Shown in pieces: positions 1 to 48,644 of a stretch of 48,644 nucleotides of DNA. Positions within the stretch are counted from its first letter, which is position 1. Each line of letters begins with the position of its first letter. A model generated the notes under the pieces. That model had not been told where the DNA came from and did not search any database. It saw nothing but the letters and a program-made list of their open reading frames with translations. Source of the stretch: Escherichia coli. Lineage in GTDB: Bacteria; Pseudomonadota; Gammaproteobacteria; Enterobacterales; Enterobacteriaceae. The translations under genes and the position numbers were made by a program. Where the stretch lies: assembly GCF_016903815.1 (NCBI RefSeq), contig NZ_CP069971.1; one strand, written 5' to 3'.

Positions 1-738
1 ATCTCCGGCCAGTAACTCTTTGGCTTCGCTTTCTGTAAACCTGAGATCGATTAATGCAGAAAGCTGCTGTAATTGGTCTTTTTTGTATTTGCGAATGGCC
101 TTATTTGCGGCCTTCATTTTGACGTGTGACTTCATGCAGCCTTGCAGCTTACGAAGCAACTTAAATAGCGCATCAGGATCATCAGACGAAATTCCATTAC
201 GACCAACACCTGCGGCTTTGCTCTCGTAGTGTGATGCTTTACTTTCGCATTCAACAAACGCTTTTCTTAATAACGCATCAGCTTTAGACAAACGGCGGCG
301 ATGGCCTTTCGCGCTATAATGGTCAACTAAAATCGGCTGGCCTAACGGGATCACATCCAACAGGTCATGCGCTCGCTTATGCGCTACCGCACCTTCTTTT
401 CTGGCTTTTTCTGCACGAGCAATATATCGGGCAAGACGCGCGTTCTGGCGTTCCTGATAGGTGTTTACGTAATCATCTCCGCGCTGCTGCTGTTCAAGCC
501 ATGCTTTGCGCAGATCTTCTGTTACGTCCACCAGCTCCGCAGGGATACAACCAGTTTGGGCTTCATAAGAGTAACCATCCTCATAGATACGCCCATCATC
601 TTCAACAAAGAAAAAGGTTTCGTGCTCATCGCTTTTGACCATACGACCATTAACATGGCGTAATAGGTAGCCAGTATCAGTGCTTAACAAGCTGTTAGGG
701 TTGTTGATCCAGTCAGAAATAATTACTTGTTTATTCAT
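1..738 (-). CDS. hypothetical protein, 5' portion only within window (possibly DUF3560-like); ORF runs off the window start
   Basis: Minus-strand ATG at 736-738 preceded by GGAGA; reverse translation is open to position 1 (MNKQVIISDWINNPNSLLSTDTGYLLRHVNG...). Not in the ORF track because it has no stop in the window. Family assignment is from memory only. Confidence 0.5.
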   Translation of the reverse strand, partial: MNKQVIISDWINNPNSLLSTDTGYLLRHVNGRMVKSDEHETFFFVEDDGRIYEDGYSYEAQTGCIPAELVDVTEDLRKAWLEQQQRGDDYVNTYQERQNARLARYIARAEKARKEGAVAHKRAHDLLDVIPLGQPILVDHYSAKGHRRRLSKADALLRKAFVECESKASHYESKAAGVGRNGISSDDPDALFKLLRKLQGCMKSHVKMKAANKAIRKYKKDQLQQLSALIDLRFTESEAKELLAGD

Positions 739-855
739 CAGATTTCTCCGGTTTAACCAGGGCGGGTATCGCTCGGTTTCGGGTATAACCTTAGGAAATT
801 TTTTCCCACCTGTAAAGCACTTTTTATATAAATCTATAATTATATATTTATAGAT
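739..855 (-). promoter_or_regulatory. conserved promoter-leader cassette, copy 1 (sigma70-like -35 TTTACA on minus strand, AT-rich palindrome upstream, ~45 nt leader)
   Basis: About 103 bp identical to 10174-10285 and near-identical to 41876-41987; sits immediately upstream of a minus-strand start codon in all three copies. Confidence 0.6.
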
Positions 856-907
856 TTTCGATGTTCCCGATATCTACACACCATCAAAACAGCTCAAAAT
901 GACACTT

Positions 908-1285
908 TTACTCTCTTCGCTTTTTCAAATAGTCGACAACATACGCCCTGGCTTTTGCCAGCTTCCGGCGATACTGTCTGAGACTAAGAGAAAGGGCGTG
1001 GGCTTTATCAATATGCGGTGCATTTATGTCGAGGCCCCGAATCTCCCACGCCCCGTATTCAATTCGGACAACCAGCGCCGCAGTCTCATCAACTACCGTG
1101 AGGGCCGTCACCGCTCCCTCGATACTGGTTTCCAGTGAGTCATTTGGTGCGCCGCCCCCTCCGGTAAACTGGCAGCGCGTAACCATCATCATTTCTAACA
1201 TCGACGCGAAACCGCTACGGGCGTTGCAGCCATTGCGCACCCACAGCGCCCATAGCTCAAACAAGCTATCCAGATCGCGTCTCAC
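908..1285 (-). CDS. putative late-gene antiterminator (Q-like, QuuD-type small family)
   Basis: 125 aa; N-terminal LFELWALWVRNG...SGF resembles the LERWGAWA...GF start of small Q-family antiterminators; sits at the end of a nin-like gene string. Confidence 0.45.
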   Translation of the reverse strand: MRRDLDSLFELWALWVRNGCNARSGFASMLEMMMVTRCQFTGGGGAPNDSLETSIEGAVTALTVVDETAALVVRIEYGAWEIRGLDINAPHIDKAHALSLSLRQYRRKLAKARAYVVDYLKKRRE

Positions 1286-1288
1286 TGT

Positions 1289-1621
1289 TCAGATCTCCCG
1301 TATCGTGACGGGATAAAGCGCCTCTACCTGCTTTTTCTTCATGATGTAGACGTCTGTTCGCACACCTTTAGTGTCGACACAATCAATCGTCCCATCGTCA
1401 TAAAACACCATGAAATCAAGTTTATAAACGACACCACCTGGCAGATGAAAAGGCACCTGCATAAGAAACGTCACAACGCGGCCAGCTTTTCTCAGTAGCT
1501 TCAGTTCGCAGTAGTAATCAGCCTCTTTTTTGCTATCAAAAGAGATATCATCGACAACAGTTTTTTTATTGCCGTATTTGCTTTTCCTGGTCGCTGGTTT
1601 GCGAAAGCCGGTATATCTCAT
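1289..1621 (-). CDS. DUF1064-like phage protein
   Basis: 110 aa with KYGNKKTVVDDISFDSKKEADYYCELKLL...VPFHL...DTKGVRTDVY..KKK...YPVTIREI, the characteristic DUF1064 pattern. Confidence 0.65.
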   Translation of the reverse strand: MRYTGFRKPATRKSKYGNKKTVVDDISFDSKKEADYYCELKLLRKAGRVVTFLMQVPFHLPGGVVYKLDFMVFYDDGTIDCVDTKGVRTDVYIMKKKQVEALYPVTIREI

Positions 1622-2022
1622 TTGGTATCCCCTGGTACTTCACCAAGACTAAGATCAAACCCAATTTCGTCTTTAACTGACTGCGGCAACAGCTCCCACG
1701 TCTGCGCACACAAAAATTCATCGGTGCCATAACGCTCAACAAAGCGAGCACAATTACTCAGGGGAGGGTGACGAACGGCAATATGCGGAGGCACGCGCCC
1801 ACCACCAGGCACAACACCGCGATGATGTGGTGCGCACAACCCAAAGCTATGGAAGTGGCAATTCTCATCAACGCTGCCGTAATCAGGATCGTGATGTAGC
1901 TCCGTCCACAGCTCTGGATTCTCAATTTCACGGCCATCAATAATGCAAGCTATGCAACCCACGTGAGTGAGCACCGCTTGTATATAAAGTTTCTCTTTCT
2001 TCGTTGGTGTACGTCCGTTCAT
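1618..2022 (-). CDS. Cys/His-rich putative zinc-binding protein (possible nuclease), function unknown
   Basis: 134 aa; GCIACIIDG...CHFHSFGLCAPHHRG cluster; 4-nt overlap with the downstream gene. Confidence 0.4.
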   Translation of the reverse strand: MNGRTPTKKEKLYIQAVLTHVGCIACIIDGREIENPELWTELHHDPDYGSVDENCHFHSFGLCAPHHRGVVPGGGRVPPHIAVRHPPLSNCARFVERYGTDEFLCAQTWELLPQSVKDEIGFDLSLGEVPGDTK

Positions 2023-2255
2023 CAGCGCCCCTTACCATTGATAAAGAGGTTGAACTCGTTGATTAACTGGACATACATGCTTCTGGCCGCGTAGTTCTTT
2101 GCCAGCTCTTTACGGGATGAGATCCCGCAAAACTCACGCAGAATCACAGAGGCCTCAGAACTGTTTGAAACGTTCTTCCCTGTTTTACTGGTCAGAAAGC
2201 GCCAGAATTGGGGATTCTGGCAATGCATCGCAGCACCGCGAACATAACTACTCAT
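2022..2255 (-). CDS. hypothetical small protein
   Basis: 77 aa ORF that overlaps its neighbours' start/stop codons within the minus-strand operon. Confidence 0.35.
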   Translation of the reverse strand: MSSYVRGAAMHCQNPQFWRFLTSKTGKNVSNSSEASVILREFCGISSRKELAKNYAARSMYVQLINEFNLFINGKGR

Positions 2256-2767
2256 TGATGGCCCCCGTCATTTCTGGTGCTTTTCACCGTGCGGCTTCTT
2301 AAAAACCTGCCATCACGAACAACAGACACTTCTCGTTTACCCAACCTCATTTCACGGCGGTAACATTCAGAAAATGCCTCGTCCGGCATCATATAAATGC
2401 GACGCTTCGCCTCCGTATCCAGAAGGGAACGGCTTGGGGTTACATATAAAAACGACTCATCAATAGGGACAAAACCACGAGCAAGAATTGCTGGCAGAAT
2501 GCCAGGAAGAACGCAGAAAACAGCTCCACGATGCAGCAACATCTGGTACTCCATGACCTCCGTTATCCCCGTGACTACTGTTACGGTGTCACGTCTGTTA
2601 CGGCTGGCAACCAGTCGCTGCACACGTCCAATTTTCTGATCTACAGATAGATGTTTGCTATCGTTATCAATATGATCGATAGCAAATCCTTTAATCGTTT
2701 GATCAAGGTAGTGCACCACCTTCGATTGAATCTGGTGATTATCACCAAAGAAGGCCAGAATCATCAT
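2252..2767 (-). CDS. hypothetical protein
   Basis: 171 aa ORF; start overlaps the Cro-like gene stop by 4 nt. No family recognised. Confidence 0.4.
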   Translation of the reverse strand: MMILAFFGDNHQIQSKVVHYLDQTIKGFAIDHIDNDSKHLSVDQKIGRVQRLVASRNRRDTVTVVTGITEVMEYQMLLHRGAVFCVLPGILPAILARGFVPIDESFLYVTPSRSLLDTEAKRRIYMMPDEAFSECYRREMRLGKREVSVVRDGRFLRSRTVKSTRNDGGHQ

Positions 2768-3258
2768 TCCTCAAGCCTCCCAAGTGCTGAACGCCGGGCG
2801 TTGCTAATCTCCTTATGAATCAGCTCGATATCGCTGGAATCTTTATTCTTAAGCTCCAGCACGGTAATCGCATCACGAACCTCTGAAACGGTTACGTGTG
2901 AGTGTTTCCAGCGAGCAATGAATCGCGGACCGCGTAGATTGCAACGCTCCGCAGGCATCCCCAACTCAGAGAAAACCGCTTTCAGCCTTGATAAGCAGTT
3001 AACAGGGAGATTCCCTTTGATCTTGTTCTGCCGAACCGATGTGCCATCGCTACGCTGGCGCTGACGTTCGGCAAAATCTGCCGCCCATTGCTGGACGTTA
3101 ATCCGGCCTTCCGAATACGCCACCAGCAGCGTCAGGTTATCCGCACGAGGGAATCTCTCGAAGCGATACCAGGCACCAATCAGTGATGACGTAAAGCCAA
3201 ACTTTCTGGCAACACCAATTTGGCCTCCATTTTCGTCAACCCACTCCTGAAAGGTCAT
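2764..3258 (-). CDS. Cro-like HTH regulator with C-terminal extension
   Basis: 164 aa; N-terminal GGQIGVARKFGFTSSLIGAWYRFERFPRADNL resembles Cro/YdaS-type HTH; divergent from the CI-like gene across an operator cluster. Confidence 0.5.
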   Translation of the reverse strand: MTFQEWVDENGGQIGVARKFGFTSSLIGAWYRFERFPRADNLTLLVAYSEGRINVQQWAADFAERQRQRSDGTSVRQNKIKGNLPVNCLSRLKAVFSELGMPAERCNLRGPRFIARWKHSHVTVSEVRDAITVLELKNKDSSDIELIHKEISNARRSALGRLEE

Positions 3259-3274
3259 TTAACGAACTCCAGTT

Positions 3275-3400
3275 AAAACCACGATATGTGGTATTAAAAC
3301 CACATATCGTGAGTTTTTCAATGGGCAAAACAAAAAATAACCTTCTATTTGTGGTCCACCTCTCGTCTTACCATGTGAAAACCACTAAATGTGGTAATGT
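3275..3400. promoter_or_regulatory. divergent promoter/operator region with ACCAC-N5-GTGGT operator sites
   Basis: Cores at 3278-3292 (ACCACGATATGTGGT), 3299-3313 (ACCACATATCGTGAG, the mirror of the first) and 3381-3395 (ACCACTAAATGTGGT), plus a GTGGTCCAC element at 3351-3359. Confidence 0.6.
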
Positions 3401-3432
3401 ATAAATAACCCACCATTCACGATTGATGAGAC

Positions 3433-4089
3433 ATGAAAAGCAACGACGAGAACATCAAGAAAGAAATAGGTCTGCGCATTCAGACTCTACGGAAACAATC
3501 CGGCATGACTGCCGGAGATCTCCAGCAAGTCACTGGAATAGGCTTAAGCACCTTGCAGAACTATGAGGCCGGATTAAGACAACCATCTATACCTGCCATC
3601 AAGAAAATCGCGCACGCCCTGAAAGCATCAGCGCCTTATATCGCGTGCTTAACAGATAACCCGTTCCCACCCCAGAATACTAACGCTCCTGTTATTCCTG
3701 GGCTTGTAGCTATAAAAAATGACATAGCATCGCACGCCGGAGAAAAGCCAGTGCTGGCGATAGAACAGGAGATTCTACGAAGCAAGAACATCAACCCATC
3801 GTCTCTGTCAGTTCTCCAGAGCAACGATGAGTTAATGTCACCAACAATATCCCCTGGCTCCCAAGTCCTGATTGATACAGACGATACAGAGATTCATGAG
3901 GGGATCTATGCCCTTGAAGACAGAAATGGCCTGGTTGTTTTGAGGCACTGTAGAGTCATACCGGGTGACAATGCTGTTATGCTGTCAACCGAAAGGGATG
4001 CTGAAATGAACACTAAGCATCTGAATAACGAGGAATTTAAGCGTTATAAAGTTCTGGGCCGCGTAGTTAGTGTTGTCAACTGGTTATGA
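3433..4089 (+). CDS. CI-like repressor (N-terminal HTH, C-terminal LexA/S24-type autopeptidase domain)
   Basis: 218 aa; HTH GLRIQTLRKQSGMTAGDLQQVTGIGLSTLQNYEAG; C-terminal ...VVLRHCRVIPGDNAVMLSTERD...YKVLGRVVSV resembles S24 peptidase. Confidence 0.75.
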   Translation: MKSNDENIKKEIGLRIQTLRKQSGMTAGDLQQVTGIGLSTLQNYEAGLRQPSIPAIKKIAHALKASAPYIACLTDNPFPPQNTNAPVIPGLVAIKNDIASHAGEKPVLAIEQEILRSKNINPSSLSVLQSNDELMSPTISPGSQVLIDTDDTEIHEGIYALEDRNGLVVLRHCRVIPGDNAVMLSTERDAEMNTKHLNNEEFKRYKVLGRVVSVVNWL

Positions 4090-4131
4090 TACACAGCACG
4101 GCGAAAGCCGTGCATTTCTACGCTCAAAAAA

Positions 4132-4146
4132 ACCACATTTTGTGGT
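4132..4146. promoter_or_regulatory. operator site ACCACATTTTGTGGT next to a TTGACA element
   Basis: Perfect 7-5-7 palindrome AAACCAC-ATTTT-GTGGTTT directly upstream of the 4182 ORF. Confidence 0.55.
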
Positions 4147-4181
4147 TTTGACAACATGTGAAAGTATAAAAGAGGCTACGC

Positions 4182-4556
4182 ATGGAATTACATACAGCCA
4201 ATAAAAACGAAACTCTGATCACTGCTGGAATCGAAATCCAAGCGTTGAACATAGCGATTGAGTGTATGTTATGCCAAATCATTGATAATGAGAAAGATAT
4301 CGACTGGATATCATCTACCCTTCATCTTGCTTACGAGCAAAAAGCCTGCCTCAAAACAGCCTTACAATACGATGTGCCTTCTGTATCAAAGCTGTGCCAG
4401 TCATTGATGGCATATAACAGAGCTATCATTTCTGTATGCCTCATGATTCTCGATGAGAATACCCCTCTTAGCGACCGCTCAGAAGCAGCTCTAACCCTCT
4501 CACGTAAACAGCGACAGCTAGCAAATCAACTGATATCAACGATAGCTGACCTCTGA
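4182..4556 (+). CDS. hypothetical protein (operator-controlled orphan gene)
   Basis: 124 aa ORF with an upstream GAGG RBS; flanked by an operator upstream and a hairpin terminator downstream. Confidence 0.45.
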   Translation: MELHTANKNETLITAGIEIQALNIAIECMLCQIIDNEKDIDWISSTLHLAYEQKACLKTALQYDVPSVSKLCQSLMAYNRAIISVCLMILDENTPLSDRSEAALTLSRKQRQLANQLISTIADL

Positions 4557-4560
4557 CTGC

Positions 4561-4585
4561 AAGCGGGCTAACGCCCGCTTATATG
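4561..4585 (+). terminator. intrinsic terminator hairpin
   Basis: AAGCGGGC-TAAC-GCCCGCTT followed by a T-rich stretch. Confidence 0.5.
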
Positions 4586-4589
4586 ATTA

Positions 4590-4683
4590 TAGATTTATAT
4601 AATTATATAAAACGCTTTTCATCCGCCAAAAAGTTGGTTATGCTTACCTCGTTCTATAAATATAGATTTATAGAATTATATAA
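4590..4683. repeat. two AT-rich composite sites (ATAGATTTATA + TATAATTATATAA) upstream of parA; candidate centromere/operator
   Basis: 4590-4610 ...tagatttatataattatataa and 4661-4683 tatagatttatagaattatataa. Confidence 0.5.
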
Positions 4684-4706
4684 CCAAACACATGGAGTCT
4701 CGACAA

Positions 4707-5360
4707 ATGACTATCTCTGTAGGTATTTTCAACGGAAAAGGCGGCGTAACCAAATCAACAATTGCCCGTGCTTTAGCAGTTGCTTATGCAAAGGCTGGCT
4801 GGAATGTATGCCTGATCGATATGGATGTGCTTAACGGAACGGTAACGCGTTGGGTACAACGCAGAATGGCCAACAATATCGAACCAGCAATCGCGGCGCA
4901 GCCGTGCGGCACACCATCACAAGTCCAGAAAATCATCGAATCAGAAGTATACGACCTGGTTATCGTCGATGGCGGTGCCTACGCATCTGAATCAGTACCG
5001 AAGCTCTCTGAATTTCTGGATATGGTTATTTTGCCAACCAGATTCTCTACCGATGACCTGGAAACCACCGTTAACACAGCTCACGGCATCGTTAAAAAGG
5101 GTGTACCAATCAAGAAAATTTGCATGGTGTTTTCCGGCGCGGCTGAAAACGAAGCTGACTATATTGAAGCCCAAGAGTACCTGGCTAATACGCCATACTT
5201 TGTTGTCGATAAGTACATTCCCCACAAGCCAGCTCTGAGCAAAGCTCAGGATAAGGGCTTAAGCCTTATTGAGTGCTCATACGTTGCGCCACGCAAAAAG
5301 GCAGACGATGTTATCCAGGGGATTATCAATCAGCTTGAGGCTCTGACTACTGCCGCGTAA
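4707..5360 (+). CDS. parA: ParA-family partition ATPase (deviant Walker A)
   Basis: MTISVGIFNGKGGVTKSTIA...CLIDMD; GGAG RBS about 10 nt upstream of the ATG at 4707 (the ORF track starts at an upstream in-frame ATG, 4692). Confidence 0.8.
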   Translation: MTISVGIFNGKGGVTKSTIARALAVAYAKAGWNVCLIDMDVLNGTVTRWVQRRMANNIEPAIAAQPCGTPSQVQKIIESEVYDLVIVDGGAYASESVPKLSEFLDMVILPTRFSTDDLETTVNTAHGIVKKGVPIKKICMVFSGAAENEADYIEAQEYLANTPYFVVDKYIPHKPALSKAQDKGLSLIECSYVAPRKKADDVIQGIINQLEALTTAA

Positions 5361-5391
5361 TATATAATTATAGTTTTATAGATTTATATAA
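5361..5391. repeat. AT-rich palindromic site between parA and the ParG-like gene
   Basis: tatataattatag ttt tatagatttatataa, the same motif family as at 4590-4683. Confidence 0.45.
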
Positions 5392-5403
5392 AAGGGGATA
5401 CAC

Positions 5404-5652
5404 ATGGCCGCACCATCAAAACCACCGAAAAAGAACAGCAAAGGCGTACCGCCATCAATCGAACAACCGCAGGTTTTCGACCCGACTGAAACGCCGACCA
5501 GAACCAAATCAGGTGGGGCACAAATGGCGTTTAACGTCGACCCTGAATTTAAACGCGAGTACAAAACGTTCGCCAGCTCAATGGATATGTCATTGAAAGA
5601 AGTGCTGACAAAATCTTTTGAGTTACTCAAGGCTCAATACAACCAGAAGTAA
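5404..5652 (+). CDS. small partition/centromere-binding protein, ParG-like (predicted ribbon-helix-helix)
   Basis: 82 aa; flexible basic N-terminus and C-terminal MAFNVDPEFKREYKTFASSMDMSLKEVL, RHH-like; immediately downstream of parA. Confidence 0.55.
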   Translation: MAAPSKPPKKNSKGVPPSIEQPQVFDPTETPTRTKSGGAQMAFNVDPEFKREYKTFASSMDMSLKEVLTKSFELLKAQYNQK

Positions 5653-5714
5653 GAGAAGGTGACGGCCTCCAGCGCCAACTGTTGGCCGTCGCGACACAAC
5701 AAGGGGAATTTGTT

Positions 5715-5864
5715 ATGTCCGAGCAACAATATACACGGTTACTGAAAACTCGTCTAACCGACCTCAAACGGCTGCAAGCTGGTTGCTTATTTGCCCTGCT
5801 ATCTACCAGGCCAGAATGGGTACGTGAAGCAGTTCTGAAAGGTTTAATGCGCTCCAGCGTTTAA
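5715..5864 (+). CDS. hypothetical small protein (49 aa from ATG 5715)
   Basis: AAGGGG RBS 8 nt upstream of ATG 5715; the track ORF at 5682 begins with TTG. Confidence 0.3.
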   Translation: MSEQQYTRLLKTRLTDLKRLQAGCLFALLSTRPEWVREAVLKGLMRSSV

Positions 5865-5874
5865 ATTCAACCAT

Positions 5875-5900
5875 AAAAAAGGCCCCCGAAGGGGCCTAAT
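5875..5900 (-). terminator. intrinsic terminator (GGCCCC-CGAA-GGGGCC, T-run on minus strand)
   Basis: Perfect GC hairpin flanked by an A6 run on the plus strand, i.e. T6 on the minus strand; lies between convergent genes. Confidence 0.65.
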
Positions 5901-5902
5901 CG

Positions 5903-6022
5903 CTACTTGCTGCTAATGTTTATCGTCACATTCAGAGCGTTATCAGTAATCTTCCAACCCTCCCCATGTGGCGTAAACAAAGCTCCAGTAACAACGATAA
6001 AAATACACATACAGTATTTTTT
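5903..6022 (-). CDS. small hydrophobic peptide (about 40 aa), function unknown
   Basis: MKKYCMCIFIVVTGALFTPHGEGWKITDNALNVTINISSK with an AGGG RBS, ending at the terminator hairpin. Confidence 0.3.
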   Translation of the reverse strand, partial: KKYCMCIFIVVTGALFTPHGEGWKITDNALNVTINISSK

Positions 6023-6423
6023 CATTGTATGGCCCTTACAGGCCGTTTCACGGCATCCCCACCGACGAAAACAACGCGAGAGCAAGCACGGCTGCTTGTG
6101 CTTGCATGTACGGCAACGGAGAATCCTCCCCTAAAGTCGGTGCCCGGGTGCGAATCGGCGGGAAGGTCCACAGGTATTTTACGATTATTTTAAGATTAGT
6201 TATAGGAAAGAAATTAAACGAAAAAACTCGTTTATTTTCACAAAATCAGTAACCTACCCACAATCTGTGAGTTTGCAGGCACAACAAGAACCACAATTTT
6301 ATGAAGCATAATAGTGGACTATTATTACCTTTTGGGTAAAATTAACTTGCTGCTTGTGCTTGCGTGGTTGTTTATACAACAACGTAATGCTGAAAGGACC
6401 GCGAATCCGATCAGCACGAAAGA

Positions 6424-6449
6424 ACCGTCCTCAATAGGGCGGTTTTTTT
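6424..6449 (+). terminator. intrinsic terminator/attenuator in the antirepressor leader
   Basis: ACCGTCCT-CAAT-AGGGCGGT followed by T7. Confidence 0.6.
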
Positions 6450-6468
6450 GTTTCTGCCTACCAATAAA

Positions 6469-6483
6469 CCCACACTATGTGGT
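6469..6483. promoter_or_regulatory. operator-like site CCCACACTATGTGGT (ACCAC-N5-GTGGT family)
   Basis: One mismatch to the operator consensus seen between the CI-like and Cro-like genes. Confidence 0.5.
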
Positions 6484-6593
6484 TGTCTCTGTTAAAATCC
6501 CGCCGTATTGACATAAATGCGCCATTGGTGGACACTTTCCTAGCCGTAGCAAAATCTACGGTCGGGATTGGAACCCCGTAGACACAATGGCGC

Positions 6594-6616
6594 ATACCGC
6601 GTTAGCGGTTTTTTTA
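6594..6616 (+). terminator. second terminator-like hairpin in the antirepressor leader
   Basis: ACCGC-GTTA-GCGGT followed by T7. Confidence 0.45.
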
Positions 6617-6781
6617 TGCGTAAAGCACTGCTACACCCAAATTATGGTGGGGCGTGCGGGGGAGTCGTAAGACTCGCCGGTTCGTCATTGTGTCCGGTAG
6701 TTCCAACCCTGCACGTCTCACCACCCAATGATTGGAACCTGACGGTGGTGAGTATCCTTAACCTTTAAGGGAATCATCACA

Positions 6782-6973
6782 ATGACAAACCTACCCCATG
6801 ACTATTACGTCAACCTCGTAAAGATCCTTCTCAAGAAAGCCTCATACGCCGATAAATTCCGCCTGGCTGAAATAATCGAGCGCGAAGCTATGCGCATCGC
6901 CAGCAACGATAACGCTGTTTCTGTCGCAAAAATCTCCCTCGTAACCAAAGTAGTTATGGGAGGTGCAAAATGA
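6782..6973 (+). CDS. small protein translationally coupled to the antirepressor gene
   Basis: 63 aa; its stop overlaps the ATG of the next gene (ATGA overlap at 6970). Confidence 0.45.
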   Translation: MTNLPHDYYVNLVKILLKKASYADKFRLAEIIEREAMRIASNDNAVSVAKISLVTKVVMGGAK

Positions 6974-8151
6974 AAACGCTTCCGACCGTTAACACCCTAC
7001 AGCCTATCCTGCATAACCAGATCCCCGTTATCACTACTGAACTACTGGCGCAATTGTATGGAACCGAGCGCCAACGTCTGACGAACAATTTCAATAGAAA
7101 CAAGGAACGTTTTATAGAAGGTAAACACTTTTTTAGGATAGAAGGTAAAGAGTTACGAGAGTTGAAGAACAAAAACTCTTTAAGAGTTCCTGTGAGAGTA
7201 GTTAACGAACCATCTTTAAGAGGGTTACAAATTCCCCCGAAAGTTCGCTCCCTCATCCTCTGGACAGAACGCGGGGCTGCACGTCACGCCAAAATGCTTG
7301 AAACTAACCAAGCGTGGGATGTGTTCGAACGGCTGGAAGACTGCTATTTCAGCCAGAACGCGCAAACGGCCGCGACCGTAACCGTCTCGCCAAGCAATGC
7401 TCGTGAGGTTGTTGATACGCTCAACGCCAAACCAATGTATTACGTTAAGGTGTGCAATAACGAGCCACTCACAACCTCAGCCGATGTTGCCCAGGCATTC
7501 AGCACCACAAACAATTCCATCGTTATGGCCATCGATGCGTTACGCATTCCTCGCACAGCTGCGGCGCGTCATTTCTTTAAAGAGCAACGACCGTTGGAAG
7601 GAAGCGACCGCGAAATAACAATCTATCGCATGACAAAAGACGGATTTACCTTGCTCATGGAAAGTATCGACGGTCCAAGCGTGAAGGATATCAAGCTGGC
7701 CTACATTGAAGCTTTTAACGCTATCAGCAGCGTGTTAAAGGCAGAATACGAGCGAATACTATACAACCGACTGTATCAGGAAACAAAGATTATCCGAACG
7801 GCAACAGAACATCATCGGCTATTAACGGAACCAAACTACCGCAAGACACTAATCAAAGAGTTTGACAAAGCGACGGAGAAAACTAAAGCGGCACTAAATC
7901 TACCAACAATGACTAAGGATGATGTGATATCAGCCTTACTTCTTGATCTACTCAGAAACGCCAGAGCACTTATAAGCTTTGACGAAAACCTGAATCCTCA
8001 GCTCAAGCTACTACCACCGACAGGCAAAGTAGTCGACCAGGCTGATCACAACAGCATACTCAGCGTTCTGGATGCAAACCTGCCAGCCAGGACACTACAG
8101 GAACTGATAAAAATATCTGCGGATAAACTGGCCGCAGGTGCAAAACCATAA
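6970..8151 (+). CDS. antirepressor-like protein (ORF6N/KilA-type N-terminal domain)
   Basis: 393 aa; N-terminal ...NNFNRNKERFIEGKHFFRIEGKELRELK...LILWTERGAARHAKMLETNQAWDVFERLEDCYF matches the ORF6N-type antirepressor pattern as I recall it. Confidence 0.6.
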   Translation: MKTLPTVNTLQPILHNQIPVITTELLAQLYGTERQRLTNNFNRNKERFIEGKHFFRIEGKELRELKNKNSLRVPVRVVNEPSLRGLQIPPKVRSLILWTERGAARHAKMLETNQAWDVFERLEDCYFSQNAQTAATVTVSPSNAREVVDTLNAKPMYYVKVCNNEPLTTSADVAQAFSTTNNSIVMAIDALRIPRTAAARHFFKEQRPLEGSDREITIYRMTKDGFTLLMESIDGPSVKDIKLAYIEAFNAISSVLKAEYERILYNRLYQETKIIRTATEHHRLLTEPNYRKTLIKEFDKATEKTKAALNLPTMTKDDVISALLLDLLRNARALISFDENLNPQLKLLPPTGKVVDQADHNSILSVLDANLPARTLQELIKISADKLAAGAKP

Positions 8152-8155
8152 AACA

Positions 8156-8176
8156 AAGCGCCCGATTTGGGCGCTT
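8156..8176 (-). terminator. hairpin terminator between convergent genes
   Basis: AAGCGCCC-GATTT-GGGCGCTT with a T-rich flank on the minus strand. Confidence 0.5.
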
Positions 8177-8185
8177 CTTCAATTC

Positions 8186-8821
8186 TTAATATTTCGGTGT
8201 AATCAGTAGCGATACATGCCCTGATTTGTCACGAGAAACGTAATACTCGCCTCTCTTAGTCTTGAACTCAGCTTTCTGCATATCAGATTTAACAATCTGC
8301 TCTAACTGCGCAATCACGGTGTCTCTTTCACTTGACGCATCCAAGACTTCAACTGCTACGGCCATAGAAAGCAAGGAATCAGAGTTAGGCTTGGATACTC
8401 GCCATAATAACTCAGAAATCTTCCCATCCTTATCAACTCTAGCCCGACCGTTAACAGATGAGTTGATGGCAAATTCAACGGTGTTGTTACCTTGTTTAAC
8501 AGACTTAATTCTTATAGTGGAGGTGGCTTTTCCTGATGTAGCGATGCCTTCAAGGTCATCATTATATAACTTCTTAAACTTATCTACGGTCACACCATCA
8601 AAAGCAGCTCCGGTAGTAGCCGCAGTGTTGGAGTCTTCTGGGATCAAGGTCACAGCCGCAAGAGTATTAACAACTACAAAAGTTGCAATCCCGAGAAAGC
8701 CACTCACTAAAACAGCTTTGAACTTACCACCAGAAGACGAGGCACATTGTTTCCGATATGCGCCACGAACTACGAAGAAACACAAAATCAGGCTAATAAT
8801 AAACGCCACCAGCATCCCCAT
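8186..8821 (-). CDS. membrane protein with two N-terminal TM helices, function unknown
   Basis: 211 aa; MGMLVAFIISLILCFFVV and AVLVSGFLGIATFVVVNTLAAV hydrophobic segments, then a soluble domain of about 150 aa. Confidence 0.55.
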   Translation of the reverse strand: MGMLVAFIISLILCFFVVRGAYRKQCASSSGGKFKAVLVSGFLGIATFVVVNTLAAVTLIPEDSNTAATTGAAFDGVTVDKFKKLYNDDLEGIATSGKATSTIRIKSVKQGNNTVEFAINSSVNGRARVDKDGKISELLWRVSKPNSDSLLSMAVAVEVLDASSERDTVIAQLEQIVKSDMQKAEFKTKRGEYYVSRDKSGHVSLLITPKY

Positions 8822-9386
8822 AGAAATCTCCTTTTAGATATAAGGGTAAAGCAATATCGTATTAGATCTTCCTTAAGACACAACCCCCCCTCCCCCCATA
8901 CAGGGTGCCCTTTACCGGAGTTCCGGCCCCTTCTCAAAAGCATCAAAAAAAGCTCGAGATCGAGTACCGGAACTCATGCCACCAGATAGCTCCACATCGT
9001 TTCCAATGCTTCGCCGCCGTGTGCGCCCTGTGACCCACAATCATGCCATTGGTCGTCTGATATACCTTCTTCTGCTCATAGAGCACAGGCGAGTTGTCGC
9101 ACTCCTGCCTTTCTCAGACTCGACTTAGTTTAGATCGCTGTTCCTGGCTTGCGTCAGCACACTTTCCCCTTGTACGCATACCCGCGCGCCACTTCGCCCA
9201 AAAACACCGAACCCAACGAAGTAGCAAAGACAACGACGCGAGCGTGAGTCTGAAACGTGCACCAGTAAAAAAGGGGTTGCAGGCGCAAAAAGATTTGATT
9301 ATCTTTAGACGCAAGAAAGCCGCCCCAATCAAGAGGTGTCTTTTTAAATCCAGCCTACCAAGCAAGATTTAAATTTCAGACTGAAA

Positions 9387-9408
9387 ACCGCCCGGCAAGG
9401 CGGTTTTT
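9387..9408. terminator. bidirectional intrinsic terminator
   Basis: ACCGCC-CGGCAA-GGCGGT with T-runs on both strands. Confidence 0.65.
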
Positions 9409-9456
9409 GTCTTTCTGGCGCTTACATTACACCACCAGAAAACGATCCGTAAAGGA

Positions 9457-9729
9457 TCATTTGATCCCTTGTTCCAATTCTGACGACACTTTAACCTTTT
9501 CCCATACAAGGGTTTGCAGCCTTAACAGAATCGCGTCTTTATCAAGGCGTGAAAGATCCTTAACCATATCGTCAAATGACAGAACGCGAATGGCCATCTC
9601 AATGACCCTCGGCGGCTCCCCCTTCTCATATCGCTTATATGTAGCCAACGATATCCCAAATTCTTCGGCGGCTCGCTCCTGCGTCCAGTTCATCCCACGA
9701 CGCCATAATTTCAATTCATAACCCGTCAT
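9457..9729 (-). CDS. XRE-family HTH DNA-binding protein
   Basis: MTGYELKLWRRGMNWTQERAAEEFGISLATYKRYEKGE; GAGGAGG RBS before the ATG at 9729 (the track ORF starts further upstream). Confidence 0.6.
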   Translation of the reverse strand: MTGYELKLWRRGMNWTQERAAEEFGISLATYKRYEKGEPPRVIEMAIRVLSFDDMVKDLSRLDKDAILLRLQTLVWEKVKVSSELEQGIK

Positions 9730-9740
9730 AGCATCCTCCT

Positions 9741-9790
9741 CGCACAATACTAACACTCGCAAAGTGTCAAAATGACACTTTGCGTATTGT
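9741..9790. promoter_or_regulatory. long nested palindrome (GCAAAGTGTCA-TTT-TGACACTTTGC flanked by CACAATAC/GTATTGTG)
   Basis: Perfect 11-bp arms with imperfect outer arms, between the 126-aa gene stop and the HTH gene RBS. Confidence 0.6.
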
Positions 9791-9792
9791 GT

Positions 9793-10173
9793 TTACTTAA
9801 CGAGGAATAAAAATGGTTTATTGTTCGGCGGTGTAATCGGGGCTGGCTCGCTTTTGCTCATGCGATCAGTGTACCAAGCCAACTCCTTGTCAAAGTAAGC
9901 CTGATTAAAATAGGCCATGAATGTAGTTTCAAATCCATAACGACCGCTAATACGCAGCATCTGATTGCCGTTCTCTGTTTCCAGATATACCTGGGCACGT
10001 TCCTGATTCTCCTTCAGCCAGGTTAAAGCCTCATCGCATGAGGACACACGATACTCATCATCGTAGCCGTCATCGATGCGGCTTGAGGAAGAACGGCAAA
10101 TCACGCCAACAGAACCAGCCAGGATAGTTTGAATTTTAAGGAAAGCGTTTTTGCGGATTTTAATCATGCTCAT
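9793..10173 (-). CDS. hypothetical protein (126 aa), first gene downstream of cassette copy 2
   Basis: ORF with a GGAGA RBS supplied by the conserved leader; no family recognised. Confidence 0.5.
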   Translation of the reverse strand: MSMIKIRKNAFLKIQTILAGSVGVICRSSSSRIDDGYDDEYRVSSCDEALTWLKENQERAQVYLETENGNQMLRISGRYGFETTFMAYFNQAYFDKELAWYTDRMSKSEPAPITPPNNKPFLFLVK

Positions 10174-10285
10174 CGGGTTATCTCCGGTTTAACCAGGGCG
10201 GGTATCGCTCGGTTTCGGGTATAACCTTAGGAAATTTTTTCCCACCTGTAAAGCACTTTTTATATAAATCTATAATTATATAAAT
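10174..10285 (-). promoter_or_regulatory. conserved promoter-leader cassette, copy 2
   Basis: Identical to copy 1 over about 103 bp. Confidence 0.6.
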
Positions 10286-10374
10286 AATAGTAACTGGTGT
10301 TTTTTTAGGCGAAGCATTAAACATTTTTGTTTAGCTTATTGGCAAGGTCTTGAAAAAGACATTTCAGCAATGCT

Positions 10375-10393
10375 ATACCATTGAACATGGTAT
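10375..10393. promoter_or_regulatory. operator-like perfect palindrome ATACCAT-TGAAC-ATGGTAT
   Basis: Lies about 50 nt upstream of the 10441 start codon, next to a TTGAAA -35-like element. Confidence 0.5.
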
Positions 10394-10440
10394 CGGCTGA
10401 ATTTTGTAATTAACACATTTTAAACAATTTGAGGTGCCAA

Positions 10441-10725
10441 ATGGCTAAACAAAAATCTGAAATTGATGCTATTCGAGCATTAACAGAAGTAACAATTAAA
10501 GGTTTTGAGCAGGTTGCTCAGGCATTAGTTGATATGAGAGAAGCTCAGGGAAAAGTCGTACGAGCAACATATAATGGATTAACCTCCTCAGGAAAATCTC
10601 GCTATGTTGCATCGCTAGTAGAGGAAGTAGGATCACAAGCTGAAGTAAGCCGCATGTTAAATATCACACCAGGGCGCGTTAGCCAGCTTATGAAGTCCGA
10701 AAAAAACCGCAAAAATGGAAAGTAA
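10441..10725 (+). CDS. small protein with a C-terminal HTH-like segment
   Basis: MAKQKSEIDAIRAL...GSQAEVSRMLNITPGRVSQLMK; GAGGTG RBS; the track ORF at 10429 begins with TTG. Confidence 0.45.
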   Translation: MAKQKSEIDAIRALTEVTIKGFEQVAQALVDMREAQGKVVRATYNGLTSSGKSRYVASLVEEVGSQAEVSRMLNITPGRVSQLMKSEKNRKNGK

Positions 10726-10731
10726 ATAAGT

Positions 10732-10750
10732 AAGGCCCCAATGGGGCCTT
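10732..10750. terminator. hairpin terminator between convergent genes
   Basis: AAGGCCCC-AAT-GGGGCCTT. Confidence 0.5.
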
Positions 10751-10758
10751 ACATTATG

Positions 10759-11058
10759 TTAGACATGGAACGCTACTCGCTTTCCTGTAGGAAGCTCAAC
10801 ATCCAGGCTTAATTTGCCTCCCATAGCTTCAACGTAACGCTTTAATGTCGCCAGCTTTAAATCATTTCCGCGCTGCTCCAGCTTTGTTACTGCTGGCTGG
10901 CTTATACCCATCGCCTCAGCAACCTGTTTTTGTGATAACTGGAGTTCTTCACGCATCATCTGCAAGCCGACCTCAAGAATCATCTCATCTGCCATTTCTT
11001 TAATTCGCGCCTGGCTTTCAGGTGAACGGCTGGCAATCACCTCATCTAATGTTCTCAT
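10759..11058 (-). CDS. HigA-like antitoxin (XRE-family HTH)
   Basis: 99 aa; ...LQLSQKQVAEAMGISQPAVTKLEQ...; 1-nt start/stop overlap with the upstream toxin-like gene. Confidence 0.6.
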   Translation of the reverse strand: MRTLDEVIASRSPESQARIKEMADEMILEVGLQMMREELQLSQKQVAEAMGISQPAVTKLEQRGNDLKLATLKRYVEAMGGKLSLDVELPTGKRVAFHV

Positions 11059-11411
11059 TACTTGCTCTCCAGTGTGTTCAGATGTGCTGCAAACTCATCC
11101 TCAGCTATACGCACCAGTTTTTCATAAAACCGTTTATCGTTACTTTTGTCTCCTGCACAAAGAACGATGGCCCGGCGAATCGGATCGAACGCATAAAAGG
11201 CTCTTATCGGACGGCCAGAAAACTGAACGCGAAGCTCTTTCATATTTTTGTACCGAGAACCTTTTACGGTATCGGCATATGGCCTGGGTAACTCAGGTCC
11301 GTAAACCTGTAGCTTTTTCAAATCAGCCAAAACCTTTTCCTGAAGAGCGTCTTCTTGCTCATTTAGCCAGTCGTCAAATCGCTGGCTAAAAAGTACCGTC
11401 CACATGCTCAA
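11058..11411 (-). CDS. RelE/HigB-family toxin-like protein (Gp49-type)
   Basis: 117 aa; ...VKGSRYKNMKELRVQFSGRPIRAFYAFDPIRRAIVLCAGDKSNDKRFY... matches the addiction-module killer pattern. Confidence 0.6.
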   Translation of the reverse strand: MSMWTVLFSQRFDDWLNEQEDALQEKVLADLKKLQVYGPELPRPYADTVKGSRYKNMKELRVQFSGRPIRAFYAFDPIRRAIVLCAGDKSNDKRFYEKLVRIAEDEFAAHLNTLESK

Positions 11412-11414
11412 TCC

Positions 11415-11460
11415 TATAACCTGTAGTTTATATCACTAACTATATAACCTGTGAGTTATA
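11415..11460. promoter_or_regulatory. two TATAACCTGT(G)AGTTATA repeats upstream of the toxin-antitoxin pair (candidate operators)
   Basis: 11415-11432 and 11443-11460; the second has palindromic arms TATAAC/GTTATA. Confidence 0.5.
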
Positions 11461-11649
11461 ATTTCAAGAAAAACGGGGCTATTTAACATAATGGACGTTA
11501 TCGGCACCACCGGATCACCGTTCATTGTCGGATCTAAAAAATCCGCTCAAAAGATCATGTTTTCCTGGGCGTTTTCCACCGTTTTTTATGTTGCTTATTT
11601 GTTAATGAAATCTCGTTTTCAGTTTCGCCTCATTTTCGACGCGAAAGCC

Positions 11650-11940
11650 CTATTTTTGTGACTTTACTCCTGGCATATGGACTTCCCAGCGACGAATCCC
11701 CATAGCTGCGCAAAAATCAGCCACATAATTCAATCCCGCCCATTCGCGGATACCACCACGGGCTTTTTCAATGAAAACGGCAATCCCTTTTTTATTGAGA
11801 GCAAAAAGCCGCCAGCTTTTTGTCACTTCGTCCTGGGTAGCCACAACACAAGTGAAAGCTCCCATGCGATACAGGTCCAAGAACTCTTTGCGTGTTTTGC
11901 GTACAAGTTCCATAACAAACCTCATATTTGCATGTTTCAA
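11650..11940 (-). CDS. hypothetical protein
   Basis: 96 aa ORF overlapping the upstream gene by 4 nt. Confidence 0.4.
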   Translation of the reverse strand: MKHANMRFVMELVRKTRKEFLDLYRMGAFTCVVATQDEVTKSWRLFALNKKGIAVFIEKARGGIREWAGLNYVADFCAAMGIRRWEVHMPGVKSQK

Positions 11941-12236
11941 ACATCTGTTTTGTTATCAATGAAGATTAACCCTAACCCAGCGAAGTAACACAGCAGCGCC
12001 CAGGCTGCATACGGAATGCTGGATCTGGATGTGGACTCCTTTAACATCTGCCAGTTGCGAACATTGCGACTATCTTTTAAGCCAAGTTTTTTGGCCAACT
12101 GCGATCCGCTCATTCCGGTCAGGCCAATGACTGCCCGAACTTCTCCACATGTAGGAGATTCCCATTCATCCGCTTTTTTTAAACAAGCCGGATTCAACAT
12201 TTTTAAAACAGTATCTTTATCCATAACCATCTCCAT
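11937..12236 (-). CDS. hypothetical protein with HTH-like segment
   Basis: 99 aa; ...IGLTGMSGSQLAKKLGLKDSRNVRNW... Confidence 0.4.
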   Translation of the reverse strand: MEMVMDKDTVLKMLNPACLKKADEWESPTCGEVRAVIGLTGMSGSQLAKKLGLKDSRNVRNWQMLKESTSRSSIPYAAWALLCYFAGLGLIFIDNKTDV

Positions 12237-12599
12237 TTATTATATCTACGATGGTAGGAAATCTTTTCCTATGTGGCAATAGAAATTTACTACATTGCGT
12301 ATAAGACAAGTTTTCTATGTCTAATAGGAAATGATGTTTCTTACGTTTTATCGCGTTCTGATGGCTACTGTGTGCGTATTTATCGATGTTTATTGATAAG
12401 GCTCGCCCCTTCCTCCTGCAAAGCCCGGCCGTAGGCCTTATTTCGGCCTTATATAAATTGATTTTGTATAGTTCGAAACGCGCCGTTTCGAAAAGGATGA
12501 TCAGGCTGCTCCATGCCTCCGGCAAGTGCCGGAGGAGGTATATTTGAGCGTAGCGACTCGAACCGGCGCGAGCTTTAGCTCGCTGCAAGGGCGAACATA

Positions 12600-12745
12600 T
12601 TCACAGGCAAAGCCTGCGTAAGTTAAATAAAGAAAGTTTTAATAAAAGAAAGTGATTTTGCATTTATTTGTTTAGTGCATCTATTATAAAAAACCATTTG
12701 CATATACATATCAAAACTGTGGATAACTTTATTATCCGATGCCTG
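12600..12745. other. oriR-like region: AT-rich tract plus inverted DnaA-box pair (TGTGGATAA 12718-12726; TTATCCGAT 12732-12740)
   Basis: Downstream of the repA stop, preceded by a GC-rich multi-hairpin segment (12380-12600). Confidence 0.5.
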
Positions 12746-12867
12746 TAAAGGCGATATTTTTGCTGTGTTCAGGTTTAGAGAAAATTAATTTAGATTGTTT
12801 TTTGAACAGATATTTTATTGCGACGTAGATAATCCTCCGGTAAAACCGGATTCATCATTCAGGTGGG

Positions 12868-13848
12868 TTAATGTTGGAGTGATTTCCAGGTCTTTCTTAG
12901 CCTGTTATAACGCTGCTCAACGAGGGAGCGTAAATATGCAAGGTCAGCACCAGGATACATGCCATCAGCAAATTCCTGGCTAACCTCTCTAGTGATTTGA
13001 TGACGAAGTTCGGCCTCTCCCTTTTCCTGAACAAGACGCGCAGCTCTCTCCGCTGCTTTCTGTTTTGCCTTTATCTCTCTGGCCGTCTTCCTCTGACGCC
13101 ATACATTCTCCATCTGCTCCTGAATAACAATACGCTTATAATCAGCCTCCGTTATCGCTTTTTTAAGCCGTTCGCTATTCTTCGCATTGAAGTAATTAAG
13201 TTTCTGGCTAACCGCACGTCTCCATGCTTGTTCAGTAATACCAACTGTTTCCAGCAGTTGATCACGAATCTCGATTTTCGCTGGCCAATACTGTTTATTC
13301 ACCCGATCCCAGCGACGTTCATAATCAATAAAACCTAACTCTTTCAGTTGCGACAACGCCCTTGTACAGCGCGTTATAGACTTGTTCCCAGCTTCGGATA
13401 CGGTAGACAGGCCGCAAAAATCAGCCAACGCCTCAGCACTGGCCAGAACCCGCTTAGAAATGATGTTTACATGGTGCAAAATCGCAGCAATCACAGCATT
13501 AATCGCCCGACGACGATGCTCGTTTATCCGGCGTTTCCGCTCTGACGGTTGATTAACGTAGAACGCAACCTCACACGTAAGATCACGACCATTAATGCGC
13601 TGTAAAGCATCAGATAACACCAGCGGCAGCTTGTGCGTATGGTGCTTTGGAGGCTGGAACTCCGGCGACAAATTACAAACGTAAGCTGAACGTAGAGACG
13701 GCATTGGTCTATCCATATGTTCGCTCTTGCGTCCACGGAAAACCAACGTATAATGGGAGTTGTCGAGGCGCCCATGGATTGTTGTTGTTGGTTTTCCGTG
13801 GATGTCGCAAGAAGCCCGCAGATTTATCTGCGGGCTTTTTGTTTCCAT
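12868..13848 (-). CDS. repA: replication initiator RepA (IncFII RepA-like); may include a leader ORF, with an alternative internal start near 13716
   Basis: ...CGLSTVSEAGNKSITRCTRALSQLKELGFIDYERR... resembles the conserved core of IncFII RepA1 (recalled, not searched). Confidence 0.65.
   Translation of the reverse strand: METKSPQINLRASCDIHGKPTTTIHGRLDNSHYTLVFRGRKSEHMDRPMPSLRSAYVCNLSPEFQPPKHHTHKLPLVLSDALQRINGRDLTCEVAFYVNQPSERKRRINEHRRRAINAVIAAILHHVNIISKRVLASAEALADFCGLSTVSEAGNKSITRCTRALSQLKELGFIDYERRWDRVNKQYWPAKIEIRDQLLETVGITEQAWRRAVSQKLNYFNAKNSERLKKAITEADYKRIVIQEQMENVWRQRKTAREIKAKQKAAERAARLVQEKGEAELRHQITREVSQEFADGMYPGADLAYLRSLVEQRYNRLRKTWKSLQH
13762..13840 (+). ncRNA. CopA-like antisense RNA opposite the repA 5' region (putative)
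   Basis: Plus-strand promoter TTGCGT (13727-13732), 16-nt spacer, TATAAT (13749-13754); terminator AGCCCGCAGAT..ATCTGCGGGCT + T-run at 13813-13840, antisense to the first repA codons and RBS. Confidence 0.5.
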
Positions 13849-14055
13849 ATCTGGTCATTTTCCAACCAGACACCCACAATCATAACCACGTTACGTGGTT
13901 TTAAGAGAACTCTACCACAACACTTTCGGTCATGCACGAAGTCTCTCACTGATCGAACGATAATCCACCAGTAAAAGGATCTAAATTGGATCTCGTTTTG
14001 CGAGCATCATACTACTGGCCTAACTCCAGTCAATGATGAACATAACAACACTCCT

Positions 14056-14583
14056 TTATTCTGGTTTGTCTGGCCATTCGGGGTTTGCTGTGTCCACGCG
14101 ACTGACAAGAACACTGTAACGTTCCCAGGCTTCCAGTCGGATACGCTCCTCATCTGTTGCCATGCTCAGCCTGACAGCGCGTTCCAGCGGCCGGATAACT
14201 GATTCAGCTTCGGAAAGTAACGTGGCCTTTTGTGATTCGGCCTGTTGTTGCTGTTCGCCTGCCGTATAAATCCGCTTAATCACGGCACCATCCTTAAACA
14301 TCCATTTACCTGAGTCATCAGCACGTCGGTTGGAGGTAATATCAGGAACCTCAACAACGCTAAAACCTTCAGGATTAAGCGTTGAAGCATCTCTGGTGAT
14401 AGCGACAATAATATTATTTTCATCGTAAACAATCTTTATTGTGTCTGGCTGAAAGTTCTTCACTTCCTCATACCAGTTTTTCCCGTCTTCAGTGTAAAGC
14501 CAGATGACTCCGTGCTTCTTTGTTAACTCATACTGTTCCAGTGTTTTAGCGTTACCCGCTTTTATGTTCTTTAAGTGCATCAT
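14056..14583 (-). CDS. tail fibre assembly protein (Tfa-like)
   Basis: C-terminal ...[27 protein letters not shown], the Tfa signature. Confidence 0.75.
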
Positions 14584-14584
14584 A

Positions 14585-15625
14585 TTAAACGCTCGCTACA
14601 TTATACCAGGTGCCATTTATATACTTTTGAACGGGTCTGTAATAAACGCCCGCTATATTATCGGCAGAGTTGGACCCTGTATCCTGAACATTAATACCAG
14701 ACAATACATGACCTGACGGGCACTGGAAATTCCATGTTTGCCAGTTATTCACTCCATAATATTGCTGTGAACCAAGTCGAACATCTTTCACATATCTGGA
14801 ATCAAAATTGCCATAGTTGCCGGGAATAACTTGCGAGCCGCAAAGCCAATTCCCGTTATTATCCATGTACGCCTGACCATCGGTGCCATTTTCTGTCCTT
14901 GAATTATTAATCATGTAGATGCCAAATTGCTTATTCCCCAGACCACCAATCATAAATTTGCGATCAGCATGGTCCTGACGTAACAATGCCTGAGCACCAT
15001 CGGTGGATACCACATTACGTCCGAAAATAACATTCTGGTCACGCATATTTATCCACATGCCGGTACTGCTATTAATTGCCAAACGATTTGCATATACCCA
15101 AGCATTGGTTCCTATATCACCAGTAACATTGAGTCCATTACCGATAGAAACAGCGCCATTGGCGTTATTAATGGCAAACGGCCTTAAACTACTCCATGTT
15201 CCCAGGCTGTCTCCCGAATTGGTCAACATGAAGTATGTGTTTGAACCATCGTTTCGGATAAAGAATCCATAGTTGCCATAGGCAATACGCAGACCATTCG
15301 CCGATTTGGAAATAATCTCGCCATCAGCCGTTAAACCGCCGGTAAGAGTTCCTCCCGTTATTGGCAATGCACCAATATTTTTCGGCGTCAGGTTAATATC
15401 TGATGTTCCATCAAACGAAACGTTATTAATTTTACGGGCTGTTTTCAGCTTTGTAGCCGTTGAGGCATTGCCGGACAGCTCACCAGAAATGCCACCAACA
15501 ACTGTTAGATCACCAGTTATTGTGCCGCCTGAAATTTCCAGTTTTTTAGCAACATTACTCTTAATAGAGTCGATTTCATTTTTCAGATTAGTTATATCTG
15601 CTGGTATTGTTGTCACTGTTGCCAT
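14585..15625 (-). CDS. tail fibre protein (second, shorter variant)
   Basis: Contains [28 protein letters not shown], a motif shared with the 792-aa fibre; followed by the Tfa gene. Confidence 0.7.
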
Positions 15626-15634
15626 ATTAATTCC

Positions 15635-15913
15635 TTACGCCCATTCCCGCAGCGGTTGTTCTAATTGAACTTCAAAACCATCAAACATTTGTTGTTTCAA
15701 ACTGTCGTTTAAAATACGAACATTAACAAAGAAGCCATCATTTTTAATCACTGTTGGTTCTTCGTTCTCGCCGTTTGGTATTTCGGTATATGTAATACCT
15801 ACAACATCAAGAAGGATGTTGTTTTGCAGTTCTTCATTATCGTGCCAGGATATACTCTCTAAAAAAGAGTCGTATTCTGCTCTGTCTCTGAATTTCAACG
15901 TAATATCTTTCAT
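15635..15913 (-). CDS. hypothetical protein, possibly a fibre chaperone
   Basis: 92 aa; start overlaps the fibre gene stop (TAATG). Confidence 0.35.
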   Translation of the reverse strand: MKDITLKFRDRAEYDSFLESISWHDNEELQNNILLDVVGITYTEIPNGENEEPTVIKNDGFFVNVRILNDSLKQQMFDGFEVQLEQPLREWA

Positions 15914-18291
15914 TAAATAACCTCAGCCATTTGTTGGTCTGTTAATGCTTTATGCCATATTCTGAAATTCCTGATATGACCAAATAAATGACGTAAGCCT
16001 GCTGTAGTCTGGCCTCCAATACGGATGGTTGCAGAGTTCTGAATATAGGACCACGTAGTCTTTGTTTCGCTGGATATGCGCCCGTTACTTACTGAGCACG
16101 TAGACTGATCTGATTTTACACGCATCCCCATAACCATTTTTTCAAGCGATGCGTTTTCGTTTACCCGTCTGTTAGCTCCTCCAATATTGCAATAAGGAAA
16201 TCCGTCGTAATCTGTTGAACGACCGAAGCCAAGAATAATAGCCGCTCCGGTTTGATGACCGCCTGTATCAAAAACACGCGGCGCTGCATTTGGCGTTTTA
16301 TACCAGTTCTTATGTACCTCACAAAGAACCGTAAAAGGAAGATTATAAAGATTATTATTAATTGGAACTGTAACTATATCGCTTGCGCGGGTAGCCGCCG
16401 TCGTTCCTGAGATAATAAAAGATGATGCACACGAACCATCCTCAACCTGAGGGGTGGCCAGATAAATATAGTCTCCAGATACGGTTGCTCCGCCCTGCTT
16501 AGGAGAATACTGTATCTGAGATCCTATTTTTAACTCATCATCAATTGCCAGGATTGTTGCCTCTGCAAAAATCCATCCGGTAGCTTCGTCCTTTCTGACT
16601 CTCGCTGTAATCCTTGAGGCCGCGCCACCTGTCATATTAATTTCAAGCGTTTGTGTATCAATATATGCATCACCAAGAAAAGTTGTTGCACTACCGTCAT
16701 ATTTATCAAAGCGGATACGCAACCTTACCTGTCGTTCTGTTTTAAAACGACATGAGGTTGTCACGTACTTGTTATCGCCTGAAACATCAACTGACTTTGT
16801 AGCAGCAATTGATGCCATATTAATGGCTGACGTTTGCCCAATCAGAGAATCGTTACAGACAAACTTTCCATAGGTAAAACCAAAACTATCAGTCCCGGTT
16901 TCGGGAACATCCATATTTGACGATCGCCCCCAACTGGCAGGGTTTTCCGAATTGAGCATGTAGTTTGTTCGTTGTCCCTCAATAAGCAGGCCATCACGTT
17001 CAAATCGTGGCTCGTCAATGGCAGCCTCTGTAAGCACACCAGATTTATTAATATAGGTTGCTTTCGATGCGCGTTTAAACTTAACAACCTTGTCGCCAGG
17101 CATTGTTATTTCGTCGTCGCCAATAACAATCTTTTTATATGATGGCGAAAAGCCCGTAATCATATCCAGCGAATCGTTAAACGGTATCCACACATCAGGT
17201 AGCGGTTGAATAATCTTCCGGGCATCCTCCAGTGACAATGCTTCGATATCCGAGGCTGTTAAAGTAATATCTGACGAACCGTCAAATGAAACGTTGTTAA
17301 TCTTCCGTGCGGTTTTTAATTTCGTTGCGGTGTCGGCGTTCCCCGTCAGTGCGCCGTTGAGTCCGCCGTTGAAAGTCTGGCGTTCACTCCATGTGTTAGC
17401 CGTGCTCAACAGGGGGATCTTTTCACCGCTTGTGCCGAGTTCTCTTAAACCAAGGTACTGGATAACAGCAAGGACACTTGTTTTAGCCAGAATATTACGG
17501 CCGACTGACGTTAAATCAGCCAGGGCTACTGTGTCTTTACCGGTAAAGTACGGCAATTTATTTGCAGCCGTCGCAAGTCCTGCCAGAGCGGTGAGCGTAT
17601 CATCTGCTGGTTGTTTTTGCTTTGCTAGGTCAAACACTTCTTTGACGGCTTTTGGCGTTGCTGCGCGCGTTTCAGAGGTACTGTTAGTGTCACTACTGAG
17701 TTGAACAATGCCTTTTGAGGTTAAAGTTGCATCAGGATGATTACGTGATTGCTCATGTTTTACAATGGCTTGCTTAAGTCGCTTTGCTGAAACAGCTAGG
17801 GAATCATCTGTACCTGCATCAATTTCTTGTTCATTAGCAAATCTTGCTACTCCAACAACAGTTTCGGTTGCGGGAGGGTTAATAAACTCAACATCACCAA
17901 ATGTAATGTTTTTAGTATCAAGATTTTTAATTGCTATATCACTTGATATTAAAGCAATTGTAGAAGATGCTTTATTTATTATTACTTGTTCTTGCGAGTA
18001 TACAGCAAACAATGTTCCTTTATTTGTATACAAACCTATTGTATGGACAACATACTCATCTTTACTATCATCCTTCGCAGTTACATGAATGGTATCAGGA
18101 GAAACGACTTTGCCTCCTATTGTGGTAAGTCGCTTTATTTCATCTGTTATTTTTGTTTGTGTGGTTGATGTGACATAATATCTACTACCTAAACCAACAG
18201 AAACGATCTCAACTTTATTTGTTCCAGTCTTGTTGGCATTAACCAGCTCCTGACGCCCGGCGTCAGTCATCGTAAATAATAATTTACTCAC
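15913..18291 (-). CDS. tail fibre protein (long)
   Basis: 792 aa; [28 protein letters not shown] motif; directly downstream of the baseplate genes. Confidence 0.75.
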   Translation of the reverse strand: MSKLLFTMTDAGRQELVNANKTGTNKVEIVSVGLGSRYYVTSTTQTKITDEIKRLTTIGGKVVSPDTIHVTAKDDSKDEYVVHTIGLYTNKGTLFAVYSQEQVIINKASSTIALISSDIAIKNLDTKNITFGDVEFINPPATETVVGVARFANEQEIDAGTDDSLAVSAKRLKQAIVKHEQSRNHPDATLTSKGIVQLSSDTNSTSETRAATPKAVKEVFDLAKQKQPADDTLTALAGLATAANKLPYFTGKDTVALADLTSVGRNILAKTSVLAVIQYLGLRELGTSGEKIPLLSTANTWSERQTFNGGLNGALTGNADTATKLKTARKINNVSFDGSSDITLTASDIEALSLEDARKIIQPLPDVWIPFNDSLDMITGFSPSYKKIVIGDDEITMPGDKVVKFKRASKATYINKSGVLTEAAIDEPRFERDGLLIEGQRTNYMLNSENPASWGRSSNMDVPETGTDSFGFTYGKFVCNDSLIGQTSAINMASIAATKSVDVSGDNKYVTTSCRFKTERQVRLRIRFDKYDGSATTFLGDAYIDTQTLEINMTGGAASRITARVRKDEATGWIFAEATILAIDDELKIGSQIQYSPKQGGATVSGDYIYLATPQVEDGSCASSFIISGTTAATRASDIVTVPINNNLYNLPFTVLCEVHKNWYKTPNAAPRVFDTGGHQTGAAIILGFGRSTDYDGFPYCNIGGANRRVNENASLEKMVMGMRVKSDQSTCSVSNGRISSETKTTWSYIQNSATIRIGGQTTAGLRHLFGHIRNFRIWHKALTDQQMAEVI

Positions 18292-18321
18292 GCTTAATTC
18301 CTTGGATTAACAAATCGCAAA

Positions 18322-18903
18322 TTAGCACTCACCAATTAATCGTACATAAGACACAGGCTGGAAAGCACCGACAATACCAACACCACCTGAAACATTGGTT
18401 GCTTGCGAAAATGTAAATAGTGTTCTTGCCGACTTTGCACTCTTGATACTTCTTAACGTATCCTCCAACATCTCTTTCGAAGGAACAGCACCATCAAAAG
18501 AGTTAATCGAAGCAACAATTGAGGCTGTATATGGTTCGCCAGGTGGTGATGTTTCAAACCATTCTGTTATGTTTACCTCTCCACCCAAGCTATTTACTAC
18601 ATCTTCAACCGCTGCCCTTGTACCCTTTATTCGCTTTGTTCGTATTATTGATTTAAAAACAGAACGCTTTAACGATACAGGCCAACTATCCCTCCATGTA
18701 TCAGCATTCCATTGCCAAGCTAAATGATCGAGAACAACTGAGTCCAGGTTATCAACAACGCTATATATTTCTGTCTTATATATTAAATTGTTAATTGCTT
18801 GTAGTTCATCATCAATAGCTTTCGACATAGCTATCACGTTGGGATCTCTAGCTAAGTTAGGAGGTAAAACATCCAACAAGCTAACATTAAAGATATCAGC
18901 CAT
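18322..18903 (-). CDS. baseplate protein, P2 gpI-like
   Basis: ...LAWQWNADTWRDSWPVSLKRSVF...NITEWFETSPPGEPYTASIV... parallels P2 gpI. Confidence 0.7.
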   Translation of the reverse strand: MADIFNVSLLDVLPPNLARDPNVIAMSKAIDDELQAINNLIYKTEIYSVVDNLDSVVLDHLAWQWNADTWRDSWPVSLKRSVFKSIIRTKRIKGTRAAVEDVVNSLGGEVNITEWFETSPPGEPYTASIVASINSFDGAVPSKEMLEDTLRSIKSAKSARTLFTFSQATNVSGGVGIVGAFQPVSYVRLIGEC

Positions 18904-20020
18904 CCTCTACCCCCGCATACTGGCAATTTATATTTCTCTCTCTGGCGACCTGCGTCTCTCCAACTACAGTAAATACAGGACTTGATATTTCTAATCTTTT
19001 AGCCCCAGCATTTTTTAAACGTTGAATAATTTCATCTGGATTTATATCTCTTCCCATAACCGAACGTTGCCATTGTTTATACTCATCAAGAGCTTTCTCA
19101 ACCTCACTTTGAATTAACGTTGTTCTGTTTTTGTCCGATGAGTTAATCCAGTATTTAATTATTATATCGTATTCAATGCTATCTGGTTTCTTAACAAGAA
19201 CTTTATCTGTGAATGGTCGAATATTAGTTGCAGAGAGAACGCTATTTATCTGCTCTAATAGTTCATCAGAAGGTATATCTCCGTTCTCTAACAAAGAACG
19301 GATTTCTACAGTTCCGGGCGATGGTGTATATACATTCACATCTTTTATATTCTGATTGGCTGTTCTTGTCCAATATTTATAAGAATCCTCCGGCCCTGCT
19401 GTAGACAGTTTTTCCGGCGACAGTTTTATTCTTTCAGCATAATTATCATCTGACTCTGTATCAGCACCAGAATTAGATGTTGTTAGATTCCTTACGCTGG
19501 AAACATACGGCAACGGAGTCACCAACTCGTTTATTTGCCCAGGTAAAAAGCCATTCCCCGATAAGCCAGGTATAACAGCATATCCTGAGACTGTACCAAC
19601 TGTTTTCCCAGCTGGTATTTCCAACAAAACATCTGTTTGGAAAATAACACTATTTCCAGTTGAAATTTGAGTGCCAGCAGGTATTGTATATATCCCCGAT
19701 AATTTTGTTGACAGATTAAACTCAAATGTAGTCAAGGCAGATTGAGCTTCCAGCCTGGGCGTATCCGTCAGATAGCCTATATGGTCGAGATATTCACCCC
19801 CACCATATGTAAGAAGGTTTTGTTTTGCAGAAAAATCGATAGCTTTTCTTTGCTGTATAATAATCTCACACAATGACAAGATGAATAATCTACGTGGATC
19901 AGCAGGTGCTAATGTTTCACCTGTTATACTCTCAAAAGCCCTGATTGAACGAGTTGTTATATCAGTCGGGTTAGAATCTGCGAAAGTAATATCTGGCAAA
20001 CCACCGCGCGGCAACGTCAT
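18896..20020 (-). CDS. baseplate assembly protein J-like
   Basis: 374 aa; position and size match between the gp25/W-like and gpI-like genes. Confidence 0.7.
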   Translation of the reverse strand: MTLPRGGLPDITFADSNPTDITTRSIRAFESITGETLAPADPRRLFILSLCEIIIQQRKAIDFSAKQNLLTYGGGEYLDHIGYLTDTPRLEAQSALTTFEFNLSTKLSGIYTIPAGTQISTGNSVIFQTDVLLEIPAGKTVGTVSGYAVIPGLSGNGFLPGQINELVTPLPYVSSVRNLTTSNSGADTESDDNYAERIKLSPEKLSTAGPEDSYKYWTRTANQNIKDVNVYTPSPGTVEIRSLLENGDIPSDELLEQINSVLSATNIRPFTDKVLVKKPDSIEYDIIIKYWINSSDKNRTTLIQSEVEKALDEYKQWQRSVMGRDINPDEIIQRLKNAGAKRLEISSPVFTVVGETQVARERNINCQYAGVEDG

Positions 20021-20337
20021 TCTCTAACTCCTATCACAAGTTTTGGCCTAATAAAACCATCAGAAACGTCCGTTCTTTCAAAAGTAACAGAATGGATAAT
20101 CGCTCTAGGCTCAAACTCACTAATTTTTTGAATTATTTCTCGTGTTGCTGTAGCAATAAAAATTGGGCTGGGGCTATCAACAAGACTTGAATTAACTCCT
20201 AATTTTCTGGCATATGGTACAGTGCCAATCTGAGTATTAATAATAGTAGAGACATTTTGCAAAACTTCTTCTACAACTGTTTTTGGCGACCAATCAATCG
20301 AGTAAGAAGGTGATGATATGGTAAACGTATTATTCAT
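20017..20337 (-). CDS. baseplate wedge protein (gp25/gpW-like)
   Basis: 106 aa; ...YARKLGVNSSLVDSPSP...ISEFEPRAII... Confidence 0.65.
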   Translation of the reverse strand: MNNTFTISSPSYSIDWSPKTVVEEVLQNVSTIINTQIGTVPYARKLGVNSSLVDSPSPIFIATATREIIQKISEFEPRAIIHSVTFERTDVSDGFIRPKLVIGVRE

Positions 20338-20801
20338 AATAATTTACCTAACGCACTTCTGGTTTTTGACTCTATATTGCCAGCAATATCAACTAATGCT
20401 TCTTTCAGAGAGGTCTGTCCGACTTCCTGTAATTTAATGCCGACGATAATCACTCGTGGATTCCCAGTTGGACCGAAATAAGTCCATGATTCCTCTATAT
20501 CTGTAATTATAAAATTACCAAAATACTGAATACCAATTACAACAGGATTTACTTCCTGAATTGATTGCATTGTCCTAAGTAATGAAAGCGCAGCCAATGG
20601 AACAATGCCAAGTGTTGTATCCAACCGCATATTAAAACTAACTTCATCCAGATCTGGACCTATATCCTCCAGAACAGGTTTAAGCCCAATAACATCATGG
20701 CGCGCTACACGACGCTTTGACGTCCTTTTAAAATTGTTGAACGTATTCACCACTATTGATGAGGCAACAAAAGGCATTGTACCAAGCATACCCACAATCA
20801 T
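20334..20801 (-). CDS. baseplate-associated protein (Mu gp46-like position)
   Basis: 155 aa between the spike and gp25-like genes. Confidence 0.45.
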   Translation of the reverse strand: MIVGMLGTMPFVASSIVVNTFNNFKRTSKRRVARHDVIGLKPVLEDIGPDLDEVSFNMRLDTTLGIVPLAALSLLRTMQSIQEVNPVVIGIQYFGNFIITDIEESWTYFGPTGNPRVIIVGIKLQEVGQTSLKEALVDIAGNIESKTRSALGKLL

Positions 20802-21418
20802 GCCTGAGCCTCCGTTGTCGGAGCGTATTCCCCCTGAGCTGTGTGATGGTGGCCTTTAGATTTAATCCCATCAACATCTATATCACCACCAACAACCTTA
20901 ACATCCCCAGAAATTGTAGCTGCAACACCTCCAGCAGAAGATCCTTTCATTCCACCTTTGAAGGTTAGTAATCCTTCAACTGTAGCATTTCCGGTAATGA
21001 TGGTTTCTGGAGCATCAATAGTTACGGTTCCTGTAGCCTTAACGGTTACATCTCCGACAGCATCAACAAGGAGTAAATTAGATTCTCTGTCTACCTCAAT
21101 ACGAGTTCCGTTATTAAATCTAATGACGCGTTTATTAACAGTATTAGATGGCGGCTTCTGTGTTTCATCATAAAAACTACCAAGAATAAAACCTTGTTGC
21201 GGCCCTGCGGGATGAAAGATACACAAAACTTGCTCACCAATATCTGGCATCCAGTAATCAGCATTCTTATCCGTATTTTTCACAATAACTGATAACTTTG
21301 CCGAAGTGACGTTATCCTGATCATCGAAAGTAACTCTTGCTGTAACATCACCATCATCAATATCAGAAACAACGCCAACTCTTATAGTCTGACGTAATAA
21401 TGTTTCTAAATCATTCAT
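20798..21418 (-). CDS. baseplate spike/hub protein (gpV-like)
   Basis: 206 aa; ...KLSVIVKNTDKNADYWMPDIGEQVLCIF... Confidence 0.7.
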   Translation of the reverse strand: MNDLETLLRQTIRVGVVSDIDDGDVTARVTFDDQDNVTSAKLSVIVKNTDKNADYWMPDIGEQVLCIFHPAGPQQGFILGSFYDETQKPPSNTVNKRVIRFNNGTRIEVDRESNLLLVDAVGDVTVKATGTVTIDAPETIITGNATVEGLLTFKGGMKGSSAGGVAATISGDVKVVGGDIDVDGIKSKGHHHTAQGEYAPTTEAQA

Positions 21419-21420
21419 AA

Positions 21421-22422
21421 TTAATACCCATTAATTACTCTTCGGACATCAATCGAGGTGGTATAACCACTAGCCCCAATTGAATGCACAGCTTTCGATA
21501 TAAGATATTTTCCAGAAAATGAACCGAATCTGTCCAGATTTATAGTTACACCAGCTACCAATCTGGTGTCTCCAACCAATACTAAAGATCCTGTATTTTG
21601 ATATCTATTTTTAAGCCGCAAAGCAGCCTTTGCCTTACGTTTTGCTTCATCTAAATTAGCTACCAGTTTTCTTATCTTAAGATTCGACCCTTCTTCTACG
21701 GATGGATCTACCCAAGTATACGAAAGCGACTTTCTTTTTTTAGGTACGCGATATTTGCACGTGCAACTTTTATACAAATCTGTAGATTGTGTGCTAAAGC
21801 TATATCTGATTATCTCATCAATACCTAACGTAAGCGTAGCGATAGGATCTTTTTGCTCAAACATCTCTTGAGCAAATATTATTAATTGGCTATCAGTGAC
21901 CTTTAACGACAACCCTTCATCCTGGCAAAGTCGATGGAGAAATTTTAAATCGCTTTCCTCCATTTGATCTTCACGCGCATAATATGGATTACTATCACCA
22001 TCAATAAGAAACAACAGTTCAAGGTTAGCTAATTTAGCTATAGAGGTTGCTATATCTTTAAGAGTTGTTTTTTCCCATGCATTACTTTTTAAATCACGTC
22101 TAATGCCTGATGAAACAGGAACAGAAACAGCAGTCACCTCAACAACAGAAGGTGGTCCAGAGCAAGTTATGCCATCTACCTGGAATTTCCCGCACTCAAG
22201 GACGATTTGATTTATAGGCTTAAAGCTCAAATCAATAAAATCACCCTTTTTAGGTGTCCAGTCTCCAGACCATTTCCCATCATCATTTTTTAATATAATA
22301 GAAATATCATCGACCTGACCATCTTCATTATCTGTATAAGACATTGACAAAACATCAGGTGACATATGAGCGGTAATATTTACATTCTGATATATAACAT
22401 CAAAAAGCGTTTTACGTAACAC
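21421..22422 (-). CDS. tail protein D-like (late control gpD family, baseplate hub)
   Basis: 333 aa; C-terminal ...SKAVHSIGASGYTTSIDVRR. Confidence 0.7.
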   Translation of the reverse strand: MLRKTLFDVIYQNVNITAHMSPDVLSMSYTDNEDGQVDDISIILKNDDGKWSGDWTPKKGDFIDLSFKPINQIVLECGKFQVDGITCSGPPSVVEVTAVSVPVSSGIRRDLKSNAWEKTTLKDIATSIAKLANLELLFLIDGDSNPYYAREDQMEESDLKFLHRLCQDEGLSLKVTDSQLIIFAQEMFEQKDPIATLTLGIDEIIRYSFSTQSTDLYKSCTCKYRVPKKRKSLSYTWVDPSVEEGSNLKIRKLVANLDEAKRKAKAALRLKNRYQNTGSLVLVGDTRLVAGVTINLDRFGSFSGKYLISKAVHSIGASGYTTSIDVRRVINGY

Positions 22423-22630
22423 TATTGCGTCTCCAAGGAGGCAAATTGTTTACTGATATTGGCATAACCGGAGCATCAGGAACTTTAAGAATAATTCCCG
22501 CAGAAAAAAGCACCGTAAAGCGGTGCTCAGTATTAGCATCAATAAGAAGATAAGACAGGTACTCATTACCATACAACTTTAACGCGATACTATCCCATGA
22601 GTCCCCTTGAACCGTTCTATAATCATCCAA
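22412..22630 (-). CDS. tail protein X-like (LysM-like)
   Basis: 72 aa; MDDYRTVQGDSWDSIALKLYGNE... Confidence 0.7.
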   Translation of the reverse strand: MDDYRTVQGDSWDSIALKLYGNEYLSYLLIDANTEHRFTVLFSAGIILKVPDAPVMPISVNNLPPWRRNSVT

Positions 22631-25415
22631 AACTTAATCTCCGTTGTTGGAACATATGAGCACTCAATTTCTTCTCAAAATCAGAATATCCCGCATCTAA
22701 TGCTCTTTTAGCTGCCGCCTCAGTTTCCTTTGGTGAACCAGCCGGAAGATTGATTACAGGTGAATAGGTTATTCCACCAGTCACAGCATTAACGTTCTGG
22801 CGAGGTCCAGAAGTCCCGGCGGCAGATATCCCGTGAGGTGATAAATTTGATTGCCCGAACTTGGTTGCTATTGCATTCTGTAAGCTGTTATTCCTGCTAA
22901 CGCCTGATGCCAGAGTAGTCATTATTGCACCACCTGACTTTGTTAGCTGTGAGAATGGACCTTTTTTCGCGTCAGAGAACGGTAAATACTCACGTACAGA
23001 AGAAAAAACGCCTTTCACTTCATTAATTAAAGCATTTGCTTTTGATTTTATCCCAGTGATTAACGTCTCAATTATTTTTGCGCCTGACTCACTCCAGTTT
23101 ATTCCAGACAAATAAGCCGTTACAGATTGGAATGCTCTTATAAAGAGTCCAACTGGTGAAAAACGCATAAAAACAGATACCAGTGTATCTATGATTTTCT
23201 TTCCTGTTTCGCTCCAGTTAATACCAGAAAGGTAATTTATTGTAAGTTTAAATGCTTTAATTAAGAACGGAAGCGGAGACATCCATTTAAAAGCACTAAT
23301 TAATGTACTGTAAATTCTTACTCCTGCCGAACTCCAGTTTATGTTGGAAAGATAATCCCATGCTTTACCAAACATAGATATAATCCATCCATTGAGATCA
23401 AAGTTTAAGATAAAGTTTTTTATAGCTTCAAACGATTTAACTGTATATTCCTTAACAGAAGGCCAAACTCTGACAGCATAATCTCTGATCTTATCCCAGT
23501 TCTGATAGAGCAATATTCCTGCGGCAACCAGCGCAGATATAGCCATCTGAATCCACCCGAAGGGTGTTAGCTTTGTCGCTACAGATAAAGCCAGCATAGC
23601 TACCCTACACGCTATAACCACACTTTTCATGGTTAGAAACGCACCTGCCGCCATCACAATCTGAGACACAAAATTGGGGTTGTTAGCTACAAATTCACTA
23701 ATTTTTGTAATCAGCGGAACCAAAACACTAAGCGCGGCATTCAAAGCAGGTTGCAAGGCCTGACCAAAACTTAATGATGCATTGCTAGCCTGAATACGTA
23801 ATTGTTTCAATCGCTCCGCATTGTCTTTCGTTATGTTGGCAAAATCGCGGTCAATAACAGCACTTCCAGCACCAAGAGATGTTGCTTTGATTCTCTGGTA
23901 TTCCTTCCAGTTTTGAATCATCGGACGAACAAAGTTCTGAACCTGCATATCGCCAAATAGCTCACCAAGTAACTTCTGATCTCCGTTCTTAGTCATTTTC
24001 ATGACAGAATGCATTGCAGCTTCGAATGGATTCTTCCCTTTTTTCTGCGCTGTTGTGACAATTTTATATAAATCTACACCGAAATTTTTCTTTGCTTTTT
24101 TTAGTGTTTCAGGGGAAAGTATTTTCGCCAAAAAGTTGTTCATATTATTAGCAGCCTCATCCGAAGTTGCAGCACCTTTGCGAGCTATCTGCAAAGCTGC
24201 CCCCATCGTCGCGGCGGCTTCTTTACCTCCCATTTTTAATGCCTGGAACTGGGCACCAAGCACAGGAAGATTTTTGGCCATATCTTTAAATTCAAAGTTT
24301 CCCTCTTTCCCTGCCTGAACCAGAATCCCCATTGCAGACTTCATTTGAGATGGATCAATCTTCAATGAGTCACTTAATGTAAATGATGCTTTCGAGACAT
24401 CGAGGATATCAGAGCCAGTAGCTGTAGCTGTTCGCCCAATAGTTAGTAGATTCGCCTGAGCCTCTTTATAATCCTGCCCAGCAGCGACGAGAAAACCCTG
24501 AGCAGCCTGAATATCAGATGCAAACTGGTTGGTAGCCGTTCCGGTAACAAGCATCGCCTGCCCCATCGCCTGAACTTCTTCCGGCTTCATATCTGCCGTA
24601 AGACCAATCATTTTGTTTTCACGATTGAAATTTGCTGCATTGTTAGCAGCAGCAAATGCACCAGCCGCTACAGCACCAGTTTGTAATCCTGACCTTACAA
24701 GTTGACTCTTTGCCTCACCAAGATGCTCTCGCTTCAATTCACGCTGCCTTTCCAACGCGCGGTTTAACTCCTCCTGAGCACGTTTTACTGCAAGAACATT
24801 TTTCCGTGCTTCAGCCAACGCATTTTTATAGCTGTTAATTTTATCAATACGTTGTTTTTCTAATGCCCGGTTAAGTTCCTCCTGCTGTTTTTTCACTTGC
24901 TGAACATTTGCTCTGGCTAAAGCCAAAGCCGTTCTGTAGCGGTTAACCTGCTCAACGCTACGGACCTGAGCCTCACGATTACGATCAATGCTGGCTTTAA
25001 GCTCTTTCTCTCTTGAGGCCAAAGCTCTGGCAGATGTATCAGCTCCCTGATAGGCAGACTTTAAAGCGGCCAGTTCTTCACGCTGAGAACGTAGTGATGC
25101 TCGTAAATTCGATGAATGTGTTTTTGCCTTCTCAAAGTCACGAAGCATCGCTCTGGTTGGATTGGCCGTGTTTTTTATTTGCTTCTGTAACTCTTCAACG
25201 CGAGCGGCAGCTTTATGATATTCGAGGGCAGTCTGTCCAACCTTTACTTTTACAGATTGTAGCTTTTGAATTTCCCCATGTTCTTTCGTTAATCCAGCAA
25301 GCTCGGCATTTAATTTAGCAACAGCCTGATTAGCTGTAGTAAAACTTTTGGGGAGAGAGGCGGCAACTTTGCCGCCAATTTCAAAAGCCAGCTTAAAGTT
25401 CTTATTGCTGGCCAT
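22623..25415 (-). CDS. tail tape measure protein
   Basis: 930 aa; coiled-coil N-terminal half, hydrophobic middle segments. Confidence 0.85.
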   Translation of the reverse strand: MASNKNFKLAFEIGGKVAASLPKSFTTANQAVAKLNAELAGLTKEHGEIQKLQSVKVKVGQTALEYHKAAARVEELQKQIKNTANPTRAMLRDFEKAKTHSSNLRASLRSQREELAALKSAYQGADTSARALASREKELKASIDRNREAQVRSVEQVNRYRTALALARANVQQVKKQQEELNRALEKQRIDKINSYKNALAEARKNVLAVKRAQEELNRALERQRELKREHLGEAKSQLVRSGLQTGAVAAGAFAAANNAANFNRENKMIGLTADMKPEEVQAMGQAMLVTGTATNQFASDIQAAQGFLVAAGQDYKEAQANLLTIGRTATATGSDILDVSKASFTLSDSLKIDPSQMKSAMGILVQAGKEGNFEFKDMAKNLPVLGAQFQALKMGGKEAAATMGAALQIARKGAATSDEAANNMNNFLAKILSPETLKKAKKNFGVDLYKIVTTAQKKGKNPFEAAMHSVMKMTKNGDQKLLGELFGDMQVQNFVRPMIQNWKEYQRIKATSLGAGSAVIDRDFANITKDNAERLKQLRIQASNASLSFGQALQPALNAALSVLVPLITKISEFVANNPNFVSQIVMAAGAFLTMKSVVIACRVAMLALSVATKLTPFGWIQMAISALVAAGILLYQNWDKIRDYAVRVWPSVKEYTVKSFEAIKNFILNFDLNGWIISMFGKAWDYLSNINWSSAGVRIYSTLISAFKWMSPLPFLIKAFKLTINYLSGINWSETGKKIIDTLVSVFMRFSPVGLFIRAFQSVTAYLSGINWSESGAKIIETLITGIKSKANALINEVKGVFSSVREYLPFSDAKKGPFSQLTKSGGAIMTTLASGVSRNNSLQNAIATKFGQSNLSPHGISAAGTSGPRQNVNAVTGGITYSPVINLPAGSPKETEAAAKRALDAGYSDFEKKLSAHMFQQRRLSFG

Positions 25416-25420
25416 TAGTA

Positions 25421-25603
25421 TTAATCCTCATTAAACACATCAATCCATGCGACGATTCGCCTCAACCGAAGCGAAAGCCAGTAGGATATAGGTGTTGATT
25501 GAGATGATTGAGATAGAGAACTCGCGGCCCTCATTATTTGCTTATCAATAGGTTTTTGCTCATCAAAACCTACGAGAGCAAAAAATTCTGTACCTTTTGA
25601 CAA
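25421..25603 (-). CDS. frameshift extension of the tail assembly chaperone (E+E'-like product via -1 shift)
   Basis: Overlapping ORF in the -1 frame; the slippery site TTTTTTG (minus strand, plus-strand A6 at 25580-25585) links the two frames. Confidence 0.55.
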   Translation of the reverse strand: MSKGTEFFALVGFDEQKPIDKQIMRAASSLSQSSQSTPISYWLSLRLRRIVAWIDVFNED

Positions 25604-25851
25604 ACTTTAACAAAGTCTTTCGCTGGCAATCCATTCAGATACTCTATTGGACGGCCAATACAGCGAGCAGCCAAGGCTGCATGGACTTTATTATCAAGTG
25701 ATGTTTGAACTGAAACATGCCCTTGAGATTGCAGTAAGTCCGATACCTCTAAAATATCACTGCCTTTTAGGTTGTCTAAATCAAGGTTGAGTTCAGTCAC
25801 CGGCTCAAAGTCTTCAAAACGATATTCTTTACTTAATTTAACAGTTTCCAT
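25570..25851 (-). CDS. tail assembly chaperone (gpE-like)
   Basis: 93 aa, immediately upstream of the tape measure gene; ends in a T6 slippery run. Confidence 0.65.
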   Translation of the reverse strand: METVKLSKEYRFEDFEPVTELNLDLDNLKGSDILEVSDLLQSQGHVSVQTSLDNKVHAALAARCIGRPIEYLNGLPAKDFVKVCQKVQNFLLS

Positions 25852-25860
25852 TTTGTCACC

Positions 25861-26382
25861 TTATAAACCTAAATCATCACGAACGCTTTTTAATATATCT
25901 TCACCATCAAAGATACAAATAAAGTTCAACTTATCAATTTCCAGGACTTCTTTTCCATCAATAAATAATTTGATATAGAGAACTTCAAATTCATTCTCTG
26001 AATCAGTAGCCTTTGCCACCTGTAGCGAACCTAAATCCAGTTTCTTAGGGTTTAGCTTCATTGAAGCCCGAATAGGAACCGTTTTATATTTTCCTGTTCC
26101 TGCATCATAAACCTGCTGGCTACCGCGAAAATCTACCTGATGCGATGAGGATAGAAATAATTTTGTACCAGCAGAGGTAAGAGTTCGCCATTTAAGAGAG
26201 ACAGTCATTGGTTTGAAATGCCCCAGAGTTCCGCTCTCAAGCTCTCCAGCGATACCTGCACCACTAACAGTTTCTGTCATCATCTCAATTGATGGCAGCT
26301 TTGCGTCAGCAACACCGATAATACGGTTTCCCTCACCGTATACTGTAAAGTTAATAAGTCTCTCAGGAATTTGATTGCTCAA
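25861..26382 (-). CDS. tail tube protein
   Basis: 173 aa; downstream of the sheath gene. Confidence 0.75.
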   Translation of the reverse strand: MSNQIPERLINFTVYGEGNRIIGVADAKLPSIEMMTETVSGAGIAGELESGTLGHFKPMTVSLKWRTLTSAGTKLFLSSSHQVDFRGSQQVYDAGTGKYKTVPIRASMKLNPKKLDLGSLQVAKATDSENEFEVLYIKLFIDGKEVLEIDKLNFICIFDGEDILKSVRDDLGL

Positions 26383-26398
26383 AGCAACCTCCTATTAT

Positions 26399-27862
26399 TT
26401 ATTCAGAAAACAAGTTCAGCAGATAATCAGGATTATATTCCATGACGAACTCTATATCTCTGGCAGGTGAGAATGGTGTCATTTTTACATGGAATTTAAC
26501 AATCCCGTCCATCAATGACGTAATCGTGTTTTCAGACTGATCAAAGGTAACAACACCACCTGCAATATCCTGATTACCTGTGAGGCCGTTAAGCCAAATA
26601 TTCGCACTTGTAACAATCGATTCAATTAATCGACGGTTTGCAGGATTGTCTATTTTTGACCAATGCGAAAGAATTAACGTATTACCCACCCAGTTAAACA
26701 TACGTCGGCAAACACGAAATGCGTCTTTGGGGTCTGTAGATGTTGGATAAATAGCATTACGGTTTCCCCATGATTTCCAACCATCAAAATTAAGGCTTGT
26801 TACAATCCCCTGTCCATTTAAGTAGTTTGCCTGGCTAATGTTAAGCCATACTTCACTGCCATCTTTACGTACAGCACCGTCCATCTGTAGTTTTATATTT
26901 GACGGAGAACGTGATGGAATATCACCATACTGACTATCCAGCAAGCATGTTGCGGCCGCTAAATGGGTTGAGTGATGGTAAATATTGTCACCAAGTTTCA
27001 CCATCGGCCAGCACACTGTCTGGTTAGCGGCCATGTGATTATTGTTCTGTTTCCATTCAGGAACAGCCGAGTAATCACTGATAGTAGATTTATCGGTCGG
27101 TGCATCAGTTATGGCTTCTGCTTTGAACAATTCACTAATCAACGCGGCTTTAGCCGCCATTAGCTGACCAACTTCACTATCAGAACTAAATCCAGGCGCA
27201 ATCACTTGTCCAGGAACCAACTTGAAGCGGGGATACACATCAGACAGTAACTCAAGCCCTGTATTGGCTTTAGTGTTGGAATCCACACCACCGATAATGT
27301 CATTTTTAGTTACGGCACCGGGATCAAGATGCGTATAACTAACCTTAAGAGTAGCGTCTTTTTCGGTAATTTTTCCTCCGCTAATAGCGGTAATGACCGT
27401 ATAGCCATTATCATCCAGCGCCAGCACATAATCGGTATCAACCGTTAATCCTGCAGAATCACCATCTGCTTTTTTCACAACAACAGATTTATATAAGACA
27501 CCATCGTTAGAGAGCGTACCTTTCCCGCCAGAAAGTTTTACTACCTCATCAGTTACGTCTTTCTTATGCTTTGCTGGATCAAGCACATTGATAAATACAA
27601 CTGGCGCAACACCATATATTCCAAATGCGACTTTAATTACTTCGCTTAAAGTATATTTCTCGAAGTTTGTGCTATATCCTATTTTAGATACGGCCTCTGC
27701 GTATGTATAAGCAATGATAGGTTTATTTACCGCTGAGGCTGGATCTTCCAACTGATTAACAGGAGCTGTACCAAATGCGACAATCAACCCAGCACTAACT
27801 TGTACTGGAGGAGTTATATATGTAGCCAGCTCAGATATATAAATACCGTGGCGATATCCCAT
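26399..27862 (-). CDS. tail sheath protein
   Basis: 487 aa; MGYRHGIYISELATYITPP... typical contractile-sheath start. Confidence 0.85.
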   Translation of the reverse strand: MGYRHGIYISELATYITPPVQVSAGLIVAFGTAPVNQLEDPASAVNKPIIAYTYAEAVSKIGYSTNFEKYTLSEVIKVAFGIYGVAPVVFINVLDPAKHKKDVTDEVVKLSGGKGTLSNDGVLYKSVVVKKADGDSAGLTVDTDYVLALDDNGYTVITAISGGKITEKDATLKVSYTHLDPGAVTKNDIIGGVDSNTKANTGLELLSDVYPRFKLVPGQVIAPGFSSDSEVGQLMAAKAALISELFKAEAITDAPTDKSTISDYSAVPEWKQNNNHMAANQTVCWPMVKLGDNIYHHSTHLAAATCLLDSQYGDIPSRSPSNIKLQMDGAVRKDGSEVWLNISQANYLNGQGIVTSLNFDGWKSWGNRNAIYPTSTDPKDAFRVCRRMFNWVGNTLILSHWSKIDNPANRRLIESIVTSANIWLNGLTGNQDIAGGVVTFDQSENTITSLMDGIVKFHVKMTPFSPARDIEFVMEYNPDYLLNLFSE

Positions 27863-28152
27863 TATTTAATCTCCATGATAGAAGAAGAAACTCTAGAGTA
27901 CATTACATACTCGACACTGGTTTTATCAGAAAGTCTTTTTTCTGCATCTGCAAAATCACTGGTTGCCACAAACAAACACTTTGCACCAGGAATATGTGAT
28001 ATTAATTTTTCACACTCTGGAGATAAGCCATTCTTAAATAGTTTATGCTTCAAAATTGAGAGTTGAGGGATTGTTGGTCCTATATATACAAATGTTTGAG
28101 CAACATCTTCCTTCTTTTCTATATCTTCTTTACTACTTTTCTTATTAGACAT
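27862..28152 (-). CDS. hypothetical protein
   Basis: 96 aa ORF coupled to neighbours. Confidence 0.4.
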   Translation of the reverse strand: MSNKKSSKEDIEKKEDVAQTFVYIGPTIPQLSILKHKLFKNGLSPECEKLISHIPGAKCLFVATSDFADAEKRLSDKTSVEYVMYSRVSSSIMEIK

Positions 28153-28638
28153 TTAGATAAACTCCTGAGACTGAATATTCTGAGGCTTTAATACTAGCCA
28201 CGTTCCAGTTGCTTCCGTTATCCAATATGGATATGGTTGATCATCAAACATTCGCCATCTGATATCACCCTGAAAGAGAAATTTCTCTTCAAGTAAAGGC
28301 TTCTCCTGGAAATGAAACATCATCCTTTCAAGAAGAGCCATTACCCATTCATATCCAGTATGGTCCTCACAAAAACCACCTAGAAGAAACTTAACCTTAA
28401 CTTCATCCGTTTCAGGCTGCATTCCTCCTTCCGTTGGTCTGATAATCACATGAGGAAATTCTGGCGATTTATCTGGAGATGGTTGTGATTTAGGAGGCAA
28501 GTACCCTTTAAATATTGTTGGAACAAACAATTTAATATCGCTGTCTGTTTCATCATAAGGAGGCCCCTGCACTAATAAATCATGGAAAACCTCATGTTCC
28601 AACCGATTTTTTATTGCATCTATCAAAAGATTAATCAA
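28153..28638 (-). CDS. putative neck/tail completion protein
   Basis: 161 aa; position between head and tail modules. Confidence 0.4.
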   Translation of the reverse strand: MINLLIDAIKNRLEHEVFHDLLVQGPPYDETDSDIKLFVPTIFKGYLPPKSQPSPDKSPEFPHVIIRPTEGGMQPETDEVKVKFLLGGFCEDHTGYEWVMALLERMMFHFQEKPLLEEKFLFQGDIRWRMFDDQPYPYWITEATGTWLVLKPQNIQSQEFI

Positions 28639-28979
28639 ATCGGCATTCCTCTGTTAGTATTAACAGTGAGAGTTATTTCCAATACACCAACATTATCTGA
28701 TACTTCATCAACAATATAATTTTTACCGTTGATTTTCATTGACTGGTCTTTGACAGGGAGAACAGGAAAATCTTTTCTTGAAACAAATAATATTATTTGC
28801 CCCTGATTTATTCCCTCTGCAAACTCAGCATATGAGCGTTTATTACGCTCATGAATAAGGTCTGTATCAATAACGGCAAGGATATCCTTGCCGTCTATGT
28901 TATATGTATCGGCAAACTCTTTTTCATTGAGGAATATTGCAGAAATATCTTGCGCTATAACCTCTTTGAAGGAGTTCAT
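28635..28979 (-). CDS. putative head-tail connector/head completion protein
   Basis: 114 aa; position only. Confidence 0.4.
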   Translation of the reverse strand: MNSFKEVIAQDISAIFLNEKEFADTYNIDGKDILAVIDTDLIHERNKRSYAEFAEGINQGQIILFVSRKDFPVLPVKDQSMKINGKNYIVDEVSDNVGVLEITLTVNTNRGMPI

Positions 28980-29371
28980 TACTTCTTATTACCTTTTTTT
29001 TGTGTTGATTTTTTCGCATTACTGGTATCAGAAGTAGCTACAGATTCAGATGAATCATCAGCAACCATTTCCTCATTGCCGCCATCATCCTCAAACTCAA
29101 CCTCGAATACACAGCTACCCGCCTCCGTTCGCGTAATCAACCCCGCGTCCACAGCATCATTAACAGCAGATGCGTATCCATGCTCAAAAGCTAACTTAGC
29201 AGCATCATAGCCCCCAGCCGATGCCAAATCACCATCCTCTTCGGTGGCAATAGCATGTCCTGACGCAATCAGTTCGGCAATTCTGGAGTTATCCATTAGC
29301 CCATTAAGCAAACGGCCCGCTTTTAGCGAGCCGTGGCTTATCGTATCAATGTTTTTAATCAGTCTGGCCAT
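28979..29371 (-). CDS. hypothetical acidic protein downstream of the major capsid gene
   Basis: 130 aa. Confidence 0.4.
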   Translation of the reverse strand: MARLIKNIDTISHGSLKAGRLLNGLMDNSRIAELIASGHAIATEEDGDLASAGGYDAAKLAFEHGYASAVNDAVDAGLITRTEAGSCVFEVEFEDDGGNEEMVADDSSESVATSDTSNAKKSTQKKGNKK

Positions 29372-30415
29372 TTAAACCACCTTAGCCACCAGATAGGCAT
29401 CAGCCACACCAGGATTAGGCAGTGGAGATGACTTCATGGCAACATAACGGCCAGCCGGCTTACGAGTTACCCAGGTGTCTGGAACTCGTGGCGACTCAAC
29501 AATCGTTAGAGTCTTTTCGGCGTCATCTACAAGCTCTACAGCACCATACAGCATCGTTCCTCGACCAGGAGAGCCAAAGAGGATCTTATCTTCCGGTACT
29601 AATGGTTCTGGTTTTCCTGTTTTATCATTGCGAATAAGTTCGTCGTAACCATAAAAATCGACACCTTCAAGATTGCCATAATGAGTTACGCCTTCTTCTA
29701 ACTCCTTAGGCTCAATATACCCAAGCTCTTTTCGGCGATTATCAAGATATTTAGTTACTGCTTCATTTTTAACGAAGGCATCAACAACTTTTGCGCCCAT
29801 TACGGCAACACGAGGTGTAAAACCTGAAGTTAGTGATACCCGACGTTTCCAGTTGCGAACATTGACCAACGGATCTGATTTTGCTGCACTCCATAAATCA
29901 TCACCTGTCAGTTCAAGATATGGTTTATCTCCTTCCTCTTCAGGCCAAAAATAAACTGTGTCATCCACTCCTTCACCAACAATATCAACCTGCCCCGTAA
30001 ACAAGACTTGTGCACACATCCATTCTTCACGGCGGTTAACCATTTCATCAAGCTCAAGCAAATCTTTACCTAATTGCTCGGCGGCTCGTTCTGCTGGCGA
30101 TTTTGCGTTGTAAATATTCTCACCCGGAAGCCTGTTTAAAAGCAGCTCGGCTGTTGTTACCAAATCAGGTGCAACAAGTGGTGGCTCCAGAGTTCTCGTT
30201 ACAAAGCCGCGTCGCTCAACGGTTTTTGAGCCAAAACCTTTACCAACAAACGGAGCCATAGTACGGCCACCGCGAACAAAATCCAGATCAACTTTCTTTG
30301 TATTAAAGGTCTGAACACCAGGAAAAAAGGTACGAAGAAGAAAACGACGAGCCTTGAAATTCTGAATAACAGGCTCAAGCATTGTACGTCGTTCAAAAAT
30401 ATCAATATTCGGCAT
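29372..30415 (-). CDS. major capsid protein (lambda gpE-like)
   Basis: 347 aa; gene order decoration-capsid as in lambda. Confidence 0.75.
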   Translation of the reverse strand: MPNIDIFERRTMLEPVIQNFKARRFLLRTFFPGVQTFNTKKVDLDFVRGGRTMAPFVGKGFGSKTVERRGFVTRTLEPPLVAPDLVTTAELLLNRLPGENIYNAKSPAERAAEQLGKDLLELDEMVNRREEWMCAQVLFTGQVDIVGEGVDDTVYFWPEEEGDKPYLELTGDDLWSAAKSDPLVNVRNWKRRVSLTSGFTPRVAVMGAKVVDAFVKNEAVTKYLDNRRKELGYIEPKELEEGVTHYGNLEGVDFYGYDELIRNDKTGKPEPLVPEDKILFGSPGRGTMLYGAVELVDDAEKTLTIVESPRVPDTWVTRKPAGRYVAMKSSPLPNPGVADAYLVAKVV

Positions 30416-30435
30416 AAAAATACGACCTCTTTATA

Positions 30436-30819
30436 TTATGCAGATGGATTTTGTTGTGCGGTATTAAGGAATATCCCAACCTTCCGGCAAGCCAGATATA
30501 CATCGGCAATCTTTGCTGATTCAGGAAGGACAACCGCATGTGCATTGAACATTCCGGTCAGCCATGCTGTTCCAACTTGCGCTGAATCAGTCGCATCAAT
30601 ACTATGTTGAGCGATACAATACGGTTCTTTTGCCACCCCCTCACCAGAGAGATTTATTGGTGCCACAGTGACAACATTTGTTGTCTGATCAATACTGACA
30701 AAAGCAAGTAACTCACCCCGTTTTACTTTACCGCTGGCAAGTTTAATACTTGTTGGAATTGCTGGCATACCACCAGAAATAATCAGATTATCTGGTTCAA
30801 ATGAAAAAGACTCTCGCAT
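30436..30819 (-). CDS. head decoration protein (gpD-like)
   Basis: 127 aa directly upstream of the capsid gene. Confidence 0.65.
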   Translation of the reverse strand: MRESFSFEPDNLIISGGMPAIPTSIKLASGKVKRGELLAFVSIDQTTNVVTVAPINLSGEGVAKEPYCIAQHSIDATDSAQVGTAWLTGMFNAHAVVLPESAKIADVYLACRKVGIFLNTAQQNPSA

Positions 30820-30828
30820 AAACTCACC

Positions 30829-31917
30829 TTAATTTTTATCGCGGTTTTTAAATACTGACCCAATAACATTTTTTACTGCTTCAGCCTGTTTGTTGCCGTT
30901 GTTTTCTGGTTGATTAACATCAACTGAATCATTCACCTCACTTGCGTCTTCTTGCCGTTGATTAAGAAAGTTTTTGTTACGCGCTCGCTCTGCATTCATA
31001 ATTTCCAAAGCAAGTTCAGCCGCAGAAACTCCTGTTTTGAATTTTGCATTCTTAACCAGGTCGTCATGACCTGGAATTACGCTATTCTCGATTGTTTCAA
31101 TGCGCTCGCGTTCTGATTTAACGCCCTCGTCTTTACCAGCATTAAAAACCTGATTGTATAATTCTGGATGTTTATTTTTTAATTCATCAAGAGTCACAAC
31201 ATCGTCCTCATTTTGTTCATTTAATTCAGTAGATAATTCATTTTTATTTTGTGGCAACTTTGCGAGCGAATCAGGTAATTTTGAAAACCTTGATGCTTCA
31301 AAAGTTATTCCATTGAGCGAAAGCATCCCTTCCTTTATAGAAGCGGATAAGCGCATTGGTTTTTCAACTTCGTCAGCAAATCCAAGCTCTACAGCCTCTT
31401 CTGCATTTAGCCATGTTTCCTGATCCATTAGTTCAATTAATTTATCCTCAGAAAGCCCTGTTTTCTCCTTATATGCAGATAAAATACTATCTCGTATCTT
31501 ATCCATCATCTCAGCAATATCACGTAGTTCATCTGCATCACCAGCAGCAAATGTCCACGGATTATGGATCATCATCATAGCATTAGATGGGATAACAACT
31601 TTATCACCTGCCATTGCAATAATGGTTGCAGCCGATGCAGCAATACCATCAATATAAACAGTAATATTAGCCTTATGACGTTTTAATGAAGAAAGAATAG
31701 CTTGAGCAGTAAAAACAGAACCACCATAACTATTAATTTTTACGTTGATAGCATTTGATGATATATTCTTTAATTTATTAACTATGTCAGAAGAAGAAAC
31801 CTCATCAAATTCGCCAATATATCCGTAGATTAAAAGTTCAGCCGGAGAGTCATCTTCACCCGTGCTATTTTTTATTTCCCACCAATTAGCCATCATCTGT
31901 CTCCATATTTTGTTCAT
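30829..31917 (-). CDS. prohead protease, ClpP-like (S14) with C-terminal scaffold-like acidic region
   Basis: ...INSYGGSVFTAQAI...YIDGIAASAATIIAMAGDKVVIPSNAMMMIHNPW. Confidence 0.75.
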   Translation of the reverse strand: MNKIWRQMMANWWEIKNSTGEDDSPAELLIYGYIGEFDEVSSSDIVNKLKNISSNAINVKINSYGGSVFTAQAILSSLKRHKANITVYIDGIAASAATIIAMAGDKVVIPSNAMMMIHNPWTFAAGDADELRDIAEMMDKIRDSILSAYKEKTGLSEDKLIELMDQETWLNAEEAVELGFADEVEKPMRLSASIKEGMLSLNGITFEASRFSKLPDSLAKLPQNKNELSTELNEQNEDDVVTLDELKNKHPELYNQVFNAGKDEGVKSERERIETIENSVIPGHDDLVKNAKFKTGVSAAELALEIMNAERARNKNFLNQRQEDASEVNDSVDVNQPENNGNKQAEAVKNVIGSVFKNRDKN

Positions 31918-33460
31918 TTACCTCAGAAACAGGAGGCGTAATCAGCCCCAACTCACGGCGAGCATTCTCTTCTCTGCCACAAATTTGTGCTGTTTCTTCC
32001 CAGTTAAGACCTGACATTTCAGCCGCTTCCTTTTCACGGGTAGAGAATGTTTCCTCAACACGCAGTTTTGCAGCTTTGACTTCTTTAAGGGGATCTAATT
32101 GGCCTTGTGATGGGCCATACCATTGAGCGCCACTCCATGCAGCGCGATATTCAGGCCCATAAAAAAAACCAGGGGCAATAACACGACCTTTAGCAACGGC
32201 TTCGGCCAACCATTCCTCATAGATCGGTTGGCAAAATGACTGAACCATCCAGTCACGTCGCATACGGAACATTTTCCAGGCTTCAAGTAATGCGGCCCTG
32301 CTTGCGCTATAACTTGCTGTAAAATGCTTTACCAAGAGTTCGTAAGGGAGTTCTAAAGCAGCCCCAATTTGACGGCATATGGCGACAACAAAACCATCAA
32401 ATGCCGTATTTGGTCGCCCGGGATTTGCTGTATCTATCGACTCACCTTCACCCAAACTTACTATGGAGCCATTCCCCATTTCTTGGGTGTTATCATCATG
32501 GTTATCGATCTGCTCGTACTGAGGGATACCCGATTCACCGACTGGCCCATCAGGAGCGTCTGTTTTAATAAAGACAGTAAACATCCCTGACACAACCGCA
32601 GCAACCAATTCAGCATCGGTGTATCGTCCTAACTGCTTCAATGCTTCAATTACAGGAGCAAGGACAGGAACGCCACGGCGTTGCCCAGGCCTTTCAAAAT
32701 CCTGCATGACATGCAGAATATTTCTTCTTCCTGTTTTACTCCCATATGCGGGAATACGTTCCCACTTGCGGGTTACAAAACCAGAAGTCCCGGCTGGGTG
32801 ATGTTTTGCAACCCAGTACGCCACAGGCTCGCTAAATTCACCAACCTCTACGCCACCGTAAAGATTTGGTATAAAACGATCCTCTGGATTGCAAACACGA
32901 TCACCTTCAATTAAATAGACGCACAAATCATATATAACACCCTTACGCTTAATAACTGGTAGCGCAGCAAATATATCGCCAGATGTTAACGCAGATATTT
33001 GGACCAATGATTGCAATTGTCCAAAAGTACACATTCTTGATGCATCACAATTTGGAGAATCAGCCCATAATCTAAACTCACGCTCAACATGCTTTTCCCA
33101 TGCTCGCGCTTCTTCCTGCGTCATCCCCAAGAAATCGGCATCAATGTTCGCATTTAGTTTTAAACCGGAACCAACAACGTTTGTCCTGATAGTTTTTATT
33201 GCGCCAACCGATAGCGGGTTTCCCATGAAGAGATCACGAGAACGCTCACGCAATTTATCTATATTTTTAACAATATCATCATCAGGGGAACCAGCTTTAC
33301 TAAACCAACCCCTTAATGATTTTTTATGAGTGCTTGCACCATGACGTGAATATCCAAGGTTATTAATACCTTCAAGTGCTTCTAACCGTTTTCTTGCCAA
33401 AGCTCGATTTAATGCCCTCTGAGGTGAAAACGGCGCAATAACTCGATCAAGAATATTCAT
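31886..33460 (-). CDS. portal protein (lambda gpB-like)
   Basis: 524 aa between the gpW-like and protease genes. Confidence 0.75.
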   Translation of the reverse strand: MNILDRVIAPFSPQRALNRALARKRLEALEGINNLGYSRHGASTHKKSLRGWFSKAGSPDDDIVKNIDKLRERSRDLFMGNPLSVGAIKTIRTNVVGSGLKLNANIDADFLGMTQEEARAWEKHVEREFRLWADSPNCDASRMCTFGQLQSLVQISALTSGDIFAALPVIKRKGVIYDLCVYLIEGDRVCNPEDRFIPNLYGGVEVGEFSEPVAYWVAKHHPAGTSGFVTRKWERIPAYGSKTGRRNILHVMQDFERPGQRRGVPVLAPVIEALKQLGRYTDAELVAAVVSGMFTVFIKTDAPDGPVGESGIPQYEQIDNHDDNTQEMGNGSIVSLGEGESIDTANPGRPNTAFDGFVVAICRQIGAALELPYELLVKHFTASYSASRAALLEAWKMFRMRRDWMVQSFCQPIYEEWLAEAVAKGRVIAPGFFYGPEYRAAWSGAQWYGPSQGQLDPLKEVKAAKLRVEETFSTREKEAAEMSGLNWEETAQICGREENARRELGLITPPVSEVNEQNMETDDG

Positions 33461-33696
33461 AAATCTCTTATCACCACTCGTTTAATTCGTGGGCCTCGGC
33501 GTATACCTGCTGATAATCTTTCTACTTCATTACGCCAGTAATCCATCTCTTTTCTGACTTCTGATAAATCCGCACGAGTTAACTGCCGCGTACCAAATTT
33601 ATATGACTGACCGCCAATAGCAATAGCGCGATATGCTTCCCGCCAGACAGATAACATCTCTCTGGCTTCAGTCAGAGAAAATGCTTCATTGTTCAT
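33457..33696 (-). CDS. head-tail joining protein (gpW-like)
   Basis: 79 aa between large terminase and portal, as in lambda. Confidence 0.6.
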   Translation of the reverse strand: MNNEAFSLTEAREMLSVWREAYRAIAIGGQSYKFGTRQLTRADLSEVRKEMDYWRNEVERLSAGIRRGPRIKRVVIRDL

Positions 33697-33707
33697 TTAT
33701 ATTTCCT

Positions 33708-35564
33708 CTATATGGTTACGCCTTTACTTATAACTCTACGGCGTCTTCTACGTATACCTGACGAGTTCTGCACATACACATTACCTCGCATTTCCTGTTC
33801 GGCAAGCCAGTTAAAATTAGGGTTCAGAATTTCCATCGCGGCAGTTGCATAGTTACGGCAATCAAGAGGCTCGTTACGCTCGTAGACTTTCACCCACTTT
33901 TCTTTTGTCTGCCCATTTTTATATTCAAATATTTTTTTCTCTGATAATAATCCTTTAAAGTATTCGGTATCATATCCTCTGTCAGAATCTAATGGGAAAT
34001 GCATATAACCAGGACCAGGATCATGTAGTTTAATTCTTGCCATGATGGTCCCTTTACCATCATCAACCCCCAAATTAAACAACATAGCACCCACACGGTT
34101 ATTATTACTTGGCTTTCCTATAAATGGTAAACCTACCCCACCACGCCCCCTGATAGAGTATATTCGCCTTGATTCTCTCGGCTTAGTAAAGCGATATACC
34201 TCTGTCGTAAAATGCCCACCAGAGTCAATACAAACGGAAGAAATCTGTAATTTTCGACCGTCACGGAATGACCAGCTACGGAGTAAGTATTCATCAAGTT
34301 GTTTCCAGACAACATCTTGTGCGGGATCACCTGGGAATATTTTATATTCTATCCCCCATGACTCCTTACCTTTTCCCCAACCGACCAATTCACAAACTAA
34401 ATACGTGTCCTGTACGTCAACACCAGCACTTAACAATAAAACATCATCTGGTAAAAACTCTTCAAACCTTATTCTGCGTTGCAACAAGTATTCAGGATCG
34501 ATATCGTCTTTAGCATCCTCTTTCCATGGCTCACCCAGCTTAAGGTTAATAAACTCCATTAATCCATTTTTATCGCGGTTTCTGGTTGCTTCCGTAAATT
34601 CTTCAACCAGCTCTGACAATGCAACCCACGGGGAGTAAAGACTGTTAATATGAAAACCAACAATACCTTTAACTCCAGTATGTTCAGCTATCCATACCCC
34701 CTTCGCCAACCAATCAACGTCTGGTTTACCAGATCCGCGCATAATCCCGCCGCACTCACAGCACTCATATCTGGCCGTTTCCGGTAACGCCTCACCTGAA
34801 TCGCTCTTATCCCATCTGACTTGCGACCATTTCATCACCTGCATGGTGCCACAACATGGGCAAGGAACATGGTAGTAACGCTGATCGGAGAGCTTAAACC
34901 ACTTGTGGATTTTGCTCGTTTCCTCCAAAACAGGAGTAGAAACAAAAACTTTCTTACGATTATGAAAGTTGGTAGTACGCTGAATACCTAGTTTTAGTGG
35001 GTCGCCCTCCTGCGTCACACCGTAACGATCAATCTCATCAGCTAACAGTATTCGAATTGGCCTGGATGCAAGACCTGCTGGGGAATTAGCACCAACAAGT
35101 GCTATATATCCACCAGCGTAATGCTTCATACGTATAGTCGTGCTGGACTTTTTGGCTGCACCGCGCCCCTCTTTCCCTTCATGCAGCTTGTGTTTCAAAC
35201 CAGGGGAATATTTGAACGTCGGATCAATACGCTCCTTTGAAAAAGCCTCAGCCGCCTCTACCGTTGGATAAATCATCAACTGAGGAGATGGCTCCTGATC
35301 TGCAAAGTAACCCATAACATTTAGCTGTAATTCGGATTTACCAATTTGTGAGCTACATTGCATCACTACTGTTTCTGTATCAGCGTCACCAATAACATCC
35401 ATTGGTTCACGTAAATATGGCACTCGGCTTGTACGCCACGGCCCTGGCTCTGGAGACGTTCCCGGCGCTACATGACGATACTTATCAGCCCATTCGGAAA
35501 CAGTTAGCCGTGATTTAGGGCGAAGCGCACGGAAAAAAGCGGTGCTCCATACTGTTTCGCCCAT
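33708..35564 (-). CDS. terminase large subunit (lambda gpA-like)
   Basis: 618 aa; ...YHVPCPCCGTMQVMKW...RYECCECGG... Cys cluster and overall size. Confidence 0.85.
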   Translation of the reverse strand: MGETVWSTAFFRALRPKSRLTVSEWADKYRHVAPGTSPEPGPWRTSRVPYLREPMDVIGDADTETVVMQCSSQIGKSELQLNVMGYFADQEPSPQLMIYPTVEAAEAFSKERIDPTFKYSPGLKHKLHEGKEGRGAAKKSSTTIRMKHYAGGYIALVGANSPAGLASRPIRILLADEIDRYGVTQEGDPLKLGIQRTTNFHNRKKVFVSTPVLEETSKIHKWFKLSDQRYYHVPCPCCGTMQVMKWSQVRWDKSDSGEALPETARYECCECGGIMRGSGKPDVDWLAKGVWIAEHTGVKGIVGFHINSLYSPWVALSELVEEFTEATRNRDKNGLMEFINLKLGEPWKEDAKDDIDPEYLLQRRIRFEEFLPDDVLLLSAGVDVQDTYLVCELVGWGKGKESWGIEYKIFPGDPAQDVVWKQLDEYLLRSWSFRDGRKLQISSVCIDSGGHFTTEVYRFTKPRESRRIYSIRGRGGVGLPFIGKPSNNNRVGAMLFNLGVDDGKGTIMARIKLHDPGPGYMHFPLDSDRGYDTEYFKGLLSEKKIFEYKNGQTKEKWVKVYERNEPLDCRNYATAAMEILNPNFNWLAEQEMRGNVYVQNSSGIRRRRRRVISKGVTI

Positions 35565-35569
35565 GAGGT

Positions 35570-36121
35570 TTATTCTTCCTGCTTAATAAATCGGGATTCC
35601 TGGAGCGCCTGAAGCGCAAAATTAATCTCGTCTTCAATAATGCGTTCGATCTCCCTGGCTGTTTTGCCTTCACAACGGGGAGCTGCTCTTGGAGCAATAC
35701 TAAATAAGCGGCTACGCAATTCATTAGCTGCCAGAAATGCATCATCCCTGACCGCATCTTTAGCGATGAGAGAGCCTTCCTTTTCTTCAAATTCAAGGCG
35801 TTTCAGCTTTGCCTGATAAATTTTTTCTGCGGTCTTAGCCTTGTTGAATTGCACCGCAACACCGGAAGTACCACCAGCTAATCCGGCATCATCAGCGGGT
35901 AACTCTGGTTGTTCCGAAGATATCCCATGCCCTCTTTTTCCATTTTCAGCAGATACCTCACGACCAACCTGTCGGCTCGCTTCATAAGCCGCACTGGCTT
36001 TATCAAAATCCAGCTTGCCGCTTTTCAGCACTGGAATGCGACCGGAACGACAGAGCTTCGTAACCATTGCCGGAGAAATACCTTTCCGGCGGGCAAACTC
36101 TGACTTACTGACGATGGCCAT
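35570..36121 (-). CDS. terminase small subunit (Nu1-like)
   Basis: MAIVSKSEFARRKGISPAMVTKLCRSGRIPVL... HTH N-terminus; ATG overlaps the upstream gene stop (TAATG). Confidence 0.7.
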   Translation of the reverse strand: MAIVSKSEFARRKGISPAMVTKLCRSGRIPVLKSGKLDFDKASAAYEASRQVGREVSAENGKRGHGISSEQPELPADDAGLAGGTSGVAVQFNKAKTAEKIYQAKLKRLEFEEKEGSLIAKDAVRDDAFLAANELRSRLFSIAPRAAPRCEGKTAREIERIIEDEINFALQALQESRFIKQEE

Positions 36122-36711
36122 TACTTGCAACCATTGGCAAGATACTGAACAAATCCCTCATGCGTTTCATGCGCGTCGTGGTACTGACGATAAACATCCA
36201 GCAACAATGCAATTTCCATATCCGTCGCGGGAATACGTTCTTTATCAATAGCCAGGTACTTAATTTGAACAACAGGGGAAGAATTATCGTCTTCTTCCTG
36301 CGGCTGTTCATCGCTTAACATTTCGTCAAGCTCTGCATCATTAAACCCAAGCAGATCAATATCAAAATCATCATCCATTAACTCTTTGACTTCTTCGGCC
36401 AGAAGCTGCATATCCCAGCCAGCATTTAAGGCCAGCTTGTTATCTGCAATCCTGTACGCCTTCTTCTGTTTTTCAGAAAGGTTACTCAACCGAATCGCCG
36501 GAACTTTATCCATTTCCAGAATTTCGGCTGCTGCAAGCCGCCCATGCCCCGCAATCAGTTCATTCTTTTCATCGATCAGCACAGGATTAGTGAAACCGAA
36601 CTCACGGATACTGTTCACCAACTGTTCAACTTGCTCATCTGAATGAGTCCGTGAATTTTTGGCATATCTGAGCAGCTTACCGACTGGTAAATATTCGATT
36701 TTTAGAGCCAT
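36121..36711 (-). CDS. ParB-like N-terminal domain (ParB/Srx fold) protein
   Basis: 196 aa; ...LIDEKNELIAGHGRLAAAEIL...; paralog of 39378-40001. Confidence 0.7.
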   Translation of the reverse strand: MALKIEYLPVGKLLRYAKNSRTHSDEQVEQLVNSIREFGFTNPVLIDEKNELIAGHGRLAAAEILEMDKVPAIRLSNLSEKQKKAYRIADNKLALNAGWDMQLLAEEVKELMDDDFDIDLLGFNDAELDEMLSDEQPQEEDDNSSPVVQIKYLAIDKERIPATDMEIALLLDVYRQYHDAHETHEGFVQYLANGCK

Positions 36712-37268
36712 TTTTTAACCGCCATAACACAACAGGTTAAAGAAAACTGTTTAACTTATTGATACTAAAAGAGAAAAATGACGATCTTTTTACTCATAAA
36801 AAATCACACAAACCAGCATAATCATCTGATTTTATTAAGTTTTTATAAGTAAAAAGGATCTTGCGATGGTTTTTTGGTTAAAAGATTGGATGTATTTGCA
36901 TGATTTATAACGATTTTTATCAGAACAACATCACATTGGTTAAAGATCTGCGCGTATCTTGATGATCTAAAAGAAAATTTTCTACTTTCTTTTTACCAGC
37001 ACAAGCACAGCAAAAAATCACGTTTTCCCAATATTTTTCAATGAGATGAGTAAATTTCTTTTACCGCAACTTTTAACCTAACTTTTTTCACGTTTAGCTA
37101 GCCGAACATCGGGGTTCGAATGACCCGCATCCAACGCTTTTGTCCAGAAGGACCCAATTCTGCCGGACGATGAAACGATGCTCGTGCACCCCCACAGACA
37201 GCCAGCGAGCGACGCTACAGAACACAGTGAATACACTCTGCATAACAACACCATCAACCACACGATGA
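36712..37268. other. AT-rich non-coding region with clustered GATC sites; candidate cos/packaging and late-promoter region
   Basis: About 550 bp without a credible ORF, upstream of the terminase operon. Confidence 0.35.
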
Positions 37269-37988
37269 TTAACGAGAGAAGGTCTTGGAAAGAATGTCAT
37301 CAATAGCCTTTGTGACTTCATCAGCAAACGCATCCTCACCAGCACGCAGCGCCACGCCATGCCAATCAAGACGCTGCGAATAGTTAGGTTGCTGGATAAA
37401 CGTAAGGATCAACGTAGGACGCCGCCCAACGCGCTGCCAGACGCCTGGTTGAAGCGGGTTACTTGTACCAGGTCGAACAACAAAAAACTCCGTAGGCTTG
37501 CCCTGACGGCGATTTTGATGCGCATCTCGCTGAACTCTTAGGCCAGATAAGACCTGCTGTAATTGCCCCCGCGAAATATTCCCGTATTTGTCCAGCTTTG
37601 CGCCGGGACCAGGAGCAATCTGCCAGCCGTTAGGCAAATATCCACCAGCCCTTAGCGCCCCTTCTGAGCGTTTGTACTGTCGTTGGCCACCTTCGATTTG
37701 CGGAGTCAACGTTACAGGGGCTGGCGTTCCTCCCCATTCACGAGCATACACAATGGCTGTAGGATCACTCTTCTTTGCGGCCAAAACGTAAGTAGAGTTC
37801 TGAATCCACGGCGTGGGCCTGTCAAATACCCGATTAATTTCATTCTTAATCGCAGCCTGAGAAGCCTTTGCCGTTCTGGTTGCCGCAAGCGCCATTGCGA
37901 ACGGCAATTCGCGTTCTTCAAGGCGCTGGAGTTGTCGTTGAATATCCTGAGAAGAAAAATCCATCTTTATCTCAATTCTGTCAGCCAC
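37269..37988 (-). CDS. hypothetical protein (239 aa)
   Basis: ORF downstream of the ParB-methyltransferase fusion gene. Confidence 0.5.
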   Translation of the reverse strand: MADRIEIKMDFSSQDIQRQLQRLEERELPFAMALAATRTAKASQAAIKNEINRVFDRPTPWIQNSTYVLAAKKSDPTAIVYAREWGGTPAPVTLTPQIEGGQRQYKRSEGALRAGGYLPNGWQIAPGPGAKLDKYGNISRGQLQQVLSGLRVQRDAHQNRRQGKPTEFFVVRPGTSNPLQPGVWQRVGRRPTLILTFIQQPNYSQRLDWHGVALRAGEDAFADEVTKAIDDILSKTFSR

Positions 37989-38004
37989 CAGCGCCTCCTA
38001 CACA

Positions 38005-39384
38005 CTACTTAATCAACGGCCGGAAAGCCGCCAGCACATCATCAGATCGTCCGATTGTTGAACCACCAGGCAACGGCAACTCAAACTCAAAACGAACAGC
38101 TTTCTCCAGACTCGCCCAACTAAGGGAATCATCGTTAATGACGTGCAAATACCAGCTCTTACAGTTGAATATTGACCGCTTAATCCTGAAACCATGTACA
38201 CGACACAACTGCTTCACTTCCTCATCAGAGTGAAACTTCTGGTAAAACCAGTGCCCCTTCCGGTACAACGCGGTAAAACCGTCATGATCAATAAAATAAA
38301 GCCGGCTTTTGGAACTCGCCGCTTGTGTTTGCTTCAGGACTGTTTCCAGTTCTCCACGGCTACGGCCAGAAAAGAATATTGACCCACCAGCTTTACACAG
38401 GCCTTTCAGAACCGTCAGAACGGACCATTCAGCCTCGACACTATCGACCGAGTTCAAAACGCTATCGCAAATCACGTAGTCGTAACGCCCTCGCGTTTTT
38501 AAGTCGTCCACCAGCGTATCAATCATCCGGTTTGTTGCGGCCCTATCCAGAGTGTTTCCAGCGCCCTTACGGCGGAAAAGCTCGAGATCATGCAGGTTAT
38601 ATCCCTTTGCCCTGAGCATTCGCGCGTAGTCTCCCTGCCCCGAACCAAAATCAATTCCTCTTGGCGTCTTGGCAATGATCGGGAGGATCAACGACTCATA
38701 CAGATTTGATTTCAGGCTGCCACCATTACGCAACCGCATAAGCTGCGCATACGTCTGGATGTATGTTGTTTTCTCCAGATGAGAATACTCAAATACACCA
38801 TAAGTTTTATTCAGATAACTTTGGTATTTTTCCTTCTCAACATCAGGGATCACAAACACCGTTAGCGGTGTGCGCGTCATTTTCGCTGCTAATGCATACT
38901 GAGCACAGTGAATAACCTCACCAGACTGAGTAGCAACACAACCACCCCACGGACCATACTTGATAACCAGTTCCGCTATGTTCTTTCGAACATATGCCAT
39001 TTTCGCGCGCATATTGCCTGAGATCTGGCTTGCCGATACCTGAACAAAACCATGCTTATCTTCCAGACCGGACACCCTGCAACGCTCATCTCCGCTATCA
39101 AAATCCGTTCCGTTATGCAGTTGGTTAAACCGTACTTCGTCGTATACCGTCGTTTCACAGGGCAACACATACACCGCAGCACGCGTTATTCCCAACTTAC
39201 GTAGCGCCTTCGTCCTTTGGTGTCCCGCCACCAGCAAATCGCCGCGCACTATCAATGGCTTCACAAGCCCCAGCTCCCTGACGCTTTCCGCCAGCCTCGC
39301 AAGATCATCCTCACCGATAAAACGCGGGTTATATTCCGCGCCGCGTAGGTGCGTTATGTCGTAATTGAGGTGAAGCATCAGCAC
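38005..39384 (-). CDS. fusion protein: ParB-like N-terminal domain + class-I SAM-dependent methyltransferase-like C-terminal domain
   Basis: N-terminal ...LIVRGDLLVAGHQRTKALRKLG...; C-terminal GIDFGSGQGDYARML, DYVICDSVL, LCKAGGSIFFSG motifs; no DPPY/NPPY motif seen. Confidence 0.65.
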   Translation of the reverse strand: MLMLHLNYDITHLRGAEYNPRFIGEDDLARLAESVRELGLVKPLIVRGDLLVAGHQRTKALRKLGITRAAVYVLPCETTVYDEVRFNQLHNGTDFDSGDERCRVSGLEDKHGFVQVSASQISGNMRAKMAYVRKNIAELVIKYGPWGGCVATQSGEVIHCAQYALAAKMTRTPLTVFVIPDVEKEKYQSYLNKTYGVFEYSHLEKTTYIQTYAQLMRLRNGGSLKSNLYESLILPIIAKTPRGIDFGSGQGDYARMLRAKGYNLHDLELFRRKGAGNTLDRAATNRMIDTLVDDLKTRGRYDYVICDSVLNSVDSVEAEWSVLTVLKGLCKAGGSIFFSGRSRGELETVLKQTQAASSKSRLYFIDHDGFTALYRKGHWFYQKFHSDEEVKQLCRVHGFRIKRSIFNCKSWYLHVINDDSLSWASLEKAVRFEFELPLPGGSTIGRSDDVLAAFRPLIK

Positions 39385-40001
39385 ACCTCCCCAGCCAGCA
39401 ATGCGGATACAAATCCGATATAGCTGCCATTATCATCAACATAACGAGACACCGCGCAGTCAAAACGATCCGCTTCCTCATCCGTTGCCGGGATTTTATG
39501 ACCTCCAAATGACAGGTACTGAACTTTTACGCCTGATTTGGCCTCATCCTTCTCAAATGGGATATCCATACCCTCTGTGTCATCGTAGACTGCCGCACTC
39601 AATAAGTTATCCAGTTCGCGCTGAGTAAAACCAATTGAGTCCAGAGCAAAATCATCGGCCGCAAGATCTGCAAGCTCCGCGCTTAACAACTCTTCATCCC
39701 AACCAGCATTCAGCGGAATACGGTTGTCGGCCAGACGATATGCCTTCTTCTGATTCTCCGTTAGCCCAGCCAGAACAATGCAGGGAACATCATCCATCCC
39801 CAACTGAGTGGCCGCAGCAATTCGACCATGACCAGCAATTACAACGTTGTTCTCGTCTATCAGGATCGGATTAGTCCATCCGTACTCCTGTATGCTGGCA
39901 ACAATCTGATCTACCTGCTCCACGGAGTGTGTGCGAGCGTTCTTTTCATAACCAATCAACACAGAAAGTGGTAAAGAAACCACATTAAGATGTTTTGTCA
40001 T
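39378..40001 (-). CDS. ParB-like N-terminal domain protein (paralog)
   Basis: 207 aa; aligns by eye with 36121-36711 over most of its length. Confidence 0.7.
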   Translation of the reverse strand: MTKHLNVVSLPLSVLIGYEKNARTHSVEQVDQIVASIQEYGWTNPILIDENNVVIAGHGRIAAATQLGMDDVPCIVLAGLTENQKKAYRLADNRIPLNAGWDEELLSAELADLAADDFALDSIGFTQRELDNLLSAAVYDDTEGMDIPFEKDEAKSGVKVQYLSFGGHKIPATDEEADRFDCAVSRYVDDNGSYIGFVSALLAGEVC

Positions 40002-40235
40002 GCCGTTTATCCGCTAAAATCCCCTCGCTTGTGCAAGCAAGTGGGCCTCGGTTTGTATCCACGGCACCCTGTGGGTATGAATGACTGTCGTCAGGTCGCA
40101 ACTGACGGCGGTCGCCCACCTTCCAGTAATAAAAAAGCCACCAGCATTAACTCCACAGCGAGCAGGAGTTAATGAGGCAGCTTTGGTTTGCGCATTATCG
40201 CAGCCCCTGATTAGCACAAGAGCTGCTGTAATGCG

Positions 40236-40646
40236 TTACGCAGGGATCAAACAGATGTGGCCGTTATTTACCTCAATACGGGAATATTCCGGCTTACCAT
40301 CCACGATTCCGGTAATGACAAGTTCGCCATCAGGCGACCATTCTTCTTTGTCGTCTTCAAGTACCGCGCCTTCTGGCAAATCAATACAGGCAAAAACAGG
40401 GCAGCCAGGATGACGTTTATCCTCCATCGCAATCAGCATCGACTCACCGAACCACTCTGTGGTAGCACGGCCATCAGCCGCCTGATAGTGAATCAGATAC
40501 TGGTTTTCGCCATTTGCATACTGAGCACGGGCTTGAACTTCTCCCCACTCTTCACTGATACGCATTGTTACCAGTTGGGATAATTCAAACTTAAACGGAA
40601 CAGACTCTGCACCAATGGCAATCGGTTTATCTTCTTTCTTTTCCAT
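40236..40646 (-). CDS. hypothetical protein (about 136 aa from ATG 40646)
   Basis: AGGTGA RBS before MEKKEDKPIAIG...; a hairpin terminator lies just upstream. Confidence 0.45.
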   Translation of the reverse strand: MEKKEDKPIAIGAESVPFKFELSQLVTMRISEEWGEVQARAQYANGENQYLIHYQAADGRATTEWFGESMLIAMEDKRHPGCPVFACIDLPEGAVLEDDKEEWSPDGELVITGIVDGKPEYSRIEVNNGHICLIPA

Positions 40647-40844
40647 AACATCACCTGAAAATAAAAAGCCCCGCGACACCGCGAGGCTGTAAGAGTTACT
40701 TTCGATATAAATCAAGGCGCATTTGCTCCCGCTTAAGCCGAAAAGCCCTCTGCGCCACTAAGATGCGCCACAGGACACCAGCGATAACCACCAGCGAGAT
40801 ACAAAAACACACGGCCACAACCATCAGAAAAATGCCAACACCAT

Positions 40845-41057
40845 TCATGAAACTATCCATTCTTCAATGAATATCTCCAGTAATGTCAAGAGATACGCCG
40901 TCCCCAGCGCGGTTCCTACCGATATAGCTAAGACAAACCTCAAAGATAACGAGGTGTCTTTCGCTTTTCTCCAGACGTAAGCGCCAGCTAGAAATACCAA
41001 CAAATCTCTTATTGGAAGCGGAAACCAGAACAAATCACTCGGCATAAGCACGATCAT
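40845..41057 (-). CDS. small membrane protein
   Basis: 70 aa with two hydrophobic segments. Confidence 0.4.
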   Translation of the reverse strand: MIVLMPSDLFWFPLPIRDLLVFLAGAYVWRKAKDTSLSLRFVLAISVGTALGTAYLLTLLEIFIEEWIVS

Positions 41058-41334
41058 CTTCCGCTGCTGATTTACATGCCGCAGTTACTGATATATTGAT
41101 AACCGGTGCGCTAATCGTGATGGACGACGCTGTCGGTTGACGCGATATAACTGAACGATGGCTATCAATGAAGTCCACAATCTCATTCAGGCACTCTTTA
41201 GCTGCCTCATCGTGACTTTTTCCGTATGCTTCATGGAGGACTTTCATCCTCATCATTGCTCCGTCACATATAGTCGAAAGCGCGTAAAGCACATCACTAA
41301 CCGCCATTTCTTTTTTGGTGCTTGTCGAAGGCAT
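41035..41334 (-). CDS. hypothetical protein
   Basis: 99 aa; AAAGGAGAA RBS. Confidence 0.45.
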   Translation of the reverse strand: MPSTSTKKEMAVSDVLYALSTICDGAMMRMKVLHEAYGKSHDEAAKECLNEIVDFIDSHRSVISRQPTASSITISAPVINISVTAACKSAAEDDRAYAE

Positions 41335-41408
41335 CCCATGTTCTCCTTTGTCTGGATGTAAAAAAGCCCCGGCAATTGCCGAGGCTCGTTGTTCGTTATC
41401 GTTACGGT

Positions 41409-41609
41409 TTAATGCTCGCGTCGTCCGGCGACAACTTCGGATTTGTATTTCAGGTCGCCCAGCAAGAATTGCAGTTTAAGCATCTTTGCCGCCGTGTAGT
41501 TTCCTGATTCCACAACCTCTTTCATGAGGTCATAAACGGCCGCAACATCATCAGCCAGGAACTCTTTGCGTTGCTGCTCAGTCGCACGTTTGAAGGAAAT
41601 ACGCATCAC
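41409..41609 (-). CDS. hypothetical small protein
   Basis: 66 aa, coupled to the upstream gene (4-nt overlap). Confidence 0.4.
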   Translation of the reverse strand: MMRISFKRATEQQRKEFLADDVAAVYDLMKEVVESGNYTAAKMLKLQFLLGDLKYKSEVVAGRREH

Positions 41610-41875
41610 TCATCATCTCCTGCCGCACATACAACCTCACAAAAAACATCAGCGGAATGTTTCTTTTTGAATGAATGGCGCTCAAAACCGCACTCAATAT
41701 CAGGCGCAAAAACATCCACCACATACGGTCTTTCAGAATGTTTGTTTTCCCAACGATAAACCGTAGTGACGTTGAAATGTTTTAACGCTTCACGGTACTC
41801 AACGCTGCCCGTCAGGTTTTTTGAGGTCAGGTATTGCAGGAGGTTTTTTACTACTTCACGGTCTTGTACTTTCAT
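41606..41875 (-). CDS. hypothetical protein, first gene downstream of cassette copy 3
   Basis: 89 aa; RBS supplied by the conserved leader. Confidence 0.45.
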   Translation of the reverse strand: MKVQDREVVKNLLQYLTSKNLTGSVEYREALKHFNVTTVYRWENKHSERPYVVDVFAPDIECGFERHSFKKKHSADVFCEVVCAAGDDE

Positions 41876-41987
41876 CGGGTTATCTCCGGTTTAACCAGGG
41901 CGGGTATCGCTCGGTTTCGGGTATAATCATAGGAAATTTTTTCCCACCTGCAAAGCACTTTTTATATAAATATATAATTATATAATT
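41876..41987 (-). promoter_or_regulatory. conserved promoter-leader cassette, copy 3 (four substitutions relative to copies 1 and 2)
   Basis: tatctccggtttaaccagggcgggtatcgctcggtttcgggtataatcataggaaattttttcccacctgcaaagcactttttatataaatatataattatataa. Confidence 0.6.
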
Positions 41988-42575
41988 CTATGCCACTTGC
42001 CAGAGAGCATCATGCAACTGGATACCTCCATTGCACTGGTTGCCCCAGCCATGCCAACCATCAGGTAAATCACCGCGAGCAAACAGCTCAATACGAGGAA
42101 CATCACCTAACAGCCTTACCAGCTTGTCACGAACCACATCAGGCTTCCGAGAATGCTCCAGACGAGGCGATGTAAACGACTGAATGATCCCCGCATCAAG
42201 GCGGGTCGGCAATTTGCCTTTTACCGCAAACAAGCAATCTTCACTGTTTGCACGAGTCATATGCCCCATCCCCATCACCAGCTTATCTGGTTGTCGGCTA
42301 CCACATTTGTTCCATGTGAAGCCCTTCATGGTCATAAGCCTGAATCCCCATGCTTTCACCACCAGCAACGCTTCTTCTGGCTGAGTCGGAACCCACCACA
42401 TGGCCAACAAACACGATTCAGGATTAGCAAGCTGCCAGACAGGAATACGAGCAATATCCTCAGCTTTCATCGTTGGATACTTAAAACCAGCTCCACGATT
42501 CCCATCCTTACACTTATCTTTGTATTCCCAGGGGGGATCTGCATAAATCAGATTAAACAATGCAATTGCCTCCAT
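41988..42575 (-). CDS. MT-A70-family DNA N6-adenine methyltransferase
   Basis: 195 aa; LIYADPPWEY and ...SRKPDVVRDKL... motifs. Confidence 0.75.
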   Translation of the reverse strand: MEAIALFNLIYADPPWEYKDKCKDGNRGAGFKYPTMKAEDIARIPVWQLANPESCLLAMWWVPTQPEEALLVVKAWGFRLMTMKGFTWNKCGSRQPDKLVMGMGHMTRANSEDCLFAVKGKLPTRLDAGIIQSFTSPRLEHSRKPDVVRDKLVRLLGDVPRIELFARGDLPDGWHGWGNQCNGGIQLHDALWQVA

Positions 42576-42883
42576 GTTAGTTGTGCCTCCGGCGCTGATC
42601 TCCGGCAGTCATAACGCTGGCCAGCTCTACAGCAGACACAACGAAAAGGGCACTAACCAGACTGATTAATGCCCTTGCCTGTTGTGTGCCGGATATCGCC
42701 CGACAACGCTGTTTTGGTAACACGGCTACAGTTCCGTGCCGCTCCAGCTTTTACCCCTTTGCGGATAACAGGCCCTGCCTGTAACTTAGCCCCACGTTCG
42801 CCCGAAATGCGCACCAGGCACGCATAAAGATGAGCACGAAGGAAGTAACTCCACCGCGCTTATCTTTATGTGTGAGAGTGAAT

Positions 42884-42959
42884 TGGTGGCCCCTACCGGA
42901 TTTGAACCGATGACCGTGCGATTATGAGTCGCCTGCTCTAACCACTGAGCTAAGGGGCC
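42884..42959 (-). tRNA. tRNA with CAU anticodon (Met or Ile2-type)
   Basis: 76 nt; GGCCCCTTAGCTCAGTGGTTAGAGCAGGCGACTCATAATCGCACGGTCATCGGTTCAAATCCGGTAGGGGCCACCA; cloverleaf folds by eye, encoded CCA end. Confidence 0.8.
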
Positions 42960-43100
42960 ATATTTGATCTGTTTGTCTGGTGTGGCGCCGCGCACGAAAA
43001 TCCCAGCCAATAAATTCAGGATTTTTGGGCGCGGCGGCATATCAGACAAACATGGTTGATGCGTGCGCCCATGAGAAAAGCGCATAGAATGTTGTAACTA

Positions 43101-43130
43101 TATATTTATATAATTATAGAAATATATATT
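43101..43130. repeat. AT-rich palindromic site (tatataattatag) upstream of the tRNA
   Basis: Same motif family as at the par locus and the cassettes. Confidence 0.45.
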
Positions 43131-43338
43131 ACTTTCGGCAGTTGATTTCCCATGCCCTGTTATGAGCCAGAATATCTTTCTTTGTCTGGCGGTCCATAAC
43201 ATCGATGTCGTGATCAGTCAGGTAGATGGGCTTTACCCAATCACAGGCGGTATCAACCACCACCGGGACGCTTCCACGACTCCCGCAGCTCGCGATCAAC
43301 ATCGTCATCAGCCATATGGTTAACACTCTGCTGTACAT
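43129..43338 (-). CDS. o-spanin-like lipoprotein (Rz1-like)
   Basis: 69 aa; lipobox-like LIASCGS; overlaps the 3' end of the i-spanin-like gene in another frame. Confidence 0.5.
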   Translation of the reverse strand: MYSRVLTIWLMTMLIASCGSRGSVPVVVDTACDWVKPIYLTDHDIDVMDRQTKKDILAHNRAWEINCRK

Positions 43339-43531
43339 TCCCCACCTCTTTTGTCACTTCTATACGCCGCTCCGCAGTGGCTTTTACAGCGGCTGCATTC
43401 TCATTAATGCGCTGCTTTTCAGCTTCATCTTCGGCCTTTTCTCGCCCCTTCATACGACCAAAACCAAACGCACCGAATGCAACCAATATAACGGTGCCGA
43501 TAAATGACAAAACGGCTTTCAAACCAGTCAT
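43253..43531 (-). CDS. i-spanin-like protein (Rz-like)
   Basis: 92 aa; N-terminal TM helix then a charged coiled-coil-like segment. Confidence 0.55.
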   Translation of the reverse strand: MTGLKAVLSFIGTVILVAFGAFGFGRMKGREKAEDEAEKQRINENAAAVKATAERRIEVTKEVGNVQQSVNHMADDDVDRELRESWKRPGGG

Positions 43532-44070
43532 ACCACCACTCGCTCTTTCATCCAGCCGTAGACAAACGACTCATTAGCCTCGCGCTTCTCCGCCAGCTCC
43601 AGATAGCGTTCGCCCTGCGTACAGTTCAGCGACGTCAGCATCACCCGTTCGCCGTCTTTTCCCCGATTCCCAAGATAAGCACGTAGCGCATTAATGGTAC
43701 GTGGACCGATTCGTCCGTCTGCATCCAAATCGGGATACAGCTTCCCGCGCAGGTTGAACACATTCAGCCAGCGTTGAAGCATTTTTGACGCCACTGTTGG
43801 CCCCATGTTCACCCCCGTGTCACACAGCTCTGCGGCAATATCAGAGGATAATGCGGCCACCTGATCAAAGCGTGGTCCGTACCAGTAATCAGCCTCAAGG
43901 ATTTCCAGTGCCTGTTCGCGGGTTAAATCGCGCATATCGCCACGGTATCCATGAGCACGGGCAGTGTTCTGAGTAATGCCCCACTTTGTTGGGCCTCCCT
44001 TGTCGTCAGGGTGATCCACATAGCCGCCCTCTTTTCCAAGAACGCTGTTAAAAATCTCATCTTTGGTCAT
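43528..44070 (-). CDS. endolysin, glycoside hydrolase family 108-like
   Basis: ...VLGKEGGYVDHPDDKGGPTKWGIT... N-terminal motif. Confidence 0.75.
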   Translation of the reverse strand: MTKDEIFNSVLGKEGGYVDHPDDKGGPTKWGITQNTARAHGYRGDMRDLTREQALEILEADYWYGPRFDQVAALSSDIAAELCDTGVNMGPTVASKMLQRWLNVFNLRGKLYPDLDADGRIGPRTINALRAYLGNRGKDGERVMLTSLNCTQGERYLELAEKREANESFVYGWMKERVVV

Positions 44071-44353
44071 GATTAAACCCTAATGCGTCAACTATCCGCG
44101 CCAGATTGCCCCTGAAATACAGAACAACGATGCAGATAATCAGATTTCCAATAACCACCAGCCAGTGGGATTCTTGATAAAGACCGAACACATAACGGAA
44201 GGGAACATTGGCGTATACAATGACGTAGATATAAGCCAGAAAGGAAACAAATGGACGATGCCTGGAGTCTTTCCGTCGATAAAGCATCAGCGCCATTACT
44301 ATTACTGTGCAAAGCACCGCATTAATCAGTGCTGACGGGTCACTGCTTACCAT
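44057..44353 (-). CDS. holin/antiholin-like membrane protein
   Basis: Hydrophobic segments; sits between holin and endolysin. Confidence 0.4.
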   Translation of the reverse strand: MVSSDPSALINAVLCTVIVMALMLYRRKDSRHRPFVSFLAYIYVIVYANVPFRYVFGLYQESHWLVVIGNLIICIVVLYFRGNLARIVDALGFNHDQR

Positions 44354-44735
44354 TTGAACCCCCTCCACGTAAGCGGGAAAGCATTCCAAAGATGCTACCG
44401 AGATCCTGGCTGTTTACGAACGTGAGGATTTTAATTGTCAATGCAGCCACAATAACCGCACCAAGTGCATCAAGAGGACGATCGTTGTAGCTGGTCCATT
44501 TGGCAAGAAATGAGCCAACTAACGGCGCTCCAATCACTCCAACAATGAACGATGTAAAGAAATAGCCAATCAGCTTGAGACGGCTAATATTCACCGCTGT
44601 AGCAACATAGAAAACAGCGCCAGCAAATGCCCCGAATACAACGCCGTAATCAATACCAGTTGCAATACCAAAAACGCTGGCCCCCATCAGGCCACCAGCA
44701 GCAACGGCCGTACCGGAAATTGGTTCTGCTGACAT
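44340..44735 (-). CDS. holin
   Basis: 131 aa with several TM segments; GAGGA RBS; first gene of the lysis cassette. Confidence 0.65.
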   Translation of the reverse strand: MSAEPISGTAVAAGGLMGASVFGIATGIDYGVVFGAFAGAVFYVATAVNISRLKLIGYFFTSFIVGVIGAPLVGSFLAKWTSYNDRPLDALGAVIVAALTIKILTFVNSQDLGSIFGMLSRLRGGGSNGKQ

Positions 44736-44748
44736 TGAAATCCTCGTT

Positions 44749-44782
44749 AAAAAAAAAGCCCCGCCGAAAAAGGCAGGGCTTC
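44749..44782 (-). terminator. intrinsic terminator immediately upstream of the holin RBS
   Basis: Minus strand GAAGCCCTGCC-TTTTTC-GGCGGGGC followed by T9. Confidence 0.6.
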
Positions 44783-45121
44783 ATAAAGCAACAAATTACG
44801 CGGTAATCGCTTAACGCAGTTTTACTACGTTAAATGAAACACTACACCCAGTTACCACCTAAAACAAGGTTTCCCCATAAAAAAACCTTCATATCGTGGT
44901 TAATCGATCAATAAAAAATCAATGTTCAACTTTTTACCAACCGAACATCCCGACCAGGACTTCCATAATATTCGCCGATATGCCACTGCTTAAGTTGAGT
45001 AATCTTCTCCAACTTAACTCCCATAGAGTCCAGTTTCTGCCATGTTTTCGGTTGTATGTGCTTCATTACCCGCTCTGAATATCTGAATACTGCTCGTAAG
45101 CGCATGGTTTCTCACTACAGC

Positions 45122-45529
45122 TTATATATGTTCACGACTGGACTTCCAGAATATCCACGCCAGATCAACATTCGGGTCCTGGTAATTCATCCCTTCGTTG
45201 GCACGAATCAATAATGTTTCATGGTTTTTATCACCCGCATGAAACCTGACAAGTGCTTCGAACTTTTCGCGCCCATCATCCGGCACTACCACCGTTGGCG
45301 GCGCGGAGAATAGAGGTTTAGGTGATATTTCCGCACGTTTTGCGTATGCTTCAACTGTGTCAGGGTTAAACAGGATTATGTTTTCACCGCATTCCCACGC
45401 TACCGGCTCTGCTTCCAGTGATGCCAGAGCAATTTCATAAGCACGGCGCTCAATATTGTCTCGGACGTCCAGGCTGCCTATGCGCTCTTTGATTTCTTTA
45501 ATCAGTTCTTTGTCGGTTAAAGTGGTCAT
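45122..45529 (-). CDS. hypothetical protein
   Basis: 135 aa ORF. Confidence 0.45.
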   Translation of the reverse strand: MTTLTDKELIKEIKERIGSLDVRDNIERRAYEIALASLEAEPVAWECGENIILFNPDTVEAYAKRAEISPKPLFSAPPTVVVPDDGREKFEALVRFHAGDKNHETLLIRANEGMNYQDPNVDLAWIFWKSSREHI

Positions 45530-45735
45530 TTGTTAATCCTCAAAACTTTATGCCCGGGCGCAAAAGCACGCGTTTTGTCGGCGCTTATTCGCCACCCATC
45601 TTTACGTGCCTCTTTTGCACAGCCAGCCCATGACGTACCGATATATTCACCGAAGTCTGGTACTGGATATACACCTTCCGTACACTGGCGGCAGTCACAA
45701 TAGAGATGCATGGTGTAACTTGCGGCAACAGCCAT
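45526..45735 (-). CDS. small Cys-rich protein (69 aa from the internal ATG)
   Basis: AAAGGAGAG RBS before MAVAASYTMHLYCDCRQC... Confidence 0.4.
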   Translation of the reverse strand: MAVAASYTMHLYCDCRQCTEGVYPVPDFGEYIGTSWAGCAKEARKDGWRISADKTRAFAPGHKVLRINK

Positions 45736-46100
45736 ATCACTCTCCTTTAGTACGCAAGTGGTTTTTCCAGCGGTTTTGCGCCGCGCTGCGCTTATCTTTG
45801 ACTCCCTCTCTGGCAATTCCAGAAAATGAAAACAACACCACACGGCGATTGCTAACTCTCAACCACTGGCTGGGGTAGCAAAGTCTGTATACACGGGAAA
45901 TAAGCATCTTTGCTTTACGGTTTTTCATCGCTTTGCTCTCCTGCGTCTCTTTGCTGCTCGTCGTGCCGCTGCAATACCGGTATGGCGGCGCTTTGGTGCC
46001 GGGATGATGTTGTCAGCCATCAGGACATGTGGCTTTGCAATTAGCGCAGAAGCCCAAAAACGAGTCGGGTACGGTAACAAGCCGATACATGCCACACGCA

Positions 46101-46736
46101 TTACTCACCTCCTTTGATGCGAATGCCAGCGGCGCGTGGCACATTAACTTCCACGATACGCACTGTTGGTTTGTACATCTCAATCGCTGTCAGCCAGTCA
46201 GCTCCTGTCATGCGCTTTTCCGCATCGCCATTAGTCCACTGAACCGGTACACCAATAGCCTTCATCGCGATTTCTATTTCCCCGGCGATGGCGCTTTTTC
46301 CGCAACCAGTAAAACCAGAAACAACGACAAGAACTTCACCTTTGGCTGGTTTTATTTCCCGCGCTTCCAGTTCTGCTATGCGCTTACTTCCATCCGCGAT
46401 TACTCCCTCGTAATACTCGCGTTGCTCGTTGAGTTTTGATTTTGCTTCCTCAAGCTCAACACGCAGCTTCCCTACCGTTAGCGCAATATCCTCGTTCTCC
46501 TGGTCGCGGCGTTTGATGTATTGCTGGTTTCTTTCCCGTTCATCCAGCAGTGCCAGCACGGTTTCTGGTCCGGTCAGAAATTTGAAGGCGTTGAGCGCAT
46601 CAATATCCACACCGTAATCTTTAAGTTCCTGTTCACTTAACAAGTCATCATCAGCTGGCAACATTAACAGGCGTTCCATTGCTGGAGTTGCACGTTCCGC
46701 CACCTCACGCAGTGCCTGGTAATTAATTTCGCTCAC
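46101..46736 (-). CDS. hypothetical coiled-coil protein (possibly Ea22-like)
   Basis: 211 aa; MSEINYQALREVAERATP...; family guess from memory. Confidence 0.4.
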   Translation of the reverse strand: MSEINYQALREVAERATPAMERLLMLPADDDLLSEQELKDYGVDIDALNAFKFLTGPETVLALLDERERNQQYIKRRDQENEDIALTVGKLRVELEEAKSKLNEQREYYEGVIADGSKRIAELEAREIKPAKGEVLVVVSGFTGCGKSAIAGEIEIAMKAIGVPVQWTNGDAEKRMTGADWLTAIEMYKPTVRIVEVNVPRAAGIRIKGGE

Positions 46737-47007
46737 TGGCTGCCTCCTGCTTTTCTGCCTTCAACACCATGCGAGAACCATCATCCAGCTCCCACACTAT
46801 CTCACCACCTTCAGCCATGACCAGTTGCCACACCAATTGAGCAGCCTCATTGGTAACATCACGACCTGGATCATTGCCAACGCGCATACGTCCACCTTCA
46901 ACATCGCGCATTTTTGCCAGCATGATAGTTTTTGATAGCGGTGAAAAACCAAGCTGTAGCCGTGCGGAATTACTCACTGGTTGCCCCCTGAATACGTTTA
47001 AACTCAA
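46723..47007 (-). CDS. hypothetical small protein
   Basis: ORF overlapping both neighbours; start uncertain. Confidence 0.3.
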   Translation of the reverse strand: MSLNVFRGQPVSNSARLQLGFSPLSKTIMLAKMRDVEGGRMRVGNDPGRDVTNEAAQLVWQLVMAEGGEIVWELDDGSRMVLKAEKQEAASERN

Positions 47008-47576
47008 TTACCCATACCCACGGGTTAGATAGCCAGTTCTCTTGCCCGTAAATACCGCGCCAGATATCACCAAAGCCAACGCGATAAACCGCTTCCGGCG
47101 GTGTAATCTTGTACGTCGCCGGAGATGCGCCTTCCGCTTTAGCATCTGCCTCGCTCATGTCATGCAGCCGTTCCACACGCACGTCGGTAATTTCCAGCAA
47201 AATACGCGAAGCCCAGCGCGGCATGTGAATCGACGGGGTCCAGCCCTCAGCTGGCTTGCTACTATCGGAGTAATCAGCCTTGTAATCACACAGTTCAGAA
47301 GCCAGAGAGACACCATCTTTGATTTCCTGAATGACATCGTTATCCAGCCAAAAAGCGTTGAATGTTTCACGGACCCATATGCGATCACCAACGTTACCGA
47401 ACGGGCATAAACCATGTTCCGGTGCATCCATAACGTGGGTATAGACACCATTGCGTTTCTTTGTCGGTTTACGGATAACCAGGCAGTTATCGGCCCTGAC
47501 ATTTTTTACAGGTCGGCGAGTCTGCGTTTTCCTTCCTTCGAGGATGGCTCTGACCATCTCATCATTAAAAATCATG
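46970..47576 (-). CDS. hypothetical protein, possibly ASCH/PUA-like
   Basis: MIFNDEMVRAILEGRKTQTRRPV...; AAAGAG RBS before ATG 47576. Confidence 0.4.
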
Positions 47577-47595
47577 CCGCGCTCTTTCACCTTGC

Positions 47596-47961
47596 TCACT
47601 TCAACTCCTCCCGACGACGTTCCTGAAGCTCTAGCATTGCGGCTCGGAAATCCTGCCACCACTCCTCATCTGCAACGGGGGTGTTCCGCTCCAGCACCTT
47701 GTCCGCATCTGCGATCAGATTTGCCAGACTCTTGTCTGAAATCTTCGTTACCGGAGTCGTTGGTTGCTCAACCTGCCCGATAGGTTTTATCGTGCTCAAA
47801 AGGAGGCGACGGCTGGAAAGTGGCGACCCACAACGGCGCCCATCTTCCTTGCGATATGTTTCTTTCGGACCAACACACCAAGTTGTCGGCGTTTCGCGTA
47901 ACTTCACTTTTTTCTCACCATCAATGGTGATGATTATTCCGGTATGGGTTTTGATGCTCAT
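47596..47961 (-). CDS. hypothetical protein
   Basis: 121 aa ORF. Confidence 0.4.
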   Translation of the reverse strand: MSIKTHTGIIITIDGEKKVKLRETPTTWCVGPKETYRKEDGRRCGSPLSSRRLLLSTIKPIGQVEQPTTPVTKISDKSLANLIADADKVLERNTPVADEEWWQDFRAAMLELQERRREELK

Positions 47962-48260
47962 GCCACAGCCCCTCTCAACGGCTTAACTTTGGCTAATAAG
48001 GTGTTAAACAACATGGAGTTAGGGTTCATGCCAAATGGCAATTCCGGTTTAGCGGAGTAGTACAGGCAACCATTTATTTTCCTGGTTGTTATCTGTCCTT
48101 CGGCAACCATGCTTCTCAGTCTGCAACGCATAGAGTTCTGCGACACACCAATGTGCTCCGCGATTACGTCCACTTTTGAACATGGGTGATCGGTCAGGAA
48201 ATTAATCACATCTTGGGGGTTAATAATTTTGCGTTTCATTGTCGAGGCGTCCTTATACAT
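47958..48260 (-). CDS. putative winged-helix DNA-binding protein (PapI/FaeA-like)
   Basis: ...INFLTDHPCSKVDVIAEHIGVSQNSMRCRLRSMVAEGQITTRK... Confidence 0.4.
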   Translation of the reverse strand: MYKDASTMKRKIINPQDVINFLTDHPCSKVDVIAEHIGVSQNSMRCRLRSMVAEGQITTRKINGCLYYSAKPELPFGMNPNSMLFNTLLAKVKPLRGAVA

Positions 48261-48261
48261 T

Positions 48262-48285
48262 TATATAAATATATAATTCTATATA
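48262..48285. repeat. AT-rich palindromic site (tatataaatatataattctatata)
   Basis: Same motif family as the other seven copies. Confidence 0.45.
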
Positions 48286-48306
48286 CGGCGGGAGACATCC
48301 CGCCGT
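48285..48306. terminator. hairpin ACGGCGGGA-GACA-TCCCGCCGT
   Basis: Perfect 9-bp stem between two minus-strand genes; no clear T-run. Confidence 0.4.
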
Positions 48307-48316
48307 AGGCTTACTG

Positions 48317-48644
48317 TCAGGCTTTCAATAGCGATTCTTTCAGATATCGGGCATCAGCCAGGGCATTTGGAGTAATTTTGCGAATCCATGCATTACGGGT
48401 TGGACTCCACTTAAAGGCGCGTGATTTAAGCAGCGAACGAATGTTTGCCTCTGGTTTGCCAGGGAAATAAAACAGGATGCGGTTATCCTCTGGATCTATC
48501 TCCATAGAAAAGTCGTCGTATTCTTCGCGCTGTGCTCCTGTTACAGACTTGACCGATTCAAGCTCCTTAATACGGCTCTGTAGTCGTTTGATCTCGGCGT
48601 TATTGTTGCTCAGTACGTATGAAGGGAATCCGATGCGCCCAGAA
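48317..48644 (-). CDS. hypothetical protein, 5' end beyond the window
   Basis: The reading frame stays open from 48505 to the window end. Confidence 0.4.
   Translation of the reverse strand, partial: SGRIGFPSYVLSNNNAEIKRLQSRIKELESVKSVTGAQREEYDDFSMEIDPEDNRILFYFPGKPEANIRSLLKSRAFKWSPTRNAWIRKITPNALADARYLKESLLKA

Follow-up and report, generated by a model that had tools for sequence, protein, structure and literature searches.

The centromere sites of the prophage-plasmid N15 are scattered around its genome. They number four (IR1-4) and bind SopB (PMC7205306). For ParG of TP228, the operator and the centromere upstream of parFG are built from 4-bp boxes and 4-bp AT spacers (PMC3130281). Small accessory genes have been described in several settings. 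Those of the exo-xis segment in lambdoid and Stx phages form part of the pL transcript and are flanked by exo and xis. Ea22 proteins of lambda and Stx phages are pro-lysogenic and tetrameric (PMC7093339; PMC10834534), and members of this family have an N-terminal and coiled-coil part in common but exchange their C-terminal domains (PMC10834534). Relatives of DUF3560 proteins occur in plasmid leading regions beside antirestriction and ssb genes and are ciprofloxacin-induced (PMC11125564).

The window, the whole 48,644-nucleotide stretch of Escherichia coli DNA that was analyzed, is a complete circular phage-plasmid genome of ~48 kb: a single 5909-nt alignment, at 98% identity, spans the window ends. 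It encodes a lambda-type head and a P2-type tail together with RepA, ParA, and a cI-like repressor. Its relatives are recorded as circular plasmids of ~48 kb that carry genes for RepA, ParA, a RelE/ParE toxin-antitoxin pair, an XRE/S24 repressor, tail, and head; three had been isolated as myoviruses of Yersinia. This phage-plasmid family is common, with ~60 PLSDB plasmid records, mostly from E. coli and many of human or animal origin; no published description of it was found in the literature. Taken as a whole, the region under study is probably best explained as the downstream, far portion of an operon of accessory genes in a ~48-kb E. coli myovirus-type phage-plasmid. As a mosaic accessory cassette the block is ordinary; its regulatory layout is specific to the family, and its genes are of known yet uncharacterized kinds.

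Nine tightly packed minus-strand genes fill positions 45122-48260. Overlaps of 1-14 nt (ATGA, GTGA, TAATG) join seven of the eight pairs of neighbors, the remaining junction being a 1-nt gap, and a Shine-Dalgarno match of at least 5 nt precedes six of the nine starts. The first-pass annotation had described a block of small genes with strong ribosome-binding sites and start/stop overlaps, and this description holds; judged from the sequence, the packing is consistent with translational coupling. All nine products match a PHROG family at E <= 1e-32, and these ORFs are therefore genes rather than chance occurrences. The same annotation had taken most of them to lack a recognizable family. However, beyond the nine PHROG assignments, two genes (Ead_Ea22 and DUF7446) reach the Pfam cut-off and a third belongs to ASCH by fold. 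No block gene has a known role in replication or recombination, the outcome that would have overturned the first-pass reading.

A gene for a winged-helix (wHTH) protein had been placed at the head of this block. However, because the window is a circular genome, the block continues across the window ends, and the wHTH gene has a DUF3560 gene and a promoter-like module upstream of it, which in turn follow a longer repressor-controlled gene string. The 5′ part of the DUF3560 gene occupies 1-738 (minus strand, ATG at 738) and continues across the window ends to 48600; the 3′ part, recognized by its PHROG match and by the intact gene of the relatives, lies at 48317-48644 (minus strand). The loss of 2 bp (TG), 5 nt away from the end of the window, splits the frame, and all relatives carry an intact 355-aa gene. 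The 260-aa N-terminal ORF scores 107.8 bits against Pfam DUF3560 (PF12083; cut-off 27.2). A reading of 48317-48644 as a separate small gene was rejected, this segment being the 3′ part of the gene that crosses the window ends. Directly after the DUF3560 stop, a GC-rich, terminator-like hairpin (48284-48307, minus strand) has a perfect 10-bp stem and a 4-nt loop (−19 kcal/mol), without a full U-tract here and with TTTT after it in the Salmonella relative.

The promoter-like module upstream of DUF3560 (788-855, minus strand) is supported by its promoter score, its repetition, and its conservation in the Salmonella relative. It comprises an AT-rich array of 8-bp repeats (824-855), a −35 element TTTACA (811-816), and a weak −10 element TAAGGT (788-793), with an inverted repeat GGAAA-N3-TTTCC in the spacer; its promoter prediction score of 10.8 falls at about the 95th percentile of the coding background or above. 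The module lies within a 114-nt repeat (734-847) that has further copies at 10170-10283 and 41872-41985 and is seen in this phage family only. Since an identical copy heads the morphogenesis genes, the block could belong to the middle or late class and not the early one; the "early-type" label given to it previously amounts to an analogy with lambdoid exo-xis genes. Transcription is predicted to enter at the module, perhaps with a contribution from read-through of a repressor-controlled early promoter predicted near 3293-3321, to pass the hairpin and an AT-rich array, to traverse the wHTH gene along with the small genes, and to end at the strong terminator before the holin.

The wHTH gene (47958-48239, minus strand) encodes a 93-aa winged-helix protein with a C-terminal helix, as recognized by profile matches, an AF2 model, and Foldseek. 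Its likelier start is the ATG at 48239 rather than 48260: a TAAGGA ribosome-binding site lies 10 nt upstream, and the relatives annotate a 93-aa product. The AF2 model places helices at residues 8-17, 23-30, and 34-46 and strands at 51-55 and 58-62 (pLDDT ~90 over residues 10-60), and Foldseek returns a probability of 1.0 against many wHTH regulators. The winged-helix fold proposed for the first gene after the AT-rich site thus finds support in structure prediction, as three helices and a beta-hairpin wing. The proposed likeness to PapI/FaeA does not: the match to Pfam FaeA (PF04703) reaches 16.9 bits where the cut-off is 20.7 (E = 0.008, with HTH_24, TrmB, and PaaX scoring similarly), and PapI is absent from the top 50 structural neighbors in the PDB, which include ArsR/SmtB, NolR, MarR, AspA, and MecI, the nearest being ArsR/SmtB-like. 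The protein resembles PapI/FaeA in being a small winged-helix protein, but its C-terminal helix is typical of ArsR/SmtB-type dimers. PapI-type proteins are encoded beside a fimbrial operon and act with Lrp at GATC sites. No fimbrial operon context surrounds the gene here; its neighbors are phage accessory genes, and the relatives are without fimbrial genes.

The AT-rich "palindromic site" before this gene (48245-48284) is real and is conserved in diverged relatives. It is built as an array, with the 8-bp unit TTATAKAW repeated about four times, and its palindrome, TATATTTATATAAATGTA, is matched at 16 of 18 positions here and at 18 of 18 in two relatives. The wHTH protein might be a private autoregulator that binds this palindrome and controls the block from a promoter inside the site; this is essentially the picture drawn by the first-pass annotation. 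The palindrome does adjoin the wHTH gene, conservation of the site extends to the Salmonella lineage, and the modeled protein appears to be a small dimer-type winged helix whose neighbors include the centromere-binding AspA and the AT-DNA-binding NolR. However, the genome has arrays of the same repeat at seven further intergenic sites, on either side of parA among others, and they are unchanged between lineages in which the wHTH protein is only 62% identical and its recognition helix has changed. Distant wHTH homologs lie 2-10 nt behind the preceding gene without any upstream site, and in the Salmonella relative a DndB-like gene separates the site from the wHTH gene. Additionally, promoter prediction gives no sigma-70-like candidate immediately ahead of the gene (best score 6.3, about the coding-sequence median). 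Private autoregulation is improbable on these data.

All eight arrays are intergenic: three lie at the par genes, three on promoter-like modules, one before the wHTH gene, and one just downstream of the lysis cassette. Because they are pure A/T, are rich in TATAAT-like hexamers, and lie upstream of predicted promoters, the arrays could be generic DNA, curved or of the AT-rich kind found upstream of promoters, to which at most host proteins (for example H-NS, IHF, or Fis) bind. We consider this explanation improbable, since each array holds 3-5 copies of a recurring unit in strict 8-bp register; the repeat gave 20 matches against 0.11 expected, and 30 Markov shuffles of the sequence yielded no array. 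The arrays are also kept in position and near-identical in sequence across lineages whose flanks have diverged to ~70%, and their clustering at parA and the gene behind it fits a type Ib partition layout (PMC3130281).

That gene pair consists of parA (4692-5360), with matches to ParA/CbiA/MipZ, and an 82-aa ORF (5404-5652) present in all relatives. Two of the par-flanking arrays (4579-4610 and 4652-4691) lie upstream of parA and the third (5360-5399) between the two genes; all three are conserved in the most divergent relative. The 82-aa protein is 79-96% conserved, with an invariant putative beta-strand, and has no match in Pfam; its sequence pattern suggests a ribbon-helix-helix (RHH) protein. 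We propose that the arrays are putative binding sites of this ParG-like protein, operator or centromere-like in nature, rather than a private wHTH operator. A bolder version, in which the ParG-like protein would mark centromeres via all eight arrays and also control the three identical promoters and the accessory block, is put forward tentatively, as less likely than not. If true, it would tie the segregation machinery directly to phage lytic and accessory gene expression.

Behind the wHTH gene, p121 (47596-47961, minus strand), defined by its PHROG match and comparison of homologs, encodes 121 aa. Its N-terminal domain of ~63 aa ("KTHTG...TWCxGP") adjoins wHTH homologs in three lineages and is fused here to a C-terminal module of ~50 aa. 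The following gene (46970-47599, minus strand, GTG start) was assigned from Pfam, PHROG, Foldseek, and alignment; it encodes a 209-aa homolog of P1 PmgT, with 46% identity over 92% of its length. Its eleven best Foldseek PDB matches are all ASCH proteins (YqfB, 3s9x, EF3133, PH0355, ZmASCH), with probabilities of 0.93-1.0 and E values from 6e-3 for a query model of moderate quality (pLDDT 65). The Pfam ASCH score (PF04266) is below cut-off, at 17.2 versus 21.2 bits, and the protein is therefore called ASCH by fold only. The ASCH signature motif is GxKxxExR. At its position the protein carries G-R-K-T-Q-T-R-R, and the family alignment shows an invariant G-x-K-x-x-T-R followed by a nearly invariant (at least 90%) R, a threonine replacing the glutamate of the motif. 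Unlike YqfB, the protein is about twice the size and contains insertions.

The remaining six genes, all on the minus strand, form a variable far end. An 84-aa DUF7446 protein (46723-46977, GTG start; PF24233, 67.5 bits vs. cut-off 24.1) is followed by a 211-aa Ead/Ea22-like protein (46101-46736; PF13935, 130.6 bits vs. cut-off 27). The family part of the latter covers residues 2-124 (N-terminal plus coiled coil), and its different C-terminal domain, with a Walker-A-like GFTGCGKS motif, sets it apart from the pro-lysogenic Ea22 of lambda and Stx phages. Next come p58 (45925-46101; 58 aa with an arginine-rich C-terminus, 84% identical to its homolog in the Stx phage 933W); p63 (45737-45928; a 63-aa basic protein, phrog_1380); p69 (45526-45735; a 69-aa cysteine-rich protein, phrog_926, 87% identical to its 933W homolog); and p135 (45122-45529; 135 aa, related to EaA/DUF551-type proteins, phrog_5117, 660, and 924). 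A presence/absence table and the RefSeq annotations of five relatives indicate that these six genes are replaced from relative to relative, while DUF3560, the wHTH gene, p121, the ASCH-fold PmgT homolog, and a closing 59-aa gene are kept across the family. The Salmonella relative has other cargo in the same slot, including the DndB-like gene, which stands alone. Far-end genes are common, piecemeal, to Stx/lambdoid exo-xis regions and P1/D6-type elements: parts of the block are matched by 442 phage records and by 3223 of 5426 E. coli genomes, and none of these matching records and genomes covers at least 80% of it.

The gene string closes with the 59-aa gene (44926-45105, minus strand), which is conserved though absent from the RefSeq annotation of the relatives; Salmonella relatives keep it as a 66-aa ORF with third-codon-position changes. 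A highly conserved non-coding leader and then an intrinsic terminator follow (44755-44925, minus strand), immediately before the holin start at 44735. The terminator (44755-44782; 11-bp stem, 9 U, −24 kcal/mol) is the only strong one on the minus strand. Separately, the leader (44750-44907) was tried as a GcvB sRNA (Rfam RF00022) and rejected at 34.3 bits, against a gathering threshold of 42. GcvB R1-like seed pairing with the oppA and dppA leaders was no better than in shuffles (fractions of 0.75 and 0.59, respectively, at or below the observed value), versus 0.007 for the true GcvB R1 with dppA as a control.

The products of the block may act in lytic growth or in establishment, with host physiology or nucleic acids as their targets, for example as a small DNA-binding protein, an ASCH-type RNA- or base-binding protein, or an Ea22-type developmental modulator. 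The block could instead be mainly an anti-defense or host-takeover island whose small proteins inhibit host immunity in infection or plasmid establishment. A hyper-variable cargo slot of small genes, the plasmid leading-region company of DUF3560 relatives noted above (PMC11125564), and the stand-alone DndB-like gene in the slot of the Salmonella relative are all compatible with such an island, and the predicted ASCH/PUA-like fold could recognize modified bases or RNA. However, no block product matches any PADLOC model of known defense families, nor any function-assigned family in Pfam, NCBIfam, or PHROGs, and Ea22, the one family with a published phenotype, affects the lysis-lysogeny decision. 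We regard a predominantly anti-defense role as unlikely.

The main value of the block lies in correcting how it is annotated: the window is an entire phage-plasmid, the supposed first gene does not come first, and the PapI/FaeA label should be dropped. The regulatory layout around it, with a promoter-like module used three times, eight conserved partition-type arrays, and the holin leader with its terminator, could matter more.

In its small, tightly packed, mosaically exchanged genes, the block resembles the non-essential exo-xis ("ea"/b-region) genes of lambdoid and Stx phages. Homology to 933W L0065-L0069 covers the N-terminal/coiled-coil part of Ead/Ea22 together with p58, p63, p69, and the end of p135, the last four at 55-87% amino-acid identity to the 933W products. 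Unlike the exo-xis genes, however, those described here belong to a plasmid-prophage, where a nin-like gene set flanks them on one side and the lysis cassette on the other.

The partition region is organized like TP228 ParF/ParG, with its OF operator and parH centromere: a gene for a small Walker ATPase is followed by one for a protein of ~80 aa, which, like ParG, combines a flexible N-terminal tail with a C-terminal part predicted as strand-helix-helix, and arrays with an 8-bp period form two clusters upstream of the ATPase gene (PMC3130281). Unlike TP228, the unit is all A/T (TTATAKAW) rather than containing ACTC boxes, an extra array lies between the two par genes, and five more lie elsewhere, three of these on identical promoter-like modules. 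As in N15, several separate centromere-type sites, here putative, are carried by a phage-plasmid in place of a single centromere locus (PMC7205306). However, N15 has a type Ia SopA/SopB system with 16-bp palindromes, whereas the present system is type Ib-like with short iterated repeats, and any regulatory role of its arrays is a predicted one only. If the arrays do link partition to lytic control, this family would offer a compact model for how phage-plasmids coordinate two lifestyles, and its arrays would be the type Ib equivalent of N15's multiple SopB sites, differing in that they form part of promoter modules.

Nine minus-strand genes fill positions 45122-48260, with seven of their eight junctions overlapping by 1-14 nt and the remaining one separated by a 1-nt gap; the tight block of small genes proposed in the first-pass annotation is thus well founded. 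The strong ribosome binding sites it described are present in part, with a Shine-Dalgarno match of at least 5 nt at six of the nine starts. Its further statement that most of these genes lack a recognizable family does not hold: all nine products match a PHROG family (E <= 1e-32), and the genes are therefore real. NCBIfam provided nothing useful, with no block product matching a curated NCBI family, and PADLOC returned no defense-model match for the ten proteins searched. The anti-defense role suggested in the first-pass annotation is a hypothesis.

The ASCH-like protein of 209 amino acids (46970-47599) belongs to a very large family, with at least 8000 significant matches (8000 of 8000 scored candidates), and is 46% identical to PmgT of phage P1. 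Its Pfam ASCH score falls below the cut-off; the top of a structural search with its predicted model consists of ASCH proteins only. A literature search on ASCH proteins in phage anti-defense found nothing relevant, and sequence searches against solved structures returned nothing for this protein, p121, p135, or p69. The Ea22-like protein combines the N-terminal and coiled-coil part of its family with a different C-terminal domain (46101-46360, minus strand) of ~85 amino acids that contains a Walker-A-like motif, GFTGCGKS. This domain is too short for a full NTPase, and a sequence search of solved structures yielded a weak SRP54 P-loop match only. Ea22 proteins are described as mosaic (PMC10834534), and the composition observed here fits that description. 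The 58-amino-acid protein encoded next after it carries an arginine-rich tail, AARRAAKRRRRAKR (45925-45990, minus strand).

Across 15 related loci, the genes for DUF3560, the winged-helix protein, p121, the ASCH-like protein, and p59 are nearly always present; those for DUF7446, Ead/Ea22, p58, p63, p69, and p135 come and go. These variable genes are homologs of L0065-L0069 of phage 933W, which adjoin its exo-xis region. Partial matches to the block occur in 442 phage records and, among 5426 E. coli genomes, in 3223; no record reaches 80% coverage. In the Salmonella relative pAR-0407-1, the equivalent slot holds quite different cargo, and a stand-alone DndB/DGQHR gene (positions 3153-4211 of that locus; PADLOC DndB, E = 6e-35) separates the AT-rich array from the winged-helix gene, inserted exactly between the two, with the translation-start motif duplicated. 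The block is ordinary in kind: an accessory cassette, mosaic in composition, carried by a phage-plasmid.

The 48,644-bp window itself is a complete circular genome. In a single blastn alignment, the stretch from 46741 through the window ends to position 3996 matches Yersinia phage vB_YpM_39 with 98% identity, and three relatives are myoviruses isolated on Yersinia pestis. The E. coli elements nearest to it are recorded as circular plasmids of ~48 kb; one that is fully annotated, pMB9698_3, encodes RepA, ParA, a RelE/ParE toxin-antitoxin pair, an XRE/S24 cI-like repressor, a lysis cassette, terminase, portal, capsid, and P2-type tail genes. The circular genome, the plasmid-record relatives with both Rep/Par and virion genes, and the relationship to Y. 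pestis myoviruses together identify the element as a phage-plasmid. PLSDB holds ~60 plasmids of this kind, all typed as non-mobilizable. Literature searches found no paper on the element's family or on the Yersinia phages, and pSLy3, considered as a pointer to a named phage-plasmid group, was rejected because it is SSU5-related and unrelated to this element.

The first-pass annotation placed a possible PapI/FaeA-like winged-helix regulator at the head of the block. Structure prediction bears out the fold: the 93-amino-acid product of 47958-48239 is modeled as three helices, a wing, and a C-terminal helix (pLDDT ~90 for residues 10-60). The likeness to PapI/FaeA is not borne out, as the Pfam FaeA score is below the cut-off and PapI is absent from the top 50 structural matches; the best of these are ArsR/SmtB-type regulators, NolR, MarR proteins, and the centromere-binding protein AspA. 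A sequence search of solved structures gave only a weak match to NolR. The family is very small: an exhaustive search of 1.8 billion representatives recovered 15 matches at E < 1e-3, four of them small proteins, as compared with only 2 clusters from a word-based homolog search. Distant homologs occur within early operons of phages, where each immediately follows another gene, in one case a lambda-P-like gene; they lack an upstream AT-rich site. In three lineages the gene is accompanied by one for the ~63-amino-acid N-terminal domain of p121 (47596-47961), which suggests that the two form a two-gene module. No sigma-70 promoter is evident directly before the winged-helix gene, where the best candidate (score 6.3) approximates the coding-sequence median and none exceeds the coding background.

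Nor does this gene head the predicted transcription unit: it is preceded by DUF3560 and, farther upstream, by a promoter-like module (-35 TTTACA, 17 nt, -10 TAAGGT; score 10.8). The DUF3560 gene crosses the window ends, with its 3' part at 48317-48644 and its 5' part at 1-738 (Pfam DUF3560, 107.8 bits). It is split by a frameshifting deletion of 2 bp (TG) that lies 5 nt short of where the record ends (48640-48644 / 1), whereas all relatives carry an intact gene of 355 amino acids. A genuine pseudogene is disfavored by this position beside the record ends, and the deletion is probably an artifact of assembly or circularization. Further upstream, beyond the promoter-like module, a nin-like gene string, with a Ref nuclease and a DUF1064 protein among its products, begins at a strong predicted promoter with CCAC-N5-GTGG palindromes, divergent from the repressor gene. 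At least three such palindromes occur in this divergent early control region (3259-3432), one pair combining into an inverted repeat of 14 bp that overlies the -10 of a strong predicted minus-strand promoter (TTGAAA-17-TTTAAT, score 12.1). Gathering-level Rfam matches to ryfA (5875-6171, minus strand), isrK (6543-6615), and C4 antisense RNA (6640-6728) lie just upstream of an antirepressor-like gene of 393 amino acids (6970-8151); these RNAs and this gene appear to constitute an immI-type module of the P1/P7 kind, adjacent to the cI-like repressor.

At the other end, the gene string is closed by p59, a gene of 59 amino acids (44926-45105, minus strand), which is conserved throughout the family and unannotated by RefSeq in every relative examined. 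Salmonella relatives retain it as 66 amino acids with 63-69% identity and changes at third codon positions. It is followed by a ~140-nt non-coding stretch (within 44750-44925, minus strand), the core of which is conserved above the neighboring coding sequence and which lacks a good sigma-70 promoter; the region's single strong terminator follows, directly before the holin start. A GcvB-like sRNA was considered for this stretch and rejected: the Rfam score of 34.3 bits misses the threshold of 42, the primary sequence has little in common with that of E. coli GcvB, and complementarity to oppA/dppA is no better than in shuffled sequences. Covariation analysis has no statistical power here because only two diverged sequence types are available. 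The stretch may serve as a leader or as a site of antitermination, or it may be an sRNA that originates from the operon's 3' end.

The regulatory layout around the block is a more interesting result than the block itself. A minus-strand repeat of 114 nt occurs at 734-847, 10170-10283, and 41872-41985, with 92-100% identity to the reference copy, and heads three unrelated genes: DUF3560, a 126-amino-acid gene, and an 89-amino-acid gene that opens a minus-strand string running into the packaging and morphogenesis genes. Each copy contains an AT-rich array, promoter-like hexamers with a GGAAA-N3-TTTCC inverted repeat in the spacer, and a 5' leader to the start codon. The repeat is conserved in the Salmonella lineage and was found in this element's family only. 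It predicts that the block is co-regulated with structural genes, and the "early" timing originally assigned to the block is therefore not established.

The AT-rich palindromic site reported before the winged-helix gene (48245-48284) is confirmed, and it is conserved, but others of its kind occur elsewhere. It is one of eight arrays of an 8-bp unit (consensus TTATAKAW), all intergenic, the others lying at 824-855, 4579-4610, 4652-4691, 5360-5399, 10260-10283, 41954-41993, and 43090-43137; three of the eight are part of the 114-nt repeat. A pattern search for the repeat unit observed 20 matches against 0.11 expected, and a second array scan found 15 against 0 in 30 shuffles. The array at 43090-43137 precedes a tRNA-Met(CAT) gene (42884-42959) downstream of the lysis cassette; the equivalent tRNA in relatives is labeled tRNA-Ile by RefSeq. 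Three arrays flank parA (4707-5360) and an 82-amino-acid gene (5404-5652), and the locus as a whole (4579-5652) is type Ib-like; the 82-amino-acid product carries a tail rich in proline and lysine, and its C-terminus resembles a strand-helix-helix arrangement. A CTCGACAA-ATG motif before parA recurs before the winged-helix gene.

In the Salmonella relative, and also in the contig that was the most divergent of those found, the arrays retain both sequence and position while the flanks diverge. The 82-amino-acid protein is 79-96% conserved, whereas the winged-helix protein shares only 62% identity from one lineage to the other, with an altered recognition helix. In the TP228 ParF/ParG system, the operator and centromere upstream of the genes are built from 4-bp boxes with 4-bp AT spacers (PMC3130281), a layout mirrored by the arrays around parA and the 82-amino-acid gene. 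Given this parallel, together with the constancy of the arrays and the conservation of the 82-amino-acid protein as against the diverged winged-helix protein, we favor the former, as a putative counterpart of TP228 ParG, as the likely binder of the arrays.
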